Shown here: in pieces, positions 1 through 64,000 of the stretch
Layout of the letters: every line of letters starts with the position of its first letter
Position numbering within the stretch: the stretch's first letter is position 1
Assembly (NCBI GenBank): GCA_018674305.1
Contig: JABHAL010000004.1
Coordinates: forward strand, 446 to 64,445
Source: Candidatus Falkowbacteria bacterium
GTDB lineage: Bacteria > Patescibacteriota > Patescibacteriia > UBA11705 > JABHMO01
Reading direction: 5' to 3'
DNA: 64,000 nt
Made by a program: the position numbers and the translations under genes
Notes under the pieces: model-generated
Seen by the model: the letters and a program-made list of their open reading frames with translations, nothing else
Told to the model about the DNA's origin: nothing
The model's database searches: none

Positions 1-138
1 CACAACACGCCTCACAAAATCAACATCCTAGAACTGGAACTGCTTGTGCCCCGTTCACCTGCGCCGAGTTTGCAAGCTTCCGGCGGTCGAAAACCAAATC
101 TGGATCAACTGGAAGGCAACGTCGAAGAGTATTTCTAG
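1..138 (+). CDS. 3' end of an unidentified CDS (partial)
   Basis: Open frame 1 (HNTPHKINIL...VEEYF*) ends TAG at 136-138, directly before a terminator hairpin. Confidence 0.55.
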   Translation, partial: HNTPHKINILELELLVPRSPAPSLQASGGRKPNLDQLEGNVEEYF

Positions 139-144
139 AAAACC

Positions 145-178
145 AAAACGCTCCCCGCCATGCGGGAGAGCGTTTTTT
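145..178. terminator. Bidirectional intrinsic terminator
   Basis: aaaacgctccccgc-cat-gcgggagagcgtttttt between convergent genes. Confidence 0.75.
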
Positions 179-198
179 ATTTACTCCAATTTTTATAA

Positions 199-720
199 TT
201 ATCTTTTTCTCCTAATTATATTCGGAATCAAAAATTTTCTTTTGTTATCACTCAAATTTTCAAAACTATCAACAACTTCCATTAGTTTAGCGCTGGCAGA
301 TTCTGCAAAAGCTACCACTTCAACACGACAACCGTTTGTGTTCTGAACATATTCAACCAAAGGAATATAATCACCATCACCAGAAACTAAAATTATTACA
401 TCAAGACTTTGGGACAGCTTAACTGCATCCATAGCAATACCCACATCCCAATCACCTTTTTTAGCGCCACCAGGAAAAATTTGCAAATCTTTTGTTTTAA
501 CTTCATAGCCAACTTTTTCCAATGCTTCAAAAAAATTCTTTTCTAAACCTTCCATTGTTTTAATACCATAAGCTATGGCGCGAATCAGTTTTCGATCACC
601 AACTGACTCTTTTAAAATGGCGCCAAAATTAACTTTCTTTTTGTACAAAACCTTACCACTATAATACAGGTTTTGAATGTCGACCAAAACGCCGACTCGT
701 TGTTCTTTGAAAATAGACAT
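199..720 (-). CDS. NYN domain protein (LabA/DUF88 family)
   Basis: VDIQN, KKGDWDVGIAMD and VSGDGDYIPL motifs. Confidence 0.9.
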   Translation of the reverse strand: MSIFKEQRVGVLVDIQNLYYSGKVLYKKKVNFGAILKESVGDRKLIRAIAYGIKTMEGLEKNFFEALEKVGYEVKTKDLQIFPGGAKKGDWDVGIAMDAVKLSQSLDVIILVSGDGDYIPLVEYVQNTNGCRVEVVAFAESASAKLMEVVDSFENLSDNKRKFLIPNIIRRKR

Positions 721-722
721 AA

Positions 723-842
723 GTTATATTGTTATATTGTTATATTGCTATATTGTTATATTGCTTGCCGTGAACTTAACAAAGTTATAGTTCATGGCTA
801 TATTGCTATATTGTTTAAACAATTTAACAATCTGACAATTTA
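723..842. repeat. 8-nt tandem repeats (GTTATATT/GCTATATT) with an embedded hairpin and an opposing (AACAATTT)-type tract
   Basis: About 5 units at 723-764, hairpin gccgtgaact...agttcatggc, 2 more units, then aacaatttaacaatctgacaatt. Confidence 0.75.
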
Positions 843-913
843 CTATTCTATAGTATCATAATTAATCTGAAACTAAAACCATAACTGTTCGCTGAACAAT
901 AATCTGTAACTAT

Positions 914-946
914 AAAAAAATCCCCCGACAAACGTCGGGGGATTTT
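914..946 (-). terminator. Intrinsic terminator
   Basis: aaaatcccccgac-aaac-gtcgggggatttt with a U-tract on the minus strand, downstream of 958..3252. Confidence 0.8.
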
Positions 947-957
947 CTGCTTTTCTA

Positions 958-3252
958 TTAAAACACTAATGTTCCAAAATATAAAGGAAAGTCATCATGC
1001 ACCAAAACATCCTCATTGGTCTCTACGTCCTTACCAACCACCATATAACTTGCTGGCATTGATAATTGTATAGTATCGTTAGTACTGGCAATGGTAGAAT
1101 CCGCATAAACATCAAAACTGTATGTTTGTCCTGCCGCTAAGTAATAATTGATGTTAGTTGTAAAAATTGACTTCAGGCTATTACTATAATATGTTGGCCA
1201 CATCACACCACTATTATTTGATAGTTCTATTCGCCAATCAACGAACTTAGATGGGACTGCAGAATTTACGTTAAAACCTAACTCCGAAAGCTCAACGTCC
1301 TTAGTTACCATAATATCAATAGTTGCTACTTTAAGACCTGTTGATGGTGTGGCTGTTCCTGTAGGTGAATTTGAACTAACGCTAACATAGATCCCTGCCT
1401 GTTCAACAACCTGTTCCACACACGCACCATTTACACAGGTTTTATTATTTGGACAAACCGTTCCTTCTGTTGAAATAGGTGGGGCTCCCGGGATTTGATT
1501 ATCTACTGCTATATATCCATCATTACAATAATATTCAATAACGTTCCCTGAACTAGTACAATAATCCTTCTTTGTTTCCCAACTACTATCATTCCAATTT
1601 ACACCTGTTGTTTCACCAGCTGACTCTAAATTAATTCCTCCGTCAGTGTCCTGACATTCTACTGCTGCACAACTTCCATCTTCATGACAAAATAACTGTG
1701 GTTCTCCACAAGCTACCCAAACTGCTCCTGGCTCAACTGGGTTACTACAATAACCATTACTATCACAAATTTCTTGTGTACATGGATTCATATCATTACA
1801 ATCATACTCATTTGTACACTTCACTATAGGACCATTCTGTCCCACACAAGAACCCTGACTACAAGCTGTTCCAGATGGACATTCAAAATAATGGCCATTA
1901 ACCCTGCCGTCAGGTAAACATTGTGATTCAACTACCCAGGCGCCAGTTTCAGTTTGTGCGCCGTTAACTTCTTCAGCGCAATAATCATCACTATAAACTA
2001 GCTGGCTAAAAGTATAATCCCAACCAAGAATAGTGGTAGATTGATAAATATCATTACCATCTGGATCATCACACATATCAGATAAAGCATCAGCTCCAGT
2101 AAATTCAGGGAAATCAATAGAGAAATCTCCAATAATATTTGCAGTTTCTAAAGAATTCAAGCTGTAAGCAACTACTGACTCCTCATCAATCATACTTAAC
2201 TGCAACTTCTGATTAACTCCTATCATCCCCTCTTTAATGAACACCACATACACACCTTTTTCAACTCCAGCTGGAAAAATATAATTATTACTAGATAAAT
2301 CAAAGCTAATTTGATCTGAACCACTGATTTGGCCTTGAACTAAGAAATCTCCGCTATCTTGATACAGTCTCCAATAAGCAGGTTTCATTATCAGTGGCCA
2401 ACCTTGTTTAATTTCAAAATTAAGTTGGTTAACCTTAATATCTTCATTTGCATTAAATTTTAATCTTGCAACAATATTCTTCTCCATATTCAAAGTACCA
2501 TTTGGCAAAGATGTATCTTGCTGTACACTTAATTCAGTACTTGCCAATACACACGCACCTTCTACACAAGAACCTGGACAATCATAACTATTCCAGCTTA
2601 CTTTACCGGTCTTTTCATTACAAAAATATTCTAATATTCTTCCCTCGTCCCAACATTTGTCATCCGCTTCATAAAACTCATCAGTTGTTGGGTGTAATCC
2701 TTTGATATGCCCCTTCATTCCTAAATTAGCAAATTTATAAGAATTAATAGGCAAACCAACATCATTTTTGTCAGTTACGTCACTATCAAGACAAGCGCCT
2801 TCTGTCTCACCTGGAATACCGACTCCGATTATTCTTTTCTTCAAAACTTTCCTGGCTCTACCCATTTTGTACCATGCTTTAAGTAAGGTTTTGTACCGCT
2901 TGGCATCCTTTGGTTTAAATACAACCGTAACTCGACAAGTTTCTTGTGGTCTCAGCTGAGACTTACAAGTTGTCTTATTTCTATCAAAGGTAAAACCGTT
3001 TGCCAATTTAGAAAAACTGAACTTGATAGTTCTACGTTTTTCAACATTTTTCACTACAAAAGTTTTACTAACTGAATCACCCACCATTACTGAACCGAGA
3101 TTCTCGGTCCCCATGTCAATAAATTGCAATCCAGTGTTAACTGCGTTATTCGCCATCATGGCGGCAGCAGCTACTGCAATAATTCCAGCAACTACAACCT
3201 TGGTGGTTGATTTAGTGCTAGTTTTACTTTGTGTTTGTGTCATTGTTTTCAT
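958..3252 (-). CDS. Secreted/surface protein: Ig-like (ASH/choice-of-anchor-like) domain plus Cys-rich CxDxD..EYxC repeats
   Basis: N-terminal hydrophobic segment; TCKSQLRPQETCRVTVVFKP; repeated CxD(S/T/P)D...DxC...E(Y/S)xC units. Confidence 0.7.
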   Translation of the reverse strand: MKTMTQTQSKTSTKSTTKVVVAGIIAVAAAAMMANNAVNTGLQFIDMGTENLGSVMVGDSVSKTFVVKNVEKRRTIKFSFSKLANGFTFDRNKTTCKSQLRPQETCRVTVVFKPKDAKRYKTLLKAWYKMGRARKVLKKRIIGVGIPGETEGACLDSDVTDKNDVGLPINSYKFANLGMKGHIKGLHPTTDEFYEADDKCWDEGRILEYFCNEKTGKVSWNSYDCPGSCVEGACVLASTELSVQQDTSLPNGTLNMEKNIVARLKFNANEDIKVNQLNFEIKQGWPLIMKPAYWRLYQDSGDFLVQGQISGSDQISFDLSSNNYIFPAGVEKGVYVVFIKEGMIGVNQKLQLSMIDEESVVAYSLNSLETANIIGDFSIDFPEFTGADALSDMCDDPDGNDIYQSTTILGWDYTFSQLVYSDDYCAEEVNGAQTETGAWVVESQCLPDGRVNGHYFECPSGTACSQGSCVGQNGPIVKCTNEYDCNDMNPCTQEICDSNGYCSNPVEPGAVWVACGEPQLFCHEDGSCAAVECQDTDGGINLESAGETTGVNWNDSSWETKKDYCTSSGNVIEYYCNDGYIAVDNQIPGAPPISTEGTVCPNNKTCVNGACVEQVVEQAGIYVSVSSNSPTGTATPSTGLKVATIDIMVTKDVELSELGFNVNSAVPSKFVDWRIELSNNSGVMWPTYYSNSLKSIFTTNINYYLAAGQTYSFDVYADSTIASTNDTIQLSMPASYMVVGKDVETNEDVLVHDDFPLYFGTLVF

Positions 3253-3261
3253 AATTTTAAA

Positions 3262-5310
3262 TTAATTTTGAGGGACACATTGCTTTAATGTATTATCCCA
3301 TAATATATTATTATTATTTTCTGTTTTACCGCAAAAACAACCAGCACCAAAAGCAATTTCTCCGAGACCGCTATATGAAATCAAATCTGGATTACACTCA
3401 CAACCGTTACTGGGATTATTATCAAAATCCATCCAACCATCACCACATTCCCACTGACACTGAAACTCATCCGCATATATTATACCATTATTGGTATTAT
3501 AACTGTAGTCTGGCTCTATATATGCTTTGATGTTTGGCTTGGTTAAACTAACTAACACTCTACAACCACTGACAATTGTATTTCCATTTAATTGAACTTT
3601 ATTCAGTCCAGAAATAGCATCTAAAACACTCACATCAGTTACTTGGTTATTTCTAAAATCAAGTTCTTTCAAATTAGACAAATTATCTAAACCTGACAAA
3701 TTATTAATATTATTATTTTCAGCCCAAAGCTTTTCTAGCTTAGTTATATTTTGAATCGGGCTTAAGGACTGAATTACATTATCTCCAATATCTAAATATT
3801 TAACATTAGTACTATTTTCTAAACCGACTAAACTACTAATAAAATTATTATTTAATCCCAACCTACCTTCTATTTTTGTTAAATTGGCTAAAGCAGAAAT
3901 ATTCTGGATATTATTATATCCCAGTCGGAGTGTTTTAAGTTCAGATAAATTGGTTAAAGCTGAAATGTCACTAATATTATTGTTTTCAGCATACAAAGCT
4001 ACAATATTAGTCAAGTTCGCCAAAGCAGAGAGATTACTAATACTGTTTTGACCAATGGTCAAAACCCACATATCTGGGAAATTTGCTAAAACTGAAATAT
4101 CAGAAAGACCGCTATTACTGGAAATATCTAACGTTTTTAATTTAATTAAATTTTCCAGTGAAGATATATCAACTACACTATTATTCGCTAAATAAAGTGA
4201 TTTCAAATTAATCAAGTTTTCCAATGGTTTAACATTAGTAATACCATTAAATCTCAAGTCAAGCGTTTCTAAATTGACTAAATTTGTCAGTGGCGCCAAA
4301 TCAAGATTAGTGATGTTGGAATTATAGCCGACCATACATAATTTTTTCAATTTAGACAAATACTCAAGACCACTTAAATTTGCCACCGGTTTATCCACCT
4401 TCGTGATAAAAGGTTGAGCAAAACAACCAGCTTGAATTAACTCTTCTATGTCCTGAACATCTGAAACTATGATATCTTCATCAAGTTTATCAATTTTTTG
4501 TCTTATAATTGTTTCTAAATTTTCATCTGGGAAAGTTATAACAGAATTTGGGTCTATAATTGGATCCGCCGCTGGAACCACTTCCGGCTCAACCGAAACC
4601 AATACACATCGCCCCTCTAAACAACTACCTGGACAATCATAACTGTTCCAACTAACTTTACCGGTATTTTCATTACAAAAATATTCCAATATGCGTCCTT
4701 CATTCCAACACTTATCATCAGCTTCATAAAACTCGTCCGTTGTCGGATGAATACCGCTAATATGTCCTCTTTTAGTCAGATTAGCAAATTTATATGTCTT
4801 GTATGGTAATCCCACATCATTTTTATCTTTTTCATCACTATCTATACAAGCCCGATCACTTTCTGCCGACATGCCAAAACCTACCAATCTTTTTCTTAGC
4901 GATTTTTTTGTTCTTCCTTTTCTGCTTATTACATTAAGTTCAGCTTTATACCTTTTAACTTCCTGTGGCTTGAAAACAACTGTAACCCTACAAGTTTCTC
5001 GTGGTTTCAAAACATGCTTACAAGTTGTCTTGTTAGTATTAATTGTGAAACCCTTAGCTAAACTTTTGATAGCAAAGTTAATAGGCTGTCGCTTTTCCAT
5101 GTTTTTTACCACAAAAGTTTTGCTAGCTAAATCACCAACCATAACAGTCCCAAATTTATATGTCCCACGATCAAGAAATTGCAAGCCTGTATTATTAGCT
5201 GCATTAACCCCAATCATTGCTGCTGCCACGGCTGCAATAATTCCTGCCACTACTACTTTAGTAACTGCCTTAGTATTGGTTTTTATCTCTGTTCGTGTCT
5301 TTGTTTGCAT
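3262..5310 (-). CDS. Secreted internalin-like LRR protein; N-terminal ~240 aa paralogous to 958..3252
   Basis: FPDENLETIIR cap followed by many LxxLxxLxLxxNxIxD repeats; start placed at MQTK behind AAGGA. Confidence 0.8.
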   Translation of the reverse strand: MQTKTRTEIKTNTKAVTKVVVAGIIAAVAAAMIGVNAANNTGLQFLDRGTYKFGTVMVGDLASKTFVVKNMEKRQPINFAIKSLAKGFTINTNKTTCKHVLKPRETCRVTVVFKPQEVKRYKAELNVISRKGRTKKSLRKRLVGFGMSAESDRACIDSDEKDKNDVGLPYKTYKFANLTKRGHISGIHPTTDEFYEADDKCWNEGRILEYFCNENTGKVSWNSYDCPGSCLEGRCVLVSVEPEVVPAADPIIDPNSVITFPDENLETIIRQKIDKLDEDIIVSDVQDIEELIQAGCFAQPFITKVDKPVANLSGLEYLSKLKKLCMVGYNSNITNLDLAPLTNLVNLETLDLRFNGITNVKPLENLINLKSLYLANNSVVDISSLENLIKLKTLDISSNSGLSDISVLANFPDMWVLTIGQNSISNLSALANLTNIVALYAENNNISDISALTNLSELKTLRLGYNNIQNISALANLTKIEGRLGLNNNFISSLVGLENSTNVKYLDIGDNVIQSLSPIQNITKLEKLWAENNNINNLSGLDNLSNLKELDFRNNQVTDVSVLDAISGLNKVQLNGNTIVSGCRVLVSLTKPNIKAYIEPDYSYNTNNGIIYADEFQCQWECGDGWMDFDNNPSNGCECNPDLISYSGLGEIAFGAGCFCGKTENNNNILWDNTLKQCVPQN

Positions 5311-5399
5311 AAAACTATCCTTAATAAACAATAAATGTTAAACCATAAACTAATTTATTAAGTTTTAAATTATATATTTATTTTTACTTTAACAAATTA

Positions 5400-6380
5400 C
5401 TAGTTTTTCAATTCCAATTCTTGCTCAAAAATATCTTTATGTTTATCTAATTCACCTACTGCCGCTAAATAAAGTTGTTTTACTTTTTCTTGATCACTTA
5501 ATCTTTCTTCGACTAAACTACGTAAAATTTCAATTGTCTGTTCATGGGTCTTGGTTCCACGGATACGAAAAGCCTGATATTTATCAGCAATAACTAAGCG
5601 CACTCGAAAGGCCTGATATTTATCAGCTAATTCCAGAGAAGCCATCTGAGGATCCACATTTTCTATTCCTACCCTAGCTGGATCATGGCCATCAATCATG
5701 TGATGACTAGCTGCCACTTCCACAACCCGATTATCAACACCTTGATCTCTTAAAATATCATATGACCAATAAACATGCGCTGACCACAAAAGTCCCATGC
5801 GGATTTTTTTTCCTATTTTTGTTTCAAATCTTTTTTCTTGTTGTTTTTTTCCTGCTGAAACAATTCTTGTTAATATTTCATCCGCTCTCTCTTCAGTCAA
5901 ATCACCTTCATCAACCTTAATTTGCAAAGCTTGCTGTAAAGTCAATTCTTGTGGTGTGACTTCATGATTATTAACTGTGTAAATTATTTGATTAAAATCT
6001 AAATTGAACACATCCACAAACGCTTGTTGCTCTTCCGGTGTGGCTTCAGCTGGCCCAGACTTGCCTACATCATGAACCAAGCAAGCAAACCGCAGTTCAT
6101 TCATTTCACTTTCGTCCATTTCAATATCCTCAACCAAATTATCAATAATCTCGGAAATTTCTACTGCATCCTGAAAATGAGAATTGCGTTTTTGAAGATT
6201 TAATCCTTCAATGTTTGACAATTTACTCAAACGATTCAAAATTGTTTGTGATACATTTTCATAACCCAAAGCACCAAACAATTCCTGAATTTGTTCTGGG
6301 CTTCTTTTGTCATTATGAAAATCTCTTTTTAATTTTTGTTCATACAGATTATGCATGAACATATCATTTTCAAACGGCAT
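5400..6380 (-). CDS. HD-domain protein (HD-GYP-like phosphohydrolase)
   Basis: H...LVHDVGK, ASHH and LADKY motifs. Confidence 0.7.
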   Translation of the reverse strand: MPFENDMFMHNLYEQKLKRDFHNDKRSPEQIQELFGALGYENVSQTILNRLSKLSNIEGLNLQKRNSHFQDAVEISEIIDNLVEDIEMDESEMNELRFACLVHDVGKSGPAEATPEEQQAFVDVFNLDFNQIIYTVNNHEVTPQELTLQQALQIKVDEGDLTEERADEILTRIVSAGKKQQEKRFETKIGKKIRMGLLWSAHVYWSYDILRDQGVDNRVVEVAASHHMIDGHDPARVGIENVDPQMASLELADKYQAFRVRLVIADKYQAFRIRGTKTHEQTIEILRSLVEERLSDQEKVKQLYLAAVGELDKHKDIFEQELELKN

Positions 6381-6444
6381 AACAAAAACCAAAATAAGAA
6401 CTTCTTAAGTGAAGCTAATTTATTCATAGAAATTATACCATATT

Positions 6445-7749
6445 TTATCTTTTTCTCCTATTACTTTTAATTATATAAAACAAAATCAAATACATCACAA
6501 CCATCACCCACCAGCTAATATTAACTTCCACTGACGCCCATTTAAATGCTGAAAATATTTCGACTACTTTGATTACATACCCCAAGACCAACCACGAGAA
6601 CCAACCAATTATTTGACCAAGAAACAAATATACAGATGAAGAGATAAACTGCAAAAAACCAACTAACATAGCGATTGGAATCACTGGCAAAACCAACAGA
6701 TTAACAACTGGTGCCACAATTGAAAGTCGGCCGAACTGAAATAGGATTAACGGTAGAGTAAAAATTATTGCGGATAACGTTGAAGTTAAATTTTCCTGCA
6801 AACCAAATTTCCTTGGCACCCATTTAAATCCTTTAATCAACTTTGGAGATAAATAAACTAAACCTATTGTTGCCAAAAATGAGAGCTGAAAACCAGCATC
6901 CCAAATCAAAATTTTTGGATTAAACAATGCCATCACTACGGCTGACAAAATTAAAACATTACTTACCTTACTTTTTCTGCCTAAATGTTTAGCCAACAAA
7001 ACTATACTACCCATTATAGCGGCCCGAATCACCGACGCGCTGGCACCAGTTAAAATCACAAAGAAAAATAACGCAATTAATATCCCCCATATTGATTTTT
7101 TGCGATTAATTGAAAGTGAAGTGAAAAAATTCAAAAGTAAAATCACGATAATCGTAATATTATAACCAGAAATAGCGATAATATGCGTTATCCCGGTAAC
7201 ATTGAACTTATTTAACAGATCCTGCGGGATCCCCTGTCGTGCCCCCACCAATATCCCACCAACTAAAGCTGCTTGCGGTTCCGCCACTGTACGATTAATT
7301 TTTGTTTGCATCAGCCACTTTAACTTGAGTATGCCGGCAATAAGGATATTGCCGCTTCCGGTTCGTAATGAACGGATTTGTGGCTGATAACACACTGAAT
7401 AAATTCCGTAACGTGCCAAATATCTATCATATTTAAAATTCTCAATTTGCTCGGGAGTTTGCAATTTACATTTAACTTCCAATAAATCACCATATTCAAA
7501 CTCTGGATATAATTGAGTCCGAAGCAAAACTTTTCCTCTAAGTTCTGTCGGTTTAACGGTTAGCTTCTGGTGATCCAATCGAACATCCGGCTCTGTGGAA
7601 ATCACAGCCTGAAAAGTCATCTGTTTATTATTATAAAAAGAAATATGTTTTTCATTAAACTTGGGAGAATAAAATATCGCCCAACTCAATTGAAACAGTA
7701 GGATAACAAAACAAATCAGGAAAAACTTTTGCGACTTTTTAAGTTTCAT
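6445..7749 (-). CDS. comEC: ComEC/Rec2 competence protein (no C-terminal MBL domain)
   Basis: TGITHIIAISGYN, SVIRAAIM, DAGFQLSFLAT motifs. Confidence 0.9.
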   Translation of the reverse strand: MKLKKSQKFFLICFVILLFQLSWAIFYSPKFNEKHISFYNNKQMTFQAVISTEPDVRLDHQKLTVKPTELRGKVLLRTQLYPEFEYGDLLEVKCKLQTPEQIENFKYDRYLARYGIYSVCYQPQIRSLRTGSGNILIAGILKLKWLMQTKINRTVAEPQAALVGGILVGARQGIPQDLLNKFNVTGITHIIAISGYNITIIVILLLNFFTSLSINRKKSIWGILIALFFFVILTGASASVIRAAIMGSIVLLAKHLGRKSKVSNVLILSAVVMALFNPKILIWDAGFQLSFLATIGLVYLSPKLIKGFKWVPRKFGLQENLTSTLSAIIFTLPLILFQFGRLSIVAPVVNLLVLPVIPIAMLVGFLQFISSSVYLFLGQIIGWFSWLVLGYVIKVVEIFSAFKWASVEVNISWWVMVVMYLILFYIIKSNRRKR

Positions 7750-7794
7750 AAATTCATTATAACAAAAAAGCACCCTTATTAAGAGTGCTGTGTT

Positions 7795-8400
7795 CTACTT
7801 AGTCGGACAAGTCTTGATTTTCTGAACCACATATAACCACAATAAATTCAAACTTCCCTTAGCGTATTTGTAGTTGACTTTAAGTTTCCGGAACTGTTTA
7901 TTTACCGTTGTTGGGATAAAAGGAACTCGGTCACTAACAACCTTGGCCACGAGCACCGGCACATTATATTTCTTCGCCAATGCAGTTACGTGATAAGTTT
8001 CCTGATCAACAGCAACAACTCCACGTGAAATACCGAAGCGATGCCGGACCATTCCGTGAAAAGTTTGAAAAACTCCCTTTTCAACTCCCTTTTTCAGATT
8101 AATTGTTCTTGGAAAAATCCTTGTTGTATCAATGTCGAGTCGCTGAGTCATCAATGTCCCTGGTTTTCTGTAACGTACTTGAGTTGCGATGACAGTATTG
8201 CCAACTTTTAAATTTCTATTGACCGAACCGCAAAGCCCAAAACAGATTATCATATCCGGGACTTCTTTTTCCAGCTCAACACCTAAATTTTCAATGGTTT
8301 TGGAACAACCGATCCCAGTCACAATAATTTTCGACACAAACCCATTATCTGCACCGAAAGGAATCTCACCTTCATCAGCAACAACCAGCCAGATATTCAT
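7795..8400 (-). CDS. Nucleoside phosphorylase / MTA-SAH nucleosidase-like protein
   Basis: TGIG, FGLCGS, AVDQE, KVVSD motifs. Confidence 0.7.
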   Translation of the reverse strand: MNIWLVVADEGEIPFGADNGFVSKIIVTGIGCSKTIENLGVELEKEVPDMIICFGLCGSVNRNLKVGNTVIATQVRYRKPGTLMTQRLDIDTTRIFPRTINLKKGVEKGVFQTFHGMVRHRFGISRGVVAVDQETYHVTALAKKYNVPVLVAKVVSDRVPFIPTTVNKQFRKLKVNYKYAKGSLNLLWLYVVQKIKTCPTK

Positions 8401-8530
8401 TCCTTCCTCCCTTTTATTTACTTTCTTTTCATTAAATATTATCCTATGAAACGTGTTTTGTCAAGGCTGTCCCAGTTGCCAAACTTGCTTAATTGCATTA
8501 TGCTTGGCATATAAACATTAAACAAAATAT

Positions 8531-9025
8531 ATGCAAGTACCAACCAGGCGCTATGATGCCAAAGCCAAAGCAACTGACCCACTGATAACTCAGCAAAAGT
8601 TTGATGAGCTAAATAATAATCTTGAAAAGTTACAAAAAAAATTGCCAAATGCCATGTCTGAAGTTTCCCGGTTAGCAGAGATGGGTGATTTCTCAGAAAA
8701 CGCAGCTTATCAAATGGCCAAAGGCCGCTTGCGTGGTATCCATAGACGAATTCAGGAAATTGAAACGCAACTAAAACATTCAGCAATTATTGAAGCCAAA
8801 CAAAACACTGATTCAGTTCACTTGGGACAAAAAGTTACTGTCAAAAGCGACGGTCAAACAAAAACTTTTCAAATTCTGGGACAAACTGAAACCAATCCCA
8901 GCGCAGGAATCATTTCCCGCTATTCCCCACTGGGGACTTTGCTTTTAGGTAAAAAAATCGGTGACATTGTTGAAGTACAATCAGAAAATAAACTCATTAA
9001 ATATCAGATAGTTAGTATTGATTAA
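8531..9025 (+). CDS. greA: GreA/GreB transcription elongation factor
   Basis: GDFSENAAY and ISRYSPLG motifs. Confidence 0.9.
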   Translation: MQVPTRRYDAKAKATDPLITQQKFDELNNNLEKLQKKLPNAMSEVSRLAEMGDFSENAAYQMAKGRLRGIHRRIQEIETQLKHSAIIEAKQNTDSVHLGQKVTVKSDGQTKTFQILGQTETNPSAGIISRYSPLGTLLLGKKIGDIVEVQSENKLIKYQIVSID

Positions 9026-9187
9026 TGTTTATTCTGTTTTTAAAAAAATGCTTAGTATTTACTGAGTTTTTTTGATTTTCTATTTACAATATAAGACCAA
9101 AACAACCTATTGACATACTCCAAAGAACTTGTTAATCTACTCTATTGAGCCTACTATCTAGGCACAAAAGACTAAACGGAGGATATT

Positions 9188-9622
9188 ATGAGTGGTCAAA
9201 CATTCAGTATTTTGTGGGGAACCAACGATGTAGGACAATTTGCCATACAAAAAACGTTAGCTAAGCTCCAGGAACTTGGGCACAAATTGTTCTTCACTGA
9301 AGACCCAACTGAGCTGCTAAACGCACTGGGTTCACCAGACAGAACCTTTGATCTGGTGGTCATTGAACCTGAGCATCTGAAAAAGTCAGACGACTGGCCA
9401 GAAGCCGAAGGTAGTAATCAACCACGGGTTCACACCGGCTATGCGCTAGCCGCAGAAATCAGAAAAAATTACGCCCGGCTGCGGATTATGATTCTCACTT
9501 CTTTTACCCCACAAGAAGAAACACTAGAACAATGCGGTCTAACTGCTATTGAAAACTGGGGCACAATTGTTCGCAAGCCCTGCCTGAGCGAAGACCTTAT
9601 TCAGGCTATTGAAACCGGTTAA
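9188..9622 (+). CDS. Stand-alone atypical receiver (REC)-like domain
   Basis: FDLVVIE, GYALAAEIR, IMILTS, RKP; Glu sits at the phospho-Asp position. Confidence 0.6.
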   Translation: MSGQTFSILWGTNDVGQFAIQKTLAKLQELGHKLFFTEDPTELLNALGSPDRTFDLVVIEPEHLKKSDDWPEAEGSNQPRVHTGYALAAEIRKNYARLRIMILTSFTPQEETLEQCGLTAIENWGTIVRKPCLSEDLIQAIETG

Positions 9623-9629
9623 TAATCAC

Positions 9630-9662
9630 AAACGCTCCAATTCAATTTTGGAGCGTTTTTTT
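9630..9662 (+). terminator. Intrinsic terminator
   Basis: aaacgctccaa...ttggagcgttttttt. Confidence 0.75.
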
Positions 9663-9684
9663 ATCAGAATAAATTATTTGATTA

Positions 9685-11610
9685 TTATTCAACCAAAACA
9701 TCCTGTTCCAAAACCTCATCTGTAGATTTTACCAAGTCACTGATTAATTTAATCCACAACTTTTCTTCCACCGTGCTTAAATTTTCTTTACTTGTCATTA
9801 CTCTATAAATATCGGATTTAGCATTACCCTGAATAATTAAATCCTGATTTTTGAAGTAAATTTTACCCAAGCACTTATTTAGGATTGGTGAATTGTACTG
9901 TTTTGTGAATAGACTGGTGCCCCAAAAATTTTCTCGTGGTACATAATCAGACTGTTCAATCAAATTTAAAATAGTTGGAGAAATATCCATGTGACTGGCT
10001 TGCGTAACGATTTCCCCCTTGAACCCTTGCGGAAAAACAATGGTCATCGGAAGCTGATTATAAGAATCAAAAACTAGTTGTTCATTACTACCATCAAAAC
10101 TATAATATCTATGATCACTATAAATAACCACAATTGTATTTTTATCTAACCCTTTATTTTTCAAGCTGATCATCAAATTTTCCAAAGCGTCGTCAGAAGA
10201 TTTCAGGAAACCAAAGAATAAACGCATTTGCTCTTCATTTATTTCCGAACTGTTAACCAACCAAGGATTAATTTTTCCGACAAAAGGTTTTATTTCTAAA
10301 TTATTGGCATCTAATTGATAGTCAATTTGTTCCTGGTCATGAGGAGCATGAGAAGTAAAACTCAAAACATATCCGAAGAATGGTTTTGATTCTTTATTTA
10401 ATTCAGTCAAAGCTCGCTGAAAAACTTGGTCATCATTTAACTTTTGCCTTAAATCAGGCGCAAAATATGTATTATCAAAGCCCCACCGAGGAATCAAAGT
10501 TTCACGATCCCAAAATTCCGGTACATTAGAATGAAAAAAATGGGTTGAATAATTGTAATCATCCTTCAAAATTTCTGGCAAACAGTTAAATTTATTTTCT
10601 TTATGAGAATAACCAATTGGCTCAAATGAATTTGGCCAAAAACTACACAAAGAAGCAAACTCAGCGTTTATGGTTTCACAACTATTTGCATGAAAATCGC
10701 CAATCGTAACATTGTTCTGCATTAATTTTTTGAGATATGGCATTGGTGACGGATCATTATCAACAGCCCAACTGCCGACCGACTCCAACTGTACAACTAA
10801 AATATTTGGACGCTCCTTGAACTTCGGTAAATATAATTGGCTCTCTGTCTCTGGGTTGAATTTTTTAATCTCCAACCAACTATCCTCAGCAACTTGCAAT
10901 GCTGTGCGATCATCATCCTGATTGTCATCTTTGTTTTTGGCATTCGCATAAAGCTGAGAATAAAAATGACCCAAAAACCCCACATCTGAAAGTTGTTTTT
11001 TTATATCCCACCAGGTTTCTCTAGGATTATTATATAAATATGAACAAGTGCTAAAAGCCACTGTGTTAATAATCGCAAAAACAACAATCAAAAACACCAA
11101 ATTACGCATTGGGCGTTTTTTATAATGAAAAATTAGTTTTAATGGCTGTGAATTAAAAAGTAAGTGCTCAACCTTTTTATCTATAATAAGTAAATATACT
11201 ATTGAGTTTAATATTGCTGCCAAATATACTACTATTGCTAAAACATACAATTTAACTGGCACCAAGCTAGCAAAATCTTGCAAAAAAGTAATCATACTTA
11301 AGTCCAGCTGAGAAGCCTGGCGCATACTAAAATCTACAAAAGATTTAAATACTCCGAAATATGCAAAGTTAAACAATGAAACTAAATATACTGCTCCCAA
11401 AAATAATAAGCTGAGCGCCCTCCACCAACGAAAACGTAAAAAATTAAACATCAAAAAATAACTCAAAGTAGCGATCGAAACAAAAAATAAATGCAACCAG
11501 GTGAAACTAAAATCTAATAATGAAAAGTAAATAAAAAAGTATATTACATTAAAAAAAAGTAATATGAAGTAAAAAATTACTGCTATTATTAACCTCCTTT
11601 GATTAAGCAT
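9685..11610 (-). CDS. LTA synthase / sulfatase-like membrane protein
   Basis: Several N-terminal TM helices; VQLES, TINAEF, TSHAP, YSDH motifs. Confidence 0.85.
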   Translation of the reverse strand: MLNQRRLIIAVIFYFILLFFNVIYFFIYFSLLDFSFTWLHLFFVSIATLSYFLMFNFLRFRWWRALSLLFLGAVYLVSLFNFAYFGVFKSFVDFSMRQASQLDLSMITFLQDFASLVPVKLYVLAIVVYLAAILNSIVYLLIIDKKVEHLLFNSQPLKLIFHYKKRPMRNLVFLIVVFAIINTVAFSTCSYLYNNPRETWWDIKKQLSDVGFLGHFYSQLYANAKNKDDNQDDDRTALQVAEDSWLEIKKFNPETESQLYLPKFKERPNILVVQLESVGSWAVDNDPSPMPYLKKLMQNNVTIGDFHANSCETINAEFASLCSFWPNSFEPIGYSHKENKFNCLPEILKDDYNYSTHFFHSNVPEFWDRETLIPRWGFDNTYFAPDLRQKLNDDQVFQRALTELNKESKPFFGYVLSFTSHAPHDQEQIDYQLDANNLEIKPFVGKINPWLVNSSEINEEQMRLFFGFLKSSDDALENLMISLKNKGLDKNTIVVIYSDHRYYSFDGSNEQLVFDSYNQLPMTIVFPQGFKGEIVTQASHMDISPTILNLIEQSDYVPRENFWGTSLFTKQYNSPILNKCLGKIYFKNQDLIIQGNAKSDIYRVMTSKENLSTVEEKLWIKLISDLVKSTDEVLEQDVLVE

Positions 11611-12682
11611 TATTATCTAAGTGTAATAAAAAGTCTTGTACTGTTTGATAAAACCGTTTTAATCCGAGTAACGAGACCCATTCATTTTTTTTATGATTAC
11701 CAGAACCAGTTGGTTGGAAATTAATTGCCGGAATATTGTAGGCTGACAAATACCGAGCATCAGAAGAGCCAAACTGTTTTGTAAATGGCAGCTCTTTGGC
11801 AAAATGCTTTTCGGCAGTAGATTTAAATGCTTGCAAATATTCATTATCTGGCTCAATATTAAAAACATCAGCTGCGACACCACACTCACACTCAATTCCC
11901 TGCTCATTAATGCACGAAAAATAACTCTTAATTTTCTCCTTATCATCCATTGAATAATAACGAAAATCCAACTCCATTTCTGCCCACTCAGGGATAGAAT
12001 TAAACTTATCTCCTCCTCGCATAACCCCAAGGTTAACAGTTAATCCAAAATCTTGATATTCATTTTTTATCTGTAAGTCATTTAACAATGTCTGATATAA
12101 CTGGTATAGCTTTTCGACTTGATTCTCACCTTCCCATGGCCTTGATGAATGGCCACCAGTACCACGAGATTTTAATTTATAAATACTCACACCTTTTTCA
12201 GCAATGACAATACTGTCACCAAATCCCCCGTCCGGAACAACCGCGACTTTAGCAGTATAACCAGCTTCCAAAACTTTATTTAAACCATTTTGCCCACCAA
12301 CTTCTTCATCAGGAACTAAAACCAAAGCAACTTTTAAATTATTTAAACCAACCTTTTTAATTAATTCAACTTCAACAGCAATGGACGCCTTCATATCAAA
12401 TCCACCACGACCCAGTAATTTACCTTCATTCACTTTGGGCTTGAAACTTTCGACTTCTCCAGGAACCACGTCCAAATGACCATATAAAAATACGTCAAAA
12501 TCTTTGACTAAATGTCGACTTATAACATATGAAGTAAATCCTTCGGATTCAATTGTTTGCACTTGAAAATCAGCGCCCAAATAATCAATAATAACTTGGG
12601 CACAAAGTTTTACTTTGGCTTGATCTTGTGTCACTGAAGGCACTGCCATTAATTGTTTAGCTAAATCTAAATAGTCTGTCAT
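11603..12682 (-). CDS. M20 family metallopeptidase (DapE/ArgE-like)
   Basis: GHLDVVP, GRGGFDMK, DEEVGG motifs. Confidence 0.9.
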   Translation of the reverse strand: MTDYLDLAKQLMAVPSVTQDQAKVKLCAQVIIDYLGADFQVQTIESEGFTSYVISRHLVKDFDVFLYGHLDVVPGEVESFKPKVNEGKLLGRGGFDMKASIAVEVELIKKVGLNNLKVALVLVPDEEVGGQNGLNKVLEAGYTAKVAVVPDGGFGDSIVIAEKGVSIYKLKSRGTGGHSSRPWEGENQVEKLYQLYQTLLNDLQIKNEYQDFGLTVNLGVMRGGDKFNSIPEWAEMELDFRYYSMDDKEKIKSYFSCINEQGIECECGVAADVFNIEPDNEYLQAFKSTAEKHFAKELPFTKQFGSSDARYLSAYNIPAINFQPTGSGNHKKNEWVSLLGLKRFYQTVQDFLLHLDNNA

Positions 12683-12721
12683 ATATTTATTAGGGACAAA
12701 GGTTCAGGAGCCTTATTTTTT

Positions 12722-13759
12722 TTAACTATACGTCGCAACAACTTGATCAACTTTTTTTAATATTCTCCGATTATCTTGACGAGGATATTTCTTTACTTTT
12801 CTTCTATATTTCGGTAAACTCTTTAAGAATTTTTTAATTGTAATCATATCAAGTTGATCAGCATGCAAACCATAACCTGATTTCTCAATATACAAAGCAT
12901 TCAAAATTTGTTCAAACTGCGATCGTACTGGCCAGGCTAAATATGGTTTTCCCAAATGCAAAGCTTCACCAATTAAAGTAAACCCTGTATTGGCAATTAC
13001 GGCCTTAGAATTTGCCAAATCTAGGAAAAACTTATCTTTGCTTGGTTTTTTGAATAAAAGATTTTTTTGTTTGCCTTCTTTATTAAATCCATAACAAATA
13101 AATTTGCAATTCACCTCCAGCAATACTTTTTCCAAATCGTGACTTGGAGAAGTTACATAAACTAATATATAATCACCTTGCTTTGGTTTAGCTTGTAAAA
13201 CTTCTGATCTCAAAATTGGTGAAAATACAAAAGTTTTTTTATTCTTAGGCTTGGTTTTGAAAAATGATATTACTAGATTAATTTTCGTATTAAAAATTAA
13301 AAGTTTTGTAACGGCCTTAGCCAGAGTTGCGTCTTTTTCATGTTCCCGCGGATATTTTACGATTGTATCAGTTAGGGCATGTTGATTATCAATAGAAACT
13401 AACGGTACTCTCTTTAAATTTGCAGCGATACAAGCCAACGGCTCGAAATCAGTGATAATTAGATCCGGTTTAAAACTATTAATCAACTTTAGAATCTTTT
13501 GTAAACTAGCTTTTGCTTGTGGCAAACGTAAAGCGTTCTTATATACTGTCGGCAAAATTCGGACTTGATTATCATGGTAATCAAAAGTTAAACCAAAAAT
13601 CTTTTCAACTTTAAAAAACTTTTTTAACAAATCATAACCTTGATTATACGAGAGTATTTTCAATTCATGCCCCTCTCCCACCAAATGAGCAATAATTTCT
13701 TTTGATCTGGAACCATGACCAGCGCCCTGGCCGGCCAAGCTGTAAATAATTTTTGCCAT
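12722..13759 (-). CDS. Glycosyltransferase, MJ1255/VC2487-like
   Basis: GQGAGHGSR, ITDFEP, SIDNQH, QFEQILNA motifs. Confidence 0.85.
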   Translation of the reverse strand: MAKIIYSLAGQGAGHGSRSKEIIAHLVGEGHELKILSYNQGYDLLKKFFKVEKIFGLTFDYHDNQVRILPTVYKNALRLPQAKASLQKILKLINSFKPDLIITDFEPLACIAANLKRVPLVSIDNQHALTDTIVKYPREHEKDATLAKAVTKLLIFNTKINLVISFFKTKPKNKKTFVFSPILRSEVLQAKPKQGDYILVYVTSPSHDLEKVLLEVNCKFICYGFNKEGKQKNLLFKKPSKDKFFLDLANSKAVIANTGFTLIGEALHLGKPYLAWPVRSQFEQILNALYIEKSGYGLHADQLDMITIKKFLKSLPKYRRKVKKYPRQDNRRILKKVDQVVATYS

Positions 13760-13765
13760 ATTTCT

Positions 13766-14782
13766 TTATTTTTTAAAACGCCCTCGAATAAATCGATATA
13801 AACCGAGTTTTATGGGCATATAAACTTTTTCATAGGTGCCAATATACTCAGTAATTTCTGCATCTGGAGAAAAGCCCATTTTGAATTTGGTAAACCCTGC
13901 CCATTTGGACTCTCTGCCCTCAGCTCCAGCTGGGGCAGCTCCCCAAAAATCATAAAACCATAAACCATCATCTTTTGCATCTTTAATCGCCTGCCACTGA
14001 AGTAAATGCGGGGCCATTAAATTACGATATTCATAATCCGAAGCTCCAAATAAATATGTTACCGTATCATTCCAGAAAACCATTATGTTCGCCGCAATAA
14101 CTTTACCTTCATGTTTAGCAAAATATAGTTTCACAAATGGCAATTCTAATAATTTTTTGTAATACTCTTGAGAGTAAAAAGTTATTCCTTGACGTTGTGT
14201 AGTTTTTTTAAGTAGTTCATAAAACTCCTTGAACTTGCTATTGTCAACTTCAACTTCAACTCCCTTTTTTCTGGCTAAATTAATATTGTAACGCGTTTTT
14301 TGATGCATACCAGCTAAAATTTCTTCTTCTTTCTGACGAATATCTAAAATTAATGTGTGGCGAGGCTGGATATCTGATTCAGATTTTTCAAACCCTTTTT
14401 CTGATAAAACATTCGCCCATTCTTGATCATTTGTGTATGGATCAACTTGCAAATACAAACATTTATTGTACTTAGCCAATTTATCAATTTCCTGCATTAT
14501 TAATTGGAGAATTTTATCTTTGCCAACTGTCGCCTGATCATTAATAACTGGGCCACGCGGGGAATACAAAATTGATTGATTAATCTTTAATATTGTTTTG
14601 AATACAAATATTGAAGCTACCCAAGTATCGCCCTCAGTTATTACAAAACGCCAGACCTGGTCTTTTTGAGTCGCCATAAATTCGCTCCATTCCCAGGATT
14701 GTAAAAATGAACCTCCCTCGTTGGTACGGATAAATTCATTCCATTTTTGTTTATCATTAATTGTGGCTTCGCGAATTTGCAT
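13766..14782 (-). CDS. FemAB/FemX family peptidoglycan peptidyltransferase
   Basis: FLQSWEW, PRGP, KTRYNI, YDFWG, FKMGF motifs. Confidence 0.9.
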   Translation of the reverse strand: MQIREATINDKQKWNEFIRTNEGGSFLQSWEWSEFMATQKDQVWRFVITEGDTWVASIFVFKTILKINQSILYSPRGPVINDQATVGKDKILQLIMQEIDKLAKYNKCLYLQVDPYTNDQEWANVLSEKGFEKSESDIQPRHTLILDIRQKEEEILAGMHQKTRYNINLARKKGVEVEVDNSKFKEFYELLKKTTQRQGITFYSQEYYKKLLELPFVKLYFAKHEGKVIAANIMVFWNDTVTYLFGASDYEYRNLMAPHLLQWQAIKDAKDDGLWFYDFWGAAPAGAEGRESKWAGFTKFKMGFSPDAEITEYIGTYEKVYMPIKLGLYRFIRGRFKK

Positions 14783-14786
14783 ATAA

Positions 14787-15362
14787 CTAAATATTTTTTA
14801 ATACTTCCCTCACCTTTTCACTCACATCTTTTATACTCGGATCAACTTTTTTCAATGCTTCCTTGGATTGATACACTGAATAGCCCAACGAAACCAAAGC
14901 TTCAATCACCTCTGTATCTTCTCCCATTTCTTCCCTAGACTTGAGGCCATCCAATTTAACTGAAGCAGTAATTTTATTTTTTAATTCTAATACAATTCGC
15001 TCAGCAGTTTTCGCTCCAATACCAGAAACTCGTTTCAAAACTGAAGCATCGCCATTCACAATTGCAGAAACAATATCACCAACACTAGCTTCAGTAAATA
15101 CGCCTAAAGCAGTTTTAGGACCAATCCCGGAAATTGAAATTAATTGCTCAAACAACTTTAGCTCTTCGTATTTTACAAATCCAAAAAGTAGTAATGCGTC
15201 CTCTCTCACATGCTGATATGTATACAATTCAACGTCATTACCTATTTTTACATTTAACAAAACTTCCGCTGGAACAAAAACCTTGTATCCGATTCCGTTA
15301 TTCTCCACGACCAGGAAAGTACCATCTTTTTGTTTGATTTTACCACTAATAAATGCAATCAT
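14787..15362 (-). CDS. ruvA: Holliday junction branch migration protein RuvA
   Basis: VREDALLLFGF, SGIGPKTA, GIGAKTAERIVLEL motifs. Confidence 0.97.
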   Translation of the reverse strand: MIAFISGKIKQKDGTFLVVENNGIGYKVFVPAEVLLNVKIGNDVELYTYQHVREDALLLFGFVKYEELKLFEQLISISGIGPKTALGVFTEASVGDIVSAIVNGDASVLKRVSGIGAKTAERIVLELKNKITASVKLDGLKSREEMGEDTEVIEALVSLGYSVYQSKEALKKVDPSIKDVSEKVREVLKNI

Positions 15363-15468
15363 AATTCATTCTTTGTTATTCTTACGTCATAATCAATGAT
15401 ACCGTATTTTCTCTAAAATTTCAACTACAAAAAAACTCCGCTGTTTACTAACAACGGAGTTGTATGTT

Positions 15469-15900
15469 TTATTTCAATACCCACCTATCTGGGTATTTCT
15501 TGGTTGGTCTTATCATTGCTCGAAGCCCAAGAACAGCCGCAAGAACAGGAACAAATCCTTGCACAGTAAACCTCAAATTACCCTTTAATTCTGGATCATA
15601 TTGCCTGAAACGGTTACTCAAAATCGACTTGACCCATCGGCCACTTTTAAAGAGCCAAATTCTTTGCCTTCCCCGAAAAAACTGCAAACATTCCTTATCA
15701 TCATAATCATAAATAATCACATCACCCGCCTGAAGACCAGTCGCAGCAAATGGAGCTTTATCCATAATCTTCATTCCAAACGGAAGATCTGGCTTTGTCT
15801 TTTCGCCTCCACCATTTTTTATCTCGCCGCAATGAGGACAACAGTTCTCTATATCTTTGTACTCTGTAAAGCATTTCCAACAAACAATCATTCGCACCAT
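15469..15900 (-). CDS. Hypothetical protein with N-terminal zinc ribbon
   Basis: CWKC...CPHC; GGAGG RBS before ATG at 15900. Confidence 0.6.
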   Translation of the reverse strand: MVRMIVCWKCFTEYKDIENCCPHCGEIKNGGGEKTKPDLPFGMKIMDKAPFAATGLQAGDVIIYDYDDKECLQFFRGRQRIWLFKSGRWVKSILSNRFRQYDPELKGNLRFTVQGFVPVLAAVLGLRAMIRPTKKYPDRWVLK

Positions 15901-15988
15901 GATAAGTTCCTCCAGTCCATGAGAAAAGGCCATTAATTACATTTAAACCTACCATCTATAAATCATTTTGTCAATATTGATTATTTGT

Positions 15989-16034
15989 GTTTCCTTGCGA
16001 GGAATCTCGGGCAAGTCGAAGGATGACGAAGTAA
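15989..16034. repeat. Degenerate REP-like element (TTGCGAGG...GACGAAG type)
   Basis: gtttccttgcgaggaatc...gatgacgaagtaa in an intergenic gap; resembles the GTCATTGCGAGG...GACGAAGCAATC repeat class. Confidence 0.35.
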
Positions 16035-16071
16035 AAAAATCCCAGCCAAAATGCAGGCTGAGATTTATTTT

Positions 16072-16446
16072 TCATGAAGCAAAGTACCAAGTCGCATTAT
16101 TCGTAATAATCAGAGCGATTTGTTTCAATAATTCAGGAGGAATCACCCGCTCTCTGTCCGTTAATGAACAATCGTTATTTACAGCCCAAGCAGCATCCTG
16201 CCTCATCGTACGTAACGATCTTTCACGATATCGGCCACCACCAATGCATTGTTCAAGAGTAAACCCAAGCGCTTTTTTGATTTTGTAAAATGGAGCTAGA
16301 TGAAACATATGCCCCGCTTCATCAATAATCAACGTTAACTTTCCACTTCCATCATCATACAGAAGAAAAACACCATTCGTTTTGTCCCGCATGGTAGGAT
16401 TAAAAAATCTTATCTCTCCGCTCTTTTTCACTGCCTTAACATTCAT
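16072..16446 (-). CDS. Hypothetical protein
   Basis: 124-aa ORF with GGGAG RBS, directly after the U32 gene. Confidence 0.6.
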   Translation of the reverse strand: MNVKAVKKSGEIRFFNPTMRDKTNGVFLLYDDGSGKLTLIIDEAGHMFHLAPFYKIKKALGFTLEQCIGGGRYRERSLRTMRQDAAWAVNNDCSLTDRERVIPPELLKQIALIITNNATWYFAS

Positions 16447-16459
16447 TTCATTCTCCCTG

Positions 16460-17821
16460 TTAAATTATTTTCAACTTTCTTCTTAACAAAGTATGTTCTG
16501 GTAATTCTTTTTCTATTGGTAAATATATATTTTTATCTTGCCCACCATGAGCTTCGGAAATTTCATTTTTCTCTTCATCTAATATTTTTTCAACCTTATA
16601 TTTTAAATTTTCTCCGACAGGAACCACAAATTCAACGTCATCTCCAACTTTGATCTGATTATGAACTTTCACACATGCCATTTTGTGGTTGGCAGACTGG
16701 GCAGAATTTAATTTTGCCCCGACCTCAATTACTTGCCCACAAAATTCCCAATCACAATCTTCATGACATTTATCAATTTTTTGTTCACACTCATCTTTAC
16801 CAAATAAAAATCCGGCTGTGAATCCTCGGTTTTGGGCTTTTTTCAATTCAACTAAATATTTCTCATTATCTTTATTCTTTATTCTTTGATCCTTCCCCTT
16901 TCCTTGATATTTGCCCTTTGATTCTTGCTCCTTAAGCGCGTCAATGGCGCGACGATAAACGCGCGTAGTGTTGCCAACATAATATATACTTTTCGCGCGT
17001 CCTTCAATCTTGAATGACATTACTCCTGCATCTTTTAATTCCTGCAAATGCTCAACTAAACATAAATCTTTAGAATTCATAATATAACTACCATGTTGAT
17101 CTTCTTCTATTATTAATAAATCATCCGGCCGCTTCATTTCTTCAATAATTACTTTTTGTATTTCTTTCTTTTTTTCTTTTTTAATTTTATATTGCCATCT
17201 ACACGGTTGAGTGCAATCTCCTAAATTGGCACTACGATCATTAAAATATTTTGACAATAAACAACGACCAGAATAAGACATGCACATTGCGCCATGAACA
17301 AAAGTTTCCAGTTCCACTTCCGGAACCTTAGCGTGAATTTCTTTAATTTCTTCAAGTGTTACTTCGCGACCGAGAATAATTCGCTTCACTCCCTGGTCAT
17401 ACCAAAATTTTGCTGATTGCCAGTTTGTACAATTGGCCTGAGTGGACAAATGAATTGCAATACCTGGTTTACCATCCGAAGCTTTAGCGTAGGATGGCCA
17501 AATATTTTTCACGACCGACAACACACCAGGATCGGAAATAATCAAACCATCGGGCTTTAGTTGCTTTAATTTATCAATATATTTATCTAAATTTAGCAAA
17601 TGCTTATTATGAGCATAGATATTAATTGTTACATAAACCTTTTTACCTAAAGCATGAGCATACTCAATTCCTTCACTTAATTTAGCCAAATCGAACTGGT
17701 TAATTCTAACACGTAAAGAAAAATCTGGCAGACCACAATAAACTGCATCTGCACCAAAGGCAAATGCTATTTTTAGCTTGTTTAAGTCGCCTGCTGGGGC
17801 TAATAATTCAATTTGTTTCAT
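16460..17821 (-). CDS. U32 family peptidase (TrhP/PrtC-like tRNA hydroxylation protein)
   Basis: ELLAPAG, HLSTQAN, HGAMCMSYSGRC, CTQPCRW, FKIEGR motifs. Confidence 0.92.
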   Translation of the reverse strand: MKQIELLAPAGDLNKLKIAFAFGADAVYCGLPDFSLRVRINQFDLAKLSEGIEYAHALGKKVYVTINIYAHNKHLLNLDKYIDKLKQLKPDGLIISDPGVLSVVKNIWPSYAKASDGKPGIAIHLSTQANCTNWQSAKFWYDQGVKRIILGREVTLEEIKEIHAKVPEVELETFVHGAMCMSYSGRCLLSKYFNDRSANLGDCTQPCRWQYKIKKEKKKEIQKVIIEEMKRPDDLLIIEEDQHGSYIMNSKDLCLVEHLQELKDAGVMSFKIEGRAKSIYYVGNTTRVYRRAIDALKEQESKGKYQGKGKDQRIKNKDNEKYLVELKKAQNRGFTAGFLFGKDECEQKIDKCHEDCDWEFCGQVIEVGAKLNSAQSANHKMACVKVHNQIKVGDDVEFVVPVGENLKYKVEKILDEEKNEISEAHGGQDKNIYLPIEKELPEHTLLRRKLKII

Positions 17822-17874
17822 ATAACCTAATTTTAGCAGAAATATACAATAATTCAAGTCCTTATTGAAAAACA

Positions 17875-17903
17875 TTGACAAATCTAATAAAATAAGCTAT
17901 AAT
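17875..17903 (+). promoter_or_regulatory. Consensus sigma70 promoter
   Basis: TTGACA-17 nt-TATAAT. Confidence 0.8.
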
Positions 17904-17950
17904 AGAACCTTATAATATTGAACATTTACATTTTATTTTTGGGGGAAAGA

Positions 17951-19471
17951 ATGGAACCGACAACAAGATACGTACTGGTCAATCACGGAGGACCGGATAC
18001 AGACTCTGCTGTAATTAGTTATCTTTGGCACCTTACTTACAAGAAAAGAATCGGCGCTGAAGACGTGGAGTATGTTTTTGTTCCTTCAGGCAAAAGACTA
18101 GAACCACATCTGGTTGAGCCTGGCGACATCGTATTTCATTTGGACACTGGGTATCGCTTTGATCCCGGGACAAATGATTATGATCATCATCAGGATCGAA
18201 AACGCTGGCCAAGTGCAGCTCGAACTATGTTTGAAACATTTACCAAACTGCAAGAAGATCCTATCATCGCAGAGATGGTGGACCTAGCCGATCGAGTTGA
18301 TAGTGGCAACACTGTTAATCAAGAAGATCCCGATGCTCGTTCGACTCGACAAAGTTTCAACGGGGAAGTTACATCTTTCAACACTGGACGAGAAGATAGC
18401 CCAGTTATTCTGATCACCGAACAATCAGGCCCTTGGCAAATTGTAGACCTACTGTCCAACATGGAAGTAGAAAGTAACGAACTCCAAGATCGAGACAAAC
18501 TGATTGTCAGTATGATGATGTTGGAGTCCTGGTACAACAACGAAAAGAAGAGACGGGAAACCAAACAGGCTGACTTCAAGCCGACTCTGGATATTGAAAT
18601 ATTTGATCGTGTAGCTGCCACATTTATCCAGCTTGTTGCTAAAGATAAATGGCTCTATGATGTTGACTTCCGAGAAGTAGAAGATTCTTACATGAGAGCC
18701 ACCCAGGATCGTTTCACTAGCATGACGGAAGCTGCTTTCCAAAGCTTTCAGCATATCCAAGGAGAACCAGTTTTTGAAGAACTTGTATATTTGGTAAATC
18801 TGCTTCGCACATCGAACTCCACGGTTAACAAGAGTGAAGAAGCGGATATGTTCAAAACTCAACTAACTGAGATGTTAGCCGAGTTTAACCAAGGACGTGA
18901 TCATAAAGTTATCCCAATCACCCTTCGAAAGGGACCCTGGGAGGTGGCTGAACTATTTCCAAGTGAGGGATATAGCTTAACTGCCAGAATTCTGTCTGGC
19001 TTGATTATGTTCAAAGCTTGGTACAACAAAAAAACCGTACGAAAAAGAATCAACACTCTGCTAAGTACATCAAACTGGTTTGAGTATAGCGGAATTAAGT
19101 ACGTAGTTGTTCCTGAAACTACTTTTACCACCAAGGTAATTCGTTACCAACTCCGCCGCTATCTTCGCGATGAAGTTGATGTAGCGATAGTGACCTATCT
19201 GGAGTGCGGTACTGGGAAAAAAAGCATTGGCATTACCAGAGTCCAAGATGACGTTGTCAACGGAATGGACGATCTATATCACCAGCTCAAACGAATTGAT
19301 CCACGAGCTGATGTATTCATGTTTCGACCTTCCAAGTTTGTCATTTACATCAAGGACAAGCTAGATATCCTGACGCCACAACGAGTTAGCCAGGAAACAG
19401 TCCGAACGCTGAAACCACTCATTGAGTACTCCGATCACAACTCGGAAAACGCCTTAGCGGTTTCTTCGTGA
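17951..19471 (+). CDS. DHH/MYG1-like phosphoesterase with internal duplication
   Basis: NHGGPDTDS, LDTG..FDP...YDHHQ motifs; two GPW...WYN repeats. Confidence 0.6.
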   Translation: MEPTTRYVLVNHGGPDTDSAVISYLWHLTYKKRIGAEDVEYVFVPSGKRLEPHLVEPGDIVFHLDTGYRFDPGTNDYDHHQDRKRWPSAARTMFETFTKLQEDPIIAEMVDLADRVDSGNTVNQEDPDARSTRQSFNGEVTSFNTGREDSPVILITEQSGPWQIVDLLSNMEVESNELQDRDKLIVSMMMLESWYNNEKKRRETKQADFKPTLDIEIFDRVAATFIQLVAKDKWLYDVDFREVEDSYMRATQDRFTSMTEAAFQSFQHIQGEPVFEELVYLVNLLRTSNSTVNKSEEADMFKTQLTEMLAEFNQGRDHKVIPITLRKGPWEVAELFPSEGYSLTARILSGLIMFKAWYNKKTVRKRINTLLSTSNWFEYSGIKYVVVPETTFTTKVIRYQLRRYLRDEVDVAIVTYLECGTGKKSIGITRVQDDVVNGMDDLYHQLKRIDPRADVFMFRPSKFVIYIKDKLDILTPQRVSQETVRTLKPLIEYSDHNSENALAVSS

Positions 19472-19493
19472 CAAAGTAAATATTTCTAACCAT

Positions 19494-19535
19494 AAAGGAC
19501 ATAGTCTCATTGCAGACTATGTCCTTTTCTTTTTT
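19494..19535. terminator. Intrinsic terminator between convergent genes
   Basis: aaaggacatagtct-cattgc-agactatgtcctttt. Confidence 0.8.
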
Positions 19536-19539
19536 AAAC

Positions 19540-20718
19540 TTATTTCAGGCGCCAGAGAATCCGAGGAATGAATATTAAACAAATCACTCCCGCCACCAAC
19601 CAAACAATTGATACATCCAGCCACTGGGAAATATACCCACTCCCTAGCCAACCAATTGCTGCTCCTGCCTTGACTATCATTGAATTGAAGGAGCCAATTG
19701 TTGCCCTCTCTTTGGACGGAATATTTTCATGGAGATACCCCATATGAGCGGGATTAAAGACTCCACGGCCAATTTCATGCAGCCAAAACGCCCATAAAAT
19801 CAACCAGCCAGATGCGAAAATTGAGGCTACTAAAACAAAAACGCCAACCTCAATTGCTCCATAAATCATCAATATCCTTTCTGAAACACCCCTATCGATT
19901 AATCGACCACAAACAAAGTTACCTAACATTTCGAATAGTTTAATGCCAATCCAAGCAATAGAAATAATCCAAAGGCCAATCTTTTTTTCAAAAACAATTG
20001 ACCAATTCATGTTTAGTGGTTGAATAATTAATATTAGCAAGCTACCTGCTATAATCAAGCGCCAAACGTTTTTGTTCTGATAGCCGTAGTGAACACTTTT
20101 TTTTATTATTACACCCATACCACGGAAACTTTTTTTCCATCCCAGTTTTTGCTTTTCAAAATAACTCTCGTCAATAATAAATATTGACAAACCTGCAGCA
20201 ACAATAACGCCTATACCGGAAATTAAAAATGGTAATCGCAAACTACTAATGGCAACAAAGGCTCCTAATGATCCACCCAACAGAGAAGCTGCTCTAATGA
20301 CAACTTCACCGTGAGAAAACACACCACCGATTTTTTCTTTATAGCCGTTCATGTCTAATGAATCTTTGACCCAAGCATCGAGCGCACCAGAGATCATACT
20401 AACACCAAATGCAACTAACACTTCGGACAAAACAAAGAACCAGAAACTATAGCTTAAAAAATATACTATCGTTGCCAATCCAGTGATAAAGGATCCCAGA
20501 ACCACTGAGAACTTTCTTCCGAGAAAATCAGCCACCACCCCTGTTGGTACTTCAAACAAGAACACTGCAACCATAAAGGAAAAATTAATCAGACCGACTT
20601 GGTACATGTCCATGCCATTATCAAGCAAAAACAAAACGTAAATTGCATGATGAAAAGCAAATGGAAAACCATACAAAAATTTAAAGAACAAGTAACTGCG
20701 AATAATTTTCTTCGTCAT
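19540..20718 (-). CDS. MFS transporter
   Basis: FEVPTGVVADFLGRK, SGALDAW, PSKERAT; ~12 TM segments. Confidence 0.9.
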   Translation of the reverse strand: MTKKIIRSYLFFKFLYGFPFAFHHAIYVLFLLDNGMDMYQVGLINFSFMVAVFLFEVPTGVVADFLGRKFSVVLGSFITGLATIVYFLSYSFWFFVLSEVLVAFGVSMISGALDAWVKDSLDMNGYKEKIGGVFSHGEVVIRAASLLGGSLGAFVAISSLRLPFLISGIGVIVAAGLSIFIIDESYFEKQKLGWKKSFRGMGVIIKKSVHYGYQNKNVWRLIIAGSLLILIIQPLNMNWSIVFEKKIGLWIISIAWIGIKLFEMLGNFVCGRLIDRGVSERILMIYGAIEVGVFVLVASIFASGWLILWAFWLHEIGRGVFNPAHMGYLHENIPSKERATIGSFNSMIVKAGAAIGWLGSGYISQWLDVSIVWLVAGVICLIFIPRILWRLK

Positions 20719-20720
20719 AA

Positions 20721-20850
20721 CAAAACCTCCAAGGTTTTAAAATTAAATACGCCCAGCTGATCTGGCCGGACGTACTATTGGAGGTTTTGATAATCTATTT
20801 TATATATAAGTAAATACAACTATCTCAATAGGACTACTGGTCAAATCAGA
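20721..20850 (-). promoter_or_regulatory. Putative translational attenuator: stem sequestering the RBS, with an alternative pairing
   Basis: 12-bp inverted repeat caaaacctccaa/ttggaggttttg covers the MFS GGAGG; the anti-SD arm is also complementary to 20826-20849. Confidence 0.6.
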
Positions 20851-20940
20851 TTGAACTGAAGTTGGCGAGATGCCAAAATCAGCACCTGATGTAAAATCAG
20901 TGCCTCGCATATTAAGACAATTGTTACAATTTTTATTCAT
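20800..20940 (-). CDS. Putative 46-aa leader peptide MNKNCNNCLNMRGTDFTSGADFGISPTSVQSDLTSSPIEIVVFTYI
   Basis: GAGGG RBS, ATG at 20940, TAA at 20800-20802; not in the ORF track. Confidence 0.5.
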   Translation of the reverse strand: MNKNCNNCLNMRGTDFTSGADFGISPTSVQSDLTSSPIEIVVFTYI

Positions 20941-21035
20941 ATGTTTCCCTCTACTCTTTATGACGTAAGATTAGCCAAATTGTTACACTTTTTCAAAAAA
21001 AAGAACTGACCCTAGTGAAGGTCAGTTTTCTTTTG

Positions 21036-21323
21036 CTACTTAAGTGGACTTGCTGCGACATTTCCGCAACTTGGAAGGGACAATAGCCCACTTGTTATCA
21101 ATCGTTCTTTCTCTTTTTTAAGAAAATCACGACAAGGAACACATAATTTGAAAGCCACTCTAACTGGAGCAGTTTGACACTCAGAACAACGATGCCTTAA
21201 ATGGCTCATTATAACATTTGTACTACCACAAACACAGACAATATCTCCATTTTTGGCAATATCAAAATTGTGGTCGTACTCCTTCAGATCACAGTCTTGA
21301 CAAAATACGACAATCTCTGCCAT
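21036..21323 (-). CDS. Small Cys-rich (double zinc-finger-like) protein
   Basis: CQDC, CVC, CSEC, CVPC; G-rich RBS; downstream terminator at ~20995-21035. Confidence 0.6.
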   Translation of the reverse strand: MAEIVVFCQDCDLKEYDHNFDIAKNGDIVCVCGSTNVIMSHLRHRCSECQTAPVRVAFKLCVPCRDFLKKEKERLITSGLLSLPSCGNVAASPLK

Positions 21324-21437
21324 GGGCCCCCCTTCTTTATTTCATGAGAAAACAACGATGAGATTATCATAAATAAAAAGCTATGCTTTGTCAAGAAAAA
21401 ACTGACCCACATTTAAGCCAGTTTACGTTTGTATTTA

Positions 21438-21731
21438 TTATATTCCTGGGCCGTCAAAACCATCTTCTCCATCTTGCACATCCAATGCGGCTTTGTTCAT
21501 AAACCAATGATATGACTGTTCTGTTTTGTAACCAATAATCCAGGCCACCAAGGCAATACTACCAGCAAGCACATGCGCCAAAACAGGATGACTTGATCCG
21601 CCAAAAATGGTTAGACAAATTGCATCAATCAGCAAAAAAAACCAAGCACATAGAACAAAAACTCCAATGGCGTAAACAAAAGAAGCTAATAAATTTAAAA
21701 CCAGGCTAACTGGTTCTTTCTCTTTTGTCAT
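21438..21731 (-). CDS. Small 2-TM membrane protein
   Basis: GGAGG RBS; ATGA overlap with the upstream ORF. Confidence 0.6.
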   Translation of the reverse strand: MTKEKEPVSLVLNLLASFVYAIGVFVLCAWFFLLIDAICLTIFGGSSHPVLAHVLAGSIALVAWIIGYKTEQSYHWFMNKAALDVQDGEDGFDGPGI

Positions 21732-22093
21732 CTCGGGACCTCCGATAGCGTTGGATAACGAAAGGCTATAAGCTGGATATAGATTGTCCATTTTCCGTTT
21801 AGCTTTCCTACATGCAAAAAGCCCGGGTCACGAAACTGGATCAAGCCGTCTGTTCTTTTTTCCACTACAAACTCTTCCCAGACACCCTTTTCCAACTCCA
21901 CAGAAACCAAGATGGTTCCAGCTTCATCTTCCTCTCTCTGCCCCAAATGAACGCACTCATACCGCTCAATCTTAGAAGTCCTATCAAAAATACCCAGTCC
22001 CACCAATTCTTCGTTCGTATGGACAAAATTTTCTTTACCAAACAAAGTTATTGGTTTGCGACCATGAAGCTCACAACGTACTGGTCCTATCAT
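21728..22093 (-). CDS. Hypothetical protein
   Basis: GGAGGG RBS before ATG at 22093; coupled to the next ORF. Confidence 0.55.
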   Translation of the reverse strand: MIGPVRCELHGRKPITLFGKENFVHTNEELVGLGIFDRTSKIERYECVHLGQREEDEAGTILVSVELEKGVWEEFVVEKRTDGLIQFRDPGFLHVGKLNGKWTIYIQLIAFRYPTLSEVPR

Positions 22094-22164
22094 GACTCCC
22101 TCCACCTTTCAATGAACAATAAAATATATTAATTTAAATCAACAATTGTGTCAACTATATTTTT

Positions 22165-23112
22165 TTATTTATTGGATCTTTTCACTCTCATCAATCCTGA
22201 ACAGGTGACAACTTCAATTCCTTTTTTTTCTAATTCATCCAAAAATAAATTAACACCAACTGAATCTGAAGAGATGTGTCCAGCAATTACAACATTGAGG
22301 TGATGTTTTTCTGCTTCTTTCTTATGTTCCTCACTCATATGCATTCCAATAATTGTTCCAATTCCTGCCTGAGCTAGCTTCTCAAAAATTTCCTTTGCGC
22401 CACTAGTTCCACCAGTGATTTCTGTTAGTGCAATCTTTCCACAAAAATTTTCTGGGCTGCCAGCAAAAAGTTTTGGGCCTGCACCTCGTTTTTTGGCCTC
22501 CGCATATTCCGGAATCTCCTCAAAAAATTCTATAACTTCACTAACATATTCGAACTTTTTACGCGCCATTTTTTTCTTCAAAAAGTTTGCAACTAAGTTG
22601 TCACACGGGGTATGTACATTGATCAAACTAGTTTTTAGAAGTCTAGCTGCATCTACTACTTTATAATGATTTATCGGACTAACTCCACGTCCAACTTCTG
22701 CAATACGCATTCTTAAACATCCTTGAGCAATATTAATCGGGATTCCATAGCCTGCTAAAACCTCAACTTGCATTTCCATTACATCATGAAGATTCGCTAG
22801 CGCTTTTCCAATGGGGTGATGTCCAATAACTAAATCAATTCCGCCAAGTTCTTTTGCCAAAAGCATTTCTGAAGTATCAATATCAATTCCGCAAAGAACC
22901 TTTTTTACTTCTTTTTTGCTGTCGAAATGAATTCCACTATCTAAAAATGGATTATCTAAACTTTCTCTATTGAAATCTTTACGTTTATCTTTCGGTAATT
23001 TATCATACTGTTCTTTTTTCTTTTTTTGTAATTGCAAAACTCGCTTTTCTCCACGTAAATCAGACTTAATTCCTAATTTTAAAGCTAAGTTGAAAATTTC
23101 TTGTACATTCAT
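22165..23112 (-). CDS. NIF3/NGG1p-interacting factor family metal-binding protein
   Basis: GIDID, GHHP, HTPCDN, AGHISSDSVG motifs. Confidence 0.85.
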   Translation of the reverse strand: MNVQEIFNLALKLGIKSDLRGEKRVLQLQKKKKEQYDKLPKDKRKDFNRESLDNPFLDSGIHFDSKKEVKKVLCGIDIDTSEMLLAKELGGIDLVIGHHPIGKALANLHDVMEMQVEVLAGYGIPINIAQGCLRMRIAEVGRGVSPINHYKVVDAARLLKTSLINVHTPCDNLVANFLKKKMARKKFEYVSEVIEFFEEIPEYAEAKKRGAGPKLFAGSPENFCGKIALTEITGGTSGAKEIFEKLAQAGIGTIIGMHMSEEHKKEAEKHHLNVVIAGHISSDSVGVNLFLDELEKKGIEVVTCSGLMRVKRSNK

Positions 23113-23143
23113 ATGAATAAATAATGAATTATGAATTATGTTA

Positions 23144-23779
23144 TCACTTAATAATTAAATCAAACCACGCTTGAAAACTTGCGCCCCATTCTCGAACTGT
23201 AAACTTAAACTGTTTACCGTAACCTGTATTTTGAGCTATTACCCCAACTGCATCTACACCAAGTTCATTACAAATATATAACGCTCTACGTAAATGATAT
23301 TTCTGAGTAATTAAAACAACGCTATTTAACTCAAACTGCTCTTTTATGTTTTTACAACTGTCGTAAGTACTTAATCCCGCATGGTCAAACAACATCATCT
23401 CTTCAGGTAAACCATTATCCAATGCAAAATTTTTCATGGCCTGAACTTCATTATGATTAGCTGTACTATTATCTCCGCTCATTATGAAGCGACCGACTCG
23501 CCCCTCCTGATAAAGTCTAATGGCTGATATAACTCTATCTTGAAGCACAACTCCAGGAACACCACGAGCTTTTAATCCTGCACCAAATACTAACGCCACG
23601 TTTGGTGGAGATAAACTTTCAGGATTAACTATTTTCGAACCATACTTAAACTGAACTCGTGCCATGATCAAGAAAACAAACAAACAAAATAATAATAAAA
23701 CAAAAATAATTGTTCTAGTTGTTTTTCTGAATTCACTTGATCCACTATTTGTGCTTCCTCTTTCTATTCCAATGTCCAT
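23144..23779 (-). CDS. SanA/ElyC (DUF218) family protein
   Basis: LVFGAG, MSGDN, DHAGLSTYDS, TQKYHLRRA, RE motifs. Confidence 0.88.
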   Translation of the reverse strand: MDIGIERGSTNSGSSEFRKTTRTIIFVLLLFCLFVFLIMARVQFKYGSKIVNPESLSPPNVALVFGAGLKARGVPGVVLQDRVISAIRLYQEGRVGRFIMSGDNSTANHNEVQAMKNFALDNGLPEEMMLFDHAGLSTYDSCKNIKEQFELNSVVLITQKYHLRRALYICNELGVDAVGVIAQNTGYGKQFKFTVREWGASFQAWFDLIIK

Positions 23780-23785
23780 GTTGTA

Positions 23786-23830
23786 AAATCCTAAACTCTA
23801 ATATCTAAATTCTAAATAAATTCAAATGCT
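23786..23830. repeat. 7-nt-period tandem repeat tract (CTAAATT-like)
   Basis: Shares the exact 19-mer ctaatatctaaattctaaa with the reverse complement of 58367-58385. Confidence 0.65.
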
Positions 23831-23849
23831 CAAAACCTGAATCTTTAAA

Positions 23850-25190
23850 TCACAAATTCAAAATTCCGCGAGCGACAATCAAACCTGTAGCCGCCGCCCC
23901 AGTAATATTTCCAGAAAGACCTGCACCGTCACCAGCTACATACAAACCCTTAATATTGGTTTGTAGATCTTTTTCTGTTTTTAACTTTGAAGAACGAAGT
24001 TTAATTTCTGGCGCATATAATAAAGTATGTGGCGAAGCAATGCCTGGTAAAACTTGATCCAACATTTCTAAACCTTCTTTAATGTTTTTTACAATTCTAT
24101 GAGGTAAAGCCATAGAAATATCACCCGGTGTTACATCTTTTAGACTTGGAATAACAAAACTTTTACTAATTCTTTCCCAAGTACTACGCCTTCCCTTATA
24201 TAAATCAGCCATTCTCTGCACAATTGGTTTACCTCCTCCAATTGTGGTCGCCAACTTGGCAATTGATTTAGCATAAGCAATTGTATTTTCTACCGGCTCC
24301 GTTAAAGTCACCTCACTCACAAAAGCAAAATTAGAATTTAATGAATTATGATCTGAATTTGAATGTCCATTCACACAAACAAAATCCTTGTATTGTTCTG
24401 CCGCTACATGACCTTTTGGACAAGGACAAAAAGTTCTTACCACATCATCAAAAGTTGGCGTCCTCATCATAAATACCGTTTCATACATTAAATCTGCATG
24501 TTTTTTTAAAACAGCTTCTGGAAATTCTACTCTTACACCCACTTCAACTTTTTCATAGGTGTATGGCAAATTATATTTTTCCGATATTTTTTGTAACCAG
24601 CGAGCCTTAATTCGTCCGGGCGCTAAAATAACTTTGTCGGCAAAAATGTCACCTTTATCTGTTTTCACACCCGTTACACTTGTTCCACTTATAATAATAT
24701 CAATCACTTCAGTTTGATCTTTTATAATCAGCCCTTTATTTAATAAATGATTTTCAAAATTCTCAATTACCTGTGGTAATTTATCACTACCAACATGTCG
24801 CGCTTTGCGCACAAATAATTTAATACTTTTTTTCTTGGCGTCATCTGCTAATCGATTTGCCTCATCAATATCTTTTGGATAATATTCTGCAGTTACACCA
24901 AATCTGGTAAATAATTCATCAACATAATCCAAATACTTTTGATATTCTGCTTCATTATATAAATGTAGCATTTTTTCATGACTTAAAACAGGTGTGTAAT
25001 GCAATTTACCGTCAGAAAAAGAACCAGCTCCACCAATGCCTGACATAACCTCACTTCTTTGTCGATTTTTTATTAAATTACCAAGCTCGATTAAACAAAC
25101 CTTTAGATCTGGCTTTTGATTAACCAATTCATATGCAGCAAACATTCCTGCCGGCCCTCCGCCAACAATGATCACATCAAATTTTTCCAT
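23850..25190 (-). CDS. NAD(P)/FAD-dependent oxidoreductase
   Basis: GGGPAG, GGAGSFSDGK, VRTFC, AGDGAG motifs. Confidence 0.88.
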   Translation of the reverse strand: MEKFDVIIVGGGPAGMFAAYELVNQKPDLKVCLIELGNLIKNRQRSEVMSGIGGAGSFSDGKLHYTPVLSHEKMLHLYNEAEYQKYLDYVDELFTRFGVTAEYYPKDIDEANRLADDAKKKSIKLFVRKARHVGSDKLPQVIENFENHLLNKGLIIKDQTEVIDIIISGTSVTGVKTDKGDIFADKVILAPGRIKARWLQKISEKYNLPYTYEKVEVGVRVEFPEAVLKKHADLMYETVFMMRTPTFDDVVRTFCPCPKGHVAAEQYKDFVCVNGHSNSDHNSLNSNFAFVSEVTLTEPVENTIAYAKSIAKLATTIGGGKPIVQRMADLYKGRRSTWERISKSFVIPSLKDVTPGDISMALPHRIVKNIKEGLEMLDQVLPGIASPHTLLYAPEIKLRSSKLKTEKDLQTNIKGLYVAGDGAGLSGNITGAAATGLIVARGILNL

Positions 25191-25251
25191 AAATAATATA
25201 ATATTATTTAACACTCTTATTATACTACCACACTAATTTTCGAACCACAAC

Positions 25252-25283
25252 AAAAAAGAGCCTTACAGTGTAGTAAGACTCTT
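25252..25283 (-). terminator. Intrinsic terminator closing the 25.3-28.4 kb unit
   Basis: Minus strand aagagtcttac-tacact-gtaaggctctttttt. Confidence 0.75.
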
Positions 25284-25290
25284 GGTGCGG

Positions 25291-25845
25291 CTAAAAGTGG
25301 CCGCAGTATCCGTCCCAGTTGTCGACTGGGTATTGACTTTCGTCTAAGTTCCACTCACCTGTGTCCTCATCTTCCCAACCTTCACCGCAAGCGTAGCGGT
25401 AGGCCTGTCCTTCCTTCATCCCGAAGTAGAACTGGTGTGAGGCGTTGCGGCCCACCTGGTAAAACATTACCCCTTCCCGCTCCATTGAATACGGTTCAAG
25501 GCTGTCTTCAAACTCCAGATGCATGCGGATCATGGACTCAGCTCTTTCGTCGCCACCGTGCAACTTCTCAGCAAAGTCCTTAGCTGTGGCGTCACGCTTC
25601 GCGTCAACAATCTGATCATCAGCATACATTGCTTTCATCTGATCAATAATTGCCTGGTCTGTGACCAGCTCACGATCACCGAAGCTATTCTTGCGAAAAA
25701 ACACCATGCCGAAAAACGAACCTTCCGAGGTGACCATCTCGTGCTCAACCTGCCAGCCTTCTCCGATCTTGAACCCCTGGGTCTCCAGCGACTGACCATC
25801 GATCTCCACACCGGACCAAAAACTCACGTTCTTCTGCTGATTCAT
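25291..25845 (-). CDS. Hypothetical acidic protein (184 aa)
   Basis: GGAGG RBS, ATG at 25845; more GC-rich than flanking genes. Confidence 0.7.
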   Translation of the reverse strand: MNQQKNVSFWSGVEIDGQSLETQGFKIGEGWQVEHEMVTSEGSFFGMVFFRKNSFGDRELVTDQAIIDQMKAMYADDQIVDAKRDATAKDFAEKLHGGDERAESMIRMHLEFEDSLEPYSMEREGVMFYQVGRNASHQFYFGMKEGQAYRYACGEGWEDEDTGEWNLDESQYPVDNWDGYCGHF

Positions 25846-25952
25846 GGTGAACCTCCAATGTATTATTAAATTTATTCTCTTCAAAAGTCAATCTTGCAAT
25901 TGACTGCTCAAGAGAGTCACCGTTGTCTGACAACGGATCATCTTTGCGTGAG

Positions 25953-26129
25953 TCACCTCTTTTTGACCCTTCCCATTCTGGGCATCCCCCCAGTGGGTTG
26001 CGAACGCATTGCCCGCTCGAACAGGTACTGCTCACGGGTTACGCTTCCACGCTCCCGACCACCAGCAGTAAACCCATTCTGACGAAGAAAACTCGTCGCC
26101 TCAGCCACCAGATTCCGCGCGTTCCGCAT
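25953..26129 (-). CDS. 58-aa ORF MRNARNLVAEATSFLRQNGFTAGGRERGSVTREQYLFERAMRSQPTGGMPRMGRVKKR
   Basis: AAGGAGATAG RBS immediately after repeat A; not in the ORF track. Confidence 0.65.
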   Translation of the reverse strand: MRNARNLVAEATSFLRQNGFTAGGRERGSVTREQYLFERAMRSQPTGGMPRMGRVKKR

Positions 26130-26149
26130 TGGCTATCTCCTTTTGTTAA

Positions 26150-26218
26150 GCCATCAGAAAAATTAATTTTCATTAATTGCTCTGATGAATGCACAAGTAA
26201 ATGTTACTTATGCACAAG
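26150..26218 (-). repeat. Double-hairpin repeat, copy A
   Basis: Minus strand TGCATAAGTAA..TTACTTGTGCA + TCATCAGAGCAATTAA..TTAATTTTTCTGATGGC. Confidence 0.8.
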
Positions 26219-26811
26219 AAACGCAATGACAAGGGTTATCCACTTTACCGAGACATTTTCCCCATAATAGTATGACTTAACAACAATGGCTCACTAAAAG
26301 TCCATTGTCCCCTGTCTGAAAGGTTTGTCGCTAAGACTTTACCTTCCTTTTTAAAGAACCCTTTATAACCATAGAACGTGTATGGCTGGTTCTTTTCGTA
26401 ATGGTGCTTGCGTACACCTACGATCGTCCTAATGAACTCAACACTACCTTTTACTAGTGCTGTCTCACCCCATAGCCGGTTGAGCAATATGCTCCCGGCC
26501 TGCCCCTGAGCAACCCTTACACAATTTTTACTGCAAGTTATTGGTCATGTCGACTTAACAAATTACTTACACACTATTTTTTCGCAGTGAACTAGAATCT
26601 CAAATCTATGGCCCTTATCCCATAGACCCTCTAGCTCTGAAGAATAATATTTTCCAACGCTCCTAAGAGTCTGTTAGAAAAATTACTCTTCTCTTCAGGC
26701 TCCCCAGAAAACAACCATTGTCATGTGTTAGACAATAATCGTTTGTGAGTTCTGCCCTCGGTACTGGCTGCTGCGAACAACCTATCCCAGTGGTTTTAGA
26801 CTTTTCGCAAA
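26219..26811 (-). ncRNA. Putative structured ncRNA segment 2 (~590 nt, unknown family)
   Basis: No convincing ORF; chain of stems (26354-26393, 26476-26498, 26605-26626, 26717-26736); bounded by repeats B and A. Confidence 0.5.
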
Positions 26812-26876
26812 GTCATCACAATAATCAATAAACATAATTACTCTAATGAGCACGCAAACACCTGCTACATGCGCTC
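26812..26876 (-). repeat. Double-hairpin repeat, copy B
   Basis: Minus strand GCGCA..TGCGTGC + TCATTAGAGTAATTA..TTGATTATTGTGATGAC. Confidence 0.75.
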
Positions 26877-26881
26877 GCTAA

Positions 26882-27064
26882 CTATTTACTTGCACTTGGA
26901 GCCTTACACTCCTTACAACCTAGGCAAGGCGGGCGCCCAAACGGGTATTTTGGACAGTCTACCCGAACAGCAACCTCTCTCAAATACCTCTCATGCTCGT
27001 CTTCAATACTGAAAGGCTCGTCGGTCTCAAAATCCCAACCACTAATCATTTCGCCTTTTCTCAT
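26882..27064 (-). CDS. 60-aa ORF with Cys-rich C-terminus (MRKGEM...CLGCKECKAPSASK)
   Basis: AAGGAGATAG RBS immediately after repeat C; HERYLREVAVR motif. Confidence 0.7.
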   Translation of the reverse strand: MRKGEMISGWDFETDEPFSIEDEHERYLREVAVRVDCPKYPFGRPPCLGCKECKAPSASK

Positions 27065-27083
27065 CACTATCTCCTTTATTAGA

Positions 27084-27150
27084 GTCATCAAAATAATCAA
27101 TTTTTATTAATTACTCTGATGATTGCACAAGCTCTAGGAGCTTGTGCAAG
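27084..27150 (-). repeat. Double-hairpin repeat, copy C
   Basis: Minus strand TTGCACAAGCTC..GAGCTTGTGCAA + TCATCAGAGTAATTAA..TTGATTATTTTGATGAC. Confidence 0.8.
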
Positions 27151-27835
27151 TAGGGAGATGACTGTAGGTGGACAATCATCAGTGCGACACTCACTCCCGA
27201 TCAAGAGAGTCTCCACCACCGCTGCTTAACGGCTGTCGCTTTGACCACACATCCTGGATTCTTGGCCACCCGCCTTGACCGCCCGAAGGCGAGGCAGGAG
27301 GCCTCCATCCAAGTTTCAAGTTAAGGGAGTGTGCGCCCCCTATAGCCTCAGTCAGTTTCTTGCATCTCCGCCCGGCCAAAGGCTTTGACACATGCGAGGG
27401 GTTGGCCTCGCTTCCGCTTTACATCGTATAAGACCCTTCCCCTGGGCCAAACACGCATTGCGGCATGGCCCGACACTGACTGATTTGCTCTACCTTTACC
27501 TTTAACATAGAATTTTATGTTAAATTCCCTGTGCTGGTAGCAGAGCGGGTCCCCTCCCGTAAGCTTGCGACTCACGACAGACAACCACCAACTTTACCGA
27601 CTCCACCTTATTGGCGTAAGGCAAGCCACTAACTTCCTTTGCTCCGACCAAGAGCTTGGACCACATCTTCTCAAGGTGACTCCCCCTGTCATTAGGGGCC
27701 CTGTTCACGATAACTCCGAAGAGCTTCTCGCTAGAAAATGTGGTGGAGATTTGGATAACAGGCAAGCCTGATACCCTGCCTTCCCCGGGATAGGGTAGAC
27801 ATATCGTTCCTTACGGAACTATCAGGCACTCCACA
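27151..27835 (-). ncRNA. Putative structured ncRNA segment 1 (~685 nt, GC-rich, unknown family)
   Basis: cUUCGg and GNRA-type loops in minus orientation (27281-90, 27559-75, 27712-25, 27806-19); long-range helices 27348-56/27475-83 and 27766-73/27820-27. Confidence 0.6.
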
Positions 27836-27903
27836 GCCATCGTAATAATCAAAGCTTTATTTAATTGCTACGATAGGTGCGCGAATATTTTTATTCACGC
27901 AAG
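27836..27903 (-). repeat. Double-hairpin repeat, copy D
   Basis: Minus strand TGCGTGAATA..TATTCGCGCA + TATCGTAGCAATTAAA..TTTGATTATTACGATGGC. Confidence 0.75.
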
Positions 27904-28369
27904 AGTTTATTTGCGCAGTGGTAAAATGCTTTCATTTACCTGTCTAGGTTCTCGCTAAGAGTAGCCTAGACTTTTTGTATTTTGTTCTACAAAACCTTTA
28001 CTTCCTCGTATCACCTCCAATGGACGTTATCGATCTTTGTTTGGTGAGGTCAGCCAAGGCTTCAACCTGGGAAAGCAGCTGCGCGCTACCAACCGGTGCA
28101 ATATAGAACATAAATTGATAATGACCACATCTCATCCCCCAAGCCCCGAAGAACTTTAGGAAATGAGTCTAGTCTCATTAAGTTTATCTCTAAATCCCTC
28201 TGTAATATGTTGCCAGATAAATAAATTTGAATTAATGGCATTTATATAAGCGAGGGATATATTTCCGGAAACAAGGGTTCAGTTGTTACACCTACATCCT
28301 TATTTCTAGAATACAAGCAAATTGCCTGTACTGGTCGAGAACAAAAAACTTTTTTTTACTCAACATAGA

Positions 28370-28398
28370 AGTATAGCATGCATTTTAAAACTTGTCAA
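28370..28398 (-). promoter_or_regulatory. Strong sigma70 promoter for the 25.3-28.4 kb unit
   Basis: TTGACA-17 nt-TATACT with extended -10 TG. Confidence 0.75.
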
Positions 28399-28524
28399 GT
28401 ACCGTCAACAAAAGTTTACTCGTTTCTACTTTTTTTATTTAATTTTAGCTAAATCATAACACTGAAAACTGTTGAAACGCTTCGTCGTAAATCGCGAGCA
28501 GAATCGCTTTAATTTTCCTAAAAC

Positions 28525-28554
28525 AAAAACAGCCCCTTTAACAGGGCTGTTTTT
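28525..28554 (-). terminator. ileS terminator
   Basis: aaaaacagccc-ctttaaca-gggctgttttt. Confidence 0.8.
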
Positions 28555-28568
28555 AGAATATGCTTATC

Positions 28569-31454
28569 TTATTTTTCAAGAGTTATCTTAATTGTTTCAT
28601 CATTAACCTTAACTTCGGTTTCTCCGCCCCCTTCTTCAACTTCAGTTAATAATGTAGCTTGTTTTAATTTTTCAACCATATCTTCATTAGCGAATAATTT
28701 TTTAAGTTGTTCCCCTTTTGTAGAATAAACTAATTTAACTTGATCCGTTCGAGTTAAACCCTGATTTTTACGAAGATTGTTTATTTGCCTGGTTAACTCA
28801 CGAACTAAACATTCAAGTTTTAATTCATCCGTTAATTCAATGTTTAATCCCACCTTTACGTTTGAAGCTTCTTTAACAACACGATCTGCTTGTTCTCTCA
28901 CCTCTTTGGTGTGTTTTACTTCTTTGACATTAAGTTCTTCCGCAATAATATTTTCTAATTGGTTATCAAGTTTTGTACCTTGATAACGAAGATACTGTAA
29001 TGGCTGTCGAACCTTAATTTGTTTTTCATCACGCGCAGACAATCCAAGCTCCACAACTTGCCGAGCTAATTCCATATCTTTCAAAACATTTTCATCAATT
29101 AATTTTTTATCAGACACTGGCCATTCTGCTAAATGCACTGATTCCTTTTCGCCATCAAGCTTTTGATAAAAACTATCCGCTGCAAACGGCATAAAAGGTG
29201 CGATTAATTTCACAAATTCATTTAAGACATAATTTAAAGTCGCTACTGCATTTTCTTTATCTGCTCCTTCAGTTTTGAATCTATCTCGTGAACGACGAAC
29301 ATACCAAGTAGATAGCTCATCAATAAAATCCATAATCTTTCGCCCACTTTCAAAAACATGATATTCCTCCAAATCTTTCGTCACATCCCGAATTAGTAAA
29401 TTTAACTTTGAAACAATCCAAACATCCAAAACATTCTTACTTTTCACTTTTAACTTTTCACTTTTAACTTCTCCATACATTCCATAAAAATTAACAACGT
29501 TACCGAGCAACATTACAGTCTTACGAAGGACATCTTTAACTGCATTCTCATCAAAATTCTTTGGCTCTCCCGGTTGATTAATTGTATACAAATGCATACG
29601 CAGAGCATCAACTCCATACTTATCAGCAATCATCCATGGATCTATAACGTTTCCTTTTGACTTACTCATTTTCTTTCCATCTTTATCACGAATATGTCCA
29701 AGGCAAATCACATTTTTATAACTAGCACCTTTACCAAGAAAAGTTGAAACTGCCAGCAACGTATAAAACCAACCACGAGTTTGATCAATCGCCTCAGAAA
29801 TATATTCAGCTGGATATTGCTCTCCACTATCAACTAATTCCTTGTTTTCAAAAGGATAATGATGCTGAGCAAATGGCATTGACCCTGCATCAAACCAACA
29901 ATCACAAACATCAGAAGTTCTCTTCATCTGACCGCCACAACCACAACCATATTCTAAAGTATCAACGTATGGTCGATGAAAATCCAACTCACCCTTACCA
30001 TTTTTTGGTAATGCACCTGTCTTTTTCTCAAGCTCGGCAAAGTCACCAATCACTTCAAACTTTTCACACTTATCACATTCCCAAATCGGAAGTGGTGTGC
30101 CCCAATATCGTTGTCTGGAAATAGCCCAATCTTTAACGTTTTCTAACCACTCACCAAATCTTCCAGTTTTAATATGGTCAGGCACCCAATTTATCTTTGC
30201 ATTATTTTTTATTAACTCATCTTTCAACGCAGACATTTTTATAAACCAAGAATCCTTTGCGTAATAAAGCAATGGGCTATCACAGCGCCAACAAAACGGA
30301 TAATCATGTTCATACATTCGTTCTTTCAATAACAAACTACGTTCTTCTAAATCTTCAACAATTTCTTTTTCAACTTTAGAACTTTTAACAAACTTTCCGG
30401 CCCACTTCTGAACGCTTTCAACAAATTTTCCACCTTCATCAACAGTATGAACAAACGGTAAATCATTTTCTAGACCAAATTGAAAATCATCTTCACCATA
30501 CATTACTGCAGTATGCACAATTCCAGTTCCGTCTTCGGTAGTGACAAAATCTGCCTTACCCACGAACCAGGCCTTTTTATCGCCAGCATCCACCGCACCA
30601 GGAAATAATGGTTCATATTCTATTCCCAATAAATCTTTTCCTATTAATTTTTCAACAACTTCAACCTTGTCTTCAAAAACTTCGCCAAGCAATGATTCAG
30701 CCAGAATATAAAATTCATTTTCAACTTTAACTTTCACATAACTGATACTTTCACCAACCGCAAGAGCAATATTTCCCGGCAAAGTCCAAGGAGTTGTCGT
30801 CCAAGAAAGAATGAAGGTGTCTTTTTGATCTTTGACTTTAAATTTGATATAGATTGAAGTTTCCTCCACATTTTTGTAACCTTGCGCAACTTCGTGAGAA
30901 GATAGTGCAGTTCCACAGCGCGGGCATTGCGGGACAACTTTATATCCTTTGTAAACTAAACCCTTCTCATGCGCCTGATTAAAAATCCACCACAATGATT
31001 CAATATAATCATTAGAATAAGTTGTATATGGGTTTTCCATGTCCACCCAGAATGCAATTCTTCGAGTCAGTTCTTCCCAATCTTTTTTGTATCGCCAAAC
31101 GCTTTCTTTGCATTTAACATTAAATTCTTCAATTCCAAATTTTTCAATGTCCGGTTTACCAGAAATTTTTAATTCTTTTTCAACCTGAAGTTCAACAGGC
31201 AACCCATGAGTATCCCAGCCCGCTTTTCTTTCCACATGAAAACCCTGCATTGTTTTGTAGCGTGGAATTACATCTTTGAACGCTCGTGCTAATACATGGT
31301 GAATACCAGGCTTACCGTTAGCAGTTGGTGGGCCTTCAAAAAAAACAAAATTACCTTTAGTCGATTTTTTGTCTAAAGTTTTTTGGAAAATATTTTTTTC
31401 TTCCCATTTTTCTATTAATTTTTCTTCATTTTGAGCGAATTGTGATTTAGCCAT
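28569..31454 (-). CDS. ileS: Isoleucine--tRNA ligase, type 2 (IleRS2)
   Basis: EGPPTANGKPGIHH, GWDTHGLP, WTTTPWTLP, DWAISRQRYWG, DQTRGWFY, KMSKS motifs. Confidence 0.97.
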   Translation of the reverse strand: MAKSQFAQNEEKLIEKWEEKNIFQKTLDKKSTKGNFVFFEGPPTANGKPGIHHVLARAFKDVIPRYKTMQGFHVERKAGWDTHGLPVELQVEKELKISGKPDIEKFGIEEFNVKCKESVWRYKKDWEELTRRIAFWVDMENPYTTYSNDYIESLWWIFNQAHEKGLVYKGYKVVPQCPRCGTALSSHEVAQGYKNVEETSIYIKFKVKDQKDTFILSWTTTPWTLPGNIALAVGESISYVKVKVENEFYILAESLLGEVFEDKVEVVEKLIGKDLLGIEYEPLFPGAVDAGDKKAWFVGKADFVTTEDGTGIVHTAVMYGEDDFQFGLENDLPFVHTVDEGGKFVESVQKWAGKFVKSSKVEKEIVEDLEERSLLLKERMYEHDYPFCWRCDSPLLYYAKDSWFIKMSALKDELIKNNAKINWVPDHIKTGRFGEWLENVKDWAISRQRYWGTPLPIWECDKCEKFEVIGDFAELEKKTGALPKNGKGELDFHRPYVDTLEYGCGCGGQMKRTSDVCDCWFDAGSMPFAQHHYPFENKELVDSGEQYPAEYISEAIDQTRGWFYTLLAVSTFLGKGASYKNVICLGHIRDKDGKKMSKSKGNVIDPWMIADKYGVDALRMHLYTINQPGEPKNFDENAVKDVLRKTVMLLGNVVNFYGMYGEVKSEKLKVKSKNVLDVWIVSKLNLLIRDVTKDLEEYHVFESGRKIMDFIDELSTWYVRRSRDRFKTEGADKENAVATLNYVLNEFVKLIAPFMPFAADSFYQKLDGEKESVHLAEWPVSDKKLIDENVLKDMELARQVVELGLSARDEKQIKVRQPLQYLRYQGTKLDNQLENIIAEELNVKEVKHTKEVREQADRVVKEASNVKVGLNIELTDELKLECLVRELTRQINNLRKNQGLTRTDQVKLVYSTKGEQLKKLFANEDMVEKLKQATLLTEVEEGGGETEVKVNDETIKITLEK

Positions 31455-31469
31455 ATTCTATATTATATA

Positions 31470-32060
31470 TTATTTATTTCTTATTTTTTGAAAATGATGA
31501 TAATCTACCTTGCCAATCAATTCCGCTCCCCAAAGCCAACCCAGAGATTCAAATATTTTCACTACCGGACAATCTTTAGTTAAAACACCCGGTTTAGTTG
31601 GATCATATACCGCACCTTGTGGTTGAATTAATTTAGGACTGATATATGGATTAATTTTGGGATTAATATCAACGGCTAACCCAGAAGCGTGCGTTGACAA
31701 ATTATCTGTACCAATAATTTTACGATAATTAAATCCTGATGAATTATTATCTTGCATTGATAACTCATCATCCCAATTTCCATTTTTATAATATTTTTTA
31801 TTAGAAATTGGAATAACCTTAGCAATAGGAAATTTATTTTCCAAAATCACCTCAAATATTTTTTTTATATCTTCTATAACAATTTCGTTCACTACTATTT
31901 GACCTGCATGAATTAAATTATCAAAAGAATAATATAATACTCTTACAACTTTTTGAGAGTTCAAAATACTCTCCGGACAATCATTGTTTAAATTAAAAGC
32001 AACTGCATCTTGAGATGTCATTTGACTATCTATAATTGGATTTTCTATTGTTCCAAGCAT
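31470..32060 (-). CDS. M15 family metallopeptidase (peptidoglycan)
   Basis: FNYR...LSTHASGLAVDINP, WLWG, DYHHFQ motifs. Confidence 0.88.
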   Translation of the reverse strand: MLGTIENPIIDSQMTSQDAVAFNLNNDCPESILNSQKVVRVLYYSFDNLIHAGQIVVNEIVIEDIKKIFEVILENKFPIAKVIPISNKKYYKNGNWDDELSMQDNNSSGFNYRKIIGTDNLSTHASGLAVDINPKINPYISPKLIQPQGAVYDPTKPGVLTKDCPVVKIFESLGWLWGAELIGKVDYHHFQKIRNK

Positions 32061-32252
32061 AAAAAAAAAGCGAAATTCTGCAAGAGCCTAAATTCAAGGC
32101 GGTACCATCTTGCTTTTTTCACTTAATTCACAGCGATTACAGGCTTACCCGGCCAGGTCTACTAACCATTCTCGGTTTTCTTCTGGCAGCGCGTCCTTCG
32201 AAACCTTGGTAAAGAAGGACTTTCTTAGCGATAACTAAGATCAAACGCTTTT
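32061..32252 (-). promoter_or_regulatory. T-box leader, probably Ile-specific, with a short stem I
   Basis: AAGATGGTACCGCC antiterminator (32098-32111); stem II with GAA/AGTA; CCTGTAATC; candidate ATC specifier 32239-41; U9 tract; promoter TTGACG-17-TATTAT at 32267-32295. Confidence 0.75.
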
Positions 32253-32335
32253 GTAATTGTGGTCTAATAATAGCAATAAAATATATTTCCGTCAATAAAA
32301 AACGCGCTTCAGTTGTGAAACGCGCTATGTTTAGT

Positions 32336-33259
32336 CTACAGGCCAAACTCTTTTGCTTTTGCCAAATATTCTGGCAAAGTACAATCGTAATGAACTGACC
32401 AATTAATCAATCTTAGAAACAATTGAAATTGATTTTGATCTGCCACAATCTCTTGCAATCGTTGGTGATTAGCCTCTACACCTGCTTTCAACTTGGGTAG
32501 ATTTGATTGGTCCCAAATTGGGTCATCTTCATGCTCCCATTTATCTGACATAATCTGAAAAACTGAACCATTCAAACACTCAAAAAGATGGGGGAAGAAA
32601 AAACCAAGTTGACCTTTGACAATCCAATCTTCTGGAGTCATTCCCAACTCCATCCACAAAGCACCACTTTCGAACATATTAATCAAAAATGGATCTGCTG
32701 GCTCATCAAGTCCCAGTGACTCACTGCTCGTCGCCCCAGCTGCCACTCGCAATGTATCCAGAACCCGAAGAAAATTGACCCAATCTTCTGGAGATTCTTC
32801 ATCCAACGTGTAAGGAAATTTTGTCCGTAGAATATCTTTAAAATACTCAGGAAGATAATGACTAGTAAGACCTATCTTGAGTGGAGAAAAGATTCCATTA
32901 AATTCATCTATTGAAATCCCCAAACTTTTTTCTTCTGGAGATTCTACTGCGTTGCCATTATGACTAGCATCATGTCCAAGCCATCTCAAACAAATATCAA
33001 ACAAAATACTCCCATCACAATCTTTTTGATTTTCAAGCAAATAGCACAATCCATACAAAACATGGATTGGACCATGATAAGGAACTTTCTCATCATAGTG
33101 CTTATCTAGAAACTTTTTCACCAGGTTGACAGCTCTAATGCTATTGTAAGAAATACAAGTTTCTGGATCATCAAAAAGCTCTTTCAACAGATAAGCAACA
33201 TGGAGCCAAATTCGATATTTTTCTCTAATTCGACCAGCAAAATTCGGAAAGTTACTCAT
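32336..33259 (-). CDS. HD-superfamily protein with class I PDE-like signature
   Basis: YHGPIH...GHDASHNG resembles YHNxxH...HDxxHxG. Confidence 0.55.
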   Translation of the reverse strand: MSNFPNFAGRIREKYRIWLHVAYLLKELFDDPETCISYNSIRAVNLVKKFLDKHYDEKVPYHGPIHVLYGLCYLLENQKDCDGSILFDICLRWLGHDASHNGNAVESPEEKSLGISIDEFNGIFSPLKIGLTSHYLPEYFKDILRTKFPYTLDEESPEDWVNFLRVLDTLRVAAGATSSESLGLDEPADPFLINMFESGALWMELGMTPEDWIVKGQLGFFFPHLFECLNGSVFQIMSDKWEHEDDPIWDQSNLPKLKAGVEANHQRLQEIVADQNQFQLFLRLINWSVHYDCTLPEYLAKAKEFGL

Positions 33260-33423
33260 TGAAGACCTCCACTATGTTTAAGAACAATTTCTCTTACGTA
33301 CGGTAAGATTAAACTAATTTATCACTCAAAAACCATCCTGTCAACCCTACTGTTGACAAAAAGAGAAATTCATGATAAGTTTATTGGTAATTTAATGTAT
33401 AATAAAAAAAAGGAGAACTGAAA

Positions 33424-34608
33424 ATGACGACTGAACTGGTAAGAAAAGAACCTAGTTCGTTGACAACTTTAACTGAAGAAGAACAACCCAGTATTTTTTG
33501 GAAATTTAGGCAAATTTTCGAAGCTGATTGGTGTACTGATAGAAAAATCTACTGGTATGATGTCCGCTTCAATCGTACTCGTCTCTGGCAAATTACTCAA
33601 CTGAATCGAGTATCCAAGAAACAAGACAAACTGTTGGGTATTTTTCCTGGTGAACCGGATGTCGACGTTCTTAAGCTAGCAATTGCTGGAGCAAACATTG
33701 AACGTATTTTAACTGGCGTACGCTGGGAGATTTACTCTGACTTTGCCTGCAATCAACTGGTCACTATGGGCCGCTTTGATGTGATTGATTTGGTACCCGC
33801 TGATCGAAGTAAATTGGAACAGCTGTTCAGATCAAATCATGTTGGCGTAAAATCATCAATCAAAGACTGGGACTTTGATGGGATCTTCCGAACTCATATT
33901 TGTCCTAAATGTCAAAAGGCCTACAGTCAAGATCTGCTAATGTTTATCCCTGATTGGATGCACTGTAGCAGTTGTGGTTTTTCTCTAAGTAAAGATAGCG
34001 GAGCCTTTTCTGCTCTGCTTAAAAACTTACTCGTTCAACTAGCCAGATCAAATGAATTCCGCTTTCCCGTTGAAGACAAAACAAATATTCCAGTGGCTAT
34101 TCAACTGATTGACGTACTTCCTACTCCGCTGATTGCCCATATTATTGGTGAACTTCTTGGCGGTGCACCTTTATCACATTCGTATGGTATGGGTTTAGGG
34201 ATGGAGCCTAATGATTTAATCACTTGCTTGGAAATGAGCCTTTTTCACAAAATAAGAATTCCAATCATTCGTGATGGGTTCATTGATTTTGTATCAGTTT
34301 TCTTTGATGAGCAAATTGCGCATTATCAAAATGGTGGCTCATTACCCAAAATGCCTATGCCCGAAATGACAGAGAGTCAACATCGGGAGTATCTTACCAA
34401 AAACTGGAGCGAGACAAAGCAACATTTCGTTGATCAAACCATGTTGCTATCTAGTTTATCTGACTGGTTTCTTGGCCGTAAGGTGACTAAGGCTGAAGAG
34501 TTCCAAAATACTGGCGCTTTTAAGAAAGCTTTACACGGATATGCTTATAATCTGGAAACACTAATTGAATTACTATGGCAAGAAAAAATGGAGGCTAGCC
34601 ATGAATGA
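33424..34608 (+). CDS. Hypothetical zinc-ribbon protein, paralog 1
   Basis: GRFD...WDFDG..R..CPKC...CSSCG; AAGGAG RBS. Confidence 0.75.
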   Translation: MTTELVRKEPSSLTTLTEEEQPSIFWKFRQIFEADWCTDRKIYWYDVRFNRTRLWQITQLNRVSKKQDKLLGIFPGEPDVDVLKLAIAGANIERILTGVRWEIYSDFACNQLVTMGRFDVIDLVPADRSKLEQLFRSNHVGVKSSIKDWDFDGIFRTHICPKCQKAYSQDLLMFIPDWMHCSSCGFSLSKDSGAFSALLKNLLVQLARSNEFRFPVEDKTNIPVAIQLIDVLPTPLIAHIIGELLGGAPLSHSYGMGLGMEPNDLITCLEMSLFHKIRIPIIRDGFIDFVSVFFDEQIAHYQNGGSLPKMPMPEMTESQHREYLTKNWSETKQHFVDQTMLLSSLSDWFLGRKVTKAEEFQNTGAFKKALHGYAYNLETLIELLWQEKMEASHE

Positions 34609-35653
34609 TCTGATTCGTTTGAAGGATGTACGTTTGCCAGCTGTGCCCGTGGAACTTCCACCTCTTGAAGGTGAAGGTTTGAACCATGGTAAATTAATTC
34701 TCGCACCTGGAGCTAGGAGCGCCGAACAAGTTATTGCGAATTACCGAAACAAGTTTTCACCAGAATCGCAACGTTGGTTCAGGCGTTACTACCTAAAAGC
34801 ACATCGCAATCGAGATCGTACTTCGATTCGCTATGCTTGGAACCTTGATGCGCCGTTGACTGATCGCACCGTCGGGGTTTTCAAGGGTGATGACTTGGCC
34901 GCTGCGCAGATTCTGATCGGTAACAACATGGCCGGCACGTCGATGGGTTCTATTTCCTGGCACTTGTGCGAAGATCGAGACGGAGAAGAACCGATTGCTC
35001 TCGGTCGCTTCGACCCCTGGAGCTTGCTTCAGGACATTTCGCCTGCTGATATTGTCCGCTTGCGTGATCAACGAGGCTTAGTCCCTGATCTTGATCGTTG
35101 GGACTTTGACGGTTTCTACATGCGCCGAACTTGTCCTCAGTGCAACACCAAGATTTCTATCAACATGTTTGCTTTCAACATAGACTCTGCGCAATGTGAC
35201 AAGTGTGGCGTTCGGCCCTTCCTATCAAGGGCACTTGGCAACATGCTTCGAATGGCTCTTCCGGCAGTGACCGGGAAAGGCAATCAAATCCTTTCCGCTG
35301 ATGATGCCTTACTCCATACTGTTGAATGGCTTGGCGGAGTTCATGCCGGAACTGAGCATTTGCACCAGGAAGAATTGCCCGATGAGATTACTCCACAAAT
35401 CATGATTGATGGACTACTGAAAAATTCTCGACTTCTGGCTTCTGCGCCAGAAGGACGATTTGCTCTATCTCCGGTTGTAACGGCTCATCTAGCTGATGAT
35501 CATGATTCACGTTCCCTGGTTATCGGTGCAGCCAACACTTTGGCTCGAGTCATCCAGGAAGGTGGCCCATTTACTGACACCCATGCAGCGACTGCACGCC
35601 TACTTCAATTAGTAGAACGTGATGCGCTAAAGGCGCAAAGAGAACTTACCTAA
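34601..35653 (+). CDS. Hypothetical zinc-ribbon protein, paralog 2
   Basis: GRFD...WDFDG..R..CPQC...CDKCG; GGAGG RBS; overlaps the stop of paralog 1. Confidence 0.75.
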   Translation: MNDLIRLKDVRLPAVPVELPPLEGEGLNHGKLILAPGARSAEQVIANYRNKFSPESQRWFRRYYLKAHRNRDRTSIRYAWNLDAPLTDRTVGVFKGDDLAAAQILIGNNMAGTSMGSISWHLCEDRDGEEPIALGRFDPWSLLQDISPADIVRLRDQRGLVPDLDRWDFDGFYMRRTCPQCNTKISINMFAFNIDSAQCDKCGVRPFLSRALGNMLRMALPAVTGKGNQILSADDALLHTVEWLGGVHAGTEHLHQEELPDEITPQIMIDGLLKNSRLLASAPEGRFALSPVVTAHLADDHDSRSLVIGAANTLARVIQEGGPFTDTHAATARLLQLVERDALKAQRELT

Positions 35654-35659
35654 AATAAT

Positions 35660-35689
35660 AGCGTGAACCACATTGGTTCACGCTTTTTT
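35660..35689. terminator. Intrinsic terminator
   Basis: agcgtgaacca-cat-tggttcacgctttttt. Confidence 0.75.
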
Positions 35690-35690
35690 A

Positions 35691-36263
35691 TTACTTTGAA
35701 AACTCTTGGCCTAGCCAAATCTTATTGTCTCGATCATCTTGGTCAGTATGCGATTCTAGCTTTCTCATCAACTTCGTAATTGTGTCAAAATGAACTGGAC
35801 TAAACTCCCAAGAATCAACATCAATCGGACAAGACAAACCATGTGGCTCAAGTAGGCCATGTGAATGACCAAATAAATGCCAGGACCCCTTAAAAGCATG
35901 GTTCCAAGTCCGCATTGCATAGTGATTGAGAAAAATTCGCTGCCTTTTCACTCGAATCTCTTTTTGCTGGCAAATCCATTCCCAGGGCAACTTTTTCATT
36001 TGATGCATTTTGTCATGGTTGCCAATGATCAAAAATTTTCTGCCTGGCATTAGTCTAAACATCGCTTCCATGCGAGCAAAGGCAATCCGCCAATAGAACA
36101 CATCACCCAGACAGTAGACGAAATCTTTTGGCTTAATAACTGCATTCAGATTTTCTAAAATTGCTTCGTTCATTTGCTTAACATTATCAAATGGACGATT
36201 GCAATATTCAATAATCTTTTCATGAAAAAAATGTGGATCAGAATAAAACCAAGTCTCTGACAT
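35691..36263 (-). CDS. Calcineurin-like metallophosphoesterase
   Basis: SDPHFFH, LGD, GNHD, GHSH motifs. Confidence 0.88.
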   Translation of the reverse strand: MSETWFYSDPHFFHEKIIEYCNRPFDNVKQMNEAILENLNAVIKPKDFVYCLGDVFYWRIAFARMEAMFRLMPGRKFLIIGNHDKMHQMKKLPWEWICQQKEIRVKRQRIFLNHYAMRTWNHAFKGSWHLFGHSHGLLEPHGLSCPIDVDSWEFSPVHFDTITKLMRKLESHTDQDDRDNKIWLGQEFSK

Positions 36264-36375
36264 TACTTCCTCCTAGGGTAAATGTTTTCATTACAATTTA
36301 TATTAATTTAATTATCTTGTCAACAAGGCATTCAAAAAAAACGTCCTGGAATTATCCAAGACGTTGTATTTCTTT

Positions 36376-36915
36376 CTACAAATATTCAGCCAGAAGTTCT
36401 TGCAACTGCGACTGATTCAAAGTTGCGAGATGAACATTAGAAAAACGCTCATCGGTACTTACATCAATTACTCCACACTCCTTCATCCATTCAGGTAATT
36501 CATTTGGAAATCGATTTGGGCGCGGATCACCTGAATCATCTCCCAATTCTATCTCGACCATATACAAGCCCTCAAGCTCGCCACGAAAAACATCGACCTC
36601 AAAAAACCAACCACCAAAGCAAACAACGTAACGAACCTTTTCAACGAAGCAAGTACAACCTTCCACCAGCTCATTGAAAAGTACATCATCAATGTGATTT
36701 TCAAATTCCAGACGAGAAATGATTCCTCTCCCAAGATCATTCTTTTGCCGAGCACCCTTTACCGTCAAGAAACCTTGGTCATCCTGCCGACGTAAACGAA
36801 TAATCCTGCCCTTGCCCACAACATCAAGATAGTACTGCTTAATCTTCTTTCCCAAGCTGAGCTTTTCATTTGGCAAAGAATGCAAAAGGAACTTCTTTTC
36901 ACTTTCTAGCTTCAT
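36376..36915 (-). CDS. CYTH domain protein
   Basis: ESEKKFL (ExExK), RLR, LTVKG, RLEFE, EKVRY, EVDVF, VEIEL motifs. Confidence 0.88.
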   Translation of the reverse strand: MKLESEKKFLLHSLPNEKLSLGKKIKQYYLDVVGKGRIIRLRRQDDQGFLTVKGARQKNDLGRGIISRLEFENHIDDVLFNELVEGCTCFVEKVRYVVCFGGWFFEVDVFRGELEGLYMVEIELGDDSGDPRPNRFPNELPEWMKECGVIDVSTDERFSNVHLATLNQSQLQELLAEYL

Positions 36916-37024
36916 AATTTCCCCCAATTTAATGAACACTTTCGAACAGACTAATATAACAACTAAAAATTGTATTGTCAATAGTTAGTAAACAAAAACA
37001 CACCAACCTTAATTGATGTATTTT

Positions 37025-37101
37025 TGGTGGACCCGGCAGGGATCGAACCTGTGACCTCCTCGGTGCAAGCGAGGCGCTCTAGCCAACTGAGCTACGGGCC
37101 C
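37025..37101 (-). tRNA. tRNA-Ala(TGC)
   Basis: Cloverleaf, CCTCG-CT-TGC-AC-CGAGG anticodon arm, G3:U70, encoded CCA. Confidence 0.97.
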
Positions 37102-37267
37102 TTATAGCTCACATCACCATAACGCTATGTTAGGGAGTGGTGAGCAAGACAACATACAAAATGAAATGTTGTATAGAAATACTAACAAAAACATAATACA
37201 TTGTCAAGTTGAAAACTCAAAATAAGATATACACATCTTGCTTTATTATGCTAAAATGTAAATAACT

Positions 37268-38428
37268 ATGGACAAACAATCAGACAAATTTTGCCTCAAC
37301 TGCGAGCTGCCCAGATCGCACCATCAAGATAATTGGCTAAATGAAATTGTTAACCATTTTTTTATTCCGAAATCATTAGTTTACTTAAGTCAAAAGTTTA
37401 ATCAAAAAATCGACCCGACACTAGAAAAGTTTTTTTTATTCTTTAACGAAAATCACTTTGCTGAGCCACAAATAAATGATTTAAAATTACGCACACAACT
37501 ATTTATTAATGAAGCAACTAAATATGGGGCCAAGATCTCGGTTCTAAAAACTAAAGGTAAACAAACCAATAATTTTAAAATACTACTTAATGACAAAATA
37601 ATTCGCTTTAATTCCCTACCTCTAGCTGAGCATAAAAGTGGAAAATTGTTTCATCAGATTGACGACAAACTCAAGTGTAAACAAATCTTACAAAAAAACA
37701 ATTTTCCAGCTGCAGCTGGCCGTGGATTTTGGTTCTGGCAAAAAGGCAAAGCCCTGTCTTACGGCCAGCAAATAGGGTTCCCTTTGGTGGTAAAACCCAG
37801 AAACGGCTCTGTAAGTCGACATGTAACCACTGATATTCAAAATCTTGATGAATTAAAACAGGCAATCAATTTTGCAATTGAATATGCCCCAACTTTTATG
37901 ATCGAGAAGTATTTAGCTGAAGGTTTTGTGCATCGGATAACCATAATAGACCATGAAAAAATATTTTGTGCCAAACAAATACCAGCAAACGTTGTTGGTG
38001 ACGGGAATTTAACCATTGATCAACTGGTTGCAATTAAAAATGCAGACCCAGCAAGAGATGGTTCTTTTTATTATCCATTAAAACTAAACTCAGATACAGA
38101 TTTAAATTTCATTCCGAAAAATAACGAGACTGTTTACTTACAAAAAAATCCCTTCATGAAATTAGGCGGTGATATAGAAGAAGTTACTCAAAAAGTCTCT
38201 GAGGAAAATCTTAATTTATTTAAAAAACTTTCTGAAAATTTAAACATTAAAGTTCTAGGCCTGGATTTTATTTGCCAAGACATTTCTCTTCCGTGGAATC
38301 AACAAACCTGTGGAATCCTGGAAGTAAATACTCTACCTTGCATCGAAATTCATCATTTACCAACTTCTGGCGAAGCGCAAAATCCAGCCAAAGCTATATT
38401 GCAAATGATTAAAAAATATTATTTATGA
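37268..38428 (+). CDS. ATP-grasp ligase (cyanophycin synthetase/GshF-like domain)
   Basis: DDKLKCK, PLVVKP, PANVVGDG, GLDFI, LEVNTLP motifs. Confidence 0.8.
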   Translation: MDKQSDKFCLNCELPRSHHQDNWLNEIVNHFFIPKSLVYLSQKFNQKIDPTLEKFFLFFNENHFAEPQINDLKLRTQLFINEATKYGAKISVLKTKGKQTNNFKILLNDKIIRFNSLPLAEHKSGKLFHQIDDKLKCKQILQKNNFPAAAGRGFWFWQKGKALSYGQQIGFPLVVKPRNGSVSRHVTTDIQNLDELKQAINFAIEYAPTFMIEKYLAEGFVHRITIIDHEKIFCAKQIPANVVGDGNLTIDQLVAIKNADPARDGSFYYPLKLNSDTDLNFIPKNNETVYLQKNPFMKLGGDIEEVTQKVSEENLNLFKKLSENLNIKVLGLDFICQDISLPWNQQTCGILEVNTLPCIEIHHLPTSGEAQNPAKAILQMIKKYYL

Positions 38429-38970
38429 TTTATTTAGCAATTGTTCTGTTGATTTTACTTTTCATTGCAATTATTTTTTTGTTTACAATAATATTTAATT
38501 CTCTGATTTTTGGACACGGTATCACCAGTCACTCAAACGCAATTGAACTTCTTTATAAAATAATTAAAGCCAACAACTTGGAAGAAAAAAAATTTTATGA
38601 TTTGGGTAGTGCCTGGGGCCGACTATCAATCAAAACTCAAAAAAAATTCCCCAAATTACAAATATTAGCAATTGAAGATGACCGTCTGAGAATTTTTGTC
38701 TCCAAATTGCTGCAAATAATATTTCGCACAAAAGTACAGTTTTTCCATGACGATCTCTTCAATATTGACTTTAAAAATGCTGATATACTTTTCGCTTATC
38801 TCTGGCATACTCTTCTACCTCAACTGGAAAAAAAATTTCTTGAACAAGCTAAGCCTGGTACAATAATAATCACGCATGAAACATTTTTCCCGAACTTAAA
38901 ACCAAATAAAATAATCACGCTTCATCCAAACAAAAAAAATTCTGAAAAGCTTTTTATTTACAAAAAGTAA
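38425..38970 (+). CDS. Class I SAM-dependent methyltransferase with N-terminal TM
   Basis: YDLGSAWGR motif. Confidence 0.75.
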   Translation: MIYLAIVLLILLFIAIIFLFTIIFNSLIFGHGITSHSNAIELLYKIIKANNLEEKKFYDLGSAWGRLSIKTQKKFPKLQILAIEDDRLRIFVSKLLQIIFRTKVQFFHDDLFNIDFKNADILFAYLWHTLLPQLEKKFLEQAKPGTIIITHETFFPNLKPNKIITLHPNKKNSEKLFIYKK

Positions 38971-38971
38971 T

Positions 38972-39004
38972 TGTTACATGCTACATGTTTCATGTTTCAT
39001 GATT
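38972..39004. repeat. 7-nt tandem repeat (TACATG/TTCATG-type)
   Basis: gttacatgctacatgtttcatgtttcatga. Confidence 0.55.
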
Positions 39005-39190
39005 TAAAGTTATCCCCAATAATCTTTTTTTTTGCTAATCACTATTGTTTGTTTTGCGAAAAAGATCTATAATTTAAATGGAAAGCTACATTTGTATTTT
39101 AAAAATAAAAAATAATAAAAATAAAATCTTTTAAAACTTTCTAAGCAAAAATAAATTTCTGTTTAAAAAGTTTTTAGGAGGACAATTATT

Positions 39191-39514
39191 ATGCCAGCTA
39201 AAAAACGAAAAGCTGCTCCAAAGAAACGAAAGGCAGCTCCAAAAAAGCGAAAGGCAGCTCCAAAGAAACGAAAGGCTGCTCCAAAGAAGCGAAAAGCTGC
39301 TCCAAAGAAAAAGAAGAGAGTAGTTAAGAAGAAAAAAGCTGCTCCAAAGAAACGAAAGGCTGCTCCAAAGAAGCGAAAGGCTGCTCCAAAGAAAAAGAAG
39401 AGAGTAGTTAAAAAGAAAAAGGCAGCTCCAAAGAAACGAAAAGCTGCTCCAAAGAAACGAAAGGCAGCTCCAAAGAAACGAAAGGCAGCTCCAAAGAAAC
39501 GAAAGAGAAAATAA
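39191..39514 (+). CDS. Histone H1-like, Lys/Arg-rich repeat protein (KKRKAAP)n
   Basis: AGGAGG RBS; 21-nt repeats with synonymous variation; terminator at ~39524-39551. Confidence 0.85.
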   Translation: MPAKKRKAAPKKRKAAPKKRKAAPKKRKAAPKKRKAAPKKKKRVVKKKKAAPKKRKAAPKKRKAAPKKKKRVVKKKKAAPKKRKAAPKKRKAAPKKRKAAPKKRKRK

Positions 39515-39614
39515 GCCTATATAAAACAGCCCCGCACTGCGGAGCTGTTTTGGTTTACAATAATAAACTAGATTGTACTACAATCGAGGCCAAACGTTAA
39601 TATAATTCAAAAGA

Positions 39615-40367
39615 TTATTTTTGATAATCTCGACATGCGGACAGCAACGCATCACCAAACTGCGAACTTTTCTTATCTTTATAAGCAAACATAAGTTCAT
39701 CCATGAATGGAAACACCGGAAAAACTTTCTTTTCTATTTCTTCCTGGTTACTAGCATCAAATTCCAAAGTTCTGGCAAATTTATAAAAGAATCCCACAAC
39801 CGCGCCTTGACGTTTGTCTGGAGTTAGACTGGTGACCTCACTTTTTGCCAAATCATCCAAATCAACGTCTACTTCCTGTTGCGCAATTTTCAATAAAGCA
39901 TCTTTCAACTCCAGAAAAGTATAATTTGAGTTTACTCGATGTGCCTGTTTCATTGCTTGATCGAGCAGTTCAATTCCACCCTTTTGTGCATTTTTCGAGC
40001 CGATAGCTTCCAAATATATCATAATACTACTCACCACCGCTCTGGCATTTCGATAAACTCTACCCTGTTTGACCACGAATTGATCTTCGGACAACATCTC
40101 CTTTTCACTATTTGCAAAAAAATCTTCCACTAACATTCGACCATAGTCATGAGGAATTTCAATAAGGTCTTCATTTGATAACAAATACTCGCTCTTTCTA
40201 CCAACGACAAGAAGGCCGGCTTCATTGTCATACTCCATAAAACTTCTCTCCGGCGGACAAGTTCCTATATATCGGCCATCAACAAAAGTAGCGCCTTCTG
40301 ACATTTTTAATTTTTTTGGTTGAGGCTTTTCTTCATTTTCAACCTTTTGACTTGATTTTTCCTGCAT
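39615..40367 (-). CDS. Hypothetical protein
   Basis: Long ORF; start placed at MQEKSS just after the upstream stop. Confidence 0.7.
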   Translation of the reverse strand: MQEKSSQKVENEEKPQPKKLKMSEGATFVDGRYIGTCPPERSFMEYDNEAGLLVVGRKSEYLLSNEDLIEIPHDYGRMLVEDFFANSEKEMLSEDQFVVKQGRVYRNARAVVSSIMIYLEAIGSKNAQKGGIELLDQAMKQAHRVNSNYTFLELKDALLKIAQQEVDVDLDDLAKSEVTSLTPDKRQGAVVGFFYKFARTLEFDASNQEEIEKKVFPVFPFMDELMFAYKDKKSSQFGDALLSACRDYQK

Positions 40368-40371
40368 AAAA

Positions 40372-41631
40372 TTACAATTGTTTATTTTTTTGTAATTGTT
40401 TATTAATATCCGTCTCATCAAAAACTTTCACAGTCCCATATTCCCCATCATAACCAGGTTGAGTGTAAACTTTGCCTTCCCGGACACGGATAATTGCTTC
40501 AGCGATTATTTCACTGGAAATTAATTCGATTTCTTTACGAGTTAGATCTAATAATATTTCAAATTCAGTTTTCTTTTCTAACATTTCTTCAAAAACTGTT
40601 TGCACGGTCTTTGTGAGCTTACCTTTTTGATAACATTCAGCAATAATTTCTTGAAGTGGGACTAAACTTTTGAAAGGAGTTGCATTTTTCGGTCTGAATC
40701 CAAGTTTCCGATCCGCTAGATCATCAACTCGATGTTCAACTCCTAAAACTAACTCTTTTTTACAAACTGGACAAATATTCTTATGCTTATTTTTACTTTC
40801 CTGTGGAGTGCAAACGAATTTACATTTACTGTGGCCATCAAAATGGTATCTGCCCTCTTGCGGATAAAATTCAATAGTATATAAAAACTTTTTCAAATCT
40901 TTGGTTTTAATAATATTATAAATTTCATCGTAATTAACTTCTTCTAAATCAAAAACATTAGCTTCCCTGCCAATGTTTTTTGGACTATGCGCGTCTGAAT
41001 TAGAAAGCATAGTTAAATTGTCCAAAGCGGACAGTCGCCAATTCATTTCTGGATCAGAACTAAGACCAGTTTCTACTGCGTAAATGTGCGGCGTTAATTC
41101 TTCATAGCATTCTTCTATTGAATCATAGCCCGACTTGGAACCAAACAAGGAAAACCAAGGAGTCCAAATATGCGCCGGGATCACCAAAGTTTTTTCATTA
41201 GCCTCAAAACAAATCTGAGCAAGTCTTTTTGCACTCAATCCAATTATAGGTCGACCATCAGATTTTAAATTACAACCAAGCTTATTTAATTCCGCATTTA
41301 TCTTGTCAACGGTTTCAAAATCCGGCACTAATAAACAAACATGCTGACGCCTTGTCTTATCTTTATCTTTGTAAATACAACTTATTTCCCCACTTAAAAT
41401 AAACCTAACAGGGTTGTCATTCTGAGCTTGCCGAAGAACCAACAAGCCTGAACCATCTTCAGTTAATTTTTCTTTAAGTTCTTTCAAGTACTGCGGATGA
41501 GTAAAATCACCAGTCGCCATTACCCCAATCCCTTTTTTACTTGCCCATACAGCCAAGGTCACCACTTCCATTTGGGGTGAAGTAGCACGGGAGTATTTAG
41601 AATGAATGTGGAGGTCGGCTATTGTTCGCAT
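40372..41631 (-). CDS. Endonuclease Q family (PHP domain) protein
   Basis: ADLHIHSKYSRATS, GDFTHP, PAHIWTPW, ETGLSSD, NSDAHS, GYDGEYG motifs. Confidence 0.92.
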   Translation of the reverse strand: MRTIADLHIHSKYSRATSPQMEVVTLAVWASKKGIGVMATGDFTHPQYLKELKEKLTEDGSGLLVLRQAQNDNPVRFILSGEISCIYKDKDKTRRQHVCLLVPDFETVDKINAELNKLGCNLKSDGRPIIGLSAKRLAQICFEANEKTLVIPAHIWTPWFSLFGSKSGYDSIEECYEELTPHIYAVETGLSSDPEMNWRLSALDNLTMLSNSDAHSPKNIGREANVFDLEEVNYDEIYNIIKTKDLKKFLYTIEFYPQEGRYHFDGHSKCKFVCTPQESKNKHKNICPVCKKELVLGVEHRVDDLADRKLGFRPKNATPFKSLVPLQEIIAECYQKGKLTKTVQTVFEEMLEKKTEFEILLDLTRKEIELISSEIIAEAIIRVREGKVYTQPGYDGEYGTVKVFDETDINKQLQKNKQL

Positions 41632-41639
41632 GACACAGT

Positions 41640-41671
41640 GAATTAGTTAATTTGTTAATTAGTTAATTGGC
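41640..41671. repeat. 8-nt tandem repeats (AATTAGTT); the inverted partner lies at 42024-42062, bracketing the four-helix gene
   Basis: gaattagttaatttgttaattagttaattgg vs ctaataactaattaaccaattcgctaattaac. Confidence 0.7.
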
Positions 41672-42023
41672 TCTTCAAGTTATTAATATAACTATTCAAA
41701 CCAACCAATAATCCTTGATAACTATCATCAAGATGTTTCCATTTTTCTTCTGAAATATATTTCAAACTCATGGCAACGCACAAATGACTTCTTACTTCTT
41801 CCAATTCACCACGAGAAATATACAACACTCGAACTTTGTCTTTAAAAAAATATCTCCCTTGACTTTCGGCAATATTAGCAATGACGGAGTTTGCCGCCCT
41901 GATCAATTGCTGAATCAAACAAAACTTCTCCCAAGATGGAAAACCTTTTGTGATCTCATAAATTTCAATTAGCAACTCATGACCTTGTTGCCAAATTCTC
42001 AACTCACTGAATGATTTTGCCAT
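41655..42023 (-). CDS. Four helix bundle protein (23S rRNA IVP-like)
   Basis: SFSELRIWQ, FPSWEKF, QLIRAANSVIANIAE, ISRGELEE motifs. Confidence 0.9.
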   Translation of the reverse strand: MAKSFSELRIWQQGHELLIEIYEITKGFPSWEKFCLIQQLIRAANSVIANIAESQGRYFFKDKVRVLYISRGELEEVRSHLCVAMSLKYISEEKWKHLDDSYQGLLVGLNSYINNLKSQLTN

Positions 42024-42051
42024 ACTAATAACTAATTAACCAATTCGCTAA

Positions 42052-42810
42052 TTAACTAGTTCGCTCTCTAATCAACTTCTCAACTAATTCTAAATGATCC
42101 GGCGTATTAATTCCTAAACACTCAATCGGATGAATTTTAATTGAGTTAATCGTTTTGTTCTGTTGTACTGCCATTTCCACCAAATCTGTTAAATAATATT
42201 CTTGCTGTTTATTTTCATTTTTAATTTTATCAATATTTTGCCACAGCCAGTCGGAATTAAAACAATAATAACCTGGGTTTAACTCTTTAACTTGCTTTTC
42301 GTTCTCTAAACAATCTTTCATTTCCCGAATTGCTTGAATAGAATTATCACCATTACGTAAAATCCTACCAAAGTTGTAAAAAGTCTGACGCCAGTCATCA
42401 AAATCTTCCACTTCCGTAGTCATCATAGTAAGAACTGACCTTTCACTGTGATGTAATTCAAATAAATTTTCAATTGTTTTATGAGAAATCAAAGGATGAT
42501 CACCATATAAAACTAAAATTGAGCCCACAAAATTATTCAAATGCTCTTGAGTACAAGCTAAAGCATGTCCAGTCCCAAATTGATTTTGCTGCCATACATG
42601 ATCAGCTCGTTCTCGGACTTGATTACGAACTAAATTTCCTTTATACCCAACGACTACAACCGGTCTCCTACCTAAATTAACTTTATAAACGGCGTCTAAC
42701 ACATGCTCAATCATAGGCCTATCCAAAACAGGGGCCAAAACCTTTGGATGCTCACTATTCATCCTAGTCCCCTTACCTCCAGCTAAAATTACAACTTGTC
42801 GTTCGCTCAT
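42052..42810 (-). CDS. GlmU-like nucleotidyltransferase (N-terminal domain only)
   Basis: LAGGKGTRM, GTGHA, YGDHP, EYYLTD, GINT; no hexapeptide acetyltransferase domain. Confidence 0.88.
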   Translation of the reverse strand: MSERQVVILAGGKGTRMNSEHPKVLAPVLDRPMIEHVLDAVYKVNLGRRPVVVVGYKGNLVRNQVRERADHVWQQNQFGTGHALACTQEHLNNFVGSILVLYGDHPLISHKTIENLFELHHSERSVLTMMTTEVEDFDDWRQTFYNFGRILRNGDNSIQAIREMKDCLENEKQVKELNPGYYCFNSDWLWQNIDKIKNENKQQEYYLTDLVEMAVQQNKTINSIKIHPIECLGINTPDHLELVEKLIRERTS

Positions 42811-43349
42811 ATCTCGTAAATAAAAATCTTGTGTTTTTCATTTCTTATAATTTGTACTGGCTCCCTCCAATCCTTAATCTTAAATGAAAAACAGATAACT
42901 TTAGTGCCCGGCCTTAGTTCTTTATCAAACTTTTCACGTAGGCGTACTAAATATTCTTCTAATAAATAACAAAAAACAATATTATACTTACCTATATTTA
43001 TTGTATTAAAATTCTGATGATAAATATTTACTTTAGACTTATAAATCCTATTTTTTACTTTCGCTAAAAAACATGCCCACAAGTTAACTTCATAACCATC
43101 CAAGACTTTGACGCCTTGCTTTTCGAACAATCGCAAAACTCGTCCCTCTCCACAACCCAGATCAACAACTTTATCTTCTGGTTTTAGTTTAACACTTTCA
43201 TTCAAATATGCAATTTGTTTTTTTGTCAAAGGCACAAAGGGCACTCCCCTGGCACGAATTACACCAACTAAAGTAGCAACTGTATAAAAAGTCATCACCA
43301 ACATGACCACGACAACGAAACCTAAGACGATACTGTAAAAAATTATCAT
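42807..43349 (-). CDS. Class I SAM-dependent methyltransferase with N-terminal TM
   Basis: VPFVP, DLGCGEGR, ELRPGT motifs. Confidence 0.8.
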   Translation of the reverse strand: MIIFYSIVLGFVVVVMLVMTFYTVATLVGVIRARGVPFVPLTKKQIAYLNESVKLKPEDKVVDLGCGEGRVLRLFEKQGVKVLDGYEVNLWACFLAKVKNRIYKSKVNIYHQNFNTINIGKYNIVFCYLLEEYLVRLREKFDKELRPGTKVICFSFKIKDWREPVQIIRNEKHKIFIYEI

Positions 43350-43350
43350 A

Positions 43351-43779
43351 TTACCATTTTAAAATTGAATCATTATTAATTTGATATTGAGTCGCCATTC
43401 CTGCTGGGACTTCCAAGACATATTTAATGGCTGTATTTTTTGATTGAATTATTGGACACTCATTTATGGTTTGACAAGGAACCTCATTTGCTCGAATTTC
43501 TAAAACTTTTTTATTTTCGTCTAAAAAAATAATGTCCAAATCAAACATCATCTCTTTCATCCAAAAATTAGCTTGCTTCGGCTTATCAAAAATAAAAAGC
43601 ATGCCCTGAAAAGCTTCTAAACTGGGGACTTTGCTCAAGCCCTTGGCTAGCTCATTTGAACTTACAGATACTTTCACCTTTATTTGATCGCCAGAAGGAA
43701 CCCGTAAGTCTATGAATTGGGAAAAACCACAACTTGAGAACAAAAACACCATCAAAATTATAAGAATAATCCTGAACAT
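43351..43779 (-). CDS. DUF192 family lipoprotein
   Basis: GMLFIF, FWMKEM, LDIIFLD, YVLEVPAG; FSSC lipobox-like. Confidence 0.88.
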   Translation of the reverse strand: MFRIILIILMVFLFSSCGFSQFIDLRVPSGDQIKVKVSVSSNELAKGLSKVPSLEAFQGMLFIFDKPKQANFWMKEMMFDLDIIFLDENKKVLEIRANEVPCQTINECPIIQSKNTAIKYVLEVPAGMATQYQINNDSILKW

Positions 43780-43822
43780 AACAGTTATATTTTAACACTC
43801 AGAGAAAAATTTTTCAAATCGT

Positions 43823-43857
43823 TTTAAAATAAAAAACAGAGACATAGTCCTGGCGAC
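43823..43857. repeat. 35-bp direct duplicate of the 5S 3' end and trailer (original at 43940-43974)
   Basis: tttaaaataaaaaacagagacatagtcctggcgac is identical at both sites. Confidence 0.9.
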
Positions 43858-43893
43858 CTGCCTCGACTGCCTGACGCAGTCGGGCAAGGCGGG
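43857..43893. repeat. REP-like hairpin CCTGCCTCG...CAAGGCGGG
   Basis: Same 9-nt termini as 27269-27298 (reverse strand). Confidence 0.6.
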
Positions 43894-43964
43894 CGACCTT
43901 CCCTCTATCAGAAACCATACTTAAAGTAGCTCGTCAAAATTTAAAATAAAAAACAGAGACATAG

Positions 43965-44073
43965 TCCTGGCGACGACCTACTTTCCCACTGTGTAGTATC
44001 ATCGGCGCTACAGGGCTTAACTGCTGTGTTCGGGATGGGAACAGGTGTGGCCCCTGCGCTAGAGTCACCAGGA
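43965..44073 (-). rRNA. rrf: 5S rRNA
   Basis: CCTGGTG...CCCATCCCGAACAC...GGGAAAGTAGGTCGTCGCCAGG. Confidence 0.95.
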
Positions 44074-44156
44074 CTATGTCTCTGTTTAAATAGAATATTT
44101 GATTCAAGTATAATAATTACAATTTGTAATCCGAAAATGTGAATATTAACATTATA

Positions 44157-47140
<2,984 letters not shown>

Positions 47141-47439
47141 CAATAATACTAATATTATTGTCTTATAATTTTAATTTTTCGTATTTTTTCGTTTGACAAA
47201 ATTGCTATATTGTTAAAACATTTTTTTACTTAAATCTAACTTAGATTGTCAATGATCTTCGGTGTCATTTTTTATTTAGCCCCACGGTATTTTGGCTCTT
47301 GTGGTTAGTTGGTCTGTATTTTGCAACAGACACTTTTGCAAATAAAAAATATCCCGACTTGATTTTCCATCCATCCCAGGAGAAAATCAAGTCGAAATAC
47401 TTTGTGTGGGAAATTGTTAACTCAATCAATGTGCCTTCT

Positions 47440-47467
47440 ATTATATAGGAATTTAAAATTATGTCAA
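47440..47467 (-). promoter_or_regulatory. Dedicated promoter of the 23S-5S unit, with a boxA-like site at ~47244-47257
   Basis: TTGACA-16 nt-TATAAT; GATCATTGACAATC in the leader. Confidence 0.75.
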
Positions 47468-47552
47468 GGATAAGCTATGCACAAGTTATATACAATATTT
47501 TTTTGTTTAATTTTACGAAAAAAGCACCCTTTTTAGAGTGCTTGTATTTATT

Positions 47553-48050
47553 CTATGTTTTAGCCTTGGCATTCATTAATGCGTCGCTGATTTCATAGCA
47601 CCAAGGCGTTTTCTTTGTGTTTACAAGAACCACATACTTATCCCCGGAAAGAATAATCAAGCCCTGTTCAACCATTTCATAAATACGTTCGCAATCACCA
47701 TATAATATGCCATTCAAAGCTGGCATTTCTGATTCGGAAACAACTCTTGTTAAATGAACTTTTTTTTCTCCATCAACGTAACGGAAAAAACTCAATGTGT
47801 AGACACCCGGTTTTTTAGTGCCTGTAATAGAGACATGCAAAATTCCTGCATCCCTGTAAAGTTCTTTCAGTCTCGAGCTAACTTCCCAATCTTGACGGTC
47901 AAGCTTTGTCCGATCCTCCTCTATCTGATAAATCCTTTTACGCAATTCATTCGCTTCATCAATCAACGCCAACTTCTTTTCTGTGAAGGATTTATGATCT
48001 ACAAATTTTTCTTCAAACTCTTTTCGTAAGGTTTCTTCTTTTGTTGCCAT
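47553..48050 (-). CDS. Hypothetical protein with N-terminal coiled coil
   Basis: AGGAG RBS; follows the NDT-like gene. Confidence 0.7.
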   Translation of the reverse strand: MATKEETLRKEFEEKFVDHKSFTEKKLALIDEANELRKRIYQIEEDRTKLDRQDWEVSSRLKELYRDAGILHVSITGTKKPGVYTLSFFRYVDGEKKVHLTRVVSESEMPALNGILYGDCERIYEMVEQGLIILSGDKYVVLVNTKKTPWCYEISDALMNAKAKT

Positions 48051-48068
48051 TCATTTCTCCTTTTTAAT

Positions 48069-48536
48069 CTATATTGAATTTGCCATTTGAATTGCCAAAT
48101 TAACTGTTCCTTTTAAAGTATCTGCAATTGGTACGCCATGCTTTTTCGCATAATGGCGAATGTAACCCATCTTCTTCGCTTCAGGTGGAGAACCAAGGAC
48201 AACCTTACCAGAATTCTCCCAACGTCCCCATTCTACATTAGTTGTAAAACCAGGCATGGTTTCAAGCACACGCGGAATCCAGAACAAAATGCAATCTGCT
48301 GCATTCATCTGTTCGTCTTCCCAGTCAACTTGATACTCCCAATTAAATGTTTCTAGATCACGACTCTCAGGAATAAAAATATTTCCATCAAACCCAAATT
48401 GTTCAAAAAGCCTAATTGCTTCTGGTCGCCAAGACGAAACAATTGGTTCAACCCAAGGCCTTGGAGTTGGCCCAGCTAGAAAAATTCTTTTTTCCGCATC
48501 ATCAACCAGCGGATCATCTACGTGAAAGACTCTCAC
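48069..48536 (-). CDS. Nucleoside 2-deoxyribosyltransferase-like protein
   Basis: IFLAGPTPR...SWR, QVDWE, FWIPR, TTNVEWG; GTG start with GGAGG. Confidence 0.8.
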   Translation of the reverse strand: MRVFHVDDPLVDDAEKRIFLAGPTPRPWVEPIVSSWRPEAIRLFEQFGFDGNIFIPESRDLETFNWEYQVDWEDEQMNAADCILFWIPRVLETMPGFTTNVEWGRWENSGKVVLGSPPEAKKMGYIRHYAKKHGVPIADTLKGTVNLAIQMANSI

Positions 48537-48650
48537 TTAAACCTCCGAATTACAAATTGAAAATGAACCGTTAAGAATTTACATTATATAAAATATACTC
48601 TTTTGTCAACAAAAACCCCGCCTGCTACATTATAGCGGCGGAGCTGTTTT

Positions 48651-49400
48651 TTATTTCTGTACTCTCAAAGCTTCTCGCAAATAATCACCTGCTTCATCTA
48701 AATTGAGTCTGTCTTCTTCGTCACGCAAAAGCCCTTCCGTATCAATACAAATATCTGGATACCTTTTCACGATTTCAGGAATCAAATGAAAAGTTCCCGC
48801 GGACAAACCACCAGCTACCCCATAACCAATTCCCAAACTTGGTTGGTAAATTGATTCAAGATAATAAAGTAACTGTGCTTGATTTAATGGTTGACCAAAT
48901 CCACAACTTGGATCAAGTAGCACATAATCAATGTGCCGGGAGTAGGCATTAATCAAACTAGCCATCACGTCTGGGTTTCTTACTCTTTCAAAAGCTCTTG
49001 ATCCAATCTGTAAAACAATTACAACGTTAGGATACTCATTTCTGAATAGTCTAAGTTCATCAAGACTTGGCCAAGGAATGTTCAATTGAAAACCATGACA
49101 GGCTGGGCCAGCAATATTCATTAAAATTGCCATTTCATCAGACAGTTTGCCGCCCAGATCTTTTTTAAAATTGAAATGAATCAAATTCAAGGCACACGGA
49201 TGATCCACGAAAATACTTTGAATTTCCTCTACCTCCGAATAACGATTAGGCCACCTGTTTGCAACTCCACATAAAGACTTTGAGCTGACCAGAACGCCAA
49301 CCATTAATTTGTGTCTACCTTCCGCTGGCATCAAGGCCAACATTGCTTCAACTTCCTGCCGGCTCACGAATCCAGTAATTCCGATGTACGGCTTATTCAC
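48651..49400 (-). CDS. PRAI/TrpF-like TIM-barrel protein
   Basis: IGITG, FQLN, LLDPSCGFG, GVAGGL, IDTEG; GTG start with GGAGG. Confidence 0.6.
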   Translation of the reverse strand: MNKPYIGITGFVSRQEVEAMLALMPAEGRHKLMVGVLVSSKSLCGVANRWPNRYSEVEEIQSIFVDHPCALNLIHFNFKKDLGGKLSDEMAILMNIAGPACHGFQLNIPWPSLDELRLFRNEYPNVVIVLQIGSRAFERVRNPDVMASLINAYSRHIDYVLLDPSCGFGQPLNQAQLLYYLESIYQPSLGIGYGVAGGLSAGTFHLIPEIVKRYPDICIDTEGLLRDEEDRLNLDEAGDYLREALRVQK

Positions 49401-49495
49401 GCTCCCCCTCCATTTAAAGGAACACCCACGTAGGTAATTTAGCACTTATATATGTTTTGTAAAGTCTAAAATTATGAAAAAAAATAACACGCTCA

Positions 49496-49580
49496 TGGTG
49501 GGCGGGAAAGGACTTGAACCTTCACGGCCGAAGCCACCAGTTCCTAAGACTGGCGTGTCTACCAATTTCACCACCCGCCC
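49496..49580 (-). tRNA. tRNA-Leu(TAG)
   Basis: Cloverleaf with long variable arm, CCAGT-CT-TAG-GA-ACTGG, encoded CCA. Confidence 0.97.
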
Positions 49581-49735
49581 ATCATGAACGTGTTATTTGC
49601 AATTTTTACCCTCCAAGAATATCATACCCCAATTAGTTAGTCAATATTTAAGGTTATTTTACTAACAAAACAAGGTAAGACCTTGACAAATTTTGTAAAT
49701 TAAGCTAAAATATAATGTTTTAGACCCAAAAGGGC

Positions 49736-49769
49736 TTGACAGATGATAGTTTAGTGTGTATAATACACT
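49736..49769 (+). promoter_or_regulatory. Promoter with an overlapping NrtR-like operator (49753-49769)
   Basis: TTGACA-17-TATAAT; AGTGT-gtataat-ACACT covers the -10. Confidence 0.75.
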
Positions 49770-49808
49770 TAGTAGGAACTTTGACAACTTTTTTATAAGG
49801 AGCCCCTA

Positions 49809-50687
49809 ATGGCTGACAAAAAAATTGCACTTGTTTGGTTCAAACCTCGCAATGTGCACACAAAAGAGGAAAGCTTTCAAAAATACATTGAAACACTAGC
49901 AGCAAAAGCTGCAAAAATTCGAAAGCAAATTGGCATCAACTATTTGCCACATCAGTCAGAATACATTGGAGTGGTTGGCGGTGATGGTCCTCAGATTGAA
50001 AGAGCAAAAGAGTTTGCCCATCTAGGAATTCCGATTTACGGAATCAATATGGGAACATATGGATTTCTTCTCAATAACCACGGTGATAACGATGATATTC
50101 GTGCAGCGATTGAAGCTGCCGTCTGGATCAAATTCCCTTTGCTGGATATTGAAATTGAATACCTTGATGGCTCAATTGATAAGACTCTGGCTTTTAACGA
50201 CCTATACACAAAAACCTCTGGGGTTCAAACCGCAAAACACAGAGTTTTTGTGAATGGTGAAAACATTATTCCTCAGGTCTTTGATGATCGGGAAACTTTC
50301 GCCATGGGTGACGCTGTAATTGTTTGCTCTGCAGGTGGTTCGACTGCCTACAACCGAGCAGCCGGTGGAAAAGTTTTTTCTCCCAACGCTAAGGTTTTTG
50401 GCATTACCATTGCATCTCCGTTTCCGATTCCATTCAAACCGATTCAAGTGCCTGATACCAGTGAAGTTGTCATTGAAGTTCTGGAAGATGAAAAGCGTCA
50501 ACACATGATTATTGCGGATAATGAAGCCTACACCGATGTACGAAAAGTTACTATCCGCAAGTCTGAATTGACGGTTACCCTGGGCTTCAAGCCTGGTGAA
50601 ACGCATCAGGACAAAGTCAAGAAAATGGAACAAAACCTAAGAGCTTGGAAAAAGAAAGCTCAAGAAAACGGAGGCCAAAATGCTTGA
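49809..50687 (+). CDS. nadK: NAD kinase
   Basis: GGDG, GINMGTYGFL, AFND, GSTAYNRAAGG motifs. Confidence 0.85.
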   Translation: MADKKIALVWFKPRNVHTKEESFQKYIETLAAKAAKIRKQIGINYLPHQSEYIGVVGGDGPQIERAKEFAHLGIPIYGINMGTYGFLLNNHGDNDDIRAAIEAAVWIKFPLLDIEIEYLDGSIDKTLAFNDLYTKTSGVQTAKHRVFVNGENIIPQVFDDRETFAMGDAVIVCSAGGSTAYNRAAGGKVFSPNAKVFGITIASPFPIPFKPIQVPDTSEVVIEVLEDEKRQHMIIADNEAYTDVRKVTIRKSELTVTLGFKPGETHQDKVKKMEQNLRAWKKKAQENGGQNA

Positions 50688-51969
50688 CATGAAGCGCCTC
50701 AAAGAAGAGCGCAAAAAGATCAAGAAGATTCTCTACACACCTGATGAAGTCAAGGCAATCATTGCCGGAATCAAGCCGATCATTCAGGGAATTTCCGATG
50801 AAGATGTGTACAAGTTCACGATGCAACAGGGCGCCTATCTCGGACAGTCTTTCAATGGCTCAAAGAACTTTTGCGATCTGGATGTAGAGTACGACTTTAA
50901 CGATCGGAAAGGTACGGTTTACCCAGAAGGCTTTGCCGATGCAGTTACGCGCCAGGTCCGACTCATGGGCAATATGCGTCTCCAAGACTGGGAACGAAAA
51001 GGCTTTGAAAGCATGTCCTGGTTCAAGCGAAGCTATCTTGATTTTCTCAGTAGCTATCGCTATGACCCGAGTGAAGTTACAGTTCGACAAGACAGAAAGG
51101 GGCGCCTTTTTATCAAAGTAAACGGCCCCTGGTATCGTACGATCCTGTGGGAAGTTCCCATCCTGGCGATTGTCAGCGAGCTGTACTTCCACATGACCGG
51201 ACAGACTCCGAACGTTGAAACTTTTGAGACCAACCTGGTCAACAAGACCTTCAACTTCAATCGTCCTGGCTTCACTTACATCGACTTTGGTACCCGTCGT
51301 CGAGTTTCTTACCTGACCCAGGAAGCAGTTTGTCTCTATATGGCACAGACCATTCCTGACAACTTCCTTGGTACGAGCAATTGCTATATTGCTTTCAAGA
51401 ATGGACTCAAGGCGTTCGGTACTCATGCTCATGAATGGTTCATGGCACACCAAGCGATGTTTGGTACTCGCATGGCCAACGAAATGGGTTTAGAATCCTG
51501 GGTTCGTATGTACGATGGTGCACTGGGCATTGCCCTTACCGACACTTTCACCACTGCGAACTTCCTTGAGGCTTTTGGTAAGCGTTACGCTGAGCTTTTC
51601 ACTGGAGTTCGTCACGACAGTGGCTGTCCATTTGAATTTGGTGAAGCGATAATCAAACATTACGAAAGGCTGGGAATTGACCCCAAAAGCAAGGCCATCG
51701 TCTTTAGCGATGGACTGGATGACAAGCTGGCCGTTGAACTTCACGAAAAGTTCTATGGCCGTATCGGCGTATCCTTTGGTATCGGAACATTCTTATCCAA
51801 TGACGTTGGATTTAAGCCCCTATCCATTGTGATCAAAATCAGCAAATGTCGATGGTTAGGAACTGAACGCTGGATCTACGTAGTCAAACTGTCCGACAAT
51901 CCAGCCAAACACCACGGTCCGCCAGAGGCTATTACCAATACTCAGTATGACATTGGTTTAGCAGCTTAA
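50680..51969 (+). CDS. pncB: Nicotinate phosphoribosyltransferase
   Basis: DVYKFTM, DFGTRRR, GTSN, GTHAHEW, LTDT, RHDSG, FSDGL, FGIGT, KLSD motifs. Confidence 0.95.
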   Translation: MLDMKRLKEERKKIKKILYTPDEVKAIIAGIKPIIQGISDEDVYKFTMQQGAYLGQSFNGSKNFCDLDVEYDFNDRKGTVYPEGFADAVTRQVRLMGNMRLQDWERKGFESMSWFKRSYLDFLSSYRYDPSEVTVRQDRKGRLFIKVNGPWYRTILWEVPILAIVSELYFHMTGQTPNVETFETNLVNKTFNFNRPGFTYIDFGTRRRVSYLTQEAVCLYMAQTIPDNFLGTSNCYIAFKNGLKAFGTHAHEWFMAHQAMFGTRMANEMGLESWVRMYDGALGIALTDTFTTANFLEAFGKRYAELFTGVRHDSGCPFEFGEAIIKHYERLGIDPKSKAIVFSDGLDDKLAVELHEKFYGRIGVSFGIGTFLSNDVGFKPLSIVIKISKCRWLGTERWIYVVKLSDNPAKHHGPPEAITNTQYDIGLAA

Positions 51970-51979
51970 ACTTAAACAT

Positions 51980-52014
51980 AACCCTACTTTCACACTTGGA
52001 AGTAGGGTTTTTTT
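51980..52014 (+). terminator. Intrinsic terminator
   Basis: aaccctacttt...aagtagggtttttt. Confidence 0.75.
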
Positions 52015-52185
52015 GTCACAAACAAACGACTTTGTTTTCCCAAAGGGACCAGATTGTGGTAAATTAAAACAAAAACTACACAAAACAGTTGACTTTATGT
52101 GAAAAGTATGTTGTAATTATTAATCGTTTACTAGGTACCTACTACCTTAGACTAGATATCTAAAAAGTAGGGAAGGAGTTCTTTT

Positions 52186-52680
52186 ATGAGTACCGTAACA
52201 ATTGGCCTGTTTGGAACTTGTGGTGGCAGTGTTTGGCGGGATACTTTCATGAAACGCTATGAACAAGAAGGTATCGCCTTTTTCAACCCAGTGGTTGAAG
52301 ACTGGGATCCCAGCATGGCCGAGGTGGAAGCTGAACATCTGGCAAACGATGAAATCATCCTGTTCCCTGTAACCAAAGAGTCCTATGGCTCTGGTTCATT
52401 GGCAGAGGTTGGTTTCTCCATTCTCCAGGCCATTCGCCTGGATGACCGGCGCGACTTTGTCATCCTGATCGACATGGACCTGGATGAAAGCTTGGATGAC
52501 CCGATTGCACGGAAAGACTCTATCAGGGCCCGCGCCCTGGTCAAGCAACATCTGAAGAAGCAACGGCTCAAGAACGTGTACTTGGTTGAGTCGTTGGAAG
52601 AAATGCTGGAAGTAAGTGTGCAACTGCACGAAGCCGCCAGCATCCACAGTGGACTGAGGAGATTCAATCCTCACCGCTAG
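52186..52680 (+). CDS. Nucleoside 2-deoxyribosyltransferase-like protein (second)
   Basis: LFGTCGGSVWR, FFNPVVEDW, GSLAEVG motifs. Confidence 0.7.
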   Translation: MSTVTIGLFGTCGGSVWRDTFMKRYEQEGIAFFNPVVEDWDPSMAEVEAEHLANDEIILFPVTKESYGSGSLAEVGFSILQAIRLDDRRDFVILIDMDLDESLDDPIARKDSIRARALVKQHLKKQRLKNVYLVESLEEMLEVSVQLHEAASIHSGLRRFNPHR

Positions 52681-52776
52681 ACAACCATGAACCGCATCAA
52701 CATCTTAATGTTGATGCGGTTTTTCATTATTATACAATTATAAAAAGTCCTGGTAGTTACCAAGACTTTTATGTTT

Positions 52777-53838
52777 TTATTTCCTTCCAGCAAACGTGTC
52801 AAAGAATTCAACTCCCAACGCTTTAGCGTCTCGGAAAGTTCGATTAAACTCCTGCCATTCCACAGGTATTGATTCCAACCCAACATTGGCTCCAATTAAC
52901 GCACCCACAATTGCCGCATTAGTATCAGTGTCACCGCCAGCGTTAACTGCTTCCAGTACACCTGCTCGGAAGTTAGTTGGATTACGAAAGAAAATTGCAA
53001 TGGCAAAAGGAATTGATTCCAAGGAATAACAACTACAACCGTTTTGTTGAATCAAGCCATTTAGATTCGACAGCAAACCATTCTCATGAATCTTTTGTAA
53101 CCGGTCTGAAATTTTATCAGTATAATCATGGTAAGCTGAATACAATTTTTCAGCAGCCCTGACCGTTTTGACCAAAGCCTTGAACTTCAAATCTACCTTT
53201 CTAGAACCAACGTCCATTTCATCCTTAACCGATGAGGACATTAACCAGCAAATTGCATAAGCAGCAATCGAAGCACGAATATCTGAATGAGTGGCCATAC
53301 CCTGCTCCACACATATAGACATCATTTTACCACCAGTTACTCCACCATTAGCTAGGGCAACATACATAGCCAGTGGCGCAATTTTCATAGCTACGCCATT
53401 GCCACAACCCTGATTCGGCGCTGGTCGATTACTATGATTTCTCGGATCCTTGCCTTCCCGACCATCAGTCTGAAAAAAACGTTGGATCTGAAAAATAGAA
53501 TTCCGCGTTGAGCCTCCCCAACCAGCAGTACTTTCATTAGCTTCACGAATCTGCTCTTTGAGCATATCCTCAAAATCATAACCCTTACAACGAATCAATG
53601 ATTTTGCCAACGCTCGAGTCAACTGCCAGTCATCAGTAGTTTCACCAGCTTTAAAATTACTAATGCTATCAAAACGAGTTTGCTTAGCATCAAGAAAACC
53701 AGTAACACCACCTGGTACAGCTTTTTCTATCTGATCATCAGTCATAGTTTCAACGGGCATGCCCATTGCATCGCCAATGGCAACGCCAAGAAAGCAAGCC
53801 TGAACTTTACTGCGGAATAATTCATTCAAGTCCTGCAT
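52777..53838 (-). CDS. ADP-ribosylglycohydrolase (DraG/ARH family)
   Basis: GDAMG, TTDD, GNGVAM, TH, GGDTDT motifs. Confidence 0.93.
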   Translation of the reverse strand: MQDLNELFRSKVQACFLGVAIGDAMGMPVETMTDDQIEKAVPGGVTGFLDAKQTRFDSISNFKAGETTDDWQLTRALAKSLIRCKGYDFEDMLKEQIREANESTAGWGGSTRNSIFQIQRFFQTDGREGKDPRNHSNRPAPNQGCGNGVAMKIAPLAMYVALANGGVTGGKMMSICVEQGMATHSDIRASIAAYAICWLMSSSVKDEMDVGSRKVDLKFKALVKTVRAAEKLYSAYHDYTDKISDRLQKIHENGLLSNLNGLIQQNGCSCYSLESIPFAIAIFFRNPTNFRAGVLEAVNAGGDTDTNAAIVGALIGANVGLESIPVEWQEFNRTFRDAKALGVEFFDTFAGRK

Positions 53839-54005
53839 GAGAACCTCCATATATTTATTTTTTACAAAGAACCGTTCATAGACATTATATATTATAGTAT
53901 TAATAATTTTTAGTCAATGATAAAAAACATATATATTAATTGACAATTTGGCTTAATTTTCATACAATTAAGTATAAATATGTTCATTCAACAAAGGAGA
54001 AAATA

Positions 54006-54470
54006 ATGAAGAACTCATCTTGGATTGTTGTTTTTATGTTTTCATGTTTTTATGTTTTTATGTTCAATGGTTGTTCAATCATTAAAAAACAATGCGAAGC
54101 CCCACCAGGACCTTGCGACATCGCCGACTGGCAAACGCATTGCAAGCAAAGCATTGATGATTTGGACTGGCTAAGGGCTCATTACTTCAACAACACTTAT
54201 TGCTTTTGCCAAGATCTAAAAACCACAGCAATTATTGTTTCAGATGAATGTTTACAATTAGCTGACAAAGCTGAAACCGAAAGAGACAAACGAGAATATC
54301 TAGTCACAGCTGGTCATCTTATCCTCTACTATGCATTTGACGAGTGCGATAAACTTGGCTCAGTTGTTTATGACAGATTAACCAAAGCCAAATTACATAA
54401 ACAAGCCAAGCAGTTTGCTAAAGAATGCAAGATTGCACATTACCAACTCTCAGAAGAAGAGTTACCATGA
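54006..54470 (+). CDS. Cys-rich putative lipoprotein
   Basis: AGGAG RBS, signal peptide ending FNGC. Confidence 0.65.
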   Translation: MKNSSWIVVFMFSCFYVFMFNGCSIIKKQCEAPPGPCDIADWQTHCKQSIDDLDWLRAHYFNNTYCFCQDLKTTAIIVSDECLQLADKAETERDKREYLVTAGHLILYYAFDECDKLGSVVYDRLTKAKLHKQAKQFAKECKIAHYQLSEEELP

Positions 54471-54514
54471 AAAAATATTAAACCCCACCTTCTATTAAAG
54501 GTGGGGCTTTTTCT

Positions 54515-55300
54515 TTACGGAGTAAAGAAATTGTTTTGAGCACTCTTCGGATTAACCTTGGCCTGTGATGCGCGGATCACAGACTGACTAACCAGTTGGA
54601 AAACCCGACGAACATCAGACGGGGTATCACCAGCTTCAAGAACTGCACCAGCCGGAATACCCATGTCCTTGGCCACATCTTTGAATCCGTGATTTCCCAA
54701 TCCAACCATAGCCAGAACAAAGGTTTCAGAATCCAGAAGATCCTTGGCCAAAGTTGCACAATCCGCAGCAGTGTGCTGACGAGAGCCATAATCCTGACCA
54801 TCAGTAATCACTACAGCAATGCTACGCACAGTTGTTCCAGAGTCGCGAAGCTGCTGAGCATAAGTAACATTAGCAGACAAAGTCTCAACCCACTTGTCAT
54901 AAAGAGGAGTGCAACCACCAGGATGGTAACTTTTATTATCCAATTTTTCAGCATCCACAACTTTCAGATAAGAGTGATAAGGGTTGTCTCTGTTCAAGGC
55001 CCACATTCCAAGCAAAAATGAATCCTTCTGTTTGGAATCAACCAGCGCTTCAATCAAAGCATTCTGGCCATCAATAACCGCACCAACAACATCCCACATA
55101 GAACTTGAGTCATCAATCAAGAGACTTACCAAGGCAACTTCAGTTGCATCGATCTCATCAAGGTCCAATCCATCGCAACCCATGAGAACATTATCATCAA
55201 GACTTACGCACATTAGGTCACGCGATGGCAAAGAGATGATCCCATGATCAGCTGCATCACCTAGAACACTTTTTACAGTACCAATATCAGGTTTACTCAT
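54515..55300 (-). CDS. vWA domain protein (TerY-like)
   Basis: MIDAS motif IDDSSSM, TPLYD, ITDG. Confidence 0.85.
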   Translation of the reverse strand: MSKPDIGTVKSVLGDAADHGIISLPSRDLMCVSLDDNVLMGCDGLDLDEIDATEVALVSLLIDDSSSMWDVVGAVIDGQNALIEALVDSKQKDSFLLGMWALNRDNPYHSYLKVVDAEKLDNKSYHPGGCTPLYDKWVETLSANVTYAQQLRDSGTTVRSIAVVITDGQDYGSRQHTAADCATLAKDLLDSETFVLAMVGLGNHGFKDVAKDMGIPAGAVLEAGDTPSDVRRVFQLVSQSVIRASQAKVNPKSAQNNFFTP

Positions 55301-55372
55301 AATAATCTCCTATGAGTTAAAAGATTAAAGTTGAAAGTTAAACACAAGAAATTAACTCAGACAAAGACGGTT

Positions 55373-55400
55373 CCCTCCTCCGACTTAAGTCGGAGGAGGG
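55373..55400. repeat. Perfect 28-bp palindrome (REP-like)
   Basis: ccctcctccgactt|aagtcggaggaggg inside the operon. Confidence 0.75.
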
Positions 55401-55416
55401 TTTGTTATTTTTAGGT

Positions 55417-56412
55417 TTACGCAGCGATGTCGATAACGTCAGTAGACTTGACTACGTGCATACCCGCAGCGCGGAAATCATCCAGCGCATCCTTGGCCAT
55501 CTGCGGGAAGTCAACGATAACTGCACCAGTATTAGGATCAGTCACGGCCGGAACCGGAGACATGCAATCCTCCAGAATATAAACCTTGTCCACCAGACTA
55601 GGATCAACAGCGTTAATTTCACGCAGCAAGTCTTCAATCGTGGTCTTAACGCAATGACTGGAAGCCTGACCAGCAATGTAGATCCGATCATTTTCCATCA
55701 AAGCCTTGAAGAACTTGGTATTGAACTGGCCAACCACTCGACCAGCCACATCCTTCACTTCAGGCGAAAGAACTGAATAGTTCTCAGTCAGAGGATGAAC
55801 ACCCTTGGTCTCAAACTTGGTCTGCTTGCGACGAGCTACTGCATGGAACATAGCTGCTTCAAAAACTGCCGGAACCATCGCATGCCCAACACAACCAAGC
55901 ATGGTGTGATACGGCCAAACGCAAAGCATATATTTGCCAGTTTTCTCAAGCTCCTCGCAATATGCAATGCACTCATGCGGATAAAGTGCTGGCACATACT
56001 TGCCACTCTTAATATCCGCAACAGAAATGAGCGTGAACGGAGCAGGGTGCTTGCCGGTTGCACTCTCAATCCAGAAAGAAGGATGGAAAATCTGGTAAGC
56101 TTTGTGCGTATCCAGAGAAAAATGCATCTCTGTGATCAGCCCCAGATTTTTGTAAATGAACTCACACAATCTGGCACTGTCTTCCATTGCGCCAGGGACA
56201 GACAAACTACCAGAAGTCAAACAAAAATCATTCTGTACATCAATACCGAAAAGTGCAATTTTGAATTTATCATCTACTGACGGCTTCAAGCCATGCACCT
56301 TGGCAAAATCAGTTGCCTCCTCAGCAACCATCGCCTTACGAGAAAGATACAGATCGCCAACCTTGCTAGCGTCATAAAAACTCGGAAACGGAAAAATTTT
56401 AGCATTACTCAT
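55417..56412 (-). CDS. Nicotinamidase/isochorismatase-like cysteine hydrolase (long form)
   Basis: IDVQNDFC, LDTH, WPYH, TKG, GQASSHCV motifs. Confidence 0.85.
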   Translation of the reverse strand: MSNAKIFPFPSFYDASKVGDLYLSRKAMVAEEATDFAKVHGLKPSVDDKFKIALFGIDVQNDFCLTSGSLSVPGAMEDSARLCEFIYKNLGLITEMHFSLDTHKAYQIFHPSFWIESATGKHPAPFTLISVADIKSGKYVPALYPHECIAYCEELEKTGKYMLCVWPYHTMLGCVGHAMVPAVFEAAMFHAVARRKQTKFETKGVHPLTENYSVLSPEVKDVAGRVVGQFNTKFFKALMENDRIYIAGQASSHCVKTTIEDLLREINAVDPSLVDKVYILEDCMSPVPAVTDPNTGAVIVDFPQMAKDALDDFRAAGMHVVKSTDVIDIAA

Positions 56413-56451
56413 AATAGGCTCCTAAAAAGTTAAAAGGTAAAAGTAATAACA

Positions 56452-58269
56452 TTAACTCAAGCGAAGAAGACGAATCTCCTTTTCAGAAATTACGTAAACT
56501 CCTCCTGCTGCTGAAATTAATTCACATGATTCATCAACAAACTTTTCTGTGTCAGAAAAAAGTTTAGCTTCAACAAAGTAACCATTTTCAGGATTTAGTA
56601 AAAGCAAACCCTCATCAGTTGCACATAGTACATTGTTACCACCAAGTGCTTTGCCACGAATTGTCTTTAACGATCGACTATTGTCTGCCTCCTCTTCTCT
56701 TTCAGCAATTAACTTACCGTTCTTATCGAGAAGGTAAATAACGTTAATAGTCTTACCATTTTCTACCCGAGACAAAGTGAATAAAACTGAATCATGAGTA
56801 AAATAGCATTCCGCGTCAACCAACTGTCCTTTAATCTCAGGTAACTTCACGTTGTCATTAAGAAACCCCTTGTGAGCATCAAAGACAAAGTAAACAGTCT
56901 TAAGTCCGACTCGGTAAAAACCAAAGCCGAAATCTGGTCCAACTTTGAACCAAGTCTGATTTTCCAGAATCTGTCCCACGATTTCCTGATCATTTTCAGC
57001 TAGGTAATCACCGGAGAGGGTAAAAAAATCAGATTGATTACTGGTAAACATTGGCAACTTACCAAGACCACCAACGGGAATTATCTGTTCAACCTTTTCA
57101 TTACGAATTACAGCAATCTTTTTACCGGAGCCAATCAAAGTACGGTCTCCCATCAAGGCAAAACGCATTGTTCGATCAGCTTTTTCCAAAATCACTTTTT
57201 GTTGGGTTTCCCGGCGAAGAGTATCACCTTCTTCGTAAAGATAACGCAGTTTAGGTCCCTGCAATTCGGCTAAAATAATTCTACCTCTGGTTTGAAACAC
57301 CCTCGTCGCAGTACAACTACCGTTTATTACTGTAGCTTGTACTAATGCCGGGTCCCTTTGCACACAAGTCGGACAAACACGACGAGCATGATAAACTCCG
57401 CACTTAGCACACTCCGTCCACCGAATACTTTTCAGTAGATTAAGATCTAGCTTAGCTCTTTGTTTATCGTCAAAGAGCAAGCTAAAGTAGTTAAGTAACT
57501 CATCCGGCAAAACCCCATAATGAATTGCCGCTTTGGGATACTTTACTTGGTCATCAAAAACTGAAACTGCTGCTTCAGCTCGACGAAGCATGGTTTTGAA
57601 TCCTTTATGAATGCCACCGTAAGGATGAACATACAAAAGGCTTTGAAAAAGCATGACCGCAAAAGCATAGTAATCACTTTCGCAAGTAAAAACTGCTCTA
57701 GAAGAAAAGTCCTGTCCGAACAAAAGAGGATCCAGAAACCTTTCTGTGGCCATAACACAGGGCAAACCAGCAAACTGCATACTGTCAGTGTCAATCAAGT
57801 AACTTTTTTGATCTTTGAATAGAACATTCAAATCATTAAAGTCACCAATAATCACACTTCGAGTATGCAAACCATCAACTGCCTGACCTAAGTCACCGAA
57901 AATTTCCATTACTTCAGAGTTATCAATTCCACCTTGGCGAAATTTCTTTTGCGAAAGCATATAAGCTACTTCAGCGCCAGAAACTTTAGGCATTACATAG
58001 CCGACAATTTCACCTTTTACATCTTTGGCAAGAGCGATAGGTGAAATTACATTTTTCGGCAAATTCTGAGGAAACTTTCTCAGTTTTTCAAGCTTGATCC
58101 TATGCATCATTTGCCACAGATCTTTACGATCTTGCTCCCAACCTTTCTCTGGTTTATGAAAAATCTTTACTGCTTTGTCTCGCCAGTTGAAAACCTGAGC
58201 CTCACCGCCAGTTCCCAAAATATCTTTGGGAGACAGACGGACTTTTTTACCTTCTATGTAAACATCCAT
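56452..58269 (-). CDS. Ser/Thr kinase-like protein with zinc ribbon and beta-rich C-terminus
   Basis: GTGGEAQV, AVKIF, IGDFNDLN, IDTDS, HPY; CAKC..CPTC. Confidence 0.85.
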   Translation of the reverse strand: MDVYIEGKKVRLSPKDILGTGGEAQVFNWRDKAVKIFHKPEKGWEQDRKDLWQMMHRIKLEKLRKFPQNLPKNVISPIALAKDVKGEIVGYVMPKVSGAEVAYMLSQKKFRQGGIDNSEVMEIFGDLGQAVDGLHTRSVIIGDFNDLNVLFKDQKSYLIDTDSMQFAGLPCVMATERFLDPLLFGQDFSSRAVFTCESDYYAFAVMLFQSLLYVHPYGGIHKGFKTMLRRAEAAVSVFDDQVKYPKAAIHYGVLPDELLNYFSLLFDDKQRAKLDLNLLKSIRWTECAKCGVYHARRVCPTCVQRDPALVQATVINGSCTATRVFQTRGRIILAELQGPKLRYLYEEGDTLRRETQQKVILEKADRTMRFALMGDRTLIGSGKKIAVIRNEKVEQIIPVGGLGKLPMFTSNQSDFFTLSGDYLAENDQEIVGQILENQTWFKVGPDFGFGFYRVGLKTVYFVFDAHKGFLNDNVKLPEIKGQLVDAECYFTHDSVLFTLSRVENGKTINVIYLLDKNGKLIAEREEEADNSRSLKTIRGKALGGNNVLCATDEGLLLLNPENGYFVEAKLFSDTEKFVDESCELISAAGGVYVISEKEIRLLRLS

Positions 58270-58284
58270 TGCTTCCTCCGGAAG

Positions 58285-58399
58285 AAATTCTAATTTCCTA
58301 AATCCTAAACATCAAATAATATCAAATGTTCAAACCAATAAATTTAAATTTTGAACTTTGTATTTGTTTAGAATTTAGATATTAGTGATTGGGATTTGT
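58285..58399. repeat. Opposed 7-nt-period tandem repeat tracts
   Basis: aaattctaatttcctaaatcctaaacatcaaat...tttgtttagaatttagatattagtgattgggatttg. Confidence 0.65.
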
Positions 58400-59154
58400 A
58401 ATTCTTGCTTTCTAACAAGAATTACCGTTGTATCGTCATGTAAAAGTTTATGATTATTACCAAGAACGTTCAGTCGCTTTTGAACCAAAGCTTTATTTTT
58501 CAAATACTTTGACCCAGTTTCAAAATCTAGCAAGTCTCCAACTTTCATTTCTTTGCCAAGCAAAGAAATATCTTCCTCACTTCTTTCAAATAACTCACTA
58601 AAGCCATCGGTGGCAATTAGCAAACTGTCGACTTCAGAAGTTGGTAGGTCATGCTGAATTTTAACTTTTGCTGAACCATAAGTTAAATATTCAGGTTCAT
58701 TATTTTGATCAATTTCTGTAACTTCTCCATTCAGAGAAATCACCCCATCACCAAAGCTAAAGATAATCGTTCTTTCTTCGGTCAAAATAAATCCGACCAA
58801 AGTAAAAAGCCAATAACTATAGGTGTCAGGAGCTTCTACTATCCCTAAACACTGATTAAAGCGACGCAGACTAAGCAAAAATTGCCTGGCCGCATCGTTC
58901 AAAAAGTACTCCCAATCATTTGGCAATTCATCTGGACAAATTTCAATCATCTGTCGTAAATGATTAGCCATAAATCGGACTCCTAACTTCGCTCCTACTT
59001 CAGAATGCCTCCCTGAGCCACAACCATCACTAACTAAACCAATAACTACTCGTTCAGTTGTGGCAATAGTTAAAGCATCTTGATTGTTCTTGAAACCTTT
59101 GTGATGATAAGATCCAATGACGCTTCCACCTTGAATAGCGAATTTATCCAACAT
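58375..59154 (-). CDS. PP2C-like protein phosphatase
   Basis: SVIGSYH, NNQDA, SDGCGS, GDG, ATDG, DDTT motifs. Confidence 0.88.
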   Translation of the reverse strand: MLDKFAIQGGSVIGSYHHKGFKNNQDALTIATTERVVIGLVSDGCGSGRHSEVGAKLGVRFMANHLRQMIEICPDELPNDWEYFLNDAARQFLLSLRRFNQCLGIVEAPDTYSYWLFTLVGFILTEERTIIFSFGDGVISLNGEVTEIDQNNEPEYLTYGSAKVKIQHDLPTSEVDSLLIATDGFSELFERSEEDISLLGKEMKVGDLLDFETGSKYLKNKALVQKRLNVLGNNHKLLHDDTTVILVRKQELQIPITNI

Positions 59155-59291
59155 TATATTTCTCCTATTTATGTAACTATGATTGTCAAAGTTCTATACT
59201 CACTATGAATTCTTCCTTGTAAAAAGCCGAAGCAAATCACAGAGAAGAAAAACGCAAGATGTAATTTCCCCACAATATGTTTTTAGGAAAT

Positions 59292-59353
59292 AGTGTAATG
59301 AATACACTTTTGTCTTACAGTTTAATCATAGTGTACTTTTTACACATTGTCAA
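59292..59353 (-). promoter_or_regulatory. Promoter with two NrtR-like operators (59292-59308, 59330-59346)
   Basis: TTGACA-17-TATGAT; AGTGT-aatgaat-ACACT and AGTGT-acttttt-ACACA. Confidence 0.75.
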
Positions 59354-59464
59354 GTCTTTTTGTTAATTTAAAACAAAAACTAGCTAAAGTTAGCTAATAA
59401 TTCCTGTGGGCAAAGGGTTAAAAATGACACTTATGTTTAAATTGAATCCTTGTAATCTCGTAAA

Positions 59465-59500
59465 CAAAAAAACGTCTACTTAACTTTGTAAGTAGACGCT
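59465..59500 (-). terminator. nadE terminator
   Basis: aaaaaaacgtctactta...taagtagacg. Confidence 0.75.
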
Positions 59501-59511
59501 TATGATTTCAG

Positions 59512-60525
59512 TTAAAGAACAATGTCTTCAATGTGCGGCAGACCAAGGTCTTCTCGACCCAGATTCAGCGTACCTCGCCGCTTGAAGGCTCCGTTCAACG
59601 CTCTTTCCGCCAAACTGTGAATCAGTTCATACGGATAATCATCGATGATGGGAAGATCATTCAACTGATTTTTGTCTCCATCCGGATCAAAGCCAACCTG
59701 AATCAGCTTGATCATAACCTCATCGATCACGTCGTAATTTGCACGGAGTTCATCTTCATCATTCTTGCTGATTCCGAGATCAGCATCCGGCTTGCGGTTG
59801 ATTACCTCTTCCGGAACACAAAGCCGCCTGGCAAAGGCCTTCATCTCCTTTCCCTTGAGAACATTCTGGATCATTCCGAAATCACCAACATCACCGCAGA
59901 TAGTCCAGAAGGCCATCCAGAATTCCGACAGATTGTCGGTCGAAAGAACAAGTCCCTTCATAAGCCTGGCAATGTGGTACGCAGTAATCATGCGCAGACG
60001 CGCCTTGATATTTCCCTGCGCAACCTTGCGAGACCAGTCCCACTGATCAAGAGCAGCCTGATTCTGTGTTTTCACCAGAATCTCTTTTACCTGCTCATTA
60101 ATACTGGCAACTGGCGAACGAGGAAGATCATTGAGTAGATGCTCAAATCGACTTTCCTCAACATAGTGCTCAAGTAGAGCTCTCCAGTCGTAGCTACCGT
60201 TTGCAATACGGAATACTTCAGTCCATTCAACCTTGATCTGATGAACACCAAATTGATTGATAACATCAAGAGCCAAACGCTCTGCATCAGGACTGGACTC
60301 AATGGGAATCATCACTGCTGTAACATCCAGACGATAACCGTCCATCTTTGCCATGTCGCGTGCATACGCCGCCGCTCCCGTAGTTACAGCACTGTCTAGA
60401 CCTCCGGATTCAGGAATAATCAAATCATGAATACCGCTGGCTTTACAATAATCATACAGGTGCAGGGCCATCGCATCAATAGCCCGGTCAATCTGCTTAG
60501 TCGTCAATCTATACTCAGTCGTCAT
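59512..60525 (-). CDS. nadE: NH3-dependent NAD(+) synthetase
   Basis: SGGLDS, GNIKARLRM, STDNLSE, WTICGD, KPDADL; GGAGG before MTTEY. Confidence 0.9.
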   Translation of the reverse strand: MTTEYRLTTKQIDRAIDAMALHLYDYCKASGIHDLIIPESGGLDSAVTTGAAAYARDMAKMDGYRLDVTAVMIPIESSPDAERLALDVINQFGVHQIKVEWTEVFRIANGSYDWRALLEHYVEESRFEHLLNDLPRSPVASINEQVKEILVKTQNQAALDQWDWSRKVAQGNIKARLRMITAYHIARLMKGLVLSTDNLSEFWMAFWTICGDVGDFGMIQNVLKGKEMKAFARRLCVPEEVINRKPDADLGISKNDEDELRANYDVIDEVMIKLIQVGFDPDGDKNQLNDLPIIDDYPYELIHSLAERALNGAFKRRGTLNLGREDLGLPHIEDIVL

Positions 60526-61123
60526 TTTCGCCTCCGTAAAGGTCATTTGCAATAATAAACTTTTCGACAATAGGGACTACCAATCCTGTAATTGGATTTC
60601 CTGCTTTTAGTCGTGCACGGACTTCAGTACTTGAACCTGCAAGTTCTTGCACCGACAAGACCTCAGCTTTAGAAGGAAGGTCCTTCTCGTTGAGAGGAAA
60701 CCCAGCCCTACTGTTGATCACAAAGTTCAAGTTTTCCCAAACTTCCTGACCGCGATACCAGCATCTCTGAATCTCAGATTCCCCAGTAGCGCCGCCTATA
60801 ATTAGATCAGTTCCAATAACGTGGAAAACCTGACCATTAATTTGCTCTCGCAAACGGCGATCCAGATCGTAAGTACGAGTAAAGGTTTGATTCGTAACGT
60901 CACTCAAGTCAACCTTCACATTTTTCAATTCTCCGAAAGTCATAATAACCATTTCTGATCTTTCCAGTGGTGTCACTGTACCAAAGTCTTTTTTGACTCT
61001 TCCCCCACAAGGCACCACTAACACTTGATCGAAAATCTCAGAAAGAGTTTTGGCAATATCAAAGTGAGCCATTGTAGGTGGATCAAAACTACCACCAAAA
61101 ATCACAACCTTTTTGTCGTTCAT
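60515..61123 (-). CDS. nadD: Nicotinate-nucleotide adenylyltransferase
   Basis: FGGSFDPPTMAH, IGTD, SSTEVR motifs. Confidence 0.9.
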   Translation of the reverse strand: MNDKKVVIFGGSFDPPTMAHFDIAKTLSEIFDQVLVVPCGGRVKKDFGTVTPLERSEMVIMTFGELKNVKVDLSDVTNQTFTRTYDLDRRLREQINGQVFHVIGTDLIIGGATGESEIQRCWYRGQEVWENLNFVINSRAGFPLNEKDLPSKAEVLSVQELAGSSTEVRARLKAGNPITGLVVPIVEKFIIANDLYGGENDD

Positions 61124-61226
61124 TTTGCAACCTCATTGTAAAGATCTATTATTCAATAAAATTCATAAATATATTCTGAACTTTATTGAATGGGAATTAG
61201 CTATGAGCTAATTCCCATGTGTTTAT

Positions 61227-61868
61227 TTATCGAACAACTACCACTTCAGCGGCTTCCAACTCCTGGATAATTTGTTCATCGTTCTCAGGAAATACTGAAG
61301 CGCAATATTCCTTAAGTACTCTTACTTCTGCCTCAGGAAATTCCATCTTAGCATCTTTCGCAGAGTCTTTCACACAAACATCAAAGGCCAAACAAACAAC
61401 ATCAATGCCTTCGAAATCATATGCAGAAAGACTTTCCGCGAGACCGGTCGTAATCCGTTCACCATTTTCATTAACTCCCGAGAAAAACGCGGAATGGCTA
61501 GCAACATCCGGATCCATTCCCTTCCGAACGATAAGAGCAACTTTACTCATATCAAGTAAGGGATGAATCATTGCACCGGACGAATTCTGCTTGCAATGGT
61601 CAAAAAAGACCATCTGCTCAACTCCGTTCCTTTTAACCATTGCGAACGGAGCAACACCATGTCTCGAAGCAAATTCGTAATGTCCTTCCGGATGCCAATC
61701 CTGGGTAACGATAATCAAATCGTATTCACCAGTGGCCATCAACGCATTGATCATCTTCATTAAAGCTGAGCCACCCGTAACAGCCAGGGCTCCACTTTCC
61801 ATGAAATCAAGCTGGGGATCAACAATTATCAGGATTCTGCCGATCTTAATCTTGCGAATAGTTTTCAT
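61227..61868 (-). CDS. pncA: Nicotinamidase
   Basis: VDPQLDF, QDWHP, DHC, RKG, HSAF, AFDVCV motifs. Confidence 0.9.
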   Translation of the reverse strand: MKTIRKIKIGRILIIVDPQLDFMESGALAVTGGSALMKMINALMATGEYDLIIVTQDWHPEGHYEFASRHGVAPFAMVKRNGVEQMVFFDHCKQNSSGAMIHPLLDMSKVALIVRKGMDPDVASHSAFFSGVNENGERITTGLAESLSAYDFEGIDVVCLAFDVCVKDSAKDAKMEFPEAEVRVLKEYCASVFPENDEQIIQELEAAEVVVVR

Positions 61869-61916
61869 CTTTCACCTCTTAAATTGGTTGTAAAATAACT
61901 CAATATAGTATCACAC

Positions 61917-62036
61917 CTACTGCTCATTGTCAAGGTCTAAATCCTCATCTTCTTTATCTATCATCAAACGCATGGCCAACTTGTAATGTTCATCTTTTAG
62001 GTCGTCTAAATTATCACGAATTTTCTTTTTATCCAT
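61917..62036 (-). CDS. Putative 39-aa acidic ORF MDKKKIRDNLDDLKDEHYKLAMRLMIDKEDEDLDLDNEQ
   Basis: Open frame between the operator-bearing promoter and pncA; no clear SD. Confidence 0.4.
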   Translation of the reverse strand: MDKKKIRDNLDDLKDEHYKLAMRLMIDKEDEDLDLDNEQ

Positions 62037-62117
62037 ATAATTGATTACTGAATTGTACTGATCTACTGAACATTTAGTATATCAGTAATTATCAGCACTC
62101 ACTTCACTTTCACAGGT

Positions 62118-62146
62118 ATTATAGTGTATTTATTACACTCTGTCAA
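62118..62146 (-). promoter_or_regulatory. Promoter with an NrtR-like operator (62123-62139) filling the spacer
   Basis: TTGACA-17-TATAAT; AGTGT-atttatt-ACACT. Confidence 0.75.
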
Positions 62147-62279
62147 GTGTTTTTAGGTGTTTTGTCGTAAAATTAGTCAAAACCATAAAAAAACATCCAC
62201 CCTATTCTAGCATATATATGTATATTTATATTCCCAGTCTTTGCCAAAAGCTATTCTATTGCTATGATTAAGTAAATGT

Positions 62280-64000
62280 ATGAAATTCAATCTCCACGCC
62301 AAATTCAAACCAGCCGGTGATCAACCACAGGCGATCGAAAAACTTGTTCAGGGCATCAAGTCTGATTTTGATAAACAGACACTACTTGGTGTAACTGGGT
62401 CTGGTAAAACTTTTACCATTGCCAACGTAATTAAAAAAACTCAATTACCTACTCTTATAATTGCTCACAATAAAACTCTAGCCGCTCAACTATGTAGTGA
62501 GTTTCGTCAGTTCTTTCCAGACAACGCAGTGGAATATTTTGTCAGCTATTATGATTATTATCAACCAGAAGCTTATCTACCGTCATCTGATACTTACATA
62601 GAAAAAGAAGCCCAAATTAATGAAGAGATTGAACGACTTCGTCACGCCTGCACGCAATCACTCTTAACTCGCAAAGATGTAATTATTGTTGCTTCAGTTT
62701 CTGCCATCTATGGTTTAGGCTCACCAGAAGAATATAAAAAAATAACCTTGCACTTAACCAAGAATCAAAAACTAGATAGGCGTGAAATGCTGGAACAACT
62801 GATTGACATGCAATTTACTAGAACAAATTCTGATTTGAAACGCGGCACTTTCAGAATGCGTGGGCAAATATTTGAGATCATGCCGATTAACGAAAATATT
62901 ATCTTTCGCTTTGAAATTTCTGATAAAATCGACCTAATTGAATCACTCGATCCGATTACCCGAAAAGTTAAACGCGAACTACCAGGTATCTGGCTTTTCC
63001 CAGCCGTGCATTATGTAATTAATGAAGACATTAAACAAAAAGCTTTTCAAACAATTCGCGCTGAACTAAAAGAACAGCTTGCTATATTCAAAAAACAAAA
63101 AAAATTATTGGAATATGAGAGATTGAAACGTCGAGTAAAATATGATTTAGAGATGATCAAAAATGTTGGTTACTGCAGTGGAATTGAAAATTACTCTCGG
63201 CATTTTGATAATAGAAAACCTGGAGAAGCGCCATTTAACCTAATGGATTATTTCAAAGCTAACAATAAAAAGTTTCTAACTGTAATTGACGAGTCTCATG
63301 TTGCGCTACCTCAAATCCGGGCCATGTATAACGGTGATCAGGCACGTAAAAGTACTTTAGTTGAACACGGGTTTAGACTACCCAGCGCCAAAGACAACCG
63401 ACCACTTAAGTTCGAGGAATTTGAAAGAAAAAACGATTCAACAATATACACCTCCGCCACTCCAACAGAATTTGAAACAAAAAGCTCGAATAAAGTCGTT
63501 GAACAGATCGTTCGCCCAACCGGCCTAATTGATCCAGAAGTTGACATCAGACCAATCTCTGGTAAGGAGCAAGAATCAAGGAGCAAGGAGCAAGGAAAAA
63601 TTAAAAAGGGAAAATTAAAAAATAAAACACACACAAAAACTCAGATTGAAGATTTAATATTAGAAATAGAAAAACAGATCAAGCTAAAAGAGAGAACGCT
63701 AGTTACGACATTAACAAAGAAAATGGCTGAAGACCTAGCTGAGTATCTGAAGAAAAAGAAAATACAAGTTTCATATCTACACAGTGATATCGACACCCTA
63801 GAAAGAATTCAAATCATCACAGATCTTAGGAACGGTAAAATTGATGTTTTAATCGGAGTAAATTTACTTCGTGAAGGACTGGACATCCCAGAAGTTTCAC
63901 TGGTTGCTATTCTTGATGCTGACAAAGAAGGGTTTTTAAGAAACGACACCAGCTTAATTCAAACCATTGGCCGAGCAGCTAGAAATGTAAACGGTAGAGT
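62280..64000 (+). CDS. uvrB: Excinuclease ABC subunit UvrB (partial, runs off the window)
   Basis: [56 protein letters not shown]; absent from the ORF track because it has no stop. Confidence 0.97.

What the first reader, a model, noticed from the sequence alone, without database searches (positions are those of the whole stretch)
25252..28398. Repeat-punctuated 3.1-kb transcript alternating large structured RNAs and tiny proteins (candidate undescribed system)
Seen: one near-consensus promoter (28370-98) and one terminator (25252-83) bracket ~3.1 kb on the minus strand, of which only ~0.9 kb is coding, in an otherwise gene-dense genome. Four copies of a ~67-nt double-hairpin element (D 27836-903, C 27084-150, B 26812-76, A 26150-218) divide it into: leader - D - ~685 nt RNA - C - 60-aa ORF - B - ~590 nt RNA - A - 58-aa ORF - 184-aa ORF. 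Inference: this is two diverged copies of a [repeat-RNA-repeat-small protein] module, with the repeats acting as processing sites that release individual RNAs and mRNAs. Possible roles include an RNA-protein complex, an RNA antitoxin/small toxin pair or a cassette array. I recognise no known family.
Basis: partly seen in the sequence, partly recalled or inferred. Interest (0 to 1): 0.88.

Follow-up and report, generated by a model that had tools for sequence, protein, structure and literature searches.

The report
Hairpin-punctuated operon of new large RNAs
In a tiny marine bacterium, five copies of a twin hairpin, predicted to be RNase III cut sites, divide a likely single 3.1-kb transcript into three small genes and three long folded RNAs, and one of these RNAs (about 700 bases) matches no catalogued family yet keeps its base-paired fold, with two predicted pseudoknots, in related genomes, so it is likely a new class of large structural RNA.

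Summary
The layout is real; there is a fifth double hairpin (E, 25874-25946). The D-C RNA (RNA1, ~720 nt) is a conserved structured RNA: full length in 4 genomes of two orders (50 of 104 pairs change on both sides, 0/500 shuffles), its core in 8 copies from 7 genomes, with two predicted pseudoknots, and no Rfam match. RNA contigs of two studies cover RNA1 only (weak hint). The second hairpin of the repeat fits E. coli RNase III determinants in 23 of 24 copies, against 15% of other long hairpins; the genome encodes RNase III. Relatives carry different RNAs and ORFs between the same repeats. 'Two diverged copies' fails: RNA1/RNA2 and the 60/58-aa proteins do not align. The repeat is a general lineage element, also found before ordinary ORFs and in a reverse-transcriptase array; earlier scan notes saw similar two-hairpin punctuation in other Patescibacteria genomes, but my look-ups found no note on RNA1. 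Best reading: a T7/dicBF-style RNase III-processed accessory operon that releases a new ornate large RNA working without a dedicated protein partner. Cleavage and function are untested.

The parts
28370..28398 (-). sigma-70-type promoter TTGACA-17-TATACT with extended -10
   Evidence: similar promoters head the homologous loci in G002, G003, G005, G011, G015, G013, G016
27874..28362 (-). leader RNA (~490 nt, ends inferred); 5' part with TTCCGGA box and long hairpin; 3' part ~185 nt
   Evidence: z -4.5; 5' part aligned in 7 loci, 9 of 22 predicted pairs change on both sides; 3' part nearly collinear with G002
27835..27903 (-). double hairpin D; predicted RNase III cuts before 27873 and after 27838
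27120..27837 (-). RNA1, ~718-nt conserved structured RNA (ends predicted from the cut sites)
   Evidence: RNA contigs at 27235-27412, 27529-27825, 27331-27575
27243..27483 (-). RNA1 core: long-range helix 27483-27476/27355-27348, pseudoknot 27470-27467/27246-27243, hairpin 27341-27324 whose loop (27334-27330) pairs with 27251-27247
27269..27298 (-). 30-nt REP-like hairpin inserted in a variable stem of RNA1, absent from G003; a second copy lies on contig C9
27083..27154 (-). double hairpin C; predicted cuts before 27119 and after 27086, followed by AAGGAG
26882..27064 (-). 60-aa acidic ORF with four C-terminal cysteines, SD-led, no homolog seen
26811..26881 (-). double hairpin B
26186..26813 (-). 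RNA2, ~628-nt strongly folding RNA, no homolog found
   Evidence: z -8.3; 0 of 300 other class genomes by blastn
26149..26220 (-). double hairpin A, followed by AAGGAG
25953..26129 (-). 58-aa basic protein; orthologs in G002 and G003 (35-45% identity)
   Evidence: no family
   Evidence: E 6.6e-5
25291..25845 (-). 184-aa acidic protein of no known family; relatives in G002, G003, G013 and P0003; conserved F-x-x-VGRNA-x-H-x-F and Y-x-GH
25252..25283 (-). intrinsic terminator
   Evidence: near-identical in G002

Best explanation
The locus is a likely single accessory operon in which five twin hairpins are predicted RNase III sites that would cut the transcript into separate pieces, releasing three small mRNAs and three long folded RNAs, of which RNA1 is a conserved, uncatalogued large structured RNA that likely works as a folded RNA on its own rather than with a dedicated protein. 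Shown: the repeats, their conserved pairing, the conserved fold of RNA1, the variable content between repeats in relatives, an RNase III gene. Inferred: RNase III cuts the second hairpin 3 bp above its base, so each upstream product keeps the first hairpin as a protective 3' end and each downstream product starts just before a ribosome-binding site or at the conserved 5' end of an RNA (products of about 489, 718, 239, 628, 239 and 625 nt). Inferred and untested: RNA1 folds around a double-pseudoknot core into a compact particle or scaffold of the OLE/ROOL/GOLLD kind; units are gained, lost and duplicated between genomes because each is insulated by its hairpins.
For: RNA1 fold: 50 of 104 pairs change on both sides in 4 full-length copies, 96% of cells paired, 0 of 500 shuffles reach it, slid controls 37-44% paired; 8 cores: 15 of 33 pairs, 87% paired. 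Repeat hairpin 2: 9 of 16 pairs change on both sides in 11 copies. At one register only, 24 copies show distal-box U-A 24/24, U-G or U-A 23/24 (U-G 14/24), A-U at proximal-box position 4 24/24, A-U/U-A at proximal-box position 2 16/24, the determinants reported for E. coli RNase III (PMC1540722); the four named repeats match 5-7 of 8 fixed letters of the weak consensus WNAGWGNNCWU (PMC4357697). Only 304 of 1977 long hairpin axes of the genome fit in any register, 19 carry the fuller motif and 4 of these 19 are D, C, B, A. RNase III gene present. The predicted cut in D falls where RNA1 conservation begins. RNA contigs of two studies lie only inside RNA1 in 4.7 kb; in a 20-kb control they cover this genome's tmRNA without differences and one 223-nt piece, no gene-length coding cover. 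RNA1 sits beside unrelated ORFs in G005, G011, G147.
Against: No cleavage, strand or RNA end is observed; contigs show neither. The structure was derived from the sequences it was counted on, and only 4 full-length copies exist, two of them close; both pseudoknots are short: the GGCC/GGUC helix has no two-sided change (three pair types at one position), the loop helix one and two, and alternative partners exist. The 13 held-out repeats were found with a model trained on the other 11, so their fit is not independent. The register mapping is my reading of the paper's text, figures unseen; RNase III rules come from E. coli, and copy E has C-G at the second distal-box position. G005, G015 and G147 have RNA1 or its core with weak or no double hairpin directly in front. 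RNA2 has no homolog, so only folding energy supports it. No RNA contig was laid on leader, RNA2 or ORFs. Nothing tests the function of RNA1.
Confidence: 0.6

Rival explanations
1. RNA1's core is a ribozyme (self-cleaving, splicing or tRNA-processing) and the operon delivers catalytic RNAs.
For: Crossed long-range helix plus pseudoknot, invariant unpaired letters, AA and UGAAAA/UGUAAA linkers around a 4-bp invariant helix; the topology recalls RNase P and group I cores (recalled, not tested). The core persists without the 5' domain (G011, G015, G002 paralog).
Against: No match to group I (one search finds a true one elsewhere in the genome), RNase P (elsewhere) or any Rfam ribozyme; no joints in the contigs; no exon context or conserved substrate.
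Confidence: 0.18
2. The RNAs are cis-acting leaders or spacers that control or stabilise the downstream small genes, not free RNAs.
For: In G015 and G147 the RNA lies right behind the promoter and its leader; every RNA in G000 is followed by an ORF.
Against: A double hairpin separates each RNA from the next ribosome-binding site; downstream genes differ between genomes; G015 has no ORF of 85 aa or more between the core and the ileS leader region; G002 deleted the RNA1 interior and kept the operon; only RNA1 shows in RNA contigs.
Confidence: 0.1
3. The repeats are single-stranded DNA recombination or insertion sites (integron-like), or the genome's retron-like reverse transcriptase copies released RNAs back into the array.
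For: Content between repeats varies among close relatives; G005 repeats a ~290-nt unit before two ORFs; G011 has two tandem cores; the same double hairpin occurs in an array behind an RT-RNase H gene in G000 and G003; strand-biased G-T pairs would also suit single-stranded DNA.
Against: The repeat is two adjacent hairpins with free sequence in the first, unlike the single attC hairpin (recalled); it also precedes ordinary ORFs; the one deletion seen (G002) ends at a 6-nt microhomology inside RNA1, not at a repeat; no recombinase among the 12 window proteins scanned. No genome-wide integrase search was run.
Confidence: 0.08
4. An RNA antitoxin / small toxin system or two duplicated RNA-protein modules.
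For: Pseudoknotted RNA upstream of small proteins; the 58-aa protein is basic and conserved in the genus.
Against: RNAs are not tandem repeats; the two halves are not homologous; no Pfam, PHROG or PADLOC family for the three proteins; RNA1 occurs without these proteins (G005, G011, G015, G147) and the 58-aa protein without intact RNA1 (G002).
Confidence: 0.04
5. Decayed genes or chance structure.
For: Patchy distribution; RNA2 is an orphan; G147 has a 202-codon open stretch on the opposite strand.
Against: Compensatory changes, indels confined to hairpin tips, no shared open frame among homologs (longest stretches fall in different frames), RNA contigs.
Confidence: 0.02

Closest known systems
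Ornate large bacterial RNAs ROOL, GOLLD, OLE (PMC12286853, passages read)
   Same: 500-800 nt, many helices, pseudoknots, conserved 3' part with a more variable 5' part (as stated for GOLLD), no known function, tRNA gene nearby in some genomes (tRNA-Ala in G011, G015, G016)
   Different: No Rfam model matches RNA1 or its homologs; no phage or viral match; chromosomal slot beside ileS; released from an operon with other RNAs and small genes; oligomerisation untested
Phage T7 early transcript, five RNase III signals in a ~7000-nt polycistronic precursor (PMC3867540, passage read)
   Same: One promoter, one terminator, hairpins between units that fit RNase III determinants
   Different: Here half the units are large noncoding RNAs, each site has an extra upstream hairpin, and unit content varies between genomes; cleavage is only predicted
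E. coli Qin prophage dicBF operon (bioRxiv 10.1101/2023.04.14.536235, passages read)
   Same: Small proteins and a noncoding RNA cut from one transcript by RNase III
   Different: DicF is a 53-190-nt base-pairing sRNA; RNA1 is ~720 nt with a conserved tertiary-type core, and the sites are a repeated element

Membership tests
ROOL / GOLLD / OLE and other Rfam 15 families | match to the family covariance model | tested here: not met
   Searches (window; 9 homologous loci, E up to 10): only tRNAs and sub-threshold noise
ornate large RNA (as a kind) | over 500 nt, multi-helix fold with covariation and pseudoknots | tested here: met
   pseudoknot support is modest
ornate large RNA (as a kind) | abundant discrete transcript | tested here: inconclusive
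   RNA contigs only; no strand, ends or level
ROOL / GOLLD | phage or prophage location | tested here: not met
   no match in phage records or viral contigs; sits between ileS and an FAD-oxidoreductase gene
ROOL / GOLLD / OLE | homo-oligomeric RNA assembly | not testable with these tools
   needs cryo-EM or mass photometry
RNase III processing signal | helix of 11 bp or more with distal box UA/UG and A-U at proximal-box positions 2 and 4 | tested here: met
   24/24, 23/24, 24/24, 16/24 at one register; background 15%; register inferred from PMC1540722 text
RNase III processing signal | RNase III encoded in the genome | tested here: met
RNase III processing signal | observed double cut with 2-nt 3' overhang | not testable with these tools
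   no raw RNA reads were offered
group I intron | RF00028 match | tested here: not met
   hit on contig C1 only
RNase P RNA, tmRNA, 6S RNA | family model match at this locus | tested here: not met
   RNase P at C16:313401, tmRNA on C4, no 6S hit anywhere in the genome
type III toxin-antitoxin | short tandem RNA repeats upstream of a toxin-family nuclease (definition recalled) | tested here: not met
   no tandem unit inside the RNAs; no family for the proteins
integron cassette array | attC-type single hairpin after each ORF (definition recalled) | tested here: not met
   two adjacent hairpins placed before the ribosome-binding site
integron cassette array | integron integrase in the genome | not tested
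   only 12 window proteins were scanned
TIGR-Tas | short dual-repeat array and Tas protein (PMC12045711, search listing only) | tested here: inconclusive
   units here are 240-720 nt, unlike a short-unit array; no Tas search was run

The most novel reading that the evidence does not exclude
RNA1 founds a new class of ribozyme or RNA-only machine with a double-pseudoknot core, and the locus is a swappable library of different large RNAs: Patescibacteria keep several unrelated 500-700-nt RNAs as interchangeable RNase III-bounded cassettes, possibly written back into the chromosome by the retron-like reverse transcriptase whose own array uses the same hairpin.
Probability: 0.22. Interest if true: 0.92.

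Novelty: new variant of a known kind. Interest (0 to 1): 0.74.

Why it matters
Large, intricately folded bacterial RNAs are rare, and the few with known roles are ribozymes or core machines; a new family with a compact, covarying core gives a direct target for structure and activity tests. It is striking that a 1.28-Mb reduced genome spends 2.2 kb on such RNAs and that close relatives fill the same slot with different ones. The twin hairpin gives precise, testable cut sites and a probe for finding more RNA cassettes in these uncultured bacteria.

Tried and rejected
Pattern scans for the RNA1 core: 3 viral hits are one coding sequence; of 33 genome hits only 3 are true homologs, all already known loci; the metagenome scan gave 1 contig of the G003 type; a 5'-domain pattern gave 0 viral hits. 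Core model R2: 5 of 25 other order genomes hit, of which G023 (E 0.015) lies in a coding gene and was dropped; 2 of 150 class genomes, G147 real, G066 (E 0.015) not inspected; 0 of 150 phylum genomes; no further hit among G147's only sampled relative; sequence-only model R3 found only G005 and G147 in 151. RNA2: 0 of 300. Group I, RNase P, T-box and box C/D readings of the conserved motifs were considered from memory and dropped: order of elements or conservation did not fit, and Rfam gave nothing. A first hairpin control wrongly demanded a mismatch at position 7 and missed the repeats themselves; it was replaced (position 7 is paired in 7 of 24). The 16S and 23S processing stems are A-U rich and loosely resemble hairpin 2, too unspecific to count. 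Lack of RNA contigs on leader, RNA2 and ORFs proves nothing. Protein searches: 58 aa found only itself; 184 aa three proteins; ESM Atlas no usable hit. Paper searches that found no description of this RNA or operon; the COMPASS preprint (10.64898/2026.10.21.760802; passages, outline and section 2.5 read) names no such RNA there, but its database and supplements, which I could not see, may hold it as a cluster.
Full report
Setting. The window is part of a 1.28-Mb, 36-37% GC genome in 16 contigs whose DNA occurs in seawater and marine metagenomes. Earlier scan notes call it Candidatus Falkowbacteria (Patescibacteria); I did not test that name. The finding lies between ileS and an FAD-oxidoreductase gene. 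In G007, G012, G020 and G023 these two genes abut, so the 3.1 kb is an insertion into a conserved gene order.

Observation. Promoter, terminator, coding fraction (915 of 3147 bases) and the four repeats are as described. A covariance model of 11 repeats from four genomes finds a fifth copy, E, at 25874-25946, so every unit is bounded: leader - D - RNA1 - C - 60 aa - B - RNA2 - A - 58 aa - E - 184 aa - terminator. The three noncoding segments fold well beyond shuffles (z -4.5, -5.5, -8.3) and better on the minus strand; the 184-aa ORF does not (z -0.6, six shuffles each). Rfam finds nothing here or in nine homologous loci. RNase P RNA, tmRNA and a group I intron lie elsewhere in the genome; no 6S RNA was found.

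Relatives. G003 (same genus) has leader - repeat - RNA1 (78-80% identical) - repeat - 59 aa - 181 aa, without the 60-aa ORF and RNA2. G002 keeps leader, D and C, but RNA1 is collapsed to its two ends at a 6-nt microhomology; behind C comes a diverged paralog of the RNA1 core, a repeat, a 145-aa ORF, the 58-aa ortholog, E and the 184-aa ortholog. G005, G011 and G015 (other genera) carry RNA1 or its core upstream of ileS; G011 has two cores in tandem with repeats between units. G013 has the leader, a repeat and small ORFs but no core. G147, in another order, has a full-length RNA1 behind its own promoter, followed by a hairpin and a 169-aa ORF. G004 has an unrelated ~600-nt folded segment in a neighbouring slot. 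In all: 8 cores in 7 genomes, 4 full length. The family is narrow and patchy: 4 real hits among 25 other order genomes plus G002 by an unfiltered local search, 1 of 150 class genomes, 0 of 150 phylum genomes.

RNA1. RNAalifold on four full-length copies predicts 144 pairs, 64 with a two-sided change. A curated set of 104 pairs in 19 helices, chosen from helices shared by all four, is 96% paired with 50 two-sided changes; no shuffle of 500 reaches it and slid controls fall to 37-44%. The structure was drawn from these sequences, so the figures lean in its favour. The core (8 copies) keeps an 8-bp long-range helix (5 of 8 pairs two-sided), a CCGC/GCGG helix flanked by A-rich linkers, a hairpin whose loop pairs downstream, and a GGCC/GGUC helix that crosses the long-range helix (15 of 33 pairs two-sided, 87% paired on an imperfect alignment). 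The crossing helix is paired in 32 of 32 cells but varies on one side only; the loop helix has one or two two-sided changes. The two pseudoknots are therefore predictions. Homologs share no open frame. A 30-nt hairpin found again on contig C9 is inserted in a variable stem.

Expression. Two metatranscriptome runs of different studies hold part of the locus. Their three contigs all lie inside RNA1 (27235-27412, 27529-27825, 27331-27575), while DNA runs cover 29-30 of 30 bins. On a 20-kb control stretch the same runs cover this genome's tmRNA with no differences, one 223-nt piece and a few fragments of 31 nt or less. This is a weak hint that RNA1 is a stable RNA; contigs give no strand, ends or level, and the runs were picked for holding part of the locus.

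The repeat. Hairpin 1 is strong with free sequence; hairpin 2 keeps 16 pairs (9 two-sided in 11 copies) with fixed A-U, G-U, U-A and U-G/U-A pairs; G-U stands at position 6 in 22 of 24 copies, which pairs only on the transcribed strand. For E. coli RNase III, an 11-bp helix above the cut, a distal box UA/UG and A-U at proximal-box positions 2 and 4 favour cleavage (PMC1540722, Results read; register inferred from the text). The best 24 of 44 model hits (11 training, 13 held out but found by the model) fit at a single register: 24/24, 23/24, 24/24 and 16/24. Of 1977 long hairpin axes in the genome 304 fit in any register; 19 carry the fuller motif, 4 of them D, C, B and A (E fails this stricter test). 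The genome encodes RNase III, which leaves 2-nt 3' overhangs (PMC3867540, passages). Predicted cuts leave hairpin 1 at each 3' end and start RNA1 at its conserved 5' letters; products would be 489, 718, 239, 628, 239 and 625 nt. The repeat is not peculiar to this locus: 7 of 25 other order genomes have it, often before ordinary SD-led ORFs, and it recurs in an array behind a retron-like RT-RNase H gene in G000 and G003. Earlier scan notes describe similar two-hairpin elements in other Patescibacteria with the same RNase III guess; I saw them after my own test, and they are not independent evidence.

Proteins. The three ORFs are SD-led and GC-rich, like the genome's accessory genes (by crude ORF calls, AGGAG/GGAGG precedes 2-3% of 563 low-GC3 ORFs and 55-71% of 86 high-GC3 ORFs). 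None has a Pfam, PHROG or PADLOC family. The 58-aa and 184-aa proteins are conserved in the genus; the 60-aa one has no homolog among the loci seen. None accompanies RNA1 outside the genus.

Verdict. The operon works like the T7 early transcript or the dicBF operon but is not a member of either; RNA1 looks like the ornate large RNAs but fails every Rfam model, so it is a new family of that kind. I found no description in the searches and in the parts of one preprint read; subscription journals and preprint supplements were out of reach. I put about 0.95 on RNA1 being a selected RNA structure, 0.75 on RNase III punctuation, and 0.6 on the whole reading with RNA1 acting as a free folded RNA; a ribozyme role is the main alternative.

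Noticed in passing
G000 C4:42350-46183 (L100:4350-8184, minus); also G003 C15 (L107): Promoter, 517-aa retron-like reverse transcriptase (PADLOC RT_VI 4e-32, WFDD motif) fused to an RNase H-like C-terminus, then a 2.3-kb noncoding array of ~280-nt units with the same double hairpin, then an AAA ATPase and a 550-aa gene. G003 has a shorter array.
   Followed up: partly
L121:10385-10985 (G004): Another promoter- and terminator-bounded ~600-nt GC-rich folded segment near ileS, unrelated to RNA1 and RNA2, no Rfam hit; a 200-codon open stretch on the other strand is not excluded.
   Followed up: partly
window 27085-26847 and 26151-25913: The two small-ORF cassettes are both exactly 239 nt between predicted cuts although their proteins are unrelated.
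   Followed up: no
window 28104-27904; L021:8365-8660; L102:5040-5580; L021:7522-7700: The leader's 3' part may form its own long-range pseudoknot (two adjacent 5' strands pairing with two adjacent 3' strands); similar ends appear in G016 and in a further G002 segment.
   Followed up: partly
whole genome G000: Two-tier translation signals: core low-GC3 genes almost lack Shine-Dalgarno motifs, high-GC3 accessory genes mostly have them; the 16S 3' end keeps a variant anti-SD (AACUCCU).
   Followed up: partly
G000 C4:7537-7759 (L115): A 223-nt RNA contig next to tRNA-Asp in run X18; possibly another stable noncoding RNA.
   Followed up: no
window 43965-49580 and G000 C16:89470-91000: 23S-5S and 16S rRNA genes are unlinked, each with its own promoter and processing stem; the 23S has a 58-nt insertion relative to the model.
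   Followed up: no
L120:5350-5480, L125:10550-10850, L127:5960-6240, L101:4700-4950, L035:5100-5390: Relatives have a leader with a T-box-like GATGGTAYC motif and terminator before ileS, downstream of and separate from the RNA operon; not run against Rfam T-box specifically except where loci were (no hit).
   Followed up: no
L022:5900-6610 (G005): A ~290-nt unit (double hairpin plus further structure and SD) is repeated in front of two different ORFs; part of the first copy reads N.
   Followed up: no
G000 C9:26357-26428: A single double hairpin between a large AAA ATPase gene and a 439-aa ORF.
   Followed up: partly

Follow-up and report, generated by a model that had tools for sequence, protein, structure and literature searches.

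What do the recurrent hairpins in one ORF-poor stretch of a Patescibacteria genome mark, and what lies between them? In the window, by which we mean the whole 64,000-nucleotide stretch of DNA analysed, an initial annotation had described four repeats (A to D) as conserving structure rather than sequence and folding on the minus strand, and had taken them for a selected RNA structure, plausibly an RNase III-type site. The stretches between the repeats, which it overlooked, are the payload. The array occupies the second-largest ORF-poor gap of this small, CPR-like, 1.28-Mb genome, between ileS and a FAD oxidoreductase gene, where a predicted minus-strand transcript of ~3.1 kb is divided into units by twin hairpins. 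Its order is leader, D, unit 1, C, 60-aa ORF, B, unit 2, A, 58-aa ORF, E and 184-aa ORF, so that every unit downstream of the leader has a twin hairpin before it. The twin hairpins form the unit boundaries: each is flanked on one side by a stop codon or the end of an RNA, and on the opposite side by a ribosome-binding site or the beginning of an RNA. The features are, in the direction of transcription:

28370-28398, minus strand: sigma70-like promoter with 11/12 consensus matches and an extended -10, the predicted transcript start, called by consensus match alone
27905-28363, minus strand: leader, non-coding, partly structured, 72-75% alike in genome G002
27835-27902, minus strand: twin hairpin D (minus-strand folding, alignment), with predicted cuts before 27871 and after 27840
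27152-27839, minus strand: unit 1, a structured non-coding RNA of ~690 nt with full-length homologues in G003, G005 and G292
27205-27486, minus strand: conserved 3' core of unit 1 (alignment), with a 7-bp outer helix and a predicted pseudoknot
27271-27300, no strand: 30-nt palindromic repeat within the core, in this genome only, with a similar copy at C9:13595-13624
27083-27150, minus strand: twin hairpin C (folding, alignment), followed by a ribosome-binding site, with predicted cuts before 27117 and after 27088
26882-27064, minus strand: 60-aa ORF with a strong Shine-Dalgarno sequence and a cysteine-rich end, without a Pfam match
26811-26878, minus strand: twin hairpin B, with the weakest hairpin 1, 4 nt past the stop codon of the 60-aa ORF
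26218-26815, minus strand: unit 2, a strongly folding stretch of ~600 nt (folding, z -8.6)
26149-26216, minus strand: twin hairpin A (folding, alignment), followed by a ribosome-binding site, with predicted cuts before 26183 and after 26154
25953-26129, minus strand: basic 58-aa ORF, with ORFs 35-45% identical at the corresponding place of G003 and G002
25874-25937, minus strand: twin hairpin E, the fifth copy (covariance-model match), also in G002 and G003
25291-25845, minus strand: 184-aa ORF, the last unit, with homologues in G002 and G003 and no Pfam family above the cut-off
25256-25283, minus strand: intrinsic-terminator-like hairpin with U tract, the predicted transcript end

All four repeats first described are real, but copy E had been missed. 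On the minus strand, copies A to D are predicted to fold into a short hairpin 1 abutting an AU-rich hairpin 2 of 16-22 pairs, and the strand assignment agrees with minimum free energies that are lower on the minus strand in all four copies (minus/plus, in kcal/mol: A, -27.6/-20.5; B, -22.7/-6.4; C, -35.2/-28.3; D, -28.1/-20.5). The corresponding minus-strand z-scores are -4.9 (A), -2.3 (B), -9.9 (C) and -4.8 (D), which makes copy B the weakest. The sequences at A to D verified that the inner arms of hairpin 1 vary between copies and bore out the consensus proposed for hairpin 2, and the compensatory change noted in copy D corresponds to two adjacent two-sided changes relative to copy A. The description "structure rather than sequence" fits hairpin 1, which has 7-15 bp of free sequence, but not hairpin 2, which also keeps a core AG-Y-A-R-U-Y-R.

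In an alignment of 19 copies from 7 genomes or contigs, 89% of the hairpin 2 cells are paired. Hairpin 2 shows 62 two-sided changes versus 21.3±5.1 in shuffles (0/500 shuffles equal it; slid controls give 7-16); as the copies are related, these changes are not independent events, and the covariation proposed as a check nevertheless holds far above the controls. Two wobble pairs, a G-U and a U-G, lie five pairs apart and are conserved, the former at columns 47/71 in 16/18 copies and the latter at columns 52/66 in 13/19. Both would be mismatches if read on the opposite strand, in keeping with the earlier reading of several mismatches as minus-strand wobbles. Together, the covariation and the kept wobbles support selection for an RNA structure formed by the minus strand.

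The mark occurs elsewhere as well. A profile built from the four copies found no further strong match in the 1.28-Mb genome; a genome-wide search with a covariance model from the 19 copies recovered copy E together with three further ones, located on contigs C4 and C9. At E<=0.005, the hairpin model matched 7/15 family genomes and 1/10 other genomes of the order, and in genome G015, where the RNA core of unit 1 is present, it gave no match. A strict hairpin-2 pattern had no matches in the genome collection. A sequence-free twin-hairpin scan returned 124 matches versus 36 and 45 in shuffles and missed both B and the C9 copy, and is therefore too loose for counting copies; further candidates from it lie at C1:125244-125322, C9:134970-135039 and C16:150848-150908. 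In orphan-gene operons, single copies separate a stop codon from the next ribosome-binding site, at C9:26358-26425 and in G008, G013 and G014 (L041, L052, L058, L069, L070). Since the twin hairpin also occurs in these operons and in the reverse transcriptase (RT) array described below, it is punctuation rather than part of one RNA.

That the repeats might be ordinary terminators or REP-like selfish repeats without a processing role is suggested by stable hairpins past stop codons in a genome with many small palindromes. We consider this barely credible, as the copies have no U tract on either strand and are absent from the terminator matches, and as they are few, always at unit boundaries and, at a mean column identity of 51%, too diverged for a mobile repeat. 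With eight sense-strand model matches genome-wide at E<=0.005, the element is not the generic REP or terminator that the initial annotation had kept in mind.

The second array bounded by this mark lies on contig C4:

G000:C4:42296-46183 (L067:4296-8183), minus strand: retron-clade RT-RNase H, nine twin hairpins, eight units, MoxR-type AAA and vWA-like genes

Here, C4:42322-44630 forms the largest ORF-poor gap, with nine twin hairpins bounding eight folded units of ~210 nt each that have paired ends and follow one another with a period of 262-312 nt. Directly before the array lies a retron-clade RT of 517 aa that includes RNase H, and after it come the MoxR-type AAA and vWA-like genes, for neither of which PADLOC gave a match. 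The RT matches retron RT models (best RT_VI, E 4e-32), has WFDD as its catalytic word and contains what we take to be region X- and Y-like words. The same RT is found at E<=1e-30 in 6/400 class genomes, at loci with 1 to 8 units, each followed by a twin hairpin of little sequence likeness. Relatives of this RT are attributed to Patescibacteria in other sources. All 27 RT-array units counted, a set that leaves out those of G546, have paired 5' and 3' ends according to folding prediction (6-20 end pairs), together with a shared end motif, and many RT-array hairpin copies are near-identical repeats. In G003 and G328, extra units lie between the AAA and vWA genes.

A number of units that differs between loci, payloads that differ among genomes, a structure conserved more than its sequence and one strand that folds better than the other would also be expected if the repeats were single-stranded DNA recombination sites like integron attC and the units shuffled gene cassettes. 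This appears quite improbable to us: all copies are oriented with the transcript, no integrase was found among the 17 proteins scanned, which cover part of the ORFs of the window, and G002 lost unit 1 by an internal deletion that left both unit ends and both flanking twin hairpins in place. In addition, what we take to be the attC core boxes are not conserved at the ends of the twin-hairpin copies.

We then compared hairpin 2 with the substrate rules of E. coli RNase III. As set out in PMC1540722, the enzyme needs an 11-bp helix but accepts coaxially stacked helices, it has G at proximal-box 1 and prefers A-U or U-A at positions 2 and 4, it requires a U-G five pairs above proximal-box 1, and G-C at proximal-box 4 is a catalytic antideterminant. 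According to PMC5371410, real E. coli sites fit this consensus loosely, and a match is therefore weak evidence either way. With the conserved G-U set as proximal-box 1, columns 44-54 of the alignment make up the 11 positions up to the loop. Position 2 (column 46) is then A-U in 18/19 copies, position 4 (column 44) is A-U or U-A in 15/19, and the U-G at column 52 (13/19) falls at distal-box 2. Hairpin 2, with the abutting hairpin 1, is long enough for the enzyme, which calls for a helix extending 11 bp or more beyond the cut or for a helical stack amounting to about two turns.

Outside the training set, G-U occupies stem position 8-12 in 5/7 operon copies and 17/29 RT-array copies, compared to 56/226 controls, which are other long hairpins of the genome; the remaining 12/29 RT-array copies have none there by an automatic parse that left one further copy unparsed. 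RT-array copies also carry U-G at +5 in 10/17 cases (control 6/54), A-U at +7 in 17/17 (control 9/44) and A-U or U-A at proximal-box 2 in 16/17 (control 29/56). Other positions deviate from the E. coli rules: proximal-box 1 is G-U, not G-C; distal-box 1 is U-A in just 4/16 training and 7/17 RT-array copies; and, contrary to those rules, proximal-box 4 is occupied by G-C in copy D and in 3/5 operon copies. If D were cut as predicted, 27839 would be the first base, and the conservation of unit 1 across four genomes starts at 27838.

The RNase III gene (rnc) served as an independent control. It was found in 11/11 genomes searched, and a homologous AU-rich stem of 20-25 pairs is present in 7/11 of the rnc leaders and missing from the other 4. 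The hairpin-2 motif occurs at one place in 6/11 rnc leaders, in 5 of them within that stem. Genome-wide, 17/1185 occurrences of the motif lie in a long helix, with 8 of these 17 being array copies or the rnc leader, and permuted motifs give 2-10 of 753-986. The E. coli rnc gene is autoregulated through cleavage of its own leader (PMC5371410), and the stem found here is likely an autoregulatory leader, too. In this genome, a 24-pair AU-rich stem lies immediately upstream of the RNase III gene (C16:184448-184840), at about G000:C16 184890-184960 (L036). The stem flanking the 23S gene shows the motif only in part. The 23S-5S genes (window 43965-47140) are separated from the 16S gene (G000:C16, about 89484) and preceded by a promoter-like leader of their own, and a search up to 3.5 kb from the 16S gene start did not find the 16S 3' motif.

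The RNase III-type site considered plausible at the outset thus gains from the partial fit to the E. coli register and from the motif in the rnc leader. What has been observed is structure, position and conservation; from these we infer the enzyme, the cuts and a protective role of hairpin 1: the twin hairpins are probably RNase III processing marks, with hairpin 2 being cut and hairpin 1 stacking on it and protecting the upstream product. In this model, the two hairpins would stack to about 28 bp, and RNase III would read the upper 11 bp of hairpin 2 and cut 6-7 bp above its base. The upstream product would retain hairpin 1 as a 3' shield, while the downstream product would begin a few bases ahead of its first helix or Shine-Dalgarno sequence. 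The predicted products are, for the window, a structured RNA of ~690 nt, an RNA of ~600 nt and three small mRNAs, and, for C4:42296-44632, eight retron-like RNAs that would serve one reverse transcriptase.

Many copies (A, C, E, C9 and those in G008, G011 and G013) immediately precede a Shine-Dalgarno sequence, which would also suit a hairpin that is bound and not cut, either as a site for a dsRNA-binding protein (RNase III or another) or as a passive exonuclease roadblock, and that sets the translation and stability of each unit. The G-C at the antideterminant position in D and 3/5 operon copies points the same way, and a roadblock by itself would likewise yield discrete RNAs. We regard this explanation as unlikely, as the units after D, B and most RT-array copies are non-coding and have no ribosome-binding site, as a roadblock requires no wobbles kept at fixed spacing, and as the units need clean ends on both sides. 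Cutting by a nuclease other than RNase III that prefers stacked helices, in the way Cas6 acts in CRISPR arrays, would account for the partial mismatch with the E. coli rules and for the CRISPR-like order of repeat, unit and repeat at the RT locus. Such a nuclease is highly improbable, given that the two arrays and the plain operon copies have no neighbouring gene in common, that the motif recurs in the rnc leader and that RNase III is encoded in every genome searched.

The 688 nt of unit 1 between D and C fold with a z-score of -5.9; the unit is 78% alike in G003 and aligns over its full length with G005 and G292, and in the four sequences 65/147 predicted pairs show a two-sided change. A protein-coding gene or pseudogene is not supported, as the indels are mostly frame-breaking (8/10, 13/18 and 12/16 not being multiples of three). 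The conserved 3' core was found in nine copies, two each (tandem paralogues) in G011, L031 and L035. Its outer helix covaries at 7/7 pairs, and the core as a whole shows 40 two-sided changes versus 13.8±2.8 in shuffles, a contrast inflated by the choice of the structure on the same alignment. The predicted 4-pair pseudoknot is paired in 9/9 copies and hardly varies. The core model matches 6/15 family genomes, one of them weakly (G006) and unconfirmed on inspection, 0/10 other genomes of the order and 2/150 class genomes; of the latter two, the match in G292 is strong, and the spurious one in G049, inside a seryl-tRNA synthetase-like ORF, was dropped.

The 30-nt palindromic repeat sits in a variable stem of unit 1, and its copy at C9:13595-13624 lies within an ORF. 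In G002 (L022:9520-10180, 10245-10292), all that is left of unit 1 between two twin hairpins is its two ends, which are followed by a diverged core paralogue. At about 600-920 of L096 (G292), a 169-aa ORF that lies downstream of the unit-1 homologue is followed by another folded-looking, GC-rich stretch.

Scans against Rfam, run with gathering as well as relaxed thresholds, yielded nothing but rRNA, tRNA and chance matches and left unit 1 unmatched. Unit 1 had no blastn match in 50,697 phage records, and viral contigs gave no pattern match. It does not stand in for a missing housekeeping RNA either, as RNase P RNA (C16:313401-313778) and tmRNA (C4:5877-6266) lie elsewhere. In metatranscriptome assemblies, the 3/3 mismatch-free RNA contigs, from two studies, fall within 27235-27825 of unit 1, with no such contigs elsewhere in 3.7 kb; being contigs, they show neither RNA ends nor strand and may contain DNA. 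They are a weak hint that unit 1 is an abundant discrete RNA. No RNA contigs covered unit 2, the ORFs or the RT array, a non-coverage that carries no weight. In one of the runs, two further contigs match the C4 AAA gene exactly. Unit 1 is best read as an abundant structural RNA that would act on its own, comparable to GOLLD, ROOL or OLE, but our confidence in this is low.

Unit 2 has no homologue in the 15 family genomes, no blastn match in the 50,697 phage records and no match to unit 1 or GOLLD and is, therefore, a folding prediction from one genome. For the 58-aa ORF, a protein search returned no match but itself, and its alignment with the small ORFs of the G011 type is weak and may merge two families. 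TrmB-type regulator genes, Pfam-confirmed for two and assigned by likeness for the rest, often adjoin these arrays, mostly in divergent orientation (L022:11515-12309, L023:5032-5799, L031, L041, L052, L096). A histone-like 107-aa protein with lysine/alanine repeats is encoded at window positions 39191-39514.

Taken together, we tentatively propose, as a possibility somewhat short of even, that a single twin-hairpin RNase III mark serves this group of Patescibacteria as general punctuation for CRISPR-like arrays of large RNAs. These would comprise a new family of ornate ~690-nt RNAs, which has tandem paralogues and would be accompanied by a small basic partner protein, as well as a multiplexed retron upstream of a MoxR-vWA pair, in which one RT would serve up to eight different RNAs. 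In Patescibacteria, hardly any work exists on how RNA is processed or on large non-coding RNAs. A cut mark that can be recognised allows RNA ends to be predicted exactly and can guide searches; starting from four repeats, it pointed us to a covarying RNA of ~690 nt that is absent from Rfam and to a retron-like array with several units that occurs naturally. A natural many-unit retron, if true, would bear on anti-phage sensing and multiplex genome editing. In the open literature, we found nothing on the unit-1 RNA, on GOLLD or ROOL in Patescibacteria or on RNase III hairpins in Patescibacteria, nor a multi-unit retron array or a retron-MoxR-vWA layout, although survey tables and subscription papers may list these RTs. 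PMC9241854 and PMC9569102 yielded nothing on the unit-1 RNA.

RNase III sites that divide long transcripts are already known, and what the mark delimits may be the newer part. The early transcript of phage T7 is processed at RNase III sites. In this respect, the T7 early RNA (R1.1) and the E. coli rnc leader, in which hairpin sites likewise divide a long transcript, are close counterparts, and their 11-bp upper helix, distal-box U-G and protective 3' hairpin, as described in PMC1540722 and PMC5371410, have observed or predicted parallels here. Unlike those sites, the mark is a fixed twin-hairpin module with G-U in place of G-C at proximal-box 1, is found on a bacterial chromosome and divides arrays of non-coding RNA as well as operons.

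Unit 1 itself resembles GOLLD (RF02032), ROOL (RF03087) and OLE in its size class of 600-800 nt, its many helices and its predicted pseudoknot, and it shares with GOLLD a conserved 3' part and a variable 5' part (as reported for GOLLD in PMC12286853) and a tRNA gene near the unit-1 loci of some relatives. Unlike GOLLD, it occupies a chromosomal slot beside ileS, occurs in tandem paralogues and is bounded by twin hairpins. Kinship with GOLLD was rejected, as a search with RF02032 at E<=10 left the locus unmatched in all 5 genomes and the consensus motifs are absent. RF02032 matched 0/151 genomes of the phylum, with the control phage Rey positive at 182.5 bits, and unit 1 profiles gave no match to Rey. 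ROOL (RF03087) matched 0/5 genomes in a search in which no positive control responded and did not appear in the Rfam scans.

With retrons, the C4 array shares a retron-clade RT and units whose predicted paired ends are a1/a2-like. It differs from them in having up to eight different units per RT, located downstream of the RT, in the RNase H fused to the RT in some cases and in the MoxR-type AAA and vWA genes that follow. MoxR-vWA systems with diversity-generating RTs are described in PMC7159879, with a layout different from that of C4. Finally, both arrays recall CRISPR and TIGR arrays (the latter as presented in PMC12045711) in the order of repeat, unit and repeat and in the predicted processing to single RNAs. 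No Cas or Tas protein was detected among the proteins scanned and, unlike in CRISPR and TIGR arrays, the units are not short guides but folded RNAs of 200-690 nt or genes.
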